A stretch of DNA of 64,000 nt from Octopus vulgaris (taxonomy: Eukaryota): contig OX597835.1 in NCBI GenBank assembly GCA_951406725.2, forward strand, positions 20,336,001-20,400,000. Reading direction: 5' to 3'. The position numbers and the translations under genes were made by a program. How positions within the stretch are numbered: the first letter of the stretch is position 1; each line of letters starts with the position of its first letter. Under the pieces are notes generated by a model that worked only from the letters and a program-made list of their open reading frames with translations, had not been told where the DNA came from and did no database searches. Below are positions 1 through 64,000 of the stretch, one piece after another.

Positions 1-486
1 ACACGTATTCTAATATATATCAGAGATACGTATGCGTGTTCGCATTTTATACCATATGGGAGTACTATGTATAGCTGTCTCTCACTACATTCAAATACAC
101 ACATACACACACACATATTAAATTCTCTATTTCATATGCACATACTGGAAATTACGCGTGTTTAGAAATACATATAGACATCAATGTATATCAATCTAAA
201 ATAGTTTGTGTTTAAAATACGATTTATAAGTTCTGTAGTATACCTGTGCAGTCAAAAGTAACTATATTTTGAATAAAACGAAATTCAACTAGCATTAACG
301 AATGTGTAATCTATGCATTGTACATAGATATATTTATAAGCCTGATTAACATGACAAAGCATTGGTACGTTCTATGGAATACATATAGTCATGCTTAAGT
401 AAATCCATATTCTGTTACAATTTTTGCGAAAATGATTTTCTTTATCATCAATTCATTCCCCGTACGATCTATAGATTGTTAGCTCT

Positions 487-710
487 CAGTCCGTTACGAT
501 GACGAGGGTTTCAGATGATCCGATCAACGGAACAGCACGCTCGGGAAATTAACGTGCAAGTGGCTGAGCACTCCACAGACACGTGTACCCTTAACGTAGT
601 TCTCAGGGAGATTCAGCGTGACACAGAGTGTGACAAGGCTGGCCCTATGAAATACAGCTACAGCAGAAACAGTAAGAAATAGTGAGAGAAAGTTGAGGTG
701 AAAGAGTAAT
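487..710 (-). mobile_element. SINE family B, 3' part only
   Basis: Matches the 3' half of the copies at 2079-2464 and 45016-45399 (gttacgatgacgagggtt...acacagagtgtgacaagg...gtgaaagagta). Confidence 0.8.
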
Positions 711-817
711 GCAGGGTTCTCTATATTTATCTTGTTGCATAAGAAGGTATTACGTACATGATATTTTTGAGCAGCTGCTAATCACGTGTGAGGACGTCCA
801 CAGGAATATGTATGTAT

Positions 818-1044
818 CTCTTTTACTTTTTTACTTGTTTCAGTCATTTGACTGTGGCCATGCTGGAGCACCGCCTTTAGTCGAGCAAATCGACCCCGGG
901 ACTTATTCTTTGTAAGCCCAGTACTTATTCTATCGGTCTCATTTACCGAACCGCTAAGTGACAGGGACATAAACACACCAGCATCGGTTGTCAAGCAATG
1001 CTAGGGGGACAAACACAGACACACGAACACATACACATACATAC

Positions 1045-1092
<48 letters not shown>

Positions 1093-1255
1093 TACGACAG
1101 GCTTCTTTCAGTTTCCATCTACCAAATCCACTCACAAAGCATTGGTCGGCCCGGGGCTATAGCAGAAGACACTTGCCCAAGATGCCACGCAGTGGGACTG
1201 AACCCGGAACCACGTGGTTGGTTAGCAAGCTACTTACCAAACAGCCACTCCTGCG
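818..1255 (-). mobile_element. tRNA-derived SINE family A, full length
   Basis: Minus strand has a head with A-box-like TGGCTGTTTGG and B-box-like GGTTCAGTCCC, an internal (TA)n/(TG)n tract, and a LINE-like 3' tail GGCGGTGCTCCAGCATGGCC-CAGTCAAATGACTGAAAC followed by a GTAAAAGAG-type repeat. Near-identical copies recur across the window. Confidence 0.9.
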
Positions 1256-1311
1256 TATGTGTACATGCATGTATGTATGTATGCAATTATAAAAGTACTA
1301 CATTGTGGATT

Positions 1312-1793
1312 GTGGAGGTGCAATGGCCCAGTGGTTAGGGTAGCGGACTCATAGTCGTAGCATCGCGGTTTCGATTCCCAGACCGGGCATTGTGAATGTT
1401 TATTGAGCGAAAGCACCTAAAGTACCACGATGCTCCGGCAGGTGTGTTGAACCCTGCTGTAGTCTTTCACCACAACTTTCTCTCACTTAGCCTTCTTGTT
1501 TCTGCTGTACCTGTATTTCAAAGAGCCAGCATTGTCACACTCTGTGCCACGCTGAATCTCCCCGTGAACTACGTTAAGGGTACACGTGTCTGTGCAGAGC
1601 TCAGCCACTTGCACATTAATAAACGAGCTGCGACGTCACTGGTGCCAAGCTGTATCGGCCTTTCCCTTTCCCTTGGGTAACACCGGTGGCGTGGAGAGGG
1701 GAGGCTGGTATGCGTTGGCGACTGCTGATCTTCCATAAACAACTTTCTAGCTGCGATCCCATGGTCAGTTATGTCCGAAGCGGGGTCACAACA
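1312..1793 (+). mobile_element. SINE family B variant with an alternative 3' region
   Basis: tRNA-like head TGGCCCAGTGGTTAGG...GGTTTCGATTCCC. Body matches family B to ~1625, then an unrelated tail ends in (ACA)n. Flanked by a TSD-like pair acattgtggatt/acattgtgaatt. Confidence 0.8.
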
Positions 1794-2078
1794 ACATTGT
1801 GAATTATTAAAATAATTATTACTGTATATCATTGTCATTCACACGATGAGAGCTGCTAAAGTCTCCCGTTAAATTTGATACAAGTATCAGTTAAGTAGGA
1901 AGCGGTGATAAATCACCGACACATTTTTGTAATACTATACTTGATACCTTTATAGTAGCCATCATTTCTTCGGTACCATTGGCGCATGATTAGCCCTGCC
2001 ATACACCTTATAAATGATCAACGTACTGCCTTCGAATACCTTATCTAGACATTGAATTTGTTGAACATAGGTATTATA

Positions 2079-2464
2079 GGAAGCACTCCGTCGGTTACGA
2101 CGACGAGGGTTCCGGTTGATCCGAATCAACGGAACAGCCTGCTCGTGAAATTAACGTGTAAGTGGCTGAGCACTCCACAGACACGTGCACCCTTAACGTA
2201 GTTTTCGGGGATATTCAGCGTGACACAGAGAGTGACAAGGCCGGCCCCTTGAAATACAGGTACAACAGAAACAGGAAGTAAGAGTGAGAGAAAGTTGTGG
2301 TGAAAGAGTACAGCAGGGATCACCACCATCCCCTGCCGGAGCCTCGTGGAGCTTTTAGGTGTTTTCGCTCAATAAACACTCACAACGCTCGGTCTGAGAA
2401 TCGAAACTGCGATCCTATGACTGCGAGTCCACTGTCCTAACCACTGGGCCATTGCGCCTCCACG
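2079..2464 (-). mobile_element. tRNA-derived SINE family B, full length
   Basis: tRNA-like head at the right end; 11-bp TSD taggtattata at 2068-2078 and 2465-2475; homologous to 8373-8754 and 45016-45399. Confidence 0.9.
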
Positions 2465-3010
2465 TAGGTATTATAAGTTGAAGGGAAACGCTTTCATTTG
2501 TGGTCATAAAGAAAGAAAAATTGATTCCTATAAACCAATACATTACGAGGCCACCGTTTTTGAAAATGCAACAATTTCAGTGTTATAAATTCTTGTGAAT
2601 ATATTTGGTTAAGGAGAGGAAACCATCTGTGTATACGAACCAGTGTATTGCTAGTAGACCAGTAACATAAGGGCCTGTGATTTAAGTGGTCTCCGCACCG
2701 ATATGCAAATTTCTACAAAACGATCTGTTAAATTTAACTGCCAAATTGAACCCTATCATCTTTTCTTAATATTCTACATTAGTTTCTTTAAATATTCTTT
2801 ATAATGACAGGTTGTTAATAATTAAAAATATTTTGAGTATATGTCTGTTTTGATACGGTGAGACTATGATCTATGTATGTTCGAAGTTGTCCATATCTTG
2901 AAGAAGAGAAATCTGCGTCCTCATTGAATATTGATTCCAAATGTTGTCACAAGGCCAGCAATTTTGGGGACGGGAACTTGTCGATTAATTCGACCCCTGT
3001 ACTGAAATAA

Positions 3011-3376
3011 TACTCTTTTACTCTTTTACTTGTTTCAGTCATTTGACTGCGGTCATGCTGGAGCACCGCCAGTACTTATTCTATCGGTCTCTTTTGCCGA
3101 ACCGCTAAGTGACGGGGACGTAAACACACCAGCATCGGTTGTCAAGCAATGCTAGGGGGACAAACACAGACACACAAACACATACACACACATATATATA
3201 TATACATATATACGACGGGCTTCTTTCAGTTTCCGTCTACCAAATCCACTCACAAGGCATTGGTCGGCCCGAGGCTATAGCAGAAGACACTTGCCCAAGA
3301 TGCCACGCAGTGGGACTGAACCCGGAACCATGTGGTTGATTAGCAAGCTACTTACCACACAGCCACTCCTGCGCCT
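3011..3376 (-). mobile_element. SINE family A with an internal deletion, nested in an older family C SINE (2945-3010 and 3377-3500)
   Basis: Same sequence as the other A copies but lacking the segment between gagcaccgcc and agtactt. The flanks join into a degraded family C sequence. Confidence 0.85.
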
Positions 3377-3609
3377 CATTTTATTGACTCCGAAAGAATA
3401 AAAGACAAAATCAACCTTGGCGGAATTTGAACACAGAAAATAAAGACGGACGAAATGCCGCTAGGCATTTTATCCGAAATGCTAATGATTCTGCCAGCTC
3501 AGTACCTTCTCTATATCAGCATCCAGCGGAAATGCACAACCATGGCCACGGTAATGCTGACTGTTGTAATCTACTGGTCTTTAATTCTAAATTATGATCC
3601 ATGCTTTCA

Positions 3610-3767
3610 CATCATCATCATTCATCATCATTGTTCGACCGTGGTCGAGACAATGGAATTTACCATGTTGCGCCAGACTTCACGGTCCATCATAGCATTA
3701 CGGAGGTCCTGTTGCTGGATGCCTGTATCCCTGGAGATTACATCAGGGTAGGAGAGTGTGCGCCCTC
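3610..3767 (-). mobile_element. 5'-truncated RTE-group LINE 3' end
   Basis: Minus strand translates RGRTLSYPDVISRDTGIQQQDLRNAMMDREVWRNMVNSIVSTTVEQ*, the D-x-G...DR-x-x-WR C-terminal pattern of RTE-group ORF2, followed by a (TGA)n tail. Confidence 0.7.
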
Positions 3768-5071
3768 AATACATGAAGCTAGATGCAACCAAGACTTTAG
3801 AGTAAAGTTTCAAATGCTTATGCGACTATATCGTATTTCTTTGAATTCCTTATATCAACATAGTTGTTCGTATTGTGATATCAGTATGAACTGTGTATGA
3901 TGATGTATCGAACTCTGCTCTGTTGTCCTAACTCGGTTAATACGAAGCAAACGCCCTTTATTAAAAACAGTGAAAGCAAAGATTAACGTTAGAAATATCT
4001 CTTAAAATCAGCTTTCAGATATGGCCAGAAAGCATTGATATCAGCACACAATAATTTGTTCCTCGTAAAAAGGGTGTGACATTTGAAGCAGTAGTGGTGA
4101 AGGTCAGATTGATATATGTAACAAATTCGATATATATTATTGTGCAGAAGAAAATCACCTGAGAAATATCCTCTACCCGAGCGAAACTATAAATTCTGAT
4201 CGATCGAAATTCGCATCAATTGATAGCCATATTTCAGGTTCATGACCCAAGCATTTTACCATTGAAATCAGCACGGATTACATGGACAAATGAATAGACA
4301 TCTTTTGGTCTTCTCGTTTCCTTTTATTTTAGTATCGATTGGTGATTTTAATTCAGTAATTGATTCCTGGAGAATATTTCATTTTTGAATTGATTTTTTG
4401 TTATTATTTATAATTTCGTTTTTCATTCTAAGTTGCCTCAATTAACGTTTTCCGTGTAGATGTAGAAATGGGAGGGGTGACTATTTCCAGCATAGCAGAC
4501 TTCTATTATGCCTTGACGCAAATACACGGTGATGGGGTGGGTGTGTGTGTGCGCGCACGTGAGTGTGTGCGCGCGTGTGTTGTGTGTATGGTGTAAACTT
4601 GACACATTACAAATACGTTAATTGCTAAGATCTTTGTATAGGTGCATGCCTTTTCTTTAGAACTTTTGCAGGAAAATCGAAAGATCGGAAGCAATTCTTA
4701 TATAAAAGACGTTAAGATCAATAACTATTATTCCAAAGGAACCAAATTTCCAACATTAATTCGTGAACGCGTGCGCAATATTATTCGATATAACAATATG
4801 CGTATATTCATTGATTTTTGAATAATATCTATGCATAATTCTGATATACTACACCTTTACATATTTATACTCCCAGTTGGGTATATAATACGCATGTGCA
4901 TATCAATTCAATGGTGGCATGATAAGTATTTCCAATAGAAATTGCACCGAAGTATTGAAGAATTTCAAACACATAACACGATGTCTATATACGCATTTTC
5001 TATAGTTGTGTGGCATTAACAACAGATTAATGCTTATCAGCATACACGCTTGTGTTTTCTGTTATACATAA

Positions 5072-5130
<59 letters not shown>

Positions 5131-5133
<3 letters not shown>

Positions 5134-5552
5134 TCTATTTTACTCTCTATACTCTTTTACTTGTTTCAGTCATTTGACTGCGGCCATGCTGGAGCATCGC
5201 CTTTAGTAGAGGAAATAGACCCCAGGACTTATTCTCTGTAAGAGAATTAGATTCTCCTACTACTTATTCTATCGGTCTCTTTTGCCGAACCGCTAAGTTA
5301 CATGGACACCAGCATCGTTTGTCAAGCGATGTTGGAGGCGACAAACACAGACACACAAACACACACACATATATATACATATACATATATACATCGGGCT
5401 TCTATCAGTTTCCGTCTACCAAATCCACTCACAAGGCTGTGATCGGCCCGAGGCTATAGTAGAAGACACTTGCCCAAGGTGCCACGCAGTGGGACTGAAC
5501 CCTGAACCGTGGGGCTGGTAAGCAAGCTACTTACCACACACCCACTCCTGCG
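5131..5552 (-). mobile_element. SINE family A, full length, moderately diverged
   Basis: Homologous to 818-1255 and 6996-7400. Confidence 0.88.
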
Positions 5553-5689
5553 ATACACACACATGTATATATATATATATATATATATGTACATAGTTAG
5601 ATGGAGAGAGACAGAGACAGGCAGACAGACACATAGAAATAGAGGTAGAGAGATATATAAATATATATGAATGTGTGCTTAAATCTAGT

Positions 5690-6020
5690 TGCAATCGATG
5701 CGAGCCAGGATCCTGTCCCTTTGAGCAACGACGTATGGTTAAATCTACAATATATGAGGAAGAACTTACTGCAACCGTAAATATGAATACAGGAGATAAT
5801 AAGATACATTAGAATATGTGAAGGAGAATTTAAAAATCGCTATGCCAATCACTTAACCTCCTTCAGACATAGGGACGAAAGCAAAGCTGCTAAGTTGGTT
5901 AGCTATGTATAGAGATTGAAAGTTTAACGAAGAACCACATGTGATTATGTGGAAAGTAGTTCAGAAATCCATATCTTATTATAATGTATCGAATGAATGC
6001 AGGCTTTGTTCAGATCTAGG
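5690..6020 (+). pseudogene. Penelope-like element GIY-YIG endonuclease remnant (frameshifted)
   Basis: Joined frames read CNRCEPGSCPF...STIYE...YIRICEGEFKNRYANHLTSFRH...LVSYV*RLK...IMWKVV...YYNVSNECRLC, matching the IY...YIG...FKxRYxNHxxSF...WxI...CxLC layout of PLE endonucleases. Confidence 0.75.
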
Positions 6021-6077
6021 ATCCTTAAGTCTCTACGGAACTCTAGGTAAGAATAATTCAGCGGTTGCAAGCATATT

Positions 6078-6246
6078 CTTTTACGTGTTTCAGTCATTTT
6101 TTTACTGTGTCCATGCTGGAGCACCCCCCCCTTTAGTCGTGCAAATCGCACCCAGGACTTATTCTTTGTAAGCCTAGTACGTATTCTATCTGTTTCTTTT
6201 GCCGAACCGCTGAGTTACAGGGATGTAAATACACCAGAATCGGTTG
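6078..6246 (-). mobile_element. SINE family A, 3' half
   Basis: Tail and body homologous to family A; head absent. Confidence 0.75.
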
Positions 6247-6514
6247 GGTGTGTGTGTGCGCGCGCGTGTGTGTGTATGTGTGTGTATTAATGTATATATT
6301 TCTATGTTTGTGTCATGTACGCATGTATGTATGTATCATGTATGTATGTGTGTGAGTGGTGTGTATTATAGACACATACATTTGCATGTAAGTACAAACG
6401 TTCTGCTATCTTTCATTCTGTAATGATTTGTACAACATATATGATGTATTAGTATGTTGACGGCTTAGTAAACAGCGTATATAGTACTTCAATATATAGT
6501 ATATAGTACTTCAA

Positions 6515-6826
6515 TGGGAGGCAGTTGCCGGCAACCGTGGAGATTGGCGACGTACCGTAAAAGAGGGAATACAAAGGAGTGACAGAGAGAGAGAGAGGAG
6601 AAATGGAAAGACAAGAAAAGACGTCAACAAGAAACTATGGCATTACAACCAGCCAGGAACAGTCTTCGCTACATTTGCGGTGCCTGCCAGAAGGAGTGTT
6701 TGTCCAGGATAGGACTACATAGCCACAACAGGAAATGTATCAGGACATGAAATGTAAAAGCCGGACTAGACTATTTTATGCGCAACTCCATTGTCTCCCG
6801 AGACAAAAAGGATGCCATCAACAATT
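6515..6826 (+). mobile_element. 5'-truncated RTE LINE 3' end with C-terminal zinc finger
   Basis: WEAVAGNRGDWRRTVKEG...(2-nt slip in a GA run)...YICGACQKECLSRIGLHSHNRKC* (stop 6748-6750), then a short 3' UTR ending ccattgtctcccgagac...gccatcaacaa. Confidence 0.8.
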
Positions 6827-6995
6827 AGTATTTAATACGGACGGAGAATTTTCTTCTGGAAGATAGACATATTTTTGAACATATGTATTAGTAATCACGC
6901 AAACCTCCAAGAAGGAACATCTCGTTATTCATGCTTACTTCGCAGCACATAGGAAAGTTTGATGGCAACAAAATAACAGCCCCCAGCGCGAAGTA

Positions 6996-7400
6996 TCTCT
7001 CTCTCTCTCTTTTACTCTCTTTTACTTGTTTCAGTCATTTGACTGCGGCCATGCTGGAGCACCGCCTTTAGTCGAGCAAATCGACCCCGGGACTTATTCT
7101 TTGTAAGCACAGTACTTATTCTATCGGTCTCTTTTGCCGAACCGCTAAGTGACGGGGACGTAAACACACCAGCATCGGTTGTCAAGCAATGCTAGGGGGA
7201 CAAACACAGACACACAAACACACACATATATATATACGACAGGCTTCTTTCAGTTTCCGTCTACAAAATCCGCTCACAAGGCATTGGTCGGCCCGGGGCT
7301 ATAGCAGAAGACACTTGCCCAAGATGCCACGCAGTGGGACTGAACCTGGAACCATGTGGCTGGTTAGCAAGCTACTTACCACACAGCCACTCCTGCGCCT
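6996..7400 (-). mobile_element. SINE family A, full length, young
   Basis: Nearly identical to 24037-24422 and 50231-50727. Confidence 0.92.
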
Positions 7401-8372
7401 ATATGAACTTGGCTTGAAATTGTAATTTATGGTTATATGCTATTCAAAATAAATCTGCAGTGACAGAAAAAAAACATCAAAAACGACACACACATATGTC
7501 TGTCTGTCTGTGTGTATATGAAGTAACGCTTTGAACAATAAAAAATTTCCTTCGGATTTTTGCAGATTTCTGAATGTTTTTAAATATCTTTTTATTTTTG
7601 CAATTGTCTGATAATACAGATACAGACTTCCATAAATGCAACTGAGATAGCCAAATCACAGGCGACTTCGAATTTTAATGTGGAGCTTCTTAATTCACAT
7701 CGGTTGTTCCTGCCGCGCCAAGGGTTAAAAATCATCTCACCTTCTGAGCTTATAAGAAAAACGCTGAACTCATACGCTGGATTTCAAAAACGGTGAACAT
7801 GGGAACTACAAATAATACGGGTGGCTTATTAGCAATTGAAGAATCTACAGGCAAATTTATAGACGCCATTACCTTGACAGAGTCTACTAAGAGGTACAGA
7901 AGCTCTGTTTGAATAACCGAGAAGAGGAGACTCCACAGCAGACATAGGCATATCACCGGCGATTTGGAAATTTTATTCCGGAATATCTCAATTTTCATCA
8001 GTGGCCCTTACCGCGCCTAGAGTTAAACTCAATTTTCCTTGTCAGCTATATCTGTGTGTGTGTGTGTATATACGTGTGTGTGTGTGCGTGTGTGTAGCTT
8101 ACTGTTCAATTAAAGCAAGATCAGAGAGCTACTAATAGATTTTTGTACACGCGGGTCTAGAAAAGTTTTTATAACAAGCCTTCTGTATCCAAGCAATTTC
8201 CGCGCTATGGGCACGTGGACTGTTTCATTTACAAATCAGAACGTTTGCAGAGGAGAAATTGAAACGAAAATCGAAAAGCAGATTAAAATATCGAAGGACG
8301 AATAAATATAAAGAAAAAATAGAAACATTAGAGTTATGTCCTCTTAGACCGTAAAACCATAATGCAGCTAGT

Positions 8373-8754
8373 GTGGAGGCGCAATGGTCCAGTGGTTAGG
8401 GCAGCGGACTCGCGGTCGTAGGATCGCGGTTTCGATTCCCAGACCGGGCATTGTGAGTGTTTATTGAGCGAAAACACCTAAAGCTTCACAAGTCTCCTGC
8501 AGGGGGTGGTGGTGAAACCTGCTGTACTCTTTCACCACAACTTTCTCTCACTCTTTCTTCCTGTTTCTGTTGTACCTGTTTTTCAAGGGGCCAGCCTTGT
8601 CACACTCTGTGTCACGCTGAATCTCCTCGAGAACTACGTTAAGGGTACAGGTTTCTGTGGAGTGCTCAGTCACTTGCACGTTAATTCCACGAGCAAGCTG
8701 TTCCGTTGATCGTATTAGTTGGGACCCTCATCGTCGTAACCGACGGAGTGCTCC
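8373..8754 (+). mobile_element. SINE family B, full length
   Basis: tRNA-like head (TGGTCCAGTGGTTAGG; GGTTTCGATTCCC); TSD-like taatgcagctagt/taatacagctagt. Confidence 0.9.
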
Positions 8755-9134
8755 TAATACAGCTAGTTGTAGAATAATTCAACGGAGAGGGATTAAAACA
8801 CGTTTGCAGTTGCTGAAACTTTCGGACAAGTGCAGCGAAATTCTCCAAAGAATACGCTGTCTTTTAGCTTCGTATTACTAGTATTTCTTTCAATGGCATG
8901 GATTTTTTTTTTCGATTCTTCTCTTGATTGCAGTTCATGAGCAGTTTGCTTTCTAAAGTCAACTTCGTAACATTAATAAAGTGAACCATATATAAATGAT
9001 AACTAAATTAACTTTCTCTTTTCCCTCCAGATAATATATTAACTTTATTTACCTACAAATACATAAACACATATGTTTGGGTGTGTATTTATGAGTGTGT
9101 ATGTGTTTGTGTGTGTCTATAAATTATGTGATGC

Positions 9135-9326
9135 ATCCATCTATCAGCTCAGTCGAAGTCGACTCTCGGTTACTCGATCGATCAGTGTCCTCCAGTCAGT
9201 TCTATCCTGGGCCGCTTCTTTCAGATTGGCTAAGTCCATTCCGGTATCACTCTAGATGGTGTCATGCCAGCGGGTTCTTGGTCGGCCTCTTCCTCTCTTG
9301 CCACTGACCATTCCGAGCATGATGTT
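9135..9326 (-). mobile_element. 5'-truncated RTE/BovB-like LINE 3' end
   Basis: Minus strand reads NIMLGMVSGKRGRGRPRTRWHDTI*SDTGMDLANLKEAAQDRTDWRTLIDRVTESRLRLS*, closely resembling the BovB-type ORF2 C-terminus. Confidence 0.8.
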
Positions 9327-9455
9327 ATGCATATTCATACATATTCAAGCAACTAACACAAATACAATGCTAGTCCTCATCGAAGTTATCCATGAAAGCT
9401 AATATCAGTGTTCTTCCATACAGATATACGGTTATAAAACCAGTAACAAACAACA

Positions 9456-9499
<44 letters not shown>

Positions 9500-9718
9500 G
9501 TTGGCGTGTGTAAGTTCACACAGTTAGAGGTTCGGCAAAACTAAGCTATCAGTATACGTACCAGCGTTAACAGAAAACAATAAAATGGTACTGGTGTCGA
9601 CTGATCCCACTAAAAAGTCTTCAGGGCGTGAAACAGAAGAACCAAAAGGCATATGTACACACACAAGTACATATACACACATACACGTACATGCAAATGC
9701 ATTTGCATATAGATACAG

Positions 9719-9793
<75 letters not shown>

Positions 9794-9838
9794 ATATATA
9801 TATTTATAATTATATATATAAATAAATATATATGTTTA

Positions 9839-9870
<32 letters not shown>

Positions 9871-9989
9871 CATTTATATCTATATATGTATATGTTTATT
9901 TATATTTATATATGTATATATTTATATATATATATATATATATATAGAAATAGAAATATATATATATAACTATATTTTATATGTATATA

Positions 9990-10054
<65 letters not shown>

Positions 10055-10507
10055 GTTTCCTTTCTGTGCTTCTGTGATTTGGCATGTCAATTCGTGTAAA
10101 TATAATATTATGTGTGCATTAAATACACACATATTTCACATGAATACGAAGCAAACGTGAATAGCGAGCATACGACTCTTCCATTAATTTCAGTGTAACA
10201 TAGATTTCTTTCCTATTATTCCTTCTATACACACACGGATTTACACTTTCTCTCATGCACACAAGCATACACATATAAAGATAGACAGTTGCACTTAGAG
10301 TCACATCAGGTCACACACACACACACACACACACACACAAAGACAAACACACACACGCACGTACATAAATCTCTCCTCTAGTTGAAATATTTCGTGCCAA
10401 CTCTTACTTTCTTAAATAAAACATTTCATAATGTATTAATGTATTAGCTAGAAGGAATATATTTCACAATTTTGTTGTAATTAAAAGCACGTTTGTCCAA
10501 TGTTATA

Positions 10508-10548
<41 letters not shown>

Positions 10549-10726
10549 ATACATTTATAAGCATACAATTATATATGTGTGTGTATATGCATATATATAT
10601 ATATGTACATATATATATATACATATATATATATACATATGTACACACACATATATATGTATACATTCATATAAATTCATATATACACATATATACACAC
10701 GTATTGTTAATACTATTATTATTATT

Positions 10727-10997
<271 letters not shown>

Positions 10998-11102
10998 CGC
11001 GCCACATGGAACTTACGCTCTCAGAGGCTTCTAACAGAAACCTAACTGTTTGTGCCCTGATAACCAAATCATATATGGGTGCTTGTATGTTTCTATATAA
11101 AT

Positions 11103-11159
<57 letters not shown>

Positions 11160-11562
11160 TATATACATACATATATATACACACATATATACATATATAT
11201 ATATATACATATATATATACTTATATATACACATATATTGGAACTCCTTGATTATACTCCTCTGCATAGAACTCCGCATTATACTCTTCCACTTTAAAAT
11301 AATTTTTGGCATGAAACTGGGTATATCGGTGTGTATGTATGTGTGTTACGTTCGTGTATGTTCGTTGTGTGTGTGTGTGTGTGTGTGTATGTGTGTGTTT
11401 GTGTGTGTTTGTGTGTGCGTTTATTTCTTAGCCTGCATGCACGTACATTGTGAAACATTTGGTGATTCCATCTGTTCCCCTCCGAGTTTCTTACACGTAA
11501 GTTACACGTGTTATTATTGAGATATATATTCAACATAAATGTCTTCGGATATATATACGTAT

Positions 11563-11600
<38 letters not shown>

Positions 11601-11714
11601 ACATAAATATATTCTATATAATATACCATTTTAAAATTTGGTATTTTACATATTTAATCTAATCATATATATATTAATATGAATATGTATACATACACAC
11701 ACTCACGCACACAG

Positions 11715-11826
<112 letters not shown>

Positions 11827-11828
11827 TA

Positions 11829-11895
<67 letters not shown>

Positions 11896-14161
11896 TTATC
11901 AATGCACACACGTCTGTATATATACATATACAATAATTTTCTAACTTTTTAATATTGTTTGTTCCAATGGTAAAAATTCAACACATTTTATATATAAAGT
12001 ATTTCACCACATCACGAAATGTGAATATTCATTTATATGTTCTTTTCTAACGCATTTCAAGAAAACATATATGTATACACACATACATTTCTTTCTTATT
12101 TCTTATTTGTTATCCGTCTCTTTTTTTGTTTTTTTATACTGATGTTATGTTTTTTTATCCTAGAAATATTATTAGCGAATATAACTTAATAAAAAACATA
12201 AAATGAACTGCTCTAATTTCTTTTAATTTTCCGCGTAATATTAGTCGCCATTGTTGTTTTATTCCTTATTTGTGATTCCGTTCTCTTTCAGTCTCTTTCT
12301 CCATTTTTTTCTCTCTCATTCTCATGTATTGTGTTTGTTGTTGTAGTTGTAATGTTTTTTCTTCCCTTGATATTTCTTGCTTATTTATTTATATATTTAT
12401 TTATTTATTTTCAACTTTATTTCTCCCCGTTTTCATTCTGGTTTCTTCAAAGAGTTCCCCGATCACAGAAAACTATCCTTGAAATCACGAAACATTTGAC
12501 AGAAATGTGAATTACAACAAGAATTGTACGTTTTTCGATTTTAGAATCGAATCAATTCTTCGTGGATATTTGCCATATTGGATTTATTTTTTTATTATAA
12601 TAGTGTTCTTATTTTTATACATTATTTCTTCCTTATTTGCGCTCTTTTCTATGTATTTTATTTATCAGATTATTTTTTTTTAATTTGGTGAGAATATTTT
12701 TTCTTCTCATTCTTTCATTCACTCCTACCCAATCGTTTTATTTTTCTCTTTCCTATGATCAAACCATCCGTTGTTTTGCCTTCTTTCCCTTTGTAGTGTT
12801 ATTTCCCTTTTACACTGAACATTAATTGAACATTTTACAAAAGCGACATTAACAAATCTTGTAGAAGATCAAGATCAAATACAAAAAAAAATATAATAAT
12901 ATAGAAAGAAAAGAACTGAAATGAAATTCCTCTCGAAAACTTCAATACATTTTTTTCCCAATATCTTTCAGGAACATTCCGTTTTATTTCATCTTTGAAT
13001 CAACAATCCTATTTAAAGCAAATATTTTAGTTGTTGCTGCTGCTCCTACTATTGCTTCTTCTGTTGCAACTGCGGCTCTATGTTTGATGCTAGTTCATTG
13101 TTATCATACAACCGTCTTATTTCTATTTTATCACTTACCAAACTTACTTAATGAACTCTCAGATTACAAAAAAACCCATTTCCCTTACACCCAGCCTGCT
13201 ACCACGAAAACAATGACCTAAAGTATATTCTTGGTCATAATTTGGTTCTTCAGTTTCCACGTCTGCTTCTGCATTTAACTTTTAAATAAGTTCAATATAG
13301 GTTTTTACTCACTAATCTGGAAATAATTCTTTCAATCTATCTTCTGGTATTAATTTCATTCATGTGATTGTTCGTAAACATATTAGATAGCTGTCATGTC
13401 CAATAAAGTTCTAACAATTACAAAATAGTTTATTGAAGGCTTCGATACATTCCATTAATCCTGTAGAGCAAAATACATCATTCTCAAAAGCACAGGGTTG
13501 TTATTCCTGTTGCTGTTCTATTACGCATTAAGTACTTTCTACTCTTCGTTGTATTACACTTAGAAGTACGTGAGTTACGCTGTTAGAACGTTCTCATCGC
13601 GAGAAACTTCAGAAAGCTTCTACAAAATGTAATTGGAATAATTCTACAGTTGCAGCATATTTTCTATGTACAGAAATGACAATTTCACTTTCTTAAAGAT
13701 CCGATATTGAAGAAGAGATATTTATAAAAAAGCATGGCACATATATAGTCTACTTCAAGCTTACAGGTTCATCCGGAGCCATCATATTTTATTCGTACTA
13801 CTTTTCAATGGAACATGACAAAGCTTTACTCGAGGAGAACACGTGGCGTTCGTACCTTGTAAAGAACCCCTAACTCAACACTCGTAACGTAGACCAGTGG
13901 TTTAACAAGTAGCCCAGGACCTCGACGGAATTAAAGACTACACAAATGTATTATACTACCATGGGTTCCCTAGAATATCACATATTACTTCTCATTTTAC
14001 AACTGTTATTCTCTAACATTATGAATACATAATTGTATACATGTATATTCGAATATAAGTACACAATCTTTCACACACATATACATATTCACATAGATAT
14101 TCTTGTCCATATATTTATGAATGTATACATGTATTTATATAAATATGTACATATGTTTATG

Positions 14162-14232
<71 letters not shown>

Positions 14233-14281
14233 AGTATGAATGTCTATATATATATATATATATATGTATGTATATATATAT

Positions 14282-14427
14282 ATCATCATCATCATCATCA
14301 TTTAGCGTCCGTTCTCCATGCTAGCATGGGTTGGACGGTTCAACTGGGGTCTGTGAAGCTGGAAGGCTTCAACAGGCCCAGTCAGATCTGGCAGTGTTTC
14401 TACGGCTGGATGCCCTTCCTAACGCCA
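14282..14427 (-). mobile_element. Retroposon (SINE/LINE) 3' fragment with (ATG)n tail
   Basis: GC-richer island in a TA tract; minus strand tggcgttaggaagggcatccagccgtagaaa...ggacgctaaatgatgatgatg. Confidence 0.6.
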
Positions 14428-14669
14428 TATAAGTATATATATATGAATATAAGTATATATATATATATATGAATATACATATAAAAGTAAATAAATGGCA
14501 CAACGAAGTACCGATATTTACTGGAAAATAGCGAACGTAATAAATACGACGCTAATATATAGCTTCACTGCGTATGTACTAGTAAAGATGCGTGTGTGCA
14601 ACAAACATGAAAAAAATTCTCTTACCTCTAGGAAGAACATCTGAAAAATGAAAAACCTAGAAACGGATA

Positions 14670-14741
14670 ATGGAGTACCGGTTTCAGATTCTTCAAAATA
14701 TGTTTGCCAACGTATATTTGATTTTTCTTCATCAGCAGCAT
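14670..14741 (-). ncRNA. Type I hammerhead ribozyme motif, copy 1
   Basis: Minus strand: atgctg CTGATGA [aga...tcaaatatacgttggcaaacatattttga...tct] GAAA ccgg TA ctccat. Core intact, palindromic CCGG in helix III, stem I partly decayed. Confidence 0.75.
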
Positions 14742-15098
14742 ATACCTCGACAATATTTCAAAGGTTGCCACATCTATGCCAGTACACTCGTCTGAACGCC
14801 AAAACGTTAACAGAACGAGATCAGTGAAGAAGTTTCAATGAAAATAGTAATGCAATACGAGAGTATTGCTTTCCAGTAAAGGATAGCCCGTGAATGTAAA
14901 ATCATACCTATAAAAGTAAATAAATGGCACAACGAAGTACAGATGTTCACTGGAAAATAGCGAACGTAATAAATACGACGCTAATGTATAGCTTCACTGC
15001 GTATGTACTAGTAAAGATGCGTGTGTGCAACAAACATGAACATAATTGTCTTACCCCTAGGAAGAACATCTGAAAAATGAAAAACCTAGAAACGGATA

Positions 15099-15170
15099 AT
15101 GCGGTACGGGTTTCAGATTCTTCAAAATACGTTTACCAACGTATATTTGATTTTTCTTCATCAGCTGCAT
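15099..15170 (-). ncRNA. Type I hammerhead ribozyme motif, copy 2
   Basis: Minus strand: atgcag CTGATGA [aga...tcaaatatacgttggtaaacgtattttga...tct] GAAA cccg TA ccgcat. Stem I pairs 5 of 6; long stem II. Confidence 0.78.
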
Positions 15171-15423
15171 ATAGCTCGACAATATTTCAAAGGTTGCCAC
15201 ATCTATGCCAGTACACTCGTCTGAACGCCAAAACGTTAACAGAACGAGAACAGTGATGAAGTTTCAATGAAAAATTATTGCAATACGAGAGTATTGCTTT
15301 CAAGGAATAGATAGCCCGTGAGAGTAAATGTATATATATATATATATATATGTATAGATGTATATATATAATGTCAGTAAAACCTAAACCCTAAAGAGAA
15401 GCACACTCTGACTTATGATGATA

Positions 15424-15481
<58 letters not shown>

Positions 15482-15971
15482 CTTATATATTATATATTAA
15501 TTTTGCTATCATTTCTTACGAAAGAAAAAAGTGTTAAAATGTTATAGAAGTTGTAGTATCTCTCCTAAATATATCTGAGGAGGAAATGCTTCTCTAAATC
15601 ATTTCCGCTGCAGGCTTTAATTTGCGAAATGTTATGAAAATTTTGAGTCTTAAAACCTTCGAATAAACTTCTTAGATATTATTGTCAAATTATCTTATAC
15701 CGAATCTACTTCGTTCGATTGAGATTAAACCATTTGTTCCATGGCTTCTCTCCCTCGTTTCATCGTTGTGTTAACAACTGGAAATTAACAAAGATGCGTA
15801 ATGACAACCTACGTCCAAAATATGTGTAACACTCGGCTTAATTCAAATAATTAAACGGTTTCTATTGTCATCGTGTTGGTGGTGCTTTTATTGTTCTCGT
15901 TCCTACTGTTATATATGGATAAAACTAGATTAAAAGCATTGCGTCTCTCAGCATCCGGTATTATTTACATA

Positions 15972-16339
15972 TCTTTATATATAAAAGAGAGGTTGTGTGG
16001 TGTCTGTCTCCTACTATTTAGATTCCTAACTACTCCCACATTTTGCGGTGCAGTTTAACCAAAACCGGGTATCTTATAGTCGTGATTCATATCGAGCCCT
16101 TCTGGGTATTAGCGTGCGTCTACGATGAGTCTACGATTTTTTTCCATTTTAATGCATTTTATTCGCTATTATATAAGGGAAGTAACTCTCTAAAAATGTC
16201 TACGATGAGTCAACGATTTAAAAAAAACTTTACCATAATTTCTTTTCCATTTTTAATGCATTTTTGGCTATAACTCTCTAAAAATGCTTATATAGTTATT
16301 TCCCTTACAAACCCGAGCAACGCCGGGCGATACTGCTAG
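15972..16339 (+). mobile_element. Non-autonomous Helitron
   Basis: Starts TC after an A, ends CTAG before a T, subterminal hairpin cccg-agcaacgc-cggg, no TSD; second copy at 20881-21182. Confidence 0.85.
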
Positions 16340-17475
16340 TATAAATTATTTAAGCTTAGATACCGATTTCAAATTTTGGCAGAAGGTCGAACATATTTGG
16401 GTTAGGCGGTTTGTCGATGAAATGAACCCAATTGAGCAATACCGAAAGGATGGATATCAAAATCGACCTCAGCGGAATTTGAACTCAAAACGTAAAGACA
16501 GATGAAACAACGCTGGGCATTTTGCCTGGTTTGGTAAGGATTCATCTTTCTAACCGCCCTATCGAAGGTAAGATATTGTTGAGTACATTTGTGCTACTTA
16601 ACTTACTTTCCCTTTCTAATAGATTCGCCGACTAGTAAGGGGCTCCGACGTTGCCGCGTTTAACACTTTTAAGTCAAACTTCAACTGCTTTACGTCCTGA
16701 TTTCATATTCCATAGATGCTGAATTTGCCTTTCATCATTTATCGAACACATATCGAACAATAATTGACTTACCATTTAAAGTTTGAACGCTTCAGTCAAT
16801 TTTTAATAATTTCGTTTAAAGCAGAGTAAGGCGGGGTGCTGGCAGAATGCTTGGTGGCATTTCAAATTCCGCTCTGAGGTTGACTTTGCCTTTCATCCTT
16901 TCTGAGTAGATCCTTTCATCATTTAGTGGGTTGATGAAATAAGTACCGTCTGAGCACTGGAGATCGATATATTCGACTTACCACTTCCATTGAAATTGAT
17001 GGTTTTATGCTTAAGTTTGAAAACAATATGAGACTTCAATTGCATGTAAGGGAAGATGACGAATGCATCAGTGGCTTCAATTACTTAATTTTATTTCTCT
17101 CTAAACAAAAGCCAGCATACTGATACTGATATTGATGTTTATATTAAAGGAATGGGTCAATACTACAGCAGGTCAAAGCTGCAAAAACAGGAATAACATC
17201 CGGTCCGGTTCATTTGCTAAATATTCAAATTGTTTGAAGGATTCGTAAAGACAGTACGTTGGGCTGATAATAGATTCAGGTCAATTTATTGACACTGACT
17301 ATAGTAAACCCAACCAATTAACGAGACAACTTGGAAGCTTCTGTGTGATCGCCTTGCTTAGAAGGATCAAGTGCCAAATCCCGATCATATAACACTTTAC
17401 GATACTGCATGAAATATTCGTGAATATACTATTATCTTTTATTACACTACGCAGGAAAATATTTTTATTCCTATA

Positions 17476-17708
17476 AGGCGGCGAGCTGGCAGAAACGTTA
17501 GCACGACGAGAGGAATGCGTAGCTGTATTTCATCTGCCGTTATGTTCTGAGTTCAAATTCCGCCGAGGTCGACTTTGCCTTTCATCCTTTCGGGGTCGAT
17601 AAATTAAGTACCAGTTACGCACTGGGGTCGATATAATCGACTTAATCCATTTGTCTGTCCTTGTTTGTCCCCTCTGTGTTTAGCCCCTTGTGGGTAGTAA
17701 AGAAATAG
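17476..17708 (+). mobile_element. tRNA-derived SINE family C
   Basis: Head ggcggcgagctggcagaa...gagttcaaattcc, central gactttgcctttcatcctttcggggtcgataaattaagtacc, TSD-like ttttattcctat on both sides. Confidence 0.88.
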
Positions 17709-17899
17709 AAAAATAGTTTTATTCCTATGGGGTGTTTATTGTGAAGACGTTTGTTGAAGGTGTTCCGATCGTGATATCAAGAACGTGGTTTCGATTCCCA
17801 AAGCAAACGATGGTTTTCGTTCATGAGAAAAATCACTTCATCTGCCGTTGATCTAGTTTACTCCGATTTAAAAGAATCCACCTACGATGGACTGGAGGC

Positions 17900-18540
17900 G
17901 GTCCGGAGGTAAGTTTTGACACTGTAGTATCATTCGTTTTACGTTTTCTAAAACTTCACCAACGATTACAAAGTATGGTTGCGCACTGTTTGCCTCAATT
18001 GGTGATGCTGGGAAGATGACGTGTGTCTCTTGCAATTGATAGTCTGTCCTACTTTTATGTAGCCTCGATGAAGGGATTGAGGATCTCTTGCAAATTTGCT
18101 TTTGATAGTATCGCAATACTGTTTGGTCATCAGCATATTGATACTCGAAGTATCATATTCCGTATCTGGCAAGTTGTGTTTCTTCCAAAGTTCACATCGA
18201 TGGCAAAATCCATCAACGTCGCGAAAGTGTTGGTGCTGCCTTTGGCTCTCACAGAACGAGAGTGTTCCAAGATCGAGCCATTTGAACCGACAGTAAAACG
18301 ACTAGTCGTGCCGACGCCTTTGACCAAGACCTGGACTCGTTAAAAGCTCTCGAAAGGTACCACCAATGCTGCCTTCTCGAAATATTTTCAATATAGGCTG
18401 GGAAGAAAGTAGAAAAAAGTCAGTGAGTTGGAAGAAGCCAACAAGACTTCCAGTGAAGCTATTATCATACAGAAACAACTGAGAAGAGCATGTGACGATG
18501 TCCAGATGAAATCTAAGCACCTACTTAACATGCTAAATCA
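17900..18540 (+). pseudogene. Degraded RTE LINE reverse transcriptase fragment
   Basis: Joined frames: PYLASCVSSKVHIDGKIHQRRESVGAAFGSHRTRVF...LVVPT...KTWT...LKALERYHQCCL...WEE...LEEANKTSSEAIIIQKQLR, the RTE RT thumb region (YLGS..IDxEI..AFGxL; ETWT; LERxHQxCLR; QLRW). Left boundary approximate. Confidence 0.75.
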
Positions 18541-19574
18541 AATAAAACGAAGAAGAATTGCGCAAAAATTCAAATATGTCCTGAGATGGTCAATATAACA
18601 ATAACTGGTCAGTTACATGGGTTTTAATAAAGGAACACACATGTTGGACACTGCTTAATGCTGTCCATTTTTTCCTATAATTCTCTTTGTTAGAAAGGTG
18701 TTGCTTCAAAAAACGAGAAACCTTTCAAAATAATCCTCATAATCTAATTTCCATTTCACTTTTCATACGAAAAAGAAGTCCTTGAAGAACGGAGATAAAT
18801 TGATAATATCATTTAAGATGCTTATGGTAAGCTTCAAAGTCTCTATTTTCATGAAATAAGACTTTAAATTTAAGCGCGCACATGAGATTTTGCAACATCT
18901 TTCCCGCAGGCAAATAGAGGCATTTAAGACGGATGTATCAAGTGATATTACAGTTAAAGTTATTGTCACAAATTAATGCCAAATTTCTACAGAGAATCTA
19001 TAATCTTTGTATTTGTTTGCTTGTTTGTTTGTTGCTTTTTCAATTTCGGTAAATTTGTTTTCATTAAAAAAATGTGGAAGACGTCATAATAATAACTGTT
19101 TATGATTTAGAGACAATGCGAGCAATTTTAATGAGAGAAAATATTTCAAATTCATTAAATATAAAATTCTTGTCTCCCTCCTACATATATTGTTTTAAAA
19201 CACTTCGCTCCTGGTATTATACTGCTGCCAATGTATCATGCATGACACTTAAGTGATTATTTGAATACAATACGTGTTATTTTGCAAATAGTTGACATAT
19301 ATATCTTTTTTTTTTATTTTTGCATGCTTTTTCTTGTTTTAGTCATTAGACTGCGAAAATGCTGGAACACCACCTAGCAGAATTTATAGTCGAATATAAG
19401 ACGCATGTACTTTAATTCTTAAAGCCTGGTACTTATTTTATCGATCTCCTTTGGAGGACCACTAAGTTATATATATATATATATATATATTTCGTTTTTG
19501 GATTTGGTTTACAAGCTTCTTTATGGGAGTTCGTGTGTTGAAACATATTATGTTGTGTCTGGGGAGAGTCATTT

Positions 19575-20330
19575 TCTTACTGCGCGAGTTAGTGGAGATT
19601 ATGTCCGAAGACGCCTTGTGGGAGAACCTGAGCTACGATGAAAATCAGTTGATCAAACTGTTCAGGAGAGCTTTCGCGCCGGGATATCTGGATAATTACC
19701 AGAAATCCCTAGCTTGGCAGTGCTTCCGTGCGGCGTTACCTGTTTGCGATAAGCTGTCCAGGCACCGCAGTGCCGTCTCGCCGACCTGTCCGAGGTGCGG
19801 GCTACACAGAGAAACCGTCTTGCACCCATTTCTGGTGTGACCGGGATTAATGGGACTGATAGCTTTCGCAGAACAACTGTTGTCATCGATGCAAAGAATA
19901 CAGCTATCAGCTGAGTCTATCATCGAGACTGTGCCGCCTCTTCCCTCAACAGGGTGAAGAAGGCTTGCTTTTTCTGCGTGGTAGCTATACGGAAAGAAGC
20001 AGTATGAAAGACGCGTGTGAAAGGAATAGTATCTGGCCAGGGGCTGGTTAACATTTTTGGTTACCACCTCAGTAGTAAGATCAAGCTGGAGAAGAGGTAC
20101 CTGTCACGAGAATGATTAGAGAAAAGATGGAAGCTTGTGGCAAAACAGCTGGGAGCGATTGGCACCAAGTAAGTGGAGCCCCAGAAAAAAGCAAAGGTTC
20201 TACCCCGGTGGTCGTGTGCCTTCCCTTCAGGAGATGCATTGCATATGGCAATGTGATATCATCGAACTTTTAAATGTTTAGTGTAATTTGAATCGTAATT
20301 GTTAATCGTAACCTATCATTCATGAAAAAA
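19575..20330 (+). pseudogene. L1/Tx1-clade LINE 3' fragment (zf-RVT region) with 3' UTR
   Basis: KSLAWQCFRAALPVCDKL...CPRCGLHRETVLHPFLV* followed by a stop-interrupted C-terminus ending ...EKRWKLVAK. Fits the CCHC zinc-binding C-terminus of L1/Tx1 ORF2. Confidence 0.7.
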
Positions 20331-20360
20331 GAACTTTTAAATTGTAGCAGCTTCTTCACA

Positions 20361-20646
20361 TAGCTAACTAAATATAGACACATATAGAGGAATGCGCATG
20401 CGCAAATAAAGACACATACAAAATGCAAAATGGCTGACCGTTAGTAAGGAAAGACGCACAAATAAGAAAGGAGAAAGCAAAGGACCACTGATGAGGTCAC
20501 AGGAGTGTGACGAAAGAACTCTGGCCGAAATTAGATTAAGATTAATGTAAAAAATAAATAACGCTGAAGCAAAGTAACACAAAATATATAGTGCGTGTGT
20601 TTTTATTGGCTAAACTGGCAAAATGACCATACCTAAATACAACAAT
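20361..20646 (+). mobile_element. 286-bp non-coding insertion with 12-bp TSD carrying a hammerhead motif
   Basis: Perfect direct repeat agcttcttcaca at 20349-20360 and 20647-20658; hammerhead core in the middle. Confidence 0.72.
20483..20526 (+). ncRNA. Minimal type I hammerhead ribozyme motif
   Basis: g-a-cca CTGATGA g gtcaca-ggag-tgtgac GAAA gaac TC tgg-c-c: full core, perfect 6-bp stem II, stem I cca/tgg. Confidence 0.8.
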
Positions 20647-20724
20647 AGCTTCTTCACAATTTTACGTTTATTTGTCCTTGTTTGTCCCCTCTTTGTAATG
20701 CTTGTATAGCAAATTTTTATGTAA

Positions 20725-21181
20725 AAATGAAGTTTGCTTCCCATCGCATGGTTCCGAACACAGTTATGCTACGTAGCACGATAGGCAAGTGTCTTTTATT
20801 ATAGCCTCGTGCCTACTACAACTTTCTGAGTGCATTTGGTAGAGGAAAACTGAAAGAATCCCGATATATATATATATATATCTTTATATATAAAAGTGAA
20901 GTTGTGTGAGTGTCTGTCTCCTACGATTTAGATTCCTAACTACTCCCACATTTTGCGGTGCAGTTTAACCCAAAGCGGGTATCTTATAGTCGTGATTCAT
21001 ATCGAGCCCTTCTGGGTATTAGCGCGCGTCTACGATGAGTCTACGATTAAAAAAAAAATTACCTTCATTTTCCCCCATTTTTAATGCATTTTTTTGCTAA
21101 CATATAAGGGAAGTAACTCTCTAAAAATGCTTATATAGTTATTTCCCTTACATGCCCGAGCAACGCCGGGCGATACTGCTA

Positions 21182-21234
<53 letters not shown>

Positions 21235-21460
21235 ATTAATTTTGTGTGTGATTCTGTGACTGTTCCTCGCATCATCAGTTGACAACCGATACTAGTGTGT
21301 TTGTATTCCCGTAACTTAGGGTTTCCCAAAACAGACCGATAGGATAAGTATTTGGCTTACAAAGAATAAGACCTGGGGTCGATTTCTTCGAGTAAAAACC
21401 CTTAAAGCGGTGCTCCAGCATGGCCGAAGTCAAATGGCTGAAGTAAGTAAATGAATAAAA
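20725..21460 (+). mobile_element. Older SINE family A copy split by a Helitron in its internal (TA)n
   Basis: 5' half ~20725-20870 and 3' half ~21260-21460 are colinear with family A. Confidence 0.7.
20881..21182 (+). mobile_element. Non-autonomous Helitron, second copy
   Basis: TC start, cccgagcaacgccggg hairpin, CTAG end; homologous to 15972-16339 but lacks its internal duplication. Confidence 0.85.
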
Positions 21461-21659
21461 GAATATGTGTATATTTCCATTTGTGTATCTCTCTACACAT
21501 GCGTATGCGCACATACACATTTAGCGCGCGCACTCATTTGCATATATGTACATATAAAAGGAAGATACAGACATCGATAAGGAATGATTTAGACTGAAAG
21601 AGGGAGACAGTACTTCGTGAACGACAATGAATGTATATATACGTATGTATGGACGCATG

Positions 21660-21702
<43 letters not shown>

Positions 21703-21815
21703 TTATATATGTTTGTATGTATATGTATGCATGTTTGTATTATATGTATATATATAAATGTGTGTATGTATATATATATATATATATGTATGTATATGTA
21801 TATATGTGTATGTAC

Positions 21816-21871
<56 letters not shown>

Positions 21872-22182
21872 CTGTTACTCTGAGTTTCTCTGTATGACAG
21901 TATATATATATGTATAAAGAAATGGACTATATATAAGCGATAAACATATATATGTACATATATCTGTATTATATATTATACATATATATAATATATATAT
22001 ATGTACGTATATATATATATATATATGAACATATATATGTATGCATATAATATATGTATGTGTATAAATATATGTATGTATGTATATATATATGTATGTG
22101 TATAAATATATGTATGTACGTATGTATATATATTATGTACATTTGTATATATATACATATATATATATATACATACATATAC

Positions 22183-22224
<42 letters not shown>

Positions 22225-23169
22225 GTATGTATATATGTGTGTGTGTGTGTGTATGTATGTGTGTGTGTCTGTGTGCGTATCACACATGGTGGAAGTGGGC
22301 ATTGAAAACGGTACGAACTGATTATCTTTACTTTCATAGTCTAAAATTATTTATGGATTGTTGTTTAAAAGAGTTAACTGAAATTCCCGTCTCTGTACAC
22401 TGAATGAAAATTAATGTTAAAAAGTGTTTGCTTTTGTCATTCTATGCTATTAACTACGATACAAAAGTAAGTGGGGTAAATTGAATTATTAACGATGATA
22501 AGTTTGTGGTTGTCGTTATTATTGTCGTTGTTGCTTTAGATGTTATTGTTTCTCTGTTAATTTTTTCACGTGCCAATAGTGATTTCGTAATGAAATTATA
22601 ATCAAATTACTAAACCAAGCGATATTTTAAACGAAATATTCTCACAGTTTATAAAATGCGGATAAATAAATTTTGATATCGGCTATTATGTACGATAATC
22701 TTACTAGTAACTGAATATTAAATGTCTATTTTCTATGGCGGCTTTTATAACATTGTGTGTTTATCTACTGTAGGCATTCATTGCAGTTTGTCAGGTATTT
22801 ATTTTATTTAGTTTTCGCAGACAGAATTTAAAGCCAGATTTATTTTACTTCATTTTATTTTATTTATGCTGTGTTAGGATAACGTCGTATTACTCACAAA
22901 CCTTGCAAATCGTCCGAGATCGGAGCGATTGATAGCTTTTTATGTCCCTTAATATATTGCTGACCTACGAATGCAATGATGCCGTGTACTTTAAATAAAT
23001 TTTAGTAGGACTTTACTTTGGAACTACCTCAAAGTCTACTCGATATCGTGAGGTGTCTTGTATTCTCAATGACCGTGAGTACTATACATCGGCCAGAAGA
23101 ATAGTCACTACCTCTTCACAGAAGGAAAAACTTATTTTCGAATGTCAAGCAACACTATTTAAGGCAAAG

Positions 23170-23394
23170 TTGACTGTGTGGTAAGGAGCTTGCTTCTCTA
23201 GGTGTGGTAAGAAGCTTCCTTTTTCTATTTAAGACCTTCAGGGTCAATATAATGTATTAAGAAGTTTGTTCATCGATCACAGGATCCTAGGTTCAGTCCC
23301 ACTGCATGGCATCTTGGGAATATGTTTTTTTAATAGCCTTGTGTGAGGATTTGGTGGACAGAAGCTGAAAGAACCCTGTCGTATATCGTGTATG

Positions 23395-23439
<45 letters not shown>

Positions 23440-23640
23440 TACCCCATCACCGCTTGGCAACCGATGTTGGGATATGTTTATGTACTCGTAACTCAACAGT
23501 ACGGATAAAGAGTTCGATAGAATAAATACTAGGCTTAAGAAAATAATTCCTGTGATCGATTCGTTCGACTAGAACCGTTCAAGGCGGTGCTCCATCATTG
23601 CTGTAGTCAAATGACTGCAAGAAAATAAAGGGATAAAAGA
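23170..23640 (+). mobile_element. Diverged SINE family A
   Basis: ggttcagtcccactgcatggcatcttggg...aaggcggtgctccatcattg...gtcaaatgactg recognisable. Confidence 0.7.
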
Positions 23641-24036
23641 ATAAATGGTAAGTGTCAATGAAAATATAAACAAAGGAGCGGAAGGCCTCTTTTCAAGTAA
23701 ATATATAACATTGTGCAGCAGAATTCAAAAGGGAGTTGTAAGGGAAAAGCAGGGATCCAATTAAAAAAATACAGAATAAAAGAGAGTGTAGAATTGAGAC
23801 TCTAAAGACAATCCATCGATGGACTTTACACTATACAGAATCACTTGAATGGGTTACGTAAGTCCCTGAGTGAGCGGAAATGTGGGAGAGAAGCATATAA
23901 TAGACAATGGAAGGAAAAGCAGTGTGGACTGTGAGTTTTTGAGTGGAAATATCATACCAGTAGCTGAAACTTGCAATCCATTGCTGTAAAAGTGAAAGGA
24001 GAAAACTGAGAGGACTTCTTGCCATTCGGATAGAGA

Positions 24037-24422
24037 TACTCTTTTTTTTTTTTTTTACTTGTTTCAGTCATTTGACTGCGGCCATGCTGGAGCACCGCCT
24101 TTAGTCGAGCAAATCGACCCCGGGACTTATTCTTTGTAAGCCCAGTACTTCTTCTATCGGTCTCGTTTGCCGAACCGCTAAGTGACGGGGACGTAAACAC
24201 ACAAGCATCGGTTGTCAAGCAATGCTAGGGGGACAAACACAGACATACACACATATATATATATACATATATACGACAGGCTTCTTTCAGTGTCCGTCTA
24301 CCAAATCCACTCACAAGGCATTGGTCGGCCCGGGGCTATAGACGAAGACATTTGCCCAAGATGCCATGCAGTGGGACTGAACCCGGAACCATGTGGTTGG
24401 TTAGCAAGCTACTTACCACACA
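24037..24422 (-). mobile_element. SINE family A, near full length
   Basis: Nearly identical to 6996-7400; first ~15 nt of the head missing. Confidence 0.9.
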
Positions 24423-24973
24423 GGGGGTCGATTGTGAGTAACGTTATGCAAAAATGTGAAGCAGCCTTCCCCCTATTGCGCTCTACACTATTTTTATGAT
24501 TCAGTTGATTTTATACAAGGTAGTGCGTTACTTGTTTGTGTATAACATACGATAGGGCTTGGAGGATTCTTGCAACAGAATTCCATTTCAATGAAAAAAT
24601 TACGATTCGAAATCACAATCTGGCATTCTAAGCAAGCTAAGAAATTACAGAAAATTGTGTGGATATAAAATATGACTATATCAAAACAGAAAAAATAAAA
24701 GTGATTTTAGCTTATCATATATGCGACCTCCGATGTATAAACTATATGCTAAATAATGTTCAGTCTACACGCCGACGGTCAGTTTCACATTCAGACGATA
24801 TTGCCGCCGACTAGTGACCAGCCAGATATTGAAATGTTTGTTTAATTGATCTATCAATTAAGCAATTAATAACTAATGTTCTTTAGATCATTATATTTGA
24901 TTTGCTTTTAACTATCATCAGCAAGATTTTAGAGCTGCTGCCCAAATTGTTAGGTCTCTTAACGGCAATCACA

Positions 24974-25007
<34 letters not shown>

Positions 25008-25032
25008 ATGTATATATATGTATATATAACTG

Positions 25033-25095
<63 letters not shown>

Positions 25096-25306
25096 ATATA
25101 TTTATATATATGTACATAATTATATATATATATATATATACATAGACAGGTACATAGATATAAATATGTAAAAGCATAATATGTATACCAATGTATTGCG
25201 TATATACTCACGCATTCAAATGAACACAAATACAAACAAGCATACGAAATCACATACATACACATAAACTTCAATAGAGGCGTGAATGTAAATGTGTGTG
25301 TGTATG

Positions 25307-25416
<110 letters not shown>

Positions 25417-25553
25417 TATATATATATATGCAGGCACACATATGTGTATATCTACATATGCATAAATATACATATTCATATATACATATATATATATATG
25501 CATACATATATATATACATACATATATGTATGCATACGTATATCTATTCATAC

Positions 25554-25589
<36 letters not shown>

Positions 25590-25810
25590 GTGTGTGTGTG
25601 TGTGAGCTAGTGTGTATACAGATGCAAGCCAAAGTGACGTTTAATTACACATTTCAACACACTAAATATTCGAAAGTGATTTGACTGCAGGTGTATTGCA
25701 CTTACGCTTATACAGAAATGCACAGACAACCGCACTATCCATAGTACGAGTATCTGCACACGCCACACACAAATATAAATATTAATATTCCGCGGACACA
25801 CACAAACGCG

Positions 25811-25869
<59 letters not shown>

Positions 25870-26076
25870 TTGTATACGTATATTTATATATAATTCTGTG
25901 TGTGTAAAGAAGCAAATTCTTTCCCTTTCGCGCAGTAGTTCATACATAATTACATATATTACTGTTATTGCGATACTAATAGGATCACATCTAAACGTAA
26001 TAAAGGGAAAAATACTCATTCAATATGTACGTACACACATACATATATACGAATATATACAGTCACGCACACACAC

Positions 26077-26117
<41 letters not shown>

Positions 26118-27096
26118 TTTAATTACACACAGAGACACACATACCACACACAGACAAACACACATATATAGATATACACATATGCGATATTTTAATATGT
26201 ATTTGGATACACATACATAAACACACTCACATATATACGAGCGTAATAAAGCACATGCGCACACACATAAATGTGTGTAAGCACGTTGGTAGTTAATGCT
26301 TATACGCATATATAATTTGCCATATAGAGTGTATTCTTACACTGGACATACACACGCGCACTTTCACCATACATAAATACACACACACACATATAGACAC
26401 ACACGTCCTCACCATACACACACACACACACACACACACACGCTTTTACCATGCACACATGCACACATACATTAAAATCAATTAAGCGAGAACTCAGGCA
26501 TTTTTGTAATCATAAATATCAAACCCATGAAACAACAGCATCATCATCATCATCATCATCATCATTGACAGCAACAACTTTAATAGTGATAACAACAACA
26601 CGAACAACAACACAAAACAACAATAACGGCGTTAGAACATTCAATTAACAATCACTGGTTTTGTATCAATTTATTTCGTGTGTTCATTTTCGCAATTCAC
26701 TCTTACAGATAACGAGCATTTACATATATTTTTGAATCACAAGATTAATTAATTGAATTTCGTATTCCCCACATCTCTCATATATGTGTGTGTGAGTGTG
26801 TGTGTGTGTGTGTGTGTTTGTATATGTATGTATATGTAGATATATGTGTGTGTATGTGCACGTGTTTGAGTTTATGTTTGATCATATGTATATACATATT
26901 CATAAATATATGTGCCTGTTTTTGTATGTATATATATACATATATATATATACAAACATACGCACATATTTGTATGTATATATGACTCTATTTGCATCAT
27001 TTGTATATATGTACGTATGGATACATGTGGCTGTGTATATGTGAGCCTGATTCTATGTATGTGTGTGTGTTTGTCTGTATGTATATAGACATTCCC

Positions 27097-27153
<57 letters not shown>

Positions 27154-27451
27154 TGTATTTATGTGTGTATATATATACATATATATATATATATATACGC
27201 GTATTACTATGTTATAATGTGAAGGAGAGTGAAATATACTGAGAGACGGGGAACAAGAATTGTAAAATTGGTTACATTTTGACAGCATCGCCAGAATTTG
27301 CCTTTTAGCATTATGTAGCTGACCGAGTCTTTACGTACAGTTTTCAAATCATAGCGTGGTCATCAACTTAGCTTTTCCTTATATATATATATATAAATAT
27401 AAGAAAGTTGGTTTGTGAAAGCACGTGGTTGAATATATAGAAAATAGATCG

Positions 27452-27883
27452 AACTGTGCAACATGTCCAAACCTGCTAGAAGGATCATAATTCCTCTTTA
27501 AAGAGGGACAGAAATTCAAGATCAAATCTAACTATACTTGTGCCTCTGAAAACATAATTTATGTCATAAAATGCTCGGGCTGCCACCAAGACTACGTGGG
27601 ATCCACGGGACTATCACTCAGACGTAGATGCACACAGCATCGACAACAGATTGCATTCCCAGAATACAGAATGATACCTTTTAGTGAGCACATTGAGAAA
27701 TGCGCAAAGCAACTACTACCACAATTTTTAATCTTTCCATTTTACCAATGTGCTATCGGATCATCAACACAAATTAGACTAAACAAGGAAACATTCTTCA
27801 TTGAAAATTACATGCCCAGACTTAACCATCCCAACATACTGATACAGAGAAATTCACATCAAGGGAAACGAAAAAAAATTTAA
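27452..27883 (+). pseudogene. Penelope-like element GIY-YIG endonuclease (3' end of ORF, one stop)
   Basis: Single frame: NCATCPNLLEGS*FLFKEGQKFKIKSNYTCASENIIYVIKCSGCHQDYVGSTGLSLRRRCTQHRQQI...RLNKETFFIENYMPRLN. Shows CxxC, NIIY, CxxC, YVG, R..H and E..LN motifs. Confidence 0.85.
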
Positions 27884-27992
27884 GCGATTATCTCCCTTAC
27901 ACCGGAAGAAATCACTCATTACCTCCCCTTATTTAGAACTCTTTTGAACATAAACATAACGATAACTCTATTCAACATAAACATAACGTCGT

Positions 27993-28031
27993 AAGAAATT
28001 TGAAAAGCTAAACGCGAAACCGGTCTTTCTT
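27993..28031 (+). ncRNA. Degenerate hammerhead motif downstream of the PLE ORF (pLTR-like)
   Basis: aagaaa-t TTGAAAA gc-taaac-gc GAAA ccgg TC tttctt: 6-bp stem I, palindromic helix III, two core substitutions versus CTGAnGA. Confidence 0.5.
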
Positions 28032-28145
28032 CAAAACTATGTCATTATAAGAGAAAATTTTTTTTAATATTCTTCAGACATATTGACGCAAATATATATT
28101 TTTTAACATTTAAGCCTTCTGTAATTTTTTCACTTTTTACTATTT

Positions 28146-28229
<84 letters not shown>

Positions 28230-28247
28230 CTAGCAGACCTCTGCTAC

Positions 28248-28293
28248 TCTAGACTGATGATGGGCAAGACCCAGAAACATGCATGTCTCTTGA
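28248..28293 (+). ncRNA. Minimal type I hammerhead ribozyme motif
   Basis: tctaga CTGATGA tggg-caaga-ccca GAAA catgcatg TC tcttga: intact core, GUC cleavage triplet, palindromic helix III, stem I 5 of 6. Confidence 0.82.
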
Positions 28294-28530
28294 TGCAGGC
28301 CTAGCTGTTGGGGGTGTTTGTCTCCTCTTCGTAAATATACAAGGACACAGGAAATGTGTCAAGGCCGACAGGAAGCGTTGATGCTTCCTAGGGCTAAACA
28401 GCGATGTTGTAATTCCCTTACAGGACTGTCACATTAAGTTGACAGTATACAACCACTCTCTCTCTCTCGTGTGTACTGTCGTCGATTTTTTCCCTCTGTC
28501 TTCCCTTCTCTGTATCTTTCCTTCTCCTAT

Positions 28531-28565
28531 GTTTCCGACGAAGAGTTTCGCTCGAAACGTTAAAC
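28531..28565 (+). ncRNA. Minimal hammerhead-like motif with U4-to-C change
   Basis: gttt CCGACGA a gag-tttcg-ctc GAAA cg TT aaac: stems I and II intact. Confidence 0.55.
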
Positions 28566-28646
28566 CCGCCTTTCCTTCTTTCCCGAGCGTCCAATAATAC
28601 TATATTTGTTCCACGTCCTCGCGTTGTTGTGTATTCTTGTTTGAAT

Positions 28647-28734
<88 letters not shown>

Positions 28735-28738
28735 AATA

Positions 28739-28796
<58 letters not shown>

Positions 28797-28800
28797 AATA

Positions 28801-28867
<67 letters not shown>

Positions 28868-28874
28868 GTATATG

Positions 28875-29002
<128 letters not shown>

Positions 29003-29015
29003 GTATATATGTATA

Positions 29016-29084
<69 letters not shown>

Positions 29085-29085
<1 letters not shown>

Positions 29086-29246
29086 TACGACAGGCTTCTT
29101 TCAGTTTCCGCCTACCAAATCCACTCACAAGGCTTTGGTCGGCCCGAAGCTATAGTAGAAAACACTTCCCCGAGGTGCCACACAGTGGGAGTCAACCCGA
29201 AACAATGTTCGTAAGCATGCTACTTAACACAGGCAACTCTGCGCCT
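29085..29246 (-). mobile_element. SINE family A, 5' half
   Basis: Head and body up to the (TA)n tract. Confidence 0.75.
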
Positions 29247-29989
29247 ATATATACGGTATCTGCATATGTTAAGTCCACGTAGTCAATGGCCAAATTAAGC
29301 ACTTCTCAAGGCATTTTGTTGAGGTTTTCATATAACATACGTTTAAATACGTGCACTCGCCTCTGTCCGTGTGTATATATCTGTGCACGTACACTAATGC
29401 CTCGCCACATCGCGGTACACCAATCGCGCACTCGGTATACCACGGTTCATCTATCGTTCAGTCAGTTTGTCGAGGATTTTTCTTGCTAGTATATGTCGTT
29501 TTATATCTCGCATTCACATGTCACGGGTTTCTGCGGGTTTTAGGTATTTATATATTTTTAGATTTTAATTATTTCTGTGGGAGATTTTTAAACGTAACAT
29601 TTTCTTTATTTTTCTATTGAAGGGGACGGACATGGACCCTACAACATATAATGATTGATATACTCTAAATCGGTATAAATTCAAAAAATAAAGCGAAACC
29701 GTAACACTCGTGATAGTCAAGGGCTTGCTTTATATACAAATGTGTTTGTTTCTACGCTTACGCCCACACGCAAACATCTATTTACATATACAAACTGAAA
29801 AAAGACACATAGATATACAAGATAAGTGACAATAATAAAAATATGAATAATTAATATTTTAATCAAATAAAACTGTAAGAAATGTGTATTTGCTGAAAAA
29901 TTATTAACTTGTTAGACGCACAGAACTATCACGTCTGAGGAAATTAAGTCACATAAGAACAAGAAGCACGGGTCCTAACATAAAATGCA

Positions 29990-30577
29990 CAAGGCCTGAA
30001 ATTTGGGGGTAGAGGCCTGTCGATTAGATCGATCCCAGTACAGAATTGGTACTAAATTTATTGACCCTTAAAGGATGAAAGGTAAAGTCAAACCTCGGCG
30101 GAATTTAACTCAGAACGTAAAGACAGACGATATACAATTAAGCATTTCGACCGGCTTGCTAACGTTTCTTATTTCTTTATTGCCCACAAGGGGCTAAACA
30201 TAGAGGGGACAAACAAGCACAGACAAAAGGGCTATGTCAATTACATCGAGCCAAGTTCGTAACTGGTACTTAAATTATCGACCCCGAAAGGATGAAAGTC
30301 AAAGTCTATCTCGGCGGAATTTGAACTCAGAACGTAAACACACGAAATACCTATTTCTATTTCTTTACTACCCAAAAGGGGCTAAACACAGAGAGGACAA
30401 ACAAGGACAGGAAAAGGGATTAAGTCGATTACATCAACCTCAGTCCTTAATTTATCGACCTCGAAAGGATGAAAGGCAGAGTAGACCTCGGTGGTATTTG
30501 AACTCAGAACGTAACGACAGACGAAATATGGCTACACATTTCGCCCAGCGTGTTAACGCTTCTGCCAGCCCGCCGCT
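29990..30577 (-). mobile_element. Tandem/nested cluster of three SINE family C copies
   Basis: gaaaggatgaaag...cggcggaatttgaactcagaacgt repeated at ~30070, ~30290 and ~30465. Confidence 0.8.
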
Positions 30578-31133
30578 TTGGAAATAATATTAATTAAAGA
30601 TGTGTAATTCTGTATTCTTTAGCGTCTTTATACAATAATGGACTCTCCCGTCGAAAATAACCTATCTGCGTTTAGCTTTTGTCGAACGACATGCGCAAAG
30701 ATTTGTTTATAGTGATCAAATGTTCGTGTTACACACACACCCATATATATATTATAATTAACTTTTTTATTTCGAGTTTTTCCTGTTACAATTTAAAACA
30801 GCCCCTCATAAAACAAATTGGTGACAAGCCGTTTTTTTTTGAAGAGAAAGAGAAACAAAAATAGAAATTAAGAACTATTAATAAATTAAAAAAGAACTAG
30901 AAAGAGAAGAATGACTAAAGAATTAAAAAAGTTCAACCGTCAATCACTCGTAAAATCTCAATATAATTCTACAAGAAGTAACACGAGAGGACTACGACGT
31001 GTTTACAAAATCAAGGTAGATGCTCCATTTCTTTTTTATTAAATTCACCTTGCTTATTTTCATTGTATGAGCTCTAATTTTTTCAATTCGATATCTGTCT
31101 TGCACATAGTGATATATATATATATATATATAT

Positions 31134-31221
31134 ACAAGGAAAAATTGTAAAAAGGCAGAATGCTAAATTGAAAGAAAATTTTAATGAAAATGGGTGTATG
31201 GAAAAAGTTTTGGGGCAATTG

Positions 31222-31255
<34 letters not shown>

Positions 31256-31427
31256 TTTGATTTTGATTTTCATTTTTCCAGTTTCAGCTAATGAGCTGTG
31301 GCCATGCTGGGGCACCGCCATATATTTTTTTTTATTGTATCAATTTTCCAAAAACTTGTTCCATACACCCATTTTCATTAACATTTTCTTTCAATTTAGC
31401 ATTCTGCCTTTTACAATTTTTCCTTGT
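31134..31427. repeat. ~90-bp inverted repeat pair enclosing (TA)n and a LINE 3' tail
   Basis: 31134-31224 is the reverse complement of 31338-31427 with few mismatches. Confidence 0.85.
31252..31320 (-). mobile_element. Ultra-short 3' tail of the CR1-group LINE
   Basis: agtttcagctaatgagctgtggccatgctggggcaccgcca is nearly identical to 36664-36704; tail is (AAAATC)n. Confidence 0.8.
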
Positions 31428-31476
31428 GCGGTCAACACAACCCCACATTTATTGATCCCCATATATATATATTTAT

Positions 31477-31528
<52 letters not shown>

Positions 31529-31950
31529 AGCTTAATGTACACGGCTTATAGTTATGAGCAACCAATTGTTTCATGAATTGAATATATTTTCTAGGCGCGT
31601 GTTAAGACATGCCCAGTGCATACACAGAATCTCGGCTTTTGGCCAGAATGCCCATACAAGTTTAAAATCGTAACAGTTGAAGAAGAGTAAGCATAAGAAG
31701 GGATGAGATGAAGGTTGATTCTGAAAGGGAAATGCTGAAAAGAAAATAAACAAAAAGAAAGCGACAACAAAAAATAAAGGTGAAGAATTATGTTTAATTC
31801 CTCCCCTTTTTTCCTTTTGTTTTGTCTTTTAAGAAAAAAAACAAAACCCTTTCTCTTCCTTTCAATTGTTATACTCATCTGATAAATATTTTTTAACGAG
31901 TTGGCGGAGCTTTTCTCTATGTTCTACGTATTGATGTCTTATTGTATTAC

Positions 31951-31982
<32 letters not shown>

Positions 31983-31983
31983 A

Positions 31984-32074
<91 letters not shown>

Positions 32075-32385
32075 ATCATGAAATAGTAACTGTAACTTCA
32101 TTTTCCTCTTAACTACCCCGGACACAAGTTTTCCATATATATGTCTTCTTTCTCTCAATTTACCTCCAGACTTACAAAAAACATCATTTGATTTTGTCTG
32201 CGTTAACTCTATTGATGCTGCATCTTAATAACAAACAGAGGAAACTTGAGTGCTGGAAACACTACACATTATTGCACAGTGCTTGGTATATATATACAAG
32301 TGCTTACAAACATGTATACATCTACAGCTATACTTATTTCTATACATACACAAAGACGCACTCACACACGGGTATGTACGTACGT

Positions 32386-32446
<61 letters not shown>

Positions 32447-32716
32447 ATGTGTGTGTGTGTGTTAGTCGTCACTAGAATTTTGTCTTAGATTTTGTCTATT
32501 TTTCTCCATACTTTGTATATTTCAAATATTTGTTATTTTCTGCCTTCTCTATTTTGCATTGATTTACTTGATAGTATAGTAAATCGATATCTACCCACCT
32601 CTGATCTGAGTCTGTGACCTCAGGGTAAACCTCGGACAACAACGGACATATAAATAAACTCATATGCATATACACAAACTCACACACACTTCCATTCAAT
32701 CTCACGTATAATATAA

Positions 32717-32793
<77 letters not shown>

Positions 32794-32848
32794 TACTGGG
32801 AGAAGAAGAGGAAGAGACGAAACGAAACGGAACGAATCGGTTCGAATC

Positions 32849-32893
<45 letters not shown>

Positions 32894-33343
32894 GATATGA
32901 CGGGAGATAATGTTGATAGTCTGTTTGAGAAAAGAAACATCTTTACCATGTGTGTACAAAGCTACGCTATATCGTCTGTAAATATTGATTTCTAACGGAT
33001 ATACACGGGATCAAATTCGATGGGGATGATATTATTTTAGTGGTACTTCATCGACAGGTCAATGCGGCACTCAGTAGAATTTTATTACAATGAAGCTAAC
33101 ATAAACTGAAAGAATTTTATGCGTCATCACTATTCGGTCAATCGTTGTTTGTCAAAGTCAGTTTCCATGTCTTTGTTTTTGTTTTCGCTTCTCGTTGTGC
33201 TCTACGATTTTTTGGTGTCCTGTACCCATGTATATATATGCATGTATATATACATATAGATGTAGGTATGTACATATATGTATGTATGTATGCATATGTT
33301 TTATTTATTAATTTGTTATATGATCGGACGCCACGCATCCACT

Positions 33344-33745
33344 TCCTGGAAGGAATTGTGCCAAATTTTGGCATTGTAAGCTACACCAATGCTAGAACGG
33401 GACGACACTGCATCGTGCCAAAGATCCCAGCAATGCCATCACGCTTCAGGACCAGCTTCTGCAACAGCCTGGTTTTCAAGGGCCCACAGCTTTTTAATAT
33501 TCTCCCAAAGAGTCTGAGGAACTTGCACAAAGTAGATGTAGCGGTTTTTAAATCAAAGCTGGGCATCTTCCTGTCAAGAGTCCCAGATGAACCTACCTCA
33601 CGGCAAGAGGTGCAAATGAGAGTAGCTGTATCAAACTCCATTCTTCACCAAGTGCCACGTATTAGACGAGGTTCGTCGCAATAACAGTGTAGCACAAAAC
33701 GGCGGTGCATCAGCATGGCCGCAGCTCTGAGCTGAAACTATAAAA
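33344..33745 (+). mobile_element. 5'-truncated copy of a sister subfamily of the CR1-group LINE
   Basis: LEGIVPNFGIVSYTNARTGRHC...FKSKLGIFLSRVPDEPTSRQE...SNS aligns with the ORF2 C-terminus at 36730-37070; same 3' tail motif. Confidence 0.9.
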
Positions 33746-33759
33746 GTTTTTTTTTTTAA

Positions 33760-33792
<33 letters not shown>

Positions 33793-35817
33793 AGTACTTA
33801 TATATCTATATATATATATATATAGAGAGAGAGAGAAAGAGGTAAGTATATGTATTTATACGTATATGTATTCAAGTATGTATATGAATATGCACTCACC
33901 ACACACACACGTGTTGTGTCAAAAAAAATATGAATTCTTTCAAAATATCAACAAACCTAACCAAATATATCGGTAGTCTTACAGTATTAAAACGAGCGAT
34001 TCGCTATTGCACCAATCAGTTCTACGCTAAACAATTATGGACAGATGGACGAAAATATATGAAGAAAAACGCGCTAATGAGAATTTCATTTGTAATGTTT
34101 TCGAAGTAAGACATTTTCTGTTATATAACAACACGTCTACAGCAAAACTTAAATGAGACAGCATTCGATAGTTGATAATTTCACTCACCTCATTTATCTT
34201 TTCAATATGCCTGAAGGCTACAATAATACTTGTCTGTTAAAATATGTGGTATTTCTTTTATGTGTTTCACAGAAAGTAAAGTTAATAAACTATACAGAAC
34301 GGTAACGTAATAAAACACAAAATGCCTCCGTCTGACTTGTCATTAGCTGTCATTCTTCACAGATTATTTTACTATCAAAAATAATTAGAAGAATAATTAA
34401 CACGCTACATATTCAAGTCCGAGTATAAATATTCAAAAGAAAAACAAAGAAATGAAACAGAAAACAAAACAAATAAAGAATGACTGAGCTTGTTTCTTCT
34501 AAGTGCACAGAATTCCTTCCTTTCTCTCATTTATTTTCCGCTTTTTGTTTTCTCCCCCGTTCCTTTTTGTTATTTATTTAGTGGTTTCACAATATTTTAT
34601 CAATTTCTTTCTTCGGTGTTTGTCTGTCAGATTTCTATCATTTCTTATCTGAAGTTTCTGAATTCTTCTTCTTCTTCTTTCGCCTTCTTATTCTCATCCT
34701 CATGTTCTTCTTCTGTCGCCACTGCTGATGTCAGTTAATTCAGGGTTGTGCATATTCATGTTGCAACAATTACAACTGATTTGTCTTCCACAGACACAAG
34801 GTTTGAAATGAGCACCGAGAGAGAGCCAAGCGATTACATCGATCGCAGTGTTCAGCTGGTGCTTATTTTAACGACCACGAATGAACGAAAGGCGGAATTA
34901 GAACTCCGAAAGTGCAAACAGACAAAGTGCTTCTAAGCATTTCGCCCAGCGTGCTAACGCTTCTGACCGGGTCGCCACATTAATCATCAGCTCGACGCTA
35001 ATGAAAATAATACTTTCTACATTAGGCTCAAGGCCCGAAATTTTGGGGAACTAGTCGATTAGGGCTAAGGGGTTGGGGTTTTAGGGTTAGAGTTAGAGTT
35101 ACGGAAAAAGTTTAAAATGAAGAAATTGGAAGAGGAAGGGAGCAATAAATTTCAGGGAAAGAGGAAAAAAACTAAAAGCAGTAGAAATGCACGGACGATG
35201 ATGGTGCTCTAATGAAGTGAACGTGCTTCAAATACACTCGTTTATTCATACGAAGGTAACTCAGATGAAATATGTCATAAGTAACAGTGACAAAAGAAAT
35301 ATACACCGAACGTTTTTGACAAATAAAAGCAGTAATTTTATTCAGCTGAATACACGTCATTGATTGGTTGAAATTACCGAAATACAACTTTAACACGATA
35401 TAACTTCGAAAATAGAATCTTTTCTCAACAACACTAAGAGTAAAAGATGTTCTATACGACATATTCTACCAGTATCCGAAGTTTGAAAGTGTTAAAGAGA
35501 ATTTAATAATTGAGTTGTCCACCAAAAGGAAAAGATCCTTCAGGACTTCTTTTCCTTCTAGATAAGCAATTTTTGATTAAAGGTTTTCTTCGATTTTTGT
35601 GATGTTTTAAACCGTAATTATAATTCCATACAACCAGCGGCTATTGAAAAGACCGTTAGTAGAAGGGACAAATGAAACAAAACCATTTTCAAATGTCTGT
35701 CACAGTAATTGTATATTTATGCGTATAATCTTATTTATTCCATTCTAAATAAAAATGTCCGACGAACACGAAATTGAGTATCAGTTTTCGTGGTATCTTT
35801 GCTGCTTTTTATGTATG

Positions 35818-36629
<812 letters not shown>

Positions 36630-36630
36630 C

Positions 36631-36661
<31 letters not shown>

Positions 36662-36729
36662 CTAGTTTCAGCTTATGAGCTGTGGCCATGCTGGGGCACC
36701 GCCATTTGGTGTTGCTACTTGGTTTCACT

Positions 36730-38099
36730 TCATGGAGGCTTTCTAGCAACTGCTATTTGGTGCATGAGAGAGTTCGATGCAGCTGCCCTCATCTGCCCCT
36801 CCTGCCGTGAAGTTGGTTCATCTGGGACACCTGACAGGAAGAGATCCAGCTTCATTTTAAAGACATCTGTATCCAACCCATGCAGGTCTCTCAGGTTCTT
36901 CGGGAGGATATTGAAGATCTGTGGGCCTCGGAAGCCCAGGCTATCACAGAATCTTGTCCTACAACTTGATGGCAGGTTTGGAGTCCTAGGCACCACGCAG
37001 TGGCGCCCAGTTCTGGCATTTGCGTAACTCTCGATGCCAAAGTTCAGGACACTTCCCTCCAGGATCTTCCAGATGTATATTATGGCATATCTTTCCCGCC
37101 TACGCTCCAGGGAATATAATTTTAATCTCTTGAGTCTTTCCCAGTAGCTTACATTCTGCATAGAGGCTATCTTCTTTGTGTAGCTTCGTTGGATCGCCTC
37201 AAGTTCTGTGACCAACTTGACACTGGATGGTGACCATAGCTGAGAGCAATAGTCAAAGTGGCTTAGGACAAGTGTCTTCCAGAGGACCATCATGGTTTCT
37301 TGTTCTCTTGTTCTAAAGGTTCTAAGAATCCATCCAGCCAGCCGTCTACATTTCATTGTCAGTTTAGCAACATGTACATGAAAGGTCGCGTCATCACTCA
37401 TGTGAATACCCAGGTCACGCACTGATTGTGCCTCTGGGATTGCAATCCCTCCGGGTCCAGTGTATTCATTGGGTATTGCATTCAGTTTTGCATGCTGATA
37501 GTATAAAGCTTGAAACTTTCCAGCATTGAACTGCATGCTATTCTTTTCAGCCCACTTGTATATTTCGTCCAGCTCACATTGCAGGTGTTTAGTGTCCTCA
37601 GGGTTCTGTATTGCCTGTGAAACTTTTGGATCATCTGCATAACTTGTGATCGTGGCTCTCTGCGTGGCTGAGGGCATGTCTGAGAGGGCCATTATGAACA
37701 GTAGTGGTCCCAGAACAGTGCCCTGCGGAACACCGCTCACTATTTGTGTGTTAATGGAGGTGGCCCCATTGGCTACTACCACCTGACTTCTATCCTTCAG
37801 AAAGTCATGAAGCCATTCTCCCAGTTTTCCAACTATGTTGAGATCACGCAGTTTGTGACATATCATTCCATGATCGACTTTATCAAAGGCCTTTGCAAAG
37901 TCGAGATATATCACTTCCACATTTGAGTGGTTGAGCAGCCGTTTCAGCACCCAGTCATAGTGTTGTAGGAGCTGAGTTAAACAGCTTCTCCCTGGTCGGA
38001 AACAATGTTGGGTGTCGGGCAGCAAGTCATTCTCTTCAAGGAAGGTGATCAGCTTCCTTCTGACTATTCATTCCATGACCTTGCTGATGTGTGAGGTCA
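36730..38099 (-). pseudogene. LINE ORF2, reverse transcriptase part
   Basis: QHCFRPGRSC, YLDFAKAFDKVDH, SGVPQGTVLGPLLF, YADD, VRDLGI, LERRR motifs. Separated from the upstream part by a 2-nt insertion at ~38100 and a TGA at 38068-38070. Confidence 0.95.
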
Positions 38100-39836
38100 G
38101 AGAGATATAGGTCTATAGTTCTTGGCTTCCGCTCTGCTACCTCCTTTATGAATGGGGCATATTTTACCTTCCTTCAGTTTTCCTGGAAGTTTGCCAGCTG
38201 CAAGGAAGCTCTGAAAGAGGAACTGCAGTGGTCTTGCTAGGACTCTCTTACATGCTTTTAGGAGGATTGCCGGGAATCCATCGGGGCCAGTAGCTGAGTC
38301 GGTTTTCATTTCATCTATAGCCTTGGTTACATCGTCTTCCTTTATATCGATGTAATCTATCGTCGCCGCCTCTGATTTTATATCTGCAGTGGTAAAAATG
38401 TCAGTTGGATTGGTGATTTGGAGATGCCCAAGGGGTGGAGTGAAAACACTCTTGAATTGCTCATTCAGTATTTCACTTACCCTCATTGGTTTTCCTGTAA
38501 GTGTGCCATCCTTTTCGAGGAGTGGCCCTATTCTACAGTGCACTGTAGCTGTTTCTTTGGCATACCTGTAGAAAGCTCTGGGGTTAGATTTTATGTTTTC
38601 TATAGCCCAGGCTTCTTTGTCTGCTCTTTCTTTTTCATGGGAGAGTTGCAGACATTTTTCGATTTCCAACAGTTTTATTTTTAGGCGGGACTTTTCACTG
38701 CTTTCAATCTGTTTGTTTAGGCGATTTGAAAATTTCGTACGCCGTCTCATTAAAATTTTCCTCTCTCTGGGGATTTTGTTCTTGTGTACAGTGGCCTTTC
38801 TCTCTGGGACACATTTGTAGCATATGGCTTGCATTACAGACATGAATTGTTGAAGTTTCACGTCGATGTCTGGCGAGGAGAGACATTTAGGCCAGTTTTG
38901 TTTGAGGATCTCTTTCTCAATTTGTTTCCAGTTTGCCTTATGGTAGTTCAAGCTGGAAAGATTTTGAGGGTTTCTTGTAGGCTGCATGTCCGTGCTCTCT
39001 TTTGGCCCGTACATGGTCAGCTCTATCATGTTGTGATCCGAGAGTAGTGTCGGTGTCATTTTCACATTATGGATGAGATCCATGTCATTTGTGAAGCAGA
39101 GATCCAGTGTGTTACCTGCCCTGGTTGGTTGGAGTATTACCTGCTCCATGTACAGGGTGTTGATGAGGTTCAGGAGGGACCTCGCCTGTCCTCGTTCACA
39201 TCTTGTCATTCCTGGGAGAGAAAGGCCCTCGGGCCATCTGACATTGGGCAGATTGAAGTCTCCCATAAGAAGCACACCTATGTGTTGTTCTAATGTGGTT
39301 AGAATTTCTTCTATTTTTATAAGGCAGTCTTCAAACTTGCCCACATGGCTTGGGGCATCTGGAGGGCGATATGTAGCACACACAACTACATCAAGTTGCC
39401 TAATATGTACAATTAGTGTGTCACACACCGAGTTTGAGTATGACAAGAGGACCTGGGGTGTGAGGTCCTCACGGATGTACATAGCAACACCTCCATGACT
39501 CCTTTCTTTCCTGTCGGTCCGTAGTACAGCATACTGTGGTATGTGTAACTCCGCATCTGCTATGTCCGGTTTCAGGTGCGTTTCTGTAAGTGCTATGCAT
39601 AAGGCTTGATTGCATGCAACAAAGTCTCTCAGGAACGGGATCTTTGTCCTGTTACTGAGTGTTTGCAGTCCTCTGATGTTCAGTAGGAGTATCGAGGTGA
39701 GGTGTACGTTGTTGCCGGCGGTGTCCATCCTGTGTCTGTTTGCTGTGGTGGTCTGGTATATAGTGGGTAGTCCCACCTGCGGGCTTGGGTTTGATGGAGC
39801 CAGGTCAGCTGCTGTACAATCTTTTGTGCCATGCAC
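38097..39836 (-). pseudogene. LINE ORF2, apurinic-like endonuclease and linker up to NYRPISL
   Basis: LNIRGL, IALTETHL, DR..GGVAMY, YRPP, GDFNLP, PTR..NTLDL, SDH, GPDG and NYRPISL motifs. Confidence 0.95.
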
Positions 39837-40591
39837 AAAAAAGATTGTTGCTCAGCAGCTGCTCTTTCGACAACATCATGTTGGCTGTTTGTGGCGCGCA
39901 CAACATCTGCGTACCTCCGCTTTGGGGCAGGTGGTGCGTGGTCCATCCCTTTTCTTTGTGTTGATGGTTTGTCCATCTGCCTCGTGTCTCTGTGGCAGGG
40001 TCCCCGATGTGCAAAGCGGCAGCCTGCACCTTCCTTTCCATGCCAGCAGGAACCTCTCAGGTAGAACATACACACCCGTGTGCGCTGTTTGGTTCCATCC
40101 TTTGCGGTTCCACTTCTATTCCTGGTTGTTTCACTCTTTGGTCCTGCTTGAGCTTTTTCTTTTCCTTTAGCTCTTCCAGTCCTTCTTTTAGTTCTTCTTC
40201 CTCCCTCTACCTCTTCACCGGGTTCTCCGTCTCCATGGCCCTTGCTGCCGGTTGGAGAACTTGCACCTGGGTTCACTTCCCGGGCAGGTTTCTCATTCAA
40301 AACCTCCTCCCGGGCGTCCACCAGGTGGGGGTGACTTCTTTCATCGTCTCCATTCTTGCCATCTTTGCCCCGCTCGTTCTCAAAGATGGTATCAAGTGCG
40401 CCAATGTGCGACCGTACAAGCGCATATGAGCGCACGAATTCCCGTCTCTTTCGCTCCATCTGAGCCGCTGTCCTCTTGTAGCCTCTGCTCTTCAGCGCAG
40501 CCGCAATCACCTCGCTAGGGCTATCTCCGCCGGCGCACTCCCATGCTTGTACGAATAAATCCAGCTCGTCAGGTCTCCATGCTCTGGACAT
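39680..40591 (-). CDS. LINE ORF1, 303 aa: N-terminal Myb/SANT-like (trihelix) domain and a CCCH zinc finger
   Basis: Open frame directly upstream of and overlapping ORF2. WRPDELDLFVQAW...IAAALKSRGYKRTAAQMERK resembles Myb_DNA-bind_4; CMFYLRGSCWHGKEGAGCRFAH is C-x7-C-x8-C-x3-H. Confidence 0.8.
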   Translation of the reverse strand: MSRAWRPDELDLFVQAWECAGGDSPSEVIAAALKSRGYKRTAAQMERKRREFVRSYALVRSHIGALDTIFENERGKDGKNGDDERSHPHLVDAREEVLNEKPAREVNPGASSPTGSKGHGDGEPGEEVEGGRRTKRRTGRAKGKEKAQAGPKSETTRNRSGTAKDGTKQRTRVCMFYLRGSCWHGKEGAGCRFAHRGPCHRDTRQMDKPSTQRKGMDHAPPAPKRRYADVVRATNSQHDVVERAAAEQQSFLCMAQKIVQQLTWLHQTQARRWDYPLYTRPPQQTDTGWTPPATTYTSPRYSY

Positions 40592-40649
40592 GCTGGATAA
40601 TCCGTCTATCCGTTTATCTATCTAATTATGTTTGAGAGAAGACAGGAAG

Positions 40650-41705
40650 ATATTAAGGCTAATTAGAAGATAGAGTACTTGAAAAAGAAATATAAACAAT
40701 ATTAAAGTTTGTGTAAAAACGTTATTTGGGTAAAAACGTTATTTAATCTTAAGGCTAATTAGTGGATAGAGTATCTGAAAATGTATTAGCAATATTAATA
40801 TTATATTAGAGTGTGGATAAAAACGTTGTTTAATCTTAAGGCTAATTAGGAGATAGAGTATCTGAAAATATATTAGCAATATTAATATTATATTAGAGTG
40901 TGGGTAAAAAAAACGTTATTTAATCTTAAGGCTAATTTGGAGATAGAGTATCTGAAAATATATTAGCAATATTAATATTATATTAGAGTGTGGGTAATAT
41001 TAAACGTTATTTAATTTAATCTTAAGGCTAATTAGAAGACAGAGTATCTGAAGAATTATTAACAATATTAAAACAATATTAAACGTTATTTAATTTAATC
41101 TTAAGGCTAATTAACAATAATTATTAACAATATTAAACAATATTAAACGTTATTTAATTTAATCTTAAGGCTAATTAGAAGATAGAGTATCTGAAGAATT
41201 ATTAACAATATTAAAACAATATTAAACGTTATTTAATTTAATCTTAAGGCTAATTAACATTAATTATTAACAATATTAAACAATATTAAACGTTATTTAA
41301 TTTAATCTTAAGGCTAATTAACAATAATTATTAACAATATTAAACAATATTAAACGTTATTTAATCTAATCTTAAGGCTAATTAACAGTAATTATTAACA
41401 ATATTAAAAAATTTTAAACGTTATTTAATTTAATCCTAAGGCTAATTAACAATAATTATTAACAATATTAAACAATATTAAACGTTATTTAATTTAATCC
41501 TAAGGCTAATTAACAATAATTATTAACAATATTAAACAATATTAAACGTTATTTAATTTAATCTTAAGGCTAATTAACAATAATTATTAACAATATTAAA
41601 CAATATTAAGCGTTATTTAATTTAATCCTAAGGCTAATTTGACGGTATCAATATTAAACGTTATTTAATTTAATCTTAAGGCTAATTAGAAGATAGAGTA
41701 TCTAG
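40650..41705 (-). repeat. Tandem array of 15 monomers (48-96 bp, mostly 64 bp) upstream of ORF1
   Basis: Core (t/c)taaggctaatt at 40653, 40749, 40836, 40926, 41022, 41101, 41165, 41244, 41308, 41372, 41436, 41500, 41564, 41628 and 41676. Confidence 0.93.
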
Positions 41706-42167
41706 AAAATTATTATATCGAGAACATATATTGAAAATGTAAACAAACAAAATGACGATCGCAACTTTAAATAAGATGTGGGCCTAAGTGAAAGATAAAA
41801 TAGAATAATAAATAAAATATGAAATAGATGAAATTGATACTTAATCCAACAATGTGGTCTGGATTATTTTTTTTGGTTAACGGGATTTTTTTCAGGAGAG
41901 ATGCTTCTTTTTTCTTTCTTGCAGGAGATAACTTGATTCAGTTATTTTTGCACCATGTGCGTTTCGGCGAAAATGAAAATTACTGTGTATATGTATATAT
42001 TTATATATATATTTTAAAAAATATTTTTAACCAAAGTGTTGTAGTGATCTCTATGACTTAGAGTTTTACGTTTTGCAACTACAGTGGGTTATTTCGCCGA
42101 TCTATGCAAACTTTTTCACAGAGAAGAGGCAATACGTCTCTCTCTGTTAAAAACGGAACATACATAC

Positions 42168-42870
<703 letters not shown>

Positions 42871-42878
42871 GTATATTA

Positions 42879-43046
42879 AAAACCGTTAGATTCATTTCAA
42901 CATTTAAATTTAGTTTGTCAAGATATCTTCGCGACCTGTTCACTGACAAAATTCCGTGCTGCGCGGAATTTTGTCAGTGACGGTCTTAAAGCGACGAAAA
43001 TATTTTGACAAATTAAATTTAAATGTTGAAGTGAATCTAAAGTTTT
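42879..43046. repeat. ~165-bp imperfect palindrome (MITE/foldback-like)
   Basis: ttagattcatttcaacatttaaatttagtttgtcaagatat pairs with atattttgacaaattaaatttaaatgttgaagtgaatctaa; inner stem tcactgacaaaattccg/cggaattttgtcagtga. Confidence 0.85.
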
Positions 43047-43511
43047 GCGTGTTTCTTAAATGGCTTATAAACACCTTCTACGCTGCAATTGTTTCCGTTC
43101 CAGCACACTATCCGATATCAAGTCACTTGCTATGCAAATACATCTCCGTAATATATATCTTTATATGTATGTTCGTATATTTGCTTACACGCATGTGTGT
43201 GTCTATGCGCTCTAAATATACGGTTGTGTGTGTATTTGTGTGTGCGCATGCAAGTGCCACCAATATATAAGAATGGACAATTGTTTATTTGAATCAATGA
43301 CATTAACGCCTTGCACACTTCACCTTTATTCTCTTTAGTTTCAATTTAAGATATATAAAAATATTCGTCTGTATAAAATTACACTGCATCTCTTTTATGT
43401 ATGTGTGAGTTTCATTCAACGATTTTCTTGTTCGCTGAAAGAAGGATATAGACGTAGAAGTTCAGTCAACATGATGCCTATATGCGTGTGTTTTATGTTT
43501 GTGCGTGCGAA

Positions 43512-44173
43512 TAGAGATAGAGAGATAGATACAGGGAGAGAGACAGACAGACAGACAGACATACAGAGAGAGTCAGACAGACAGACAGAGAGAGAGTCAG
43601 ACAGACACAGAGAGAGTCAGACATACAGAGAGAGAGAGAGAGTCAGACAGACACCACAGAGAGAGAGAGTCAGTCAGTCAGACACACAGAGAGTCAGACA
43701 GACAGAGAGAGAGAGAGTCAGACAAACACCACAGAGAGAGTCAGACAGAGAGAGAGAGAGTCAGACAGACAGAGAGAGAGAGTCAGACAGACAGAGAGTG
43801 AGAGTCAGACATACAGAGAGAGAGAGAGTCAGACAGACACCACAGAGAGAGAGAGTCAGACAGACAGAGAGAGAGAGAGTCAGGCAGACACAGAGAGAGA
43901 GAGTCAGACAGACAGAGAGAGAGAGTCAGACAGACAGAGAGAGAGAGAGTCAGACAGACACAAACAGAAACACACAGACAGACACAAACAGAAACACACT
44001 GACAAACAGAGAGACAGACAGACATACATACAGACAGAGAGACAGTGTCAGACAGACACAGAGACAGTGTCAGACAGACACAATGAGAAACACACAGACA
44101 GACACAAAGAGAAACACACAGACAGACACAAAGAGAAACACACAGACAAACAGAGAGAGACAGACAGACAGAG
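43512..44173. repeat. Compound GA/GACA/GTCA micro-minisatellite
   Basis: Repeated gagagtcagacagaca units; source of the 270-aa low-complexity ORF. Confidence 0.93.
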
Positions 44174-44360
44174 ATGGGTGTGTACTTGTGTACTTGTGGG
44201 ATCTTCTTCCTGTGTAGCCATATATGTATATCTAACAAGTACATGATGTACTTTCGCGAACAAATACAAAGAGGCACGAACACATGTATACTAATATCTA
44301 TAAATGTGCATAAAATATATATATATATGTATATATATATGTATGAAAGCACACACACAC

Positions 44361-44407
<47 letters not shown>

Positions 44408-45015
44408 GAGAGAGACATACACACATATAGATATAAGCTCTCACCTCTTACATGTAACACATATACACAAATTCTTAAACAGATATACAGAGTAATCCAA
44501 CATTCCATACACGCAAGCACATTTACACACACACATACACACACACACACTCACACACACATACACTACGCACACACATACACACACTGAATCATTCTCC
44601 CTTTTACACAGAATTTCAATTAATCATTTCCCACTTAAAAACTTTTTCATGCCTTCTCTTGAAATATTCCCAGTTAATTAGTTTCGATGACTTTTACATC
44701 TTTTTTATATATTTCCTCTTCTTTCACTTCTTCCACTCCATTATTTTGTACTGAACATTTTTTTTATTAATGTTTAAATAATATTGATTCTTTTTCTGAA
44801 GTTTTACCTTTCCTACATTTGTTTATTTTTTTCCTAATCATATTTCGAAAGTATTTAATGTTTAATTATCATAGTATAAACAAACATTTTCGAAATCTAA
44901 CCATTTAGTTGTATATCAATGAATTTATGCATCAATCAGTTTTCTGGTTTGTATGTTTTTATTTTTGTTACTATCTGTCTGACTATATATCTATCTATAT
45001 ATTTTTTTCTTCTCT

Positions 45016-45399
45016 GGAAGCACTCCGTCGGTTACGACGACGAGGGTTCCGGTTGATCCGATCAACGGAACAGCCTGCTCGTGAAATTAACGTGCAAGTG
45101 ACTGAGCACTCCACAGACACGTGTACCCTTAACGTAGTTCTCAGGGATATTCAGCGTGACACAGAGAGTGACAAGGCCGGCCCTTTGAAATACAGGTACA
45201 ACACAAACAGGAAGTAAGAGTGAGAGAAAGTTGTGGTGAAAGAGTACAGCAGGGTTCACCACCATCCCTGCCGGACCCTCGTAGAGCTTTTGAGGTGTTT
45301 TCGCTCAATAAACACTCACAACGCCCGGTCTGGGGATCGAAACCGCCATCCTACGACCGCGAGTCCGCTGCCCTAACCACTGGGCCATTGCGCCTCCAC
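45016..45399 (-). mobile_element. SINE family B, full length
   Basis: Homologous to 2079-2464. Confidence 0.9.
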
Positions 45400-45416
45400 A
45401 TCTATATTTATATTTA

Positions 45417-45535
45417 TCTTACGGCCATATCACGTTGAAAGCAACGGTTCTCGTCCTATCACCGAAATTGAGCAACGTCGAGCTTAGTTGGTACTTAGAT
45501 GAGGGACCGCTTGGGAAACCTAGGTGGTGTAAGCG
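45417..45535 (+). rRNA. 5S rRNA dispersed copy, probably a pseudogene
   Basis: 119 nt: (t)cttacggccatatcacgttgaaagcaacggttctcgtcctatcaccgaaattgagcaacgtcgagcttagttggtacttagatgagggaccgcttgggaaacctaggtggtgtaagcg. Follows the metazoan 5S consensus with paired ends (cttac/gtaag), several substitutions in the internal control region, and a T-run about 10 nt downstream. Confidence 0.9.
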
Positions 45536-45554
45536 TCACACACCTTTTTTTATA

Positions 45555-46193
45555 GGCGTAGGAATGGCTGTGTGATAAGTAGCTTTGTCCCGAACCACAT
45601 AGTTTGCCGCGTTCAGTCCCACTGCGTTGCACCTGGGGCAAGTTTCTTCTACTATAGCATCGGGCCGACCAAAGCCTTGAGTGGATTTGGTAGACGGAAA
45701 CTGAAAGAATCCCGTCGTATATATGTATATGTACATATATATATATGTGTGTGTGTGTGTGATATTCTTTTAGTTGTTTCAGTCACTTGACTGCGGACAT
45801 ACTGGAGCACCGTCTTCAGTCGAACAAATCGACCCTAGCACTTACTCTTTGTAAGCCTGGTATTTATCCTATCGGACTCTTTTGTTGAACTGCTAAGTTG
45901 CGTGTACGTAAACGCATCAACATCACTTCTTAAATGGCGGTGGAGAGAGAGACACACGCACAAACATATATACTCTTTACTCTTTTACTCTTTTACTTGT
46001 TTCAGTCATTTGACTGCGGCCATGCTGGTGCACCGCCTTTAATCGAGCAACTCGACCCCGGGACTTATTCTTTGAAAGCCCAGTGCTTATTCTATCGGTC
46101 CCTTTTTGCCGAACCGCTAAGTGACGGAGGCATAAACACACCAGCATCGGTTGTCAAGCAATGCTAGGGGGACAAACACAGACGCACAAACAT

Positions 46194-46276
<83 letters not shown>

Positions 46277-46568
46277 TCCAACAGGCTTCTTTCAGTTTCC
46301 GTATACCAAATCCACTCACAAGGCATTGGTCAGCCCGAGGTTATAGCAGAAGACACTTGCCCAAGATGCTACTCAGTGGGACTGAACCCGGAACCATGTA
46401 GTTGGTAAGCAAGCTACTTACCACACAGCCACTCCTGCGCCTATACGACGGCTTTCTTTCAGTATCCGGCTACCAAATCCACTCAGAATGCTTTGGTCAG
46501 CCCAAGGCCATAGTAGAAAACACATATCCCCAGGCTAGAGAGAAAGCTTCTTGCCACATAGCCACTCC
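45555..46568. mobile_element. Cluster of SINE family A pieces: 5' half (+, 45555-45760), 3' half (-, 45764-45965), full copy (-, 45971-46442), 5' half (-, 46443-46568)
   Basis: Each segment aligns to family A. The full young copy appears nested in an older minus-strand copy. Confidence 0.85.
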
Positions 46569-46769
46569 TCTGTGTGTTTGTGTGTGTGCATGGTGGGATT
46601 ACAATAACGTCCAATAATATATTCTGGTGACGGCTAGAGGAGATCCGGATATTGTTATCGCCGTCCAGGTCGTGTTATATTCAACTCCTGATGGAACCAT
46701 TGGTATGTGTTTAATGGGCTTCATGCCTGGAAAAGTTCCCCTGATTCTAGATTTGATATTTTTTTCGAG

Positions 46770-46832
<63 letters not shown>

Positions 46833-47779
46833 AATGGAAAGAAGAATCAATCTTTATACTCCACCGGTATTTTATTTATCGATCCACAATTAATGAAAAA
46901 CAGATGACTGAGGCGGAATTTGAAAGCAAACCCTGATAGAACAAACCCTGGAAGTTTACCGTACGACTTCGCCGCAGTACCATCTTTCTTTGTAAAACAC
47001 TTTGGTTCATCTTGAGACGTTCGTTCTTCTTGATATATGTGAGAATAACAGCTGTCGTTGCATCTAATGATGCATCATTTTCTAAAGAAATAACACGTTT
47101 GATAACGTTTTTCCAAATGGTGTGTTCATCTGATTGCTTTTATTTGCTTATAGATCTACTGATTTTTTTGGGGTTTTTTTATCAGAGTAAGAGTTAAGTC
47201 GACCTAAATAATCTTCGATGATTTGAAAAATGTCTTGAAGTTTATGTAGCAACAGCTTAATTTTCCGAATTTTTTAAAACGTTTATGCTGACAATAGAAG
47301 ACTTTACTTCTTGAAAGGGCACCAGTCCACTGCCAGTTAAAACCCCAATTTGCCACTGGTATTTAATGTATGCAATAGAGCAGCATGGAATAAAATGGTT
47401 GCTGAGGGATACAGTGGTAGGCATAATCCAAGAATTAGTTTTGGTAATTCTATATTAATTGAAAATTTAAATAAATACAATTAACTTTCAGATACTTACA
47501 ACACAGTTGCAAAGTTGTGAAAGCCTACAACTCGAAGATTTTTAAGAAGATACTGAATTCTTCTTGCGACGCTATGGTATTTATTATCCTGCCATGTATA
47601 GAATTTACACTTCAAAATAGCATTTATAGCTCAAACAGTGTCACAGAGACATTTTATAGGTATCATGTTTCTTGTGCTGCCTCTTGTCACTCCTCTTACG
47701 AAACACTATAATCTGTGAATTGAATGATGGAAATCTTTCATGGTGAGAAATACTAAACTGGCCACCATTACCAACGTAA

Positions 47780-48060
47780 TCTACTATAAGATAACATGAA
47801 ATGTATTTGTCTGTTGCACTAAATATCAACCATTTTTCGCTAATTTGCAATTCACTGGAGATCTCTTTGCATAGCGGTATTATTTTGCTTTCAATCCAAT
47901 TTGTCAGCGACTGAACTCGCTGAAGAAATCTTGTCTTACTTATCTCCTATTATCATATCTGTAATTCGCAAAATTTTCAGTTCTCTCTCACAAGCGAACT
48001 TTCAGAGATTATTCGAGCAGCGAAAGAACGAAGAGAAGTTCCTTGGTCCTTGTGATTAAG
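47780..48060 (-). pseudogene. Possible very old LINE RT remnant
   Basis: Fragments DQGTSL... and MQRDL...SEKWLIFSATDK resemble PQGS and LQxDL..WxxxWxxxFNxxK; heavily degraded. Confidence 0.3.
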
Positions 48061-49185
48061 CTGTCCTTTTATTTCATCAGAATTTATCAAATTGATTCAT
48101 TAGTTTCTTTCAAGTTATCATTTAATCCTTTCTCCTACATTGAAACGGTGACAACATTTTCAAAGTATATAATTCTTAAAATTATAAGCTATCATATTGT
48201 CTATTACAGCCTATCTCCACTCAGTTATATTATTGCTTTGCTATTTTATTCACCACCACTGCGGCCACTGTCATACACACACACACACACTCTCTCTCTC
48301 TTTTCCTATCTCTTTATTTCTCTCTTCCTCTTTCATTCCATATCTATCTATTTCTTTCTGCATACGATTTAGCCATTTTCAGTTAAAGCTGATATCTTCT
48401 TCACTTCAACGTTGCATGATTTAATTTAATCTAGCATTTTCGCTTACAGTTTCAGCTCTACTTGTATATCTGCTTGATGGCCAGCTGTCATATTTTAAGC
48501 TTCGATAAGAGCAAACTTTGAACAACACGCCATACGGCTTCGCGGAAATTATCGACGCTGGAATTTAACTTGCGATTGAAGTGAGATATGTTTGCTTAAC
48601 AGGAATTCAAATATTAAACAGTTTACTACTAAGAAAATTCTCTTAATTCACCTACTGAAAATTTAAAATCCTATAACTTTACTGTCTATTGATTTATTTT
48701 CTAGCTTTTATATAGAGTCAGATTCCTTCCTTTCAAAAGTCACTCGTTTTCATCTGATTTTTACCTTATCGTGAGGCGTCATGTGACAAGCTTCCACGTC
48801 TCCTATTGTTGATAAACTTATTTGAAGAGTTTATTCACCGCGACAATGTGATTCATATATTCTTAACTACCCAGCTTGGTAGGTTGGCGCGATATTCTCA
48901 GTCCATTCCTCTCTTTATCGATTTAGCTTCTTAGTTATTAGAACATGGGCGAAGGATTTAAGAAACTGAGTTAAGATGAGGTAGAGAATATATATATATA
49001 AATTTTGCACATAGACACACACAAAGCGCGCGTGCATATATATATGTGTGTATTTGTATAGTATAAAAGAGATGTTATCCTAGGGGACACCATATCGCTT
49101 GAGGTCTACTTTGCCTTTCATCGTTTCGGGGTCGATAAATTAAGTACCACTGGCAAATATTTAAATCATCATTATTATTATTACT

Positions 49186-49415
49186 TATTTCTTTATTACC
49201 CACAAGGGGCTAAACACAGAGGGGACAAACACGGACAGACAAACGGATTAAGTCGATTACATCGACCCCAGTGCGTAACTGGTACTTAATTTATCGACCC
49301 CGAAAGGATGAAAGGCAAAGTCGACCTCGGCGGAATTTGAACTCACAACGTAACGCAGACGAAATACCGCTAAGCATTTCGCCCGGCGTGCGAACGTTTC
49401 TGCCAGCTCGCCGCC
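49186..49415 (-). mobile_element. SINE family C, full length
   Basis: Reverse complement of the 17476-17708 type. Confidence 0.9.
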
Positions 49416-50230
49416 TTATAATTAGTATTACTACTACTATTATTATTATTACTACATTATTATTATTACTACTATTAATACTATTAATACTACATTATTA
49501 TTATTACTACTACTACTACTTGCTACTGCTGCTACTTTTTTAATTTACGCAAAGATTAGACTGCTAGAAAAAAATTCCCAACCTCTGACTATAAGTAAGC
49601 TTAGATGCGAAGAACTTACCTCTAAGTATCTTATCTGCTCCGAGTAATACTTTTTTTCTAGAGCTGCGCTAATTTATGCTGATAACCTGCTTCTTTTATC
49701 CCTCAGTTACGACGTTTAGCAATAGGTAATAATGCAACAGTAATTTGTTATACGTTTTACCCACCCTTTCAATTTCATCAATGGCTAGATCCTGGTACAT
49801 TGCAATTTTATTTTATACTTCTCATACTGACTTTACAGTCATTTAGGACCGTAAAGTCAATTGCGTAGCACTTCCCGTTCTTTTTATTTGCTCCTATTGA
49901 ATCGGGTCCTCTAGCTTCTGTTACTCTGTTCCTTTGAATGTTAAAACCCCACATCATATATTTCTTTCTAACATTTTACTACCTTCCTACATAAATCCCA
50001 GCGGATTATTCTCTCTATGCTGTCATGTTTGCTTCTTGTATTCTTTTCGTGCCAGCATACTACATTCACTAACTCTGTGCCATACACCTTTGATTTACAT
50101 AACCTACATTGGGCATCTACCTGATTTTTGCTTATAATGGCTTTTATCCAGTTATTCCTCAATTAATTTTAAGCTGCTACTAACAAACTTTGTCAAAACT
50201 TTTCACACTTACTTTTTGCATCCACAACTA

Positions 50231-50727
50231 TACTCTTTTACTCTTTACTCTCTTTTACTTGTTTCAGTCATTTGACTGCGGCCATGCTGGAGCACCGCCT
50301 TTAGTCGAGAGCAAATCGACCCCGGGACTTATTCTTTGTAAGCCCAGTACTTATTCTATCGGTCTCTTTTGCCGAACCGCTACGTGACGGAGACGTAAAC
50401 ACACCAGCATCGGTTGTCAAGCAATGCTAGGGGGACAAACACAGACACACACACACACATATATATATTAAAATTTTATGTATTGATTAAGTCTTTCCTT
50501 GTTTGTTTTGCAAAATAGTGGTTTTGTCTCTAATAATATTTTATATATATATATATATATATATGGCAGCCTTCTTTCAGTTTCCGTCTACCAAATCCAC
50601 TCACAAGGCATTGGTCGGCCCGAGGCTATAGCAGAAGACACTTGCCCAAGATGCCACGCAGTGGGACTGAACCCGGAACCATGTGGTTTGTTAGCGAGCT
50701 ACTTACCACACAGCCACTCCTGCGCCT
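50231..50727 (-). mobile_element. SINE family A inserted in the R4/Dong relic
   Basis: Full head and tail; ~70 bp of extra sequence inside its TA tract. Confidence 0.9.
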
Positions 50728-51062
50728 ATGTTTCACTATTGCTATTTTCTGCAACTATCTTTGGAAATCTACCATGTAAAGCAACCTTTTCTTGCCAGTT
50801 AGATAAATCTGATTCTGTTTCTGGATTCTTACTAGATATGACTTTTTTGGTTCACAAACTCCTACAGGTACACAAGCGGCCCTGAAAGAATTTCCTCAGT
50901 ATTAACTATATCGTAGGCTATATCTCCTCTAGCTCAATCTACACACTCTTCAATGATATTAACCTCTACCACATTTCTTCCCTGGCAAATACAATCTTGC
51001 TACTTCTGTTCTAGGATAAGGCCAGCCATCCAAATGGAATTTCTTTCTAGTACTACTTGTAC

Positions 51063-51322
51063 AATTTGTACTACTAGAACAATTGATGTTGAGATAATGG
51101 AAGTGTTAATTAATGAGAATGATAAGAAGTCACCGATTAGGGTTAAAATAATATGGCCAGCTCTAATGTTTGCGGCGATTCGAATTGCTAAAGTTAAAGG
51201 CTGAACTCTAATACTTATAATTTCAATTAGGGGTAAGAAGGGGATTAGAAATGAAGGAGTACCTGAAGGTAAAAGAGATGCGAGGGATGAATAGCTATTG
51301 TTGTGATAGGATGAAATAATCA
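51063..51322 (-). pseudogene. atp6: NUMT: mitochondrial ATP synthase F0 subunit 6 fragment
   Basis: In the invertebrate mitochondrial code: SLASLLPSGTPSFLIPFLPLIEIMSISVQPLTLAIRIAANISAGHIILTLIGDFL, the hallmark PxGTP...IE..S...RP.TLA.R..AN..AGH of ATP6. AGA codons fall at expected Ser positions. Confidence 0.92.
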
Positions 51323-52359
51323 ATCTAAATAGATATAATAATTCGGATTTTGCCCAATCTACAAATGATTGTCTAAGAGACAATAATGTCCAAGTAATAA
51401 CAGGGTTCAATAGATTTGGATCATTCAGCTTTGACTTCGTTAATTTCCTCTCCCTTCTAACGCACTCCTTCTCAATTTTCTCTTTCAGTTCTATATTTTG
51501 TTTTGTATCAGATGTTGTTATTCCTAGATGTGTAAAGCTTTCTCCTTCCATGGATTCTAATGTCTCGCCATTTGATAACTAAATACCTTCACTTCTAAGA
51601 AACTGTCCATTTTTATAAATAATATTATGTACTTATTTGTGCCAAATTCCATACCCATATCTTTACTGAAGAGTCTTACAGTTTCAATAAAACAATCTCT
51701 TTCTATTCTTAGTAAAATGCTTCGGATCATATGTTTAGAGCAAATGCTTAAGTTGCCCTTATTAATCACATATTAATCACTATATTTCCAATGTCTCCTA
51801 TTCGATTTAATCAAATACTGAATTTGTATTAATTCACCGAATTAGTAGCTATTTTTTGGCGGACCGAATGCTTCTATAGAAAGTCCCTCATTGATTCATA
51901 TTTCCTTGGTTAAATGTTTAGGATTGACATGCAATTTTCAAATGCAATCTTTCCTCTCCATTTCAAACTGTACACTGATAAAGTGCACAACTCTTTTCAA
52001 ACCTGGAAATATGATTATATCTATTAGAAATCTTCCTTTTCATGCAATATATTGGAAGGTAAATAATTTTAATGTTTCCATCTTCCATTCTTCTACAATA
52101 TCTTGTAATCCCCCATTAATCCAGTCTCTCGACGAAGCTTTATAGTTGCGTCTAAAACAGGATATTCCACCAATTCAAGAACCATTTAGTTTCATTCCTC
52201 AGTGATTTCAGAAACTTGCTTATTACTATTTGATTTGTCTAGAAATAAATAGCCATATAATTCCTTTCGTAGTCAGAAATATCATTTCGAAATAAGTGAC
52301 ATAATGCAGCGATAGCCATATCAGTGTCATAACAGGATTTCCTATTTCACTTCGTATTG

Positions 52360-52394
<35 letters not shown>

Positions 52395-52680
52395 ATTTAC
52401 ACATACGTATATGAAGGTGTCTGTGTAATGTTTGTATGTATGTGTGCTTATCGATATATTAAAACCTTGTGGCTATTTCCTCTAATGATATTTACCCAGC
52501 TCCTATGGGGATATCCGTTACTTCAATATACGCTGCCATAATTTCCTATTGCAATACTAACATCCGAAATATTTCAAGCAATAATGGATGTCTTGTGGGC
52601 AAATTTCTAAGTGGAATGGCTTTATGGAAGACGTTTGCAATGACCTAATAGATAAACAGACGGTATGAGCGCTCTACTGC

Positions 52681-52857
<177 letters not shown>

Positions 52858-53206
52858 AACACCAACCATTCCTGAGTGGAGGTTACGGACTTCCTGGAAA
52901 CTAAACAATAATTCGGATCTTGGCAATTACTTATATTAACGAAACATATTCAATTATTCGTGGAATTTAATATTTCATTTATTATTATTTTATTAATCTT
53001 CTACTTTTCAATTATTCACATGAAGATTTCACACAGAATTAGAGGATAATTGTATTAATATATACATAGGAACTGTGAGAGCGTCCTGCACACATTCACA
53101 AGCAAACACACAAACATATATATTCATGCGCACAAGCTCTTACGCGCATTCTCAAACGTGATATCATAAAATGTAGAAGTGATTCGATTATTCAGCCATT
53201 TCTACA

Positions 53207-53527
53207 GTCACTCCGTCGGTTACGACGACGAGGGTTCCAGTTGATCCGCTCAACGGGACAGTTTCCTCGTGAAATTAACATGTCCCTGGCTAAGCACTCT
53301 ACAGTCACGAGTACCCTTAATGCAGTTCTAAGAGGTTTTCGGTGTGACACAGAATGTGACAAGGCGGGCTCTTTGCAGTACAGGTGCAGCGCATCTTTGC
53401 CAGCTGATTAGACTGAAGCAACGTGAAATAAAGTGCCGTGCTCTAGGACACAACGCGTCGCTGTGAATTCAACTCACTACCCTTCGATCGTAAGCGGAAA
53501 AGCCTAACCACTAAGCCACGCATCTTC
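53207..53527 (-). mobile_element. Older family B-related SINE with the same 3' half but a different 5' body
   Basis: cactccgtcggttacgacgacgagggttcc...gtgacaagg is shared with family B; the head side differs. Confidence 0.7.
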
Positions 53528-53807
53528 ATATTCTGCCATTTAATTCGTTACTTTATAGTTTTTATTTCTTTTTCTATTTGTTTCAACCGGGAGGAGACAG
53601 CTGTGTATCATGAATTTGTAAGCTGTCCGATATTGATGATGTTCTTGTTCTGAACTTACCTCTTCAAAAATTGAAAACAAACAGCTGTAAGTAATATACG
53701 TTCAAGAAGAAATACGAGAAATAAATTATAGCAATTGAAGAAGGTTAAGGTGTGATTTAGTATGGGAAATTTAGATAAGGTGGAAGACAAGGCTTCACAA
53801 TAAATAC

Positions 53808-54010
53808 CTATTTCTTTACAACCCACAAGGGGCTAAACACAGAGAGGACAAACAAGGACAGACACACGGATTAAGTCGATTATATCGACTCCAGTGCGTA
53901 ACTGGTACTTATTTAATCGACCCCGAAAGGGTGAAAGGCAAAGTCGACCTCGGCGGAATTTGAACTCAGAACATAACGACAGACGAAATACGGCTACGCA
54001 CTTCGCCCGG
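53808..54010 (-). mobile_element. SINE family C, 5'-truncated
   Basis: Homologous to 49186-49415. Confidence 0.85.
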
Positions 54011-54014
54011 CTAA

Positions 54015-54200
54015 TTACACCAGCACCACGACACCTATATTTACGGTCCATTGTAGCTCGACCTTCATGTGAAACAGAAAGATTATGTTTCTTCACGGAC
54101 ATTATCCCGAAACCATTTCTAAAACATATGAACAGCCATATTAGAGATGGCCTAGATATGTTAACAGTGGACTCTGTTTCTATATAAACCTAATTATATG
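54015..54200 (+). pseudogene. Penelope-like RT remnant
   Basis: LRSIVARPSCETERLCFFTDIIPKPFLKHMNSHIRDGLDML resembles the PLE RT segment RPIV...T..LS.F.D.LL.P......SY.RD..D.L. Confidence 0.55.
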
Positions 54201-54347
54201 AGCTGCTTGCTATTGTATGAGGTAGCTGTTTCCTCTTTGTTTTTGTATTAAAGAGGCTATTGCAATTACACTGCATCCATTCATTTGCATATTAACACAT
54301 TGAAACATGCATCATTACACTTATATGAATATACATACATATATATA

Positions 54348-54577
54348 TATTTCTTTATTACCCACAAGGAGCTAAACACAGAGGGGACAAACAAGGACAG
54401 ACAAACGGATTAAGTCGATTACATCGACCCCAGTGCGTAACTGGTACTTAATTTATCGACCCCGAAAGGATGAAAGGCAAAGACGATCTCGGCGGAATTT
54501 GAACTCACAACGTAACGCAGACGAAATACCGCTAAGCATTTCGCCCAGCGTGCTAACGTTTCTGCCAGCTCGCCGCC
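54348..54577 (-). mobile_element. SINE family C, full length
   Basis: Nearly identical to 49186-49415. Confidence 0.9.
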
Positions 54578-55904
54578 TTTATACAGACATACAGTCTTCA
54601 AAGAGAAGTACAAAAGCACGGATTTTTTCACGGATGAACAGTTATACCTTCCAAAACAGGGCTGCAGTAGGACACATGCTGCTAGATATAAGGCTAACAC
54701 TTACCTCAACATACACACAAAATAGTCACACATTTATAATATACTAAGTACAAAAGACGTGTACACAGTGGCACATACTCAAAATGTATATACACCAAAA
54801 ATCTAAAGAAAGTTGAGCATCTAGATGTACATAAACCTGAAAAAGATATTTGCCAAACAAAAGAACGCACCAATATATTTCCCTACTCCAAATGCACAAT
54901 CGTGGAAGCAGTACATAGAAAGCTAACATACGCTACAGAAATAAGCTGCTGTAGTTGCGAAACACATATCCAAATACACACACAAATTCACCTCTTACAT
55001 ACAGTCGCATATAAAATATGCATCCACATTTAATACCATTAAAAGAAAACTGAAGCACATTTTGCAAAAAAATAACTCAAACACGCAACCGTTACTCTGC
55101 AACACACTCACACACTGGTAACAAAAATATATGCCTAGCCAAAAACACAGCCATCAATGTCTATCCTAGCTAATTTTAAACTGCTGAAAGTCACCTTGGT
55201 TTATTTCCAAAGCTACTAACAGTGATGGCAACACGCGACTGCTCCGTCCGATGTTTGTTACATCTCTCTGTTATTTATCTTCTCGTAATATTGTTTCTTA
55301 TTTTACGACGAAAGACGTCACTCCAAATCGTTAGAGATTTAAATTCTATACTATTTAAGCATCAACATCTAAAATCGCCATAAATATGCTTAGCTATGAT
55401 ACATTAATTCCACGTTATATATGCATTTGTGTCTATGAATATGTATGTGTGAATACTTACAAATATATATATTTATCAAATATACATTAAAAACGGAACA
55501 CAAAGGATATCGCGGTACACGTGTTTCAAACTCTATAAACACTCTGATATTACACCAGTGTATTATTGATATAAAAGATGGCTCAAAGCTCCCTTCAGCC
55601 GCAAACGTTGTTAGTCCTAAGAATACCTCACAATATACAAAGTACCCATTATAGTAGGTTTATTATATCTCCTTGGAAAAGTATATTTGTATAATTTTAT
55701 TAATGTATGAATGTATAAAGATTCATTGGATAGAGTGAATGTTGAATAGATTGGATTGAGGTTATACTTAATTTGTAATCAATATATATATATTAATAAA
55801 AATGGTAAGACAACAAAAGAATGAAAGAGACCTTGATATTATGTAAATAGAAGAATTTATCTGTAATATATGACATGGCTATTACATTTACAGATATATA
55901 AATA

Positions 55905-56010
55905 GGCATAGGTGTGGCTGCGTGGTAAGTAGCTTACTTCCTAACCACATGGTTCCGTCCAAAGTTGGTGCTCCAGCATGGTCGCGGTGAAATGACTGAA
56001 ACAAATAAAG
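55905..56010 (+). mobile_element. Internally deleted SINE family A (head fused to tail)
   Basis: aggcataggtgtggctgcgtggtaagtagc...ggttccg joined to ggtgctccagcatggtcgcggtgaaatgactgaaac. Confidence 0.65.
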
Positions 56011-56668
56011 GAATATATATATGTGTGTGTGTATGTGAAAAATACAAAACTGGGACAAGAACGCAAAAAATCCAGATATTTAGGTGATAGGAAAAAGGAG
56101 TCGACTTCCAGATTACCTTTGCAATTTCGGTTGGTTATACTCGAGATTGCTCCAATATGGCAAGCCTGGGGGAAAACTAAGCTTAGTGCATTACATTCCT
56201 TGGAAGAAAGCAGCGAATGTATACGAAAGCAAGGACGGAAAGAAAAAACGGAGAATGTTACACAAATACAAATAACAGGACATGACAACTGGTGACTTTT
56301 GATTAAGGGCGAATTTAATCAAGCTGGCGTGTGTGGAAGAAAAACCTTACGGCAGGGGCATAAGACACAGGGAGGAATACAAATGTTGCATGGACGGTAG
56401 TCGAACCAAGAAAGGTCAGGCCTGGACGAACACCGGCTACGTGGGGGGAGAAGAGAGAGAGGTAGAGGCAGAAAGATAGAATGATTAAGGAGGGGCAAGA
56501 AAAAAATGAAAGAGGCACAGTGAAGTGAAAGAGAAGGGAAAGTGAGCCCGAAGAGAAGGCCAGAAAATATGAGAGAGGGAACGAAAGAACGTAAAATGGA
56601 ATGAACGAAGTGTGAAAGGGCTGATAGAAAGAATGAAAGAATACAAAGAAAAATAGTCGTACAAAATT

Positions 56669-56700
<32 letters not shown>

Positions 56701-56877
56701 TGAGACCAAAGTGTACGTACGCCGCTGTATATTATATATAAAAATACAAAAATGGGACAAGAACGCAAAACATCCAGACAGTTAGGTGATATACCTATGA
56801 ATATGTATATGTAAGTATTTGTCTAAGCGTGTATGTGGATTTATATTTGTGGATTTATATATGTGGATTTATATATG

Positions 56878-56933
<56 letters not shown>

Positions 56934-57917
56934 CACTCGACAAACACACACGCACGCAAATGCATGCAAAATGATCGATCTGCACTTGGACGGTTCGTGT
57001 GACCCTTCCTGGCATGTGTTAACCCCCATACACTTGAAGTAACCCACTGAAATTAATTCAAATTGATCTTCAAAAAACTGCACGAGTCAGAACTACACCC
57101 AGTCTTCTTACCCCAGTGTACTGATTTCAGATTTTGGTACAAGGTCAGCAATTTCGTGGGAGGTCTGAGTCGATTACATCGCAACTAATGATACTTATTC
57201 TGTCGACCCCGAATGAATGAAAGAAAAATTCGACATTCGCGGAATTTGAACTCAGAACGTAAAAGGCATGTAATGCCGCAAAGTATTTTACCCCGCGTGG
57301 TAACACACGTGCTACCTCGCTGCTTTTCTTAACCATTATACGTTTGATTAAACATATGCAGTTGAGTAGACCATATGTATACACCTACTTAATCACGTGG
57401 ATACTGAACGTCGGGTTCGAAACGTTTCGTATGGCTTTACAAATATTAAAGCAGAAACACTTGTCCAAGGTTGTCGTCCTACCTTCAGACAATAAACATG
57501 TGCTTTTCCTTCACTGGAAGGTCACTTTTGGAGGAAATGTCGATGCTTGAGCTCATCTCCACTTCTGAAGTGGAGACAGTCTTAATTGCTATTAGGTAAT
57601 TAAGACGAAAATTCAAGCGATGGAGATAATTTAGATAAATCGAGAATTCAAGTTCTATGGTACTTGATAGTCTAGCGCTTGTCTATTCTGTTAAAATAAA
57701 ACGGAATGGTCATGCCAAGATATTTCTTAAGTCATTCATTTGTGTGCATACAATCATCCATCCATTTATACATACATGTATTCGTATACACTCATGCACA
57801 CACACACACACATAAAAATGCATATATAGATATAGAGATATTGATAGATACATACATAAATACGTGTGTGTTTGTATGTGAGGATGGCGAGAACGGTAGA
57901 TAAAGCCATGCTATACA

Positions 57918-57972
<55 letters not shown>

Positions 57973-59539
57973 ATATTATACTTAATGTATTAAACAAACT
58001 TTAATAAATTTCATCAAATAAATTAAAGGAACCAGATTGGCTGTTAAAATGGATTAAGTTTTTATTTCATATTCACACACAATTCATAAAGTTCGAATTT
58101 GTACTCTTCAGTAGGTGAGATTTAAAGGAAAATAATATTAAACGTTATAATTATATAATGTTTTTCAGAACAAGATAAAAAAATCCAAGGCTGTGAAGAT
58201 TTTAGAACATTTATAAATAGGTGTTACTGCTGCTTTTAGGATATTTATTATATCCCTTCATCGGAGACGGTGTGAGAAAATGGTTAAGCAATAGTTGATT
58301 TAGATAAGATACGAATTAGAGAGTGAAGTGGAGGAATGAATATAGATGAGAGATATGCAGGGATATTGCATTTGTACATCCATTATTTAGGCAGGATGTT
58401 ACACATAAGATTCCAATACCTTGTGAGTAAATTCCAATAGTATTTAAAATTGGTCGTTCACGTGTATATTTTCTTCCACCTACAAGCTCTGACCCGTCCA
58501 TCCACCCAATCCACATTCCTAAATTCTTCATTCCACCACAGTACTACCCCTCTCTCTGCCCTATCACTTAGACTAAGAGTGTATATGTGTGTATGAATAT
58601 AGACATATATATACAGACATATGTATACATATGTATACACATTTATGTACATGCGTGTTTATGTAAACACATATGTATAGATACACACGCACACATATAT
58701 GTATGCATAGATATACGTATGTGCGTGTGAGTGATTATATATATATCCCTATTCAATGTTAAACGTTTGAAAATGTCTTACTTTCTCCATTGAGAAGACT
58801 CTCTACATCCTTTCATCATCGACAACTGGAGATTCACGGATGAAGCATTTACTATAGCAGTGGTAAAATTTAATCTTGATAATTCTCGTTCTTATAATAA
58901 ATTATTCTCAGGCAGCTATTGTCAGATTATATTAAATTATTTCTATATAAATATTAGAAGCAGAAATGGTTTCCGTTATATGACTGGTTCAGCTACAGCG
59001 ACAAGCCGGCAGAAGCTTTATCCGCCTACCAAAGCGTTTAATTATATTTTTTTCAGTTTTATGTCGTGAGGCCAAATGTCGTTGATATCCGTTTTGTTTT
59101 TCGTCCTTTTGTGAAATAAATACCAGTGGAACACTCTGGGCGATGTAATTTCACGCCTTGTTCTGTTGTAGAAAGTATCACTGTACTGGTACGCATTAAC
59201 CCTTTCGTTTGGTAAGAATTACGAACTCATTCAATTCCACAAATATTAGAACCGAAGAGGGGCGAAACTGAAAGGGATACCGAAAGTTTCTGCGAAATAA
59301 ATTTCTAAATGACATGATAGTTGAACTTACATTTTGTATTAATTATGACTATAATTCTCAGCAATTAATTGCACATATAGACAAGTGTATTAATAATTGT
59401 TTATCATCGTAAATAATTGTTAGAATTTGGTCAGTCCGATATACGACCTCACGTTACATAATACACGCTTCTGCCTCAGCAAGATAACTCACCATTATAG
59501 TTTATAAGATATAGGACAATTATTCGTTTATAAGATATA

Positions 59540-59767
59540 TATTTCTTTACTACCCACAAGGGGCTAAACATAGAGGGGACAAACAAGGACAGACAAAGGG
59601 ATTAAGTCGATTACATCGACCCCAGTGCGAAATTAGTACTTTATTTATCGACCCCGAAAGGATGAAAGGCAAAGTCGACCTCGGCGGAATTTGAACTCAC
59701 AACGTAACGACAGGCGAAATACCGCTAAGCTTTTCGCCCGGCGCGCTAACGTTTCTGCCATCTTGCC
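59540..59767 (-). mobile_element. SINE family C with TSD
   Basis: Flanked by gtttataagatata on both sides. Confidence 0.88.
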
Positions 59768-60509
59768 GTTTATAAGATATAGGACAATTATTTACTATAA
59801 TATGGTCAACATCGTCATCATGACAGCCTTGCACGTCATCATAATAGTCACCATCTTCATCATCATTATCATCATCTCGTCGATACCATTCATATTGATC
59901 TTCATCAGCATAATTGATTGAACACAAACACTTGGAACACCAAATCTACAAGAAGAAAGATAGCCAGAGACATGTTTTAGCGTCGTATCATTTAAAAGCT
60001 GAACTAGCATAGATTGATGTTGGGCCTTTCGTTCACATAGAACTTTGCTGATGTTCAGTATTAGAATAAGAATTTTGTATACACGTCACGTTTGTTTTTA
60101 TCACATCTTGCAATTTGTGTAAGATATCGACAGGCGCCCACACACTTCAAAACGATGGCTTAGTTTTAAATACTATCCACGGAAACTGTTGGCCTGACAG
60201 CCAGGGCAAGATGAAATATAGAAGAATACCAACACGAATTCATCTCGAAGGATGAAGCGAAAGAAAAACAAAGCCAGGATGATTGGAATTTTCCCTTGTA
60301 CTGCAAATATCTACACGTGGCTGCGCGTAAAGCCGTAATTCATGTTGAATACACTGGACAACAATATACGTAGAGGGACATTAAAATCTACAAGAGAAAA
60401 CTTTTTTTCCCTCTCAGTCTCTCTCAATCATTTATAAAAACAAAATAGAGAAAACATTTATAAAAAACAAAATAGAGAAAACAGATTAATTTCAAATATT
60501 CAATGATTT

Positions 60510-61280
60510 TTGATGGACGACATTAAAGAAAGAAAGAAATTGAAAATGAAAAGATTTTCATCAAAATTTGTGACTCACACTCATGCAGACGATGAAAAGC
60601 AGTTACGACTAAATATTTGTTGTGAACTTAAAGAACAGTTGGAAGTTGATCCGAATCTTGGTGACGAAAGCTGGTGCTATGGTTATAACTCCGAAACGAA
60701 GCAGCAATCAAGTCAATGGAAGTTTTTTTCAATCTTCAAAGTGATGACCAATGTCAGGACGATGAGGATTTGTTTCATAAATGCAAAAGGAATTGCCCAC
60801 ACACAATGTTCTCCTCCGTGTCAAACTGTTAACCAGATGATTTACTTGGCAGTCCTAAGACGTTTGCGAAACGCAGAGGGGTGGAAACGCCTCGACTTGT
60901 GGCAAAGTGGAGAGTGGGGGTTTTATCATGACAATACACCTCCGCACACGGCCTTGAGTGTTAGATAGCTTCTGACCGTTTTGCTCTATCCCTCCCTAGT
61001 CAACTGATCTTATTCCCTACGACTTTTTTTGTTCCATCGAATAAAAAAATAGTCATTAATGGAAAAGTATTTGTAGGTTTGGAAGAGGTGAAGAAAAAAT
61101 ACGATGGAGGCATTAAAAAGCATCACTTCGCAAGAGGTCTAGGATCACTTCGAAGAACGGAAAACGCCTCCCTGGGCCAAGGCATTGGTTTAAATGGAGA
61201 ATACTTTGAAGATGGTAAAGGTGTAAACATTTATTACAACTAAGAGAAATACATGTGAGTGCAGAATTTCGGATACACCA
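60510..61280 (+). pseudogene. Mariner (Tc1/mariner, DD34D-type) transposase remnant
   Basis: GDESWCYGY, QTVN, HDNTPPH, PP*STDLIPYDFF (YSPDLAPxDF-like) and GEYFE motifs, with deletions and stops. TIRs not clearly identifiable. Confidence 0.85.
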
Positions 61281-61592
61281 TTGTTTATAAAAACAGAGAT
61301 TAAGGGATTAACAAGGCAACAAGATGTTTTATGTGAAGACAATCTCAGAATCTTCAAGTGATCCAATTCTAAATGGAAATGGTTACAAGCAGACTCAAGT
61401 GGACCACATGTATTTTGTAGAGCTTCTTACACATGAAACAATTCGTGACGTTCTTGCCAGATAATCCATGAATATTTATCTACTTCATGCAGTGTTGAGC
61501 ATTTTATCCTCTCAGTATTTCCTCATATACACGCACTGACACACGCGCACACACACACATGCACACACACACATGCACACACACACACACAT

Positions 61593-61628
<36 letters not shown>

Positions 61629-61629
61629 C

Positions 61630-61661
<32 letters not shown>

Positions 61662-61830
61662 CAAAATGAGAAAATGGAGAAACATACCTAAATCAATCAT
61701 CAACCATCAGATAGTACCCAATCAATACTTTATTAAACCATTACATAACAGCAGTGAAATTATACATAATATATTGCAAATATAACTAGACATGGAAATA
61801 GAAATAGAAAATACAATTACATCATATCTG

Positions 61831-61870
<40 letters not shown>

Positions 61871-62002
61871 CACATATACAAGCACACATTAGACACTATA
61901 TATATCATATATCGGTCTGTAAATATATACACAAACATTTATACACTCACACATACGTACACACACACACGTGTATGTATATGTATATATACATATATAT
62001 AT

Positions 62003-62041
<39 letters not shown>

Positions 62042-62079
62042 GATATATACATATATATATATAGATATATACAAAATAG

Positions 62080-62240
62080 GGTTTTTTTCAGTTTCCGTTT
62101 AACATATCCAATCTCCTAAGTTTGGTATGAGGGAAGGCTATAGCAGAACGCACTATCCCAAAGTGCCATACAGTGAGATTAAATCCACAACTAAGTTGTT
62201 GGGAGGCAAGACCCTCACCACACAGCTACGCTTGCACCTA
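62080..62240 (-). mobile_element. Degraded SINE family A 5' half
   Basis: tttcagtttccg...ggctatagcagaa...caccacacagc recognisable. Confidence 0.6.
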
Positions 62241-62269
62241 TATATTTTTCAAGAGTGTGTGTGTGTGTA

Positions 62270-62306
<37 letters not shown>

Positions 62307-62863
62307 ATCTGTGTACTTTGGAAGCGATTGCCTTTATTGTTCGTGAATTTTATGCCTGAAAGCAAGTAAGGTTGTTTTTGACATTTGCCTTGTAGTATAG
62401 TATATAATTTCGACACTGCAGTAAAAGCGCTAATGTACACCGTTCCAAACGTCTCCTATGAGATAATAAACAGGCTTAACAACATTGTGCAAGCGTGAAG
62501 ACACACGGACAAAGATACGTACACACGCAACACACACACACACACACATACACGTGCGCGCGAGCGTGTGTGTGTCTGTGTTGCGTGTGTATCGGAGGCT
62601 CTTATGCAATTATCAATATATGCTGGGATGTAAGTGGATATGTAATGAAAAGATAATACCCTAAAAACAGATGTATATCTATGCATACACGCACACATAG
62701 ACACACGCACATAATACCTACATATACGCATCTGATAGATTTATTTTGTTTAACAACAACCGGCATATGGACTAGTGGTTCTATACTATTGCATGTATCA
62801 TTGGTCAAGAGAAATACGTCCCTCGCGAATTTGTCTCTGAATCTCTCTGTATCTCTCTCTCTC

Positions 62864-62921
<58 letters not shown>

Positions 62922-62981
62922 TGTATATATATATCTTATGCAATATATGTTTATAGTATATGCGATAAGCTGTATTGCATA

Positions 62982-63019
<38 letters not shown>

Positions 63020-63599
63020 CACACCAGTATGCATATACATATAAACACATTTGTGCATACGTATATGTATATACATATGTATATATGTATATATACAGAG
63101 AGAGAGAGAGAGAGAGACGGTGTGTGTGCGTATGTACTTATTTATATAGTTATACAGATACATATATGCATAGAAATATATTCATAAATATACATGTGTG
63201 AAACGATGCATTTGCTTATATAAGGGAAAGCATGTGCACAGGTATATTTTCTGTGTTTGTATATTTATACATGTGTTAGTGTCTCTATGTATGTTGGGGC
63301 ATGTGATGGGAAATATATTGTATGAATATATATATATATACATATATATATATACATTTGTGCTGGTTATGTCGTGTGTTGGTGCTCGTGTGTGCTTGAG
63401 TGCGTTTTGTGCCTCTGTGTGTGTGTGTATATTTGATTTTGTTTGCATGTGTGTGATGTTTATATATATTATGTGCATATATGTATATATATTTTTATAT
63501 ATTAAATGCATATATATATATATATATATTAAATGCATATATGTGTGTATATATATATTAAATGCATATATGTGTATATATATATATATATATATTAAA

Positions 63600-63673
<74 letters not shown>

Positions 63674-64000
63674 CTTCTCCTACGTTACTTTTATGTTTAT
63701 CACTGAATTATCAGAGGTGCATTTATTAAAATTAATGTAGCGATAACTAATGATTACTAGACTTCATATCCAGCATCTAGCTAATTAGTATAATTACCGT
63801 TCTGATATTACAGTTCGCTGTTTTTAATATTAAAGGTAATAAATTTATAATAACGTAAGAATTGTAATATACATTTACTGTATATTGGTAATTCAGAAAT
63901 TTTAATATTTCTGTTGGAATTAATATCATCTCGTGAACGTAAATATAACTGTTGCTGGTGTACAAGTTATTGATTTCTTATCGTGAGTAGAATATCTTGG

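Follow-up and report, generated by a model that had tools for sequence, protein, structure and literature searches.

The window, i.e., the whole 64-kb stretch of Octopus vulgaris DNA that was analysed, harbours a short insert which carries a hammerhead motif, is framed by a 12-bp direct repeat and, judging from the flanking frame, sits in an old LINE. The insert and its surroundings comprise the following features:

19488..19575, minus strand: 88-nt 3' tail of a sister family among the Penelope-like elements (PLEs), an independent insertion (MTLPRHNIICFNTR...) that adjoins (TA)n and served as outgroup
19584..20348, plus strand: left portion of the host repeat, the eroded 3' end of a LINE-like element that holds a zf-RVT-like frame
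20349..20360, plus strand: left copy of the 12-bp target-site duplication, from the sequence and the comparison with paralogues
20361..20363, plus strand: TAG, three bases without a match in the family, whose alignments begin at 20364
20364..20646, plus strand: pseudo-LTR (pLTR), assigned by family alignments as the 5'-truncated 3' end of a PLE
20482..20526, plus strand: minimal type I hammerhead, from the sequence, the structure evaluation and the fit to the min-HHR of PMC4209133
20623..20646, plus strand: start codon and first 8 codons (MTIPKYNN) of a 1,308-aa ORF with reverse transcriptase (RT) and GIY-YIG domains
20647..20658, plus strand: right copy of the duplication, whose first A equals the next base of the element too
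20659..20890 (right end approximate), plus strand: host repeat, right part, continuous with the left part in paralogues

The 12-mer AGCTTCTTCACA was found at 20349-20360 and 20647-20658, with a spacer of 286 nt between both copies and no third occurrence on either strand of the 64-kb window. Since the window is rich in repeats, with 974 overlapping word pairs (12-mers, 100-400 nt apart), mostly in satellites, a 12-mer repeat at such a spacing is not rare by itself. The insert was absent from all 19 host-repeat paralogues fetched, in which both flanks match, and the 12-mer was single in each of the 11 whose junction was printed. Further, the terminal A common to both copies in the window occurred in none of these 11 junctions. 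A single 12-mer in the paralogues together with a terminal A specific to the window copies excludes a chance repeat; the 12-bp repeat is a true target-site duplication. The perfect duplication around 286 bp described in the first-pass annotation was hence confirmed, with empty paralogues as the evidence. Regarding the empty site that it had suggested looking for, the paralogues showed the single 12-mer, whereas an orthologous empty allele was seen in none of four public runs (three organism labels), and the filled left junction was present in 4/4; contigs from such runs can show that a sequence is there but not that it is missing, and the source sample may itself be among the runs. One contig of run X4 skips 20349-20646; considered as an orthologous empty allele, it was instead read as a paralogue on account of 31 differences and 4 gaps relative to the window.

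The target of the insertion appears to be an old LINE, as suggested by a Pfam zf-RVT match in the host repeat (E=1.4e-5; 26.1 bits, slightly below the cut-off of 27.5). At the 5' junction, the last four bases of the left duplication copy, CACA, match the (CA)n run of the element and are a possible microhomology, and the TAG that follows likely consists of untemplated bases. The hexamer ATAGCT was also observed across both junctions (20360-20365 and 20645-20650); the 3' junction may have served as template for the three unmatched bases at the 5' side, or the likeness may be due to chance.

A search of the genome (2.8 Gb) with the insert yielded 2,360 first-look candidates, and the 40 that were scored were 89-93% identical. 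In 29 of 29 other loci the copy ran on in the 5' direction beyond where the left repeat lies in the window, crossed an AT-rich 3' UTR and then entered the end of a GIY-YIG frame. When 30 loci were chosen by the GIY-YIG coding region, the segment then followed in 28 (in 2 of these only in part), and several reached back into an RT. From 3' to 5', first-look candidates numbered 2,360, 2,152, 1,264 and 452, obtained with queries that differ in length and subfamily. At the other end, the last 24 nt of the insert are the first eight codons of the PLE ORF, and position 20646, where these codons end, coincides with the short 3' end of the family. Identity of the insert to young intact elements was 87%. 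The insert is thus almost certainly the 5'-truncated 3' end of an autonomous 4.6-kb PLE, likely generated by target-primed reverse transcription. Being a dead fragment like thousands of others from a known element class, it is by itself ordinary.

The first-pass annotation had described a retrotransposed, non-coding monomer of a ribozyme element family. A retrotransposed, hammerhead-bearing insertion is indeed present, while the monomer of a small element had to be given up: homologues extending past the direct repeats, which the annotation itself had listed as counting against its proposal, were observed in all 29 other loci. Nor is the segment wholly non-coding, with an ATG at 20623 that opens the PLE ORF. 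The annotated lack of a tRNA head agreed with a negative tRNA gene search of 19000-22000, and a tRNA-derived SINE was rejected on the same result. A 14.5-kb repeated unit, with which the insert had been contrasted, gave no self-match at that offset within the window.

The layout of complete copies was seen in six regions chosen by the ORF start, mutually 98.4-99.6% alike. Each carries two hammerheads 4,583-4,598 nt apart, and in five of them an open ORF of 1,308-1,309 aa with the start MTIPKYNN lies in between. The family is accordingly arranged as a pLTR-ORF-pLTR tandem, with one hammerhead per pLTR located 135 nt upstream of the ATG, and has the pseudo-LTRs from partial tandems, first ORF codons included, that are a feature of PLEs. 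Locus L066 showed the order inverted piece, pLTR with hammerhead and ORF, and at L194 over two units stand head to tail. Arrays of this kind, made of intact 4.6-kb elements that are very young, were also observed at L194-L199 (e.g., G000:C19:14371500-14381400). The family, with 1,333 exact copies of the youngest ribozyme, has been active recently and may be active still.

The ORF contains RT motifs including YVDD (Pfam RVT_1, E=1e-4 to 5e-4) plus, at its C-terminus, a GIY-YIG domain (Pfam, E=3e-4), both below the curated cut-offs, and a 36%-identical homologue passes the GIY-YIG cut-off. With the whole 1,308-aa protein as query no Pfam family scored, and a comparison with solved structures gave no match. 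A search for homologues returned 267 at E<=1e-10, the best of which is labelled Octopus vulgaris and is 91% identical. The N-terminal half is rich in Asn, Ser and Gly, and about 100 residues separate RT motifs A and B'. A linker of the type CX4CxxC (CTDNYCTVC) is followed by a short spacer to the next Cys, a spacing that by eye looks Nematis-like. A CCHH motif in which two Cys lie between GIY box and YIG box (VVYSIRCIEGRCSNKTVTYVGET...EH...QH) was recognized by eye against Fig. S2 of PMC8557442. Motif B' reads GAAIGVSIAG and differs from the nematode Nematis and Neptune rows compared (PMC8557442).

The ribozyme of the window copy has the core CUGAUGA (20488-20494, with A9 at 20494), an extra G at 20495, a perfect stem II of 6 bp closed by G-C (20496-20501/20506-20511), GAAA at 20512-20515, a stem III of two pairs and a stem I of 5 bp plus one bulged A (20482-20487/20522-20526). 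The CUC triplet occupies 20519-20521, and the cut is predicted after C17 (20521). All elements of the minimal motif, i.e., CUGANGA...GAAA...UH, G10.1-C11.1 and an extra nucleotide before stem II, are present, in line with the intact minimal hammerhead with a 6-bp stem II of the first-pass annotation, which both sequence and structure evaluation upheld. An Rfam search detected no hammerhead family at the gathering score nor at E<=10, and the fold of the insert was not unusually stable (folding z of about -1.1). Positions 15.2-16.2 and loop 3 (A-G-AA-C-U) are not palindromic, and a hypothetical hammerhead dimer would have four pairs and two A-A mismatches. Minimal hammerheads of PLEs are weak in vitro and may need a protein (PMC4209133, PMC11167929; review PMC6765202). 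The internal position of the ribozyme, which the first-pass annotation had connected with a circular or multimeric template, follows from the cut site lying about 125 and 180 nt upstream of the family's two 3' ends; neither a circular template nor permutation is needed to account for it.

The ends of 57 copies, i.e., the window plus 60 loci chosen by the exact 37-nt ribozyme after 4 duplicates had been dropped, were then compared. The 3' end was short, as in the window, in 33 copies and carried a tail reaching about 56 nt further in 22, the last 2 being broken, so 55 of 57 end at one of two fixed positions about 56 nt apart. A second set of 94 copies comprised 57 short ends and 37 with the tail. 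The 5' ends of the 57 copies were scattered from -46 to beyond -2,000 relative to C3, and 17 copies had an inverted 5' partner. Hence, with two fixed 3' positions and scattered 5' ends, the ends are not circularly permuted, as the first-pass annotation had proposed to examine. Among the 53 copies with both ends resolved, 38 adjoined a microsatellite; in the remaining 15, the window included, a flank match of 8-14 bp was found in 8, vs. 10 of 210 control pairs, and 7 had no clear duplication. The same PLE anatomy is described in PMC8557442, PMC3846280, PMC4209133 and PMC11167929, and the octopus family's pair of 3' ends corresponds to the two internal sites at which the RT of an anole PLE was shown to start in vitro (PMC11167929).

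If the insert were instead a non-autonomous, non-coding retrozyme monomer copied from circular or multimeric RNA, its copies should have permuted ends. Its 286 nt, low G+C content, type I hammerhead and large duplication fit the non-LTR retrozymes (PMC7229834), an origin of retrozymes from PLE pLTRs has been proposed (bioRxiv 10.64898/2026.07.22.740005), and the genome lists contain a few same-strand hammerhead pairs 310-500 nt apart. However, both the 57- and the 94-copy sets combine fixed 3' with scattered 5' ends, and none of the 57 copies has a second same-strand hammerhead within 1.5 kb, and hence none the tandem 150-450-bp monomers with a hammerhead in each that define retrozymes. Moreover, PLE 3' UTR and ORF lie upstream and the ORF start lies downstream, in place of a non-coding, ORF-independent unit. 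We consider the retrozyme monomer very improbable, and this reading as largely refuted. A solo pLTR as the remnant of recombination is hardly credible either, nor is a decayed fragment that a repeat flanks by chance. Recombination or deletion has been reported to produce solo pLTRs (PMC3846280), and recombination of a truncated upstream pLTR with the downstream one would yield an identical sequence; yet lone short copies are the commonest form of the family. As to chance, the abundance of 12-mer repeats in the window is outweighed by the paralogous empty sites with their single 12-mer and by the terminal A lacking there.

A PLE origin is also compatible with a full-length circular RNA as template, formed when the hammerheads of both pLTRs cleave and the ends are ligated, which PMC4209133 proposes for PLEs. 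Such a template would leave identical junctions in any single copy, arrays with over two head-to-tail units occur (L194), and the hammerhead core is complete in the window's subfamily. Older-type copies chosen by their 3' end (94 distinct ones among the first 100 of 881 matches listed) were compared: 52 run through the ribozyme core, and 3 have a 5' end within 1 nt of the predicted cut, where about 0.7 would be expected. Clusters of equal or larger size nevertheless occur elsewhere (five ends at +47 and four at -48; a further six at -137 reflect alignments that break off at the (CA)n run), and a pile-up of 5' ends at the cut site was rejected. In addition, none of 25 ORF-start-bearing copies starts at the cut site, all tandem-forming young elements have C9, and in the anole PLE hammerhead mutants insert normally in vitro, with no reads ending at the cut in the accessible data (PMC11167929). 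A circular template is therefore unlikely in our judgement, while the linear route to a 5'-truncated PLE end remains the preferred reading.

By the preferred reading, the GIY-YIG domain would have nicked the target, as extrapolated from known PLE biochemistry, and the RT would have begun internally on the RNA, using the first of two initiation points within the first codons of the downstream ORF. From there it would have read about 283 nt, the uncut hammerhead included, before an early stop at the (CA)n run. The junction would have been formed with the 4-nt microhomology and 3 unmatched bases, and a second nick 12 bp away would have given the 12-bp duplication. The template RNA may have been uncut at the window hammerhead or else cut and re-ligated, both with the same outcome in a single copy.

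The window copy is a dead fragment of an older subfamily with the canonical A9 core. The first-pass annotation had counted on a core conserved among copies, and this did not hold at position 9. Exact 37-nt ribozymes in the genome, with inverted partners tallied separately, numbered 179 for A9/C17, 1,459 for C9/C17, 1,333 for C9/U17, 47 for T9 and 2 for G9. Among 27 copies chosen by the ORF alone, C9 was found in 24 and A9 in 3, and the other core positions were kept in 26-27. At 25 ORF-start-bearing loci, retrieved with a C9 copy as the query, C9 was present in 24/24 upstream hammerheads, 20 of which had U17 too, and all sampled intact elements had C9. Rare substitutions amounted to 2.1% in A9 vs. 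1.1% in C9 copies (23 vs. 23 copies, p=0.008), and mean pairwise distances were 5.1% (A9/C17), 3.0% (C9/C17) and 1.0% (C9/U17; 22 copies chosen by another route). Diagnostic sites change step by step on the way from the type of the window copy to the young type, and a few A9 copies sit on a young-type background. In a tree of 115 copies, A9 and C9 clustered (6 changes vs. 37 when shuffled), with weak support and with position 9 included in the alignment.

The sister PLE family (loci L149-L168; 1,176 first-look candidates), which shares the ORF start, the tail and the inverted partners, has a minimal hammerhead of the U3-A8 type some 110 nt upstream of the ATG and keeps A9 at the homologous place (12 matches, 11/20 loci). 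Since the sister family keeps A9, C9 is likely derived. By these comparisons, A9 is the older minority state, and C9, then C9 with U17, mark the younger subfamilies.

The change to C9 is predicted to weaken the self-cutting of RNA from the younger, commoner copies. Changes of A9 strongly lower the rate of hammerheads, and our literature searches for cleavage data on A9C found none. Described as invariant, A9 makes a sheared pair together with G12, the general base (PMC2553840; core as defined in PMC3088659). All representative motifs in the supplement of PMC4209133, as far as accessible, have A9, but that search was built on the conserved core, so their uniformity is no proof that C9 is rare. 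The C17-to-U change was rejected as a sign of loss, U17 being common among published PLE hammerheads (accessible supplement of PMC4209133; NUH rule, PMC9217987). Trapping of G12 by C9 in a Watson-Crick pair was given a predicted probability of just 0.07 and was discarded, as was selection on the hammerhead, for which an old and a young copy gave no signal (2 changes in 45 nt inside vs. 13 in 224 outside).

Tentatively, we put forward as a possible history that the active lineage broke its ribozyme by A9 to C, whereby G12 lost its sheared partner, and afterwards went through two larger amplification waves in which multi-unit tandems were still built. If this is true, hammerhead cleavage and RNA circularisation would be dispensable for PLE retrotransposition and for tandems, with the evidence residing in the genome, and the window copy would be a fossil of the earlier, ribozyme-intact state. 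The role of hammerheads in PLEs is debated, from processing and circularisation (PMC4209133) through dispensability in vitro (PMC11167929) to mere passengers (PMC8557442), and one family with a dated series of A9, C9 and C9 with U17 offers a natural test of whether PLEs need the ribozyme. Searches that demand CUGANGA miss about 94% of the exact copies counted in this genome.

Some other features were observed in the window and at related loci. A hammerhead-like motif at 28251-28292 (plus strand; CUGAUGAU) adjoins (TA)n and has a 3-bp stem II, an extra A before GAAA and a palindromic stem III (ACAUGCAUGU) followed by UC; by BLAST it is unrelated to the window's PLE family. At 45417-45535 (plus strand), next to a dispersed repeat of about 385 nt (45016-45400), lies a sequence that resembles 5S rRNA (72.9 bits in Rfam) and in which several pairs are broken, possibly a pseudogene or a 5S-linked repeat. 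The window also contains a satellite of diverging units of about 64-96 nt (40650-41688), a direct duplication of about 426 nt whose adjacent copies are 94% identical (14475-15328) and, throughout, SINE-like dispersed repeats in families of 230-460 nt along with numerous (AT)n tracts. Upstream of a window-family copy at L064 (1339-2060, plus strand), a 241-aa RT frame belongs to another Penelope-type family; its motifs, compared by eye, presumably recall Hydra/Naiad RTs. Pairs of same-strand ribozymes or 3' ends 310-500 nt apart (G000:C6:28669776/28670272, C14:7979080/7979420 and L214/L215) are possible short pLTR tandems and, as such, a step towards retrozyme-like derivatives.

Regarding known systems, a literature search for octopus PLEs with hammerheads retrieved only Craig et al. 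(PMC8557442), whose accessible part holds two Octopus Naiad families (2/4 octopus hits); the family may already be catalogued in Repbase or Dfam. The same study (Craig et al. 2021) describes Neptune/Nematis-type PLEs that are alike in the single RT and GIY-YIG ORF, the CX2-5CxxC linker, the two Cys inside the GIY-YIG core, the partial tandems of pLTRs with inverted 5' copies, the optional tail, the preference for (TA)n and the hammerhead within the pLTR. Compared with these elements, the octopus ORF of 1,308 aa is long, with its Asn/Ser/Gly-rich N-terminal half and some 100 residues from A to B', and the tail measures about 56 nt vs. the 30-40 bp described for PLEs. Relative to the metazoan PLE minimal hammerheads (Cervera and De la Pena 2014, PMC4209133), the window copy has G as the extra nucleotide where the consensus has H, positions 15.2-16.2 are palindromic there and not in the octopus copy, and the octopus majority, C9, falls outside the consensus CUGANGAH.

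The Poseidon element PAc of Anolis carolinensis (Frangieh et al. 2024, PMC11167929) likewise has two 3' ends in the ORF start, downstream of the hammerhead, which define an optional tail, and AT-rich targets. In PAc, however, the ATG overlaps the ribozyme and reverse transcription starts 111-118 nt into the ORF, whereas the octopus ATG lies 135 nt downstream of C3 and the ends fall within the ORF, some 24 and 80 nt from its start; the CX2-5CxxC linker that the octopus PLE has is absent from Poseidon. Penelope of Adineta vaga (Arkhipova et al. 2013, PMC3846280) shares the first ORF codons in the pLTR, the optional tail, duplications of 8-10 bp, insertion into a non-LTR element and Asn-rich ORF stretches, and is described there as low in copy number, in contrast with the thousands of copies and the stepwise series of subfamilies in the octopus. 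Finally, the metazoan non-LTR retrozymes (PMC7229834, bioRxiv 10.64898/2026.07.22.740005) resemble the insert in their length of about 300 nt, type I hammerhead and large duplication; they are non-coding tandem monomers (PMC7229834), whereas the octopus insert is a fragment of a coding element.
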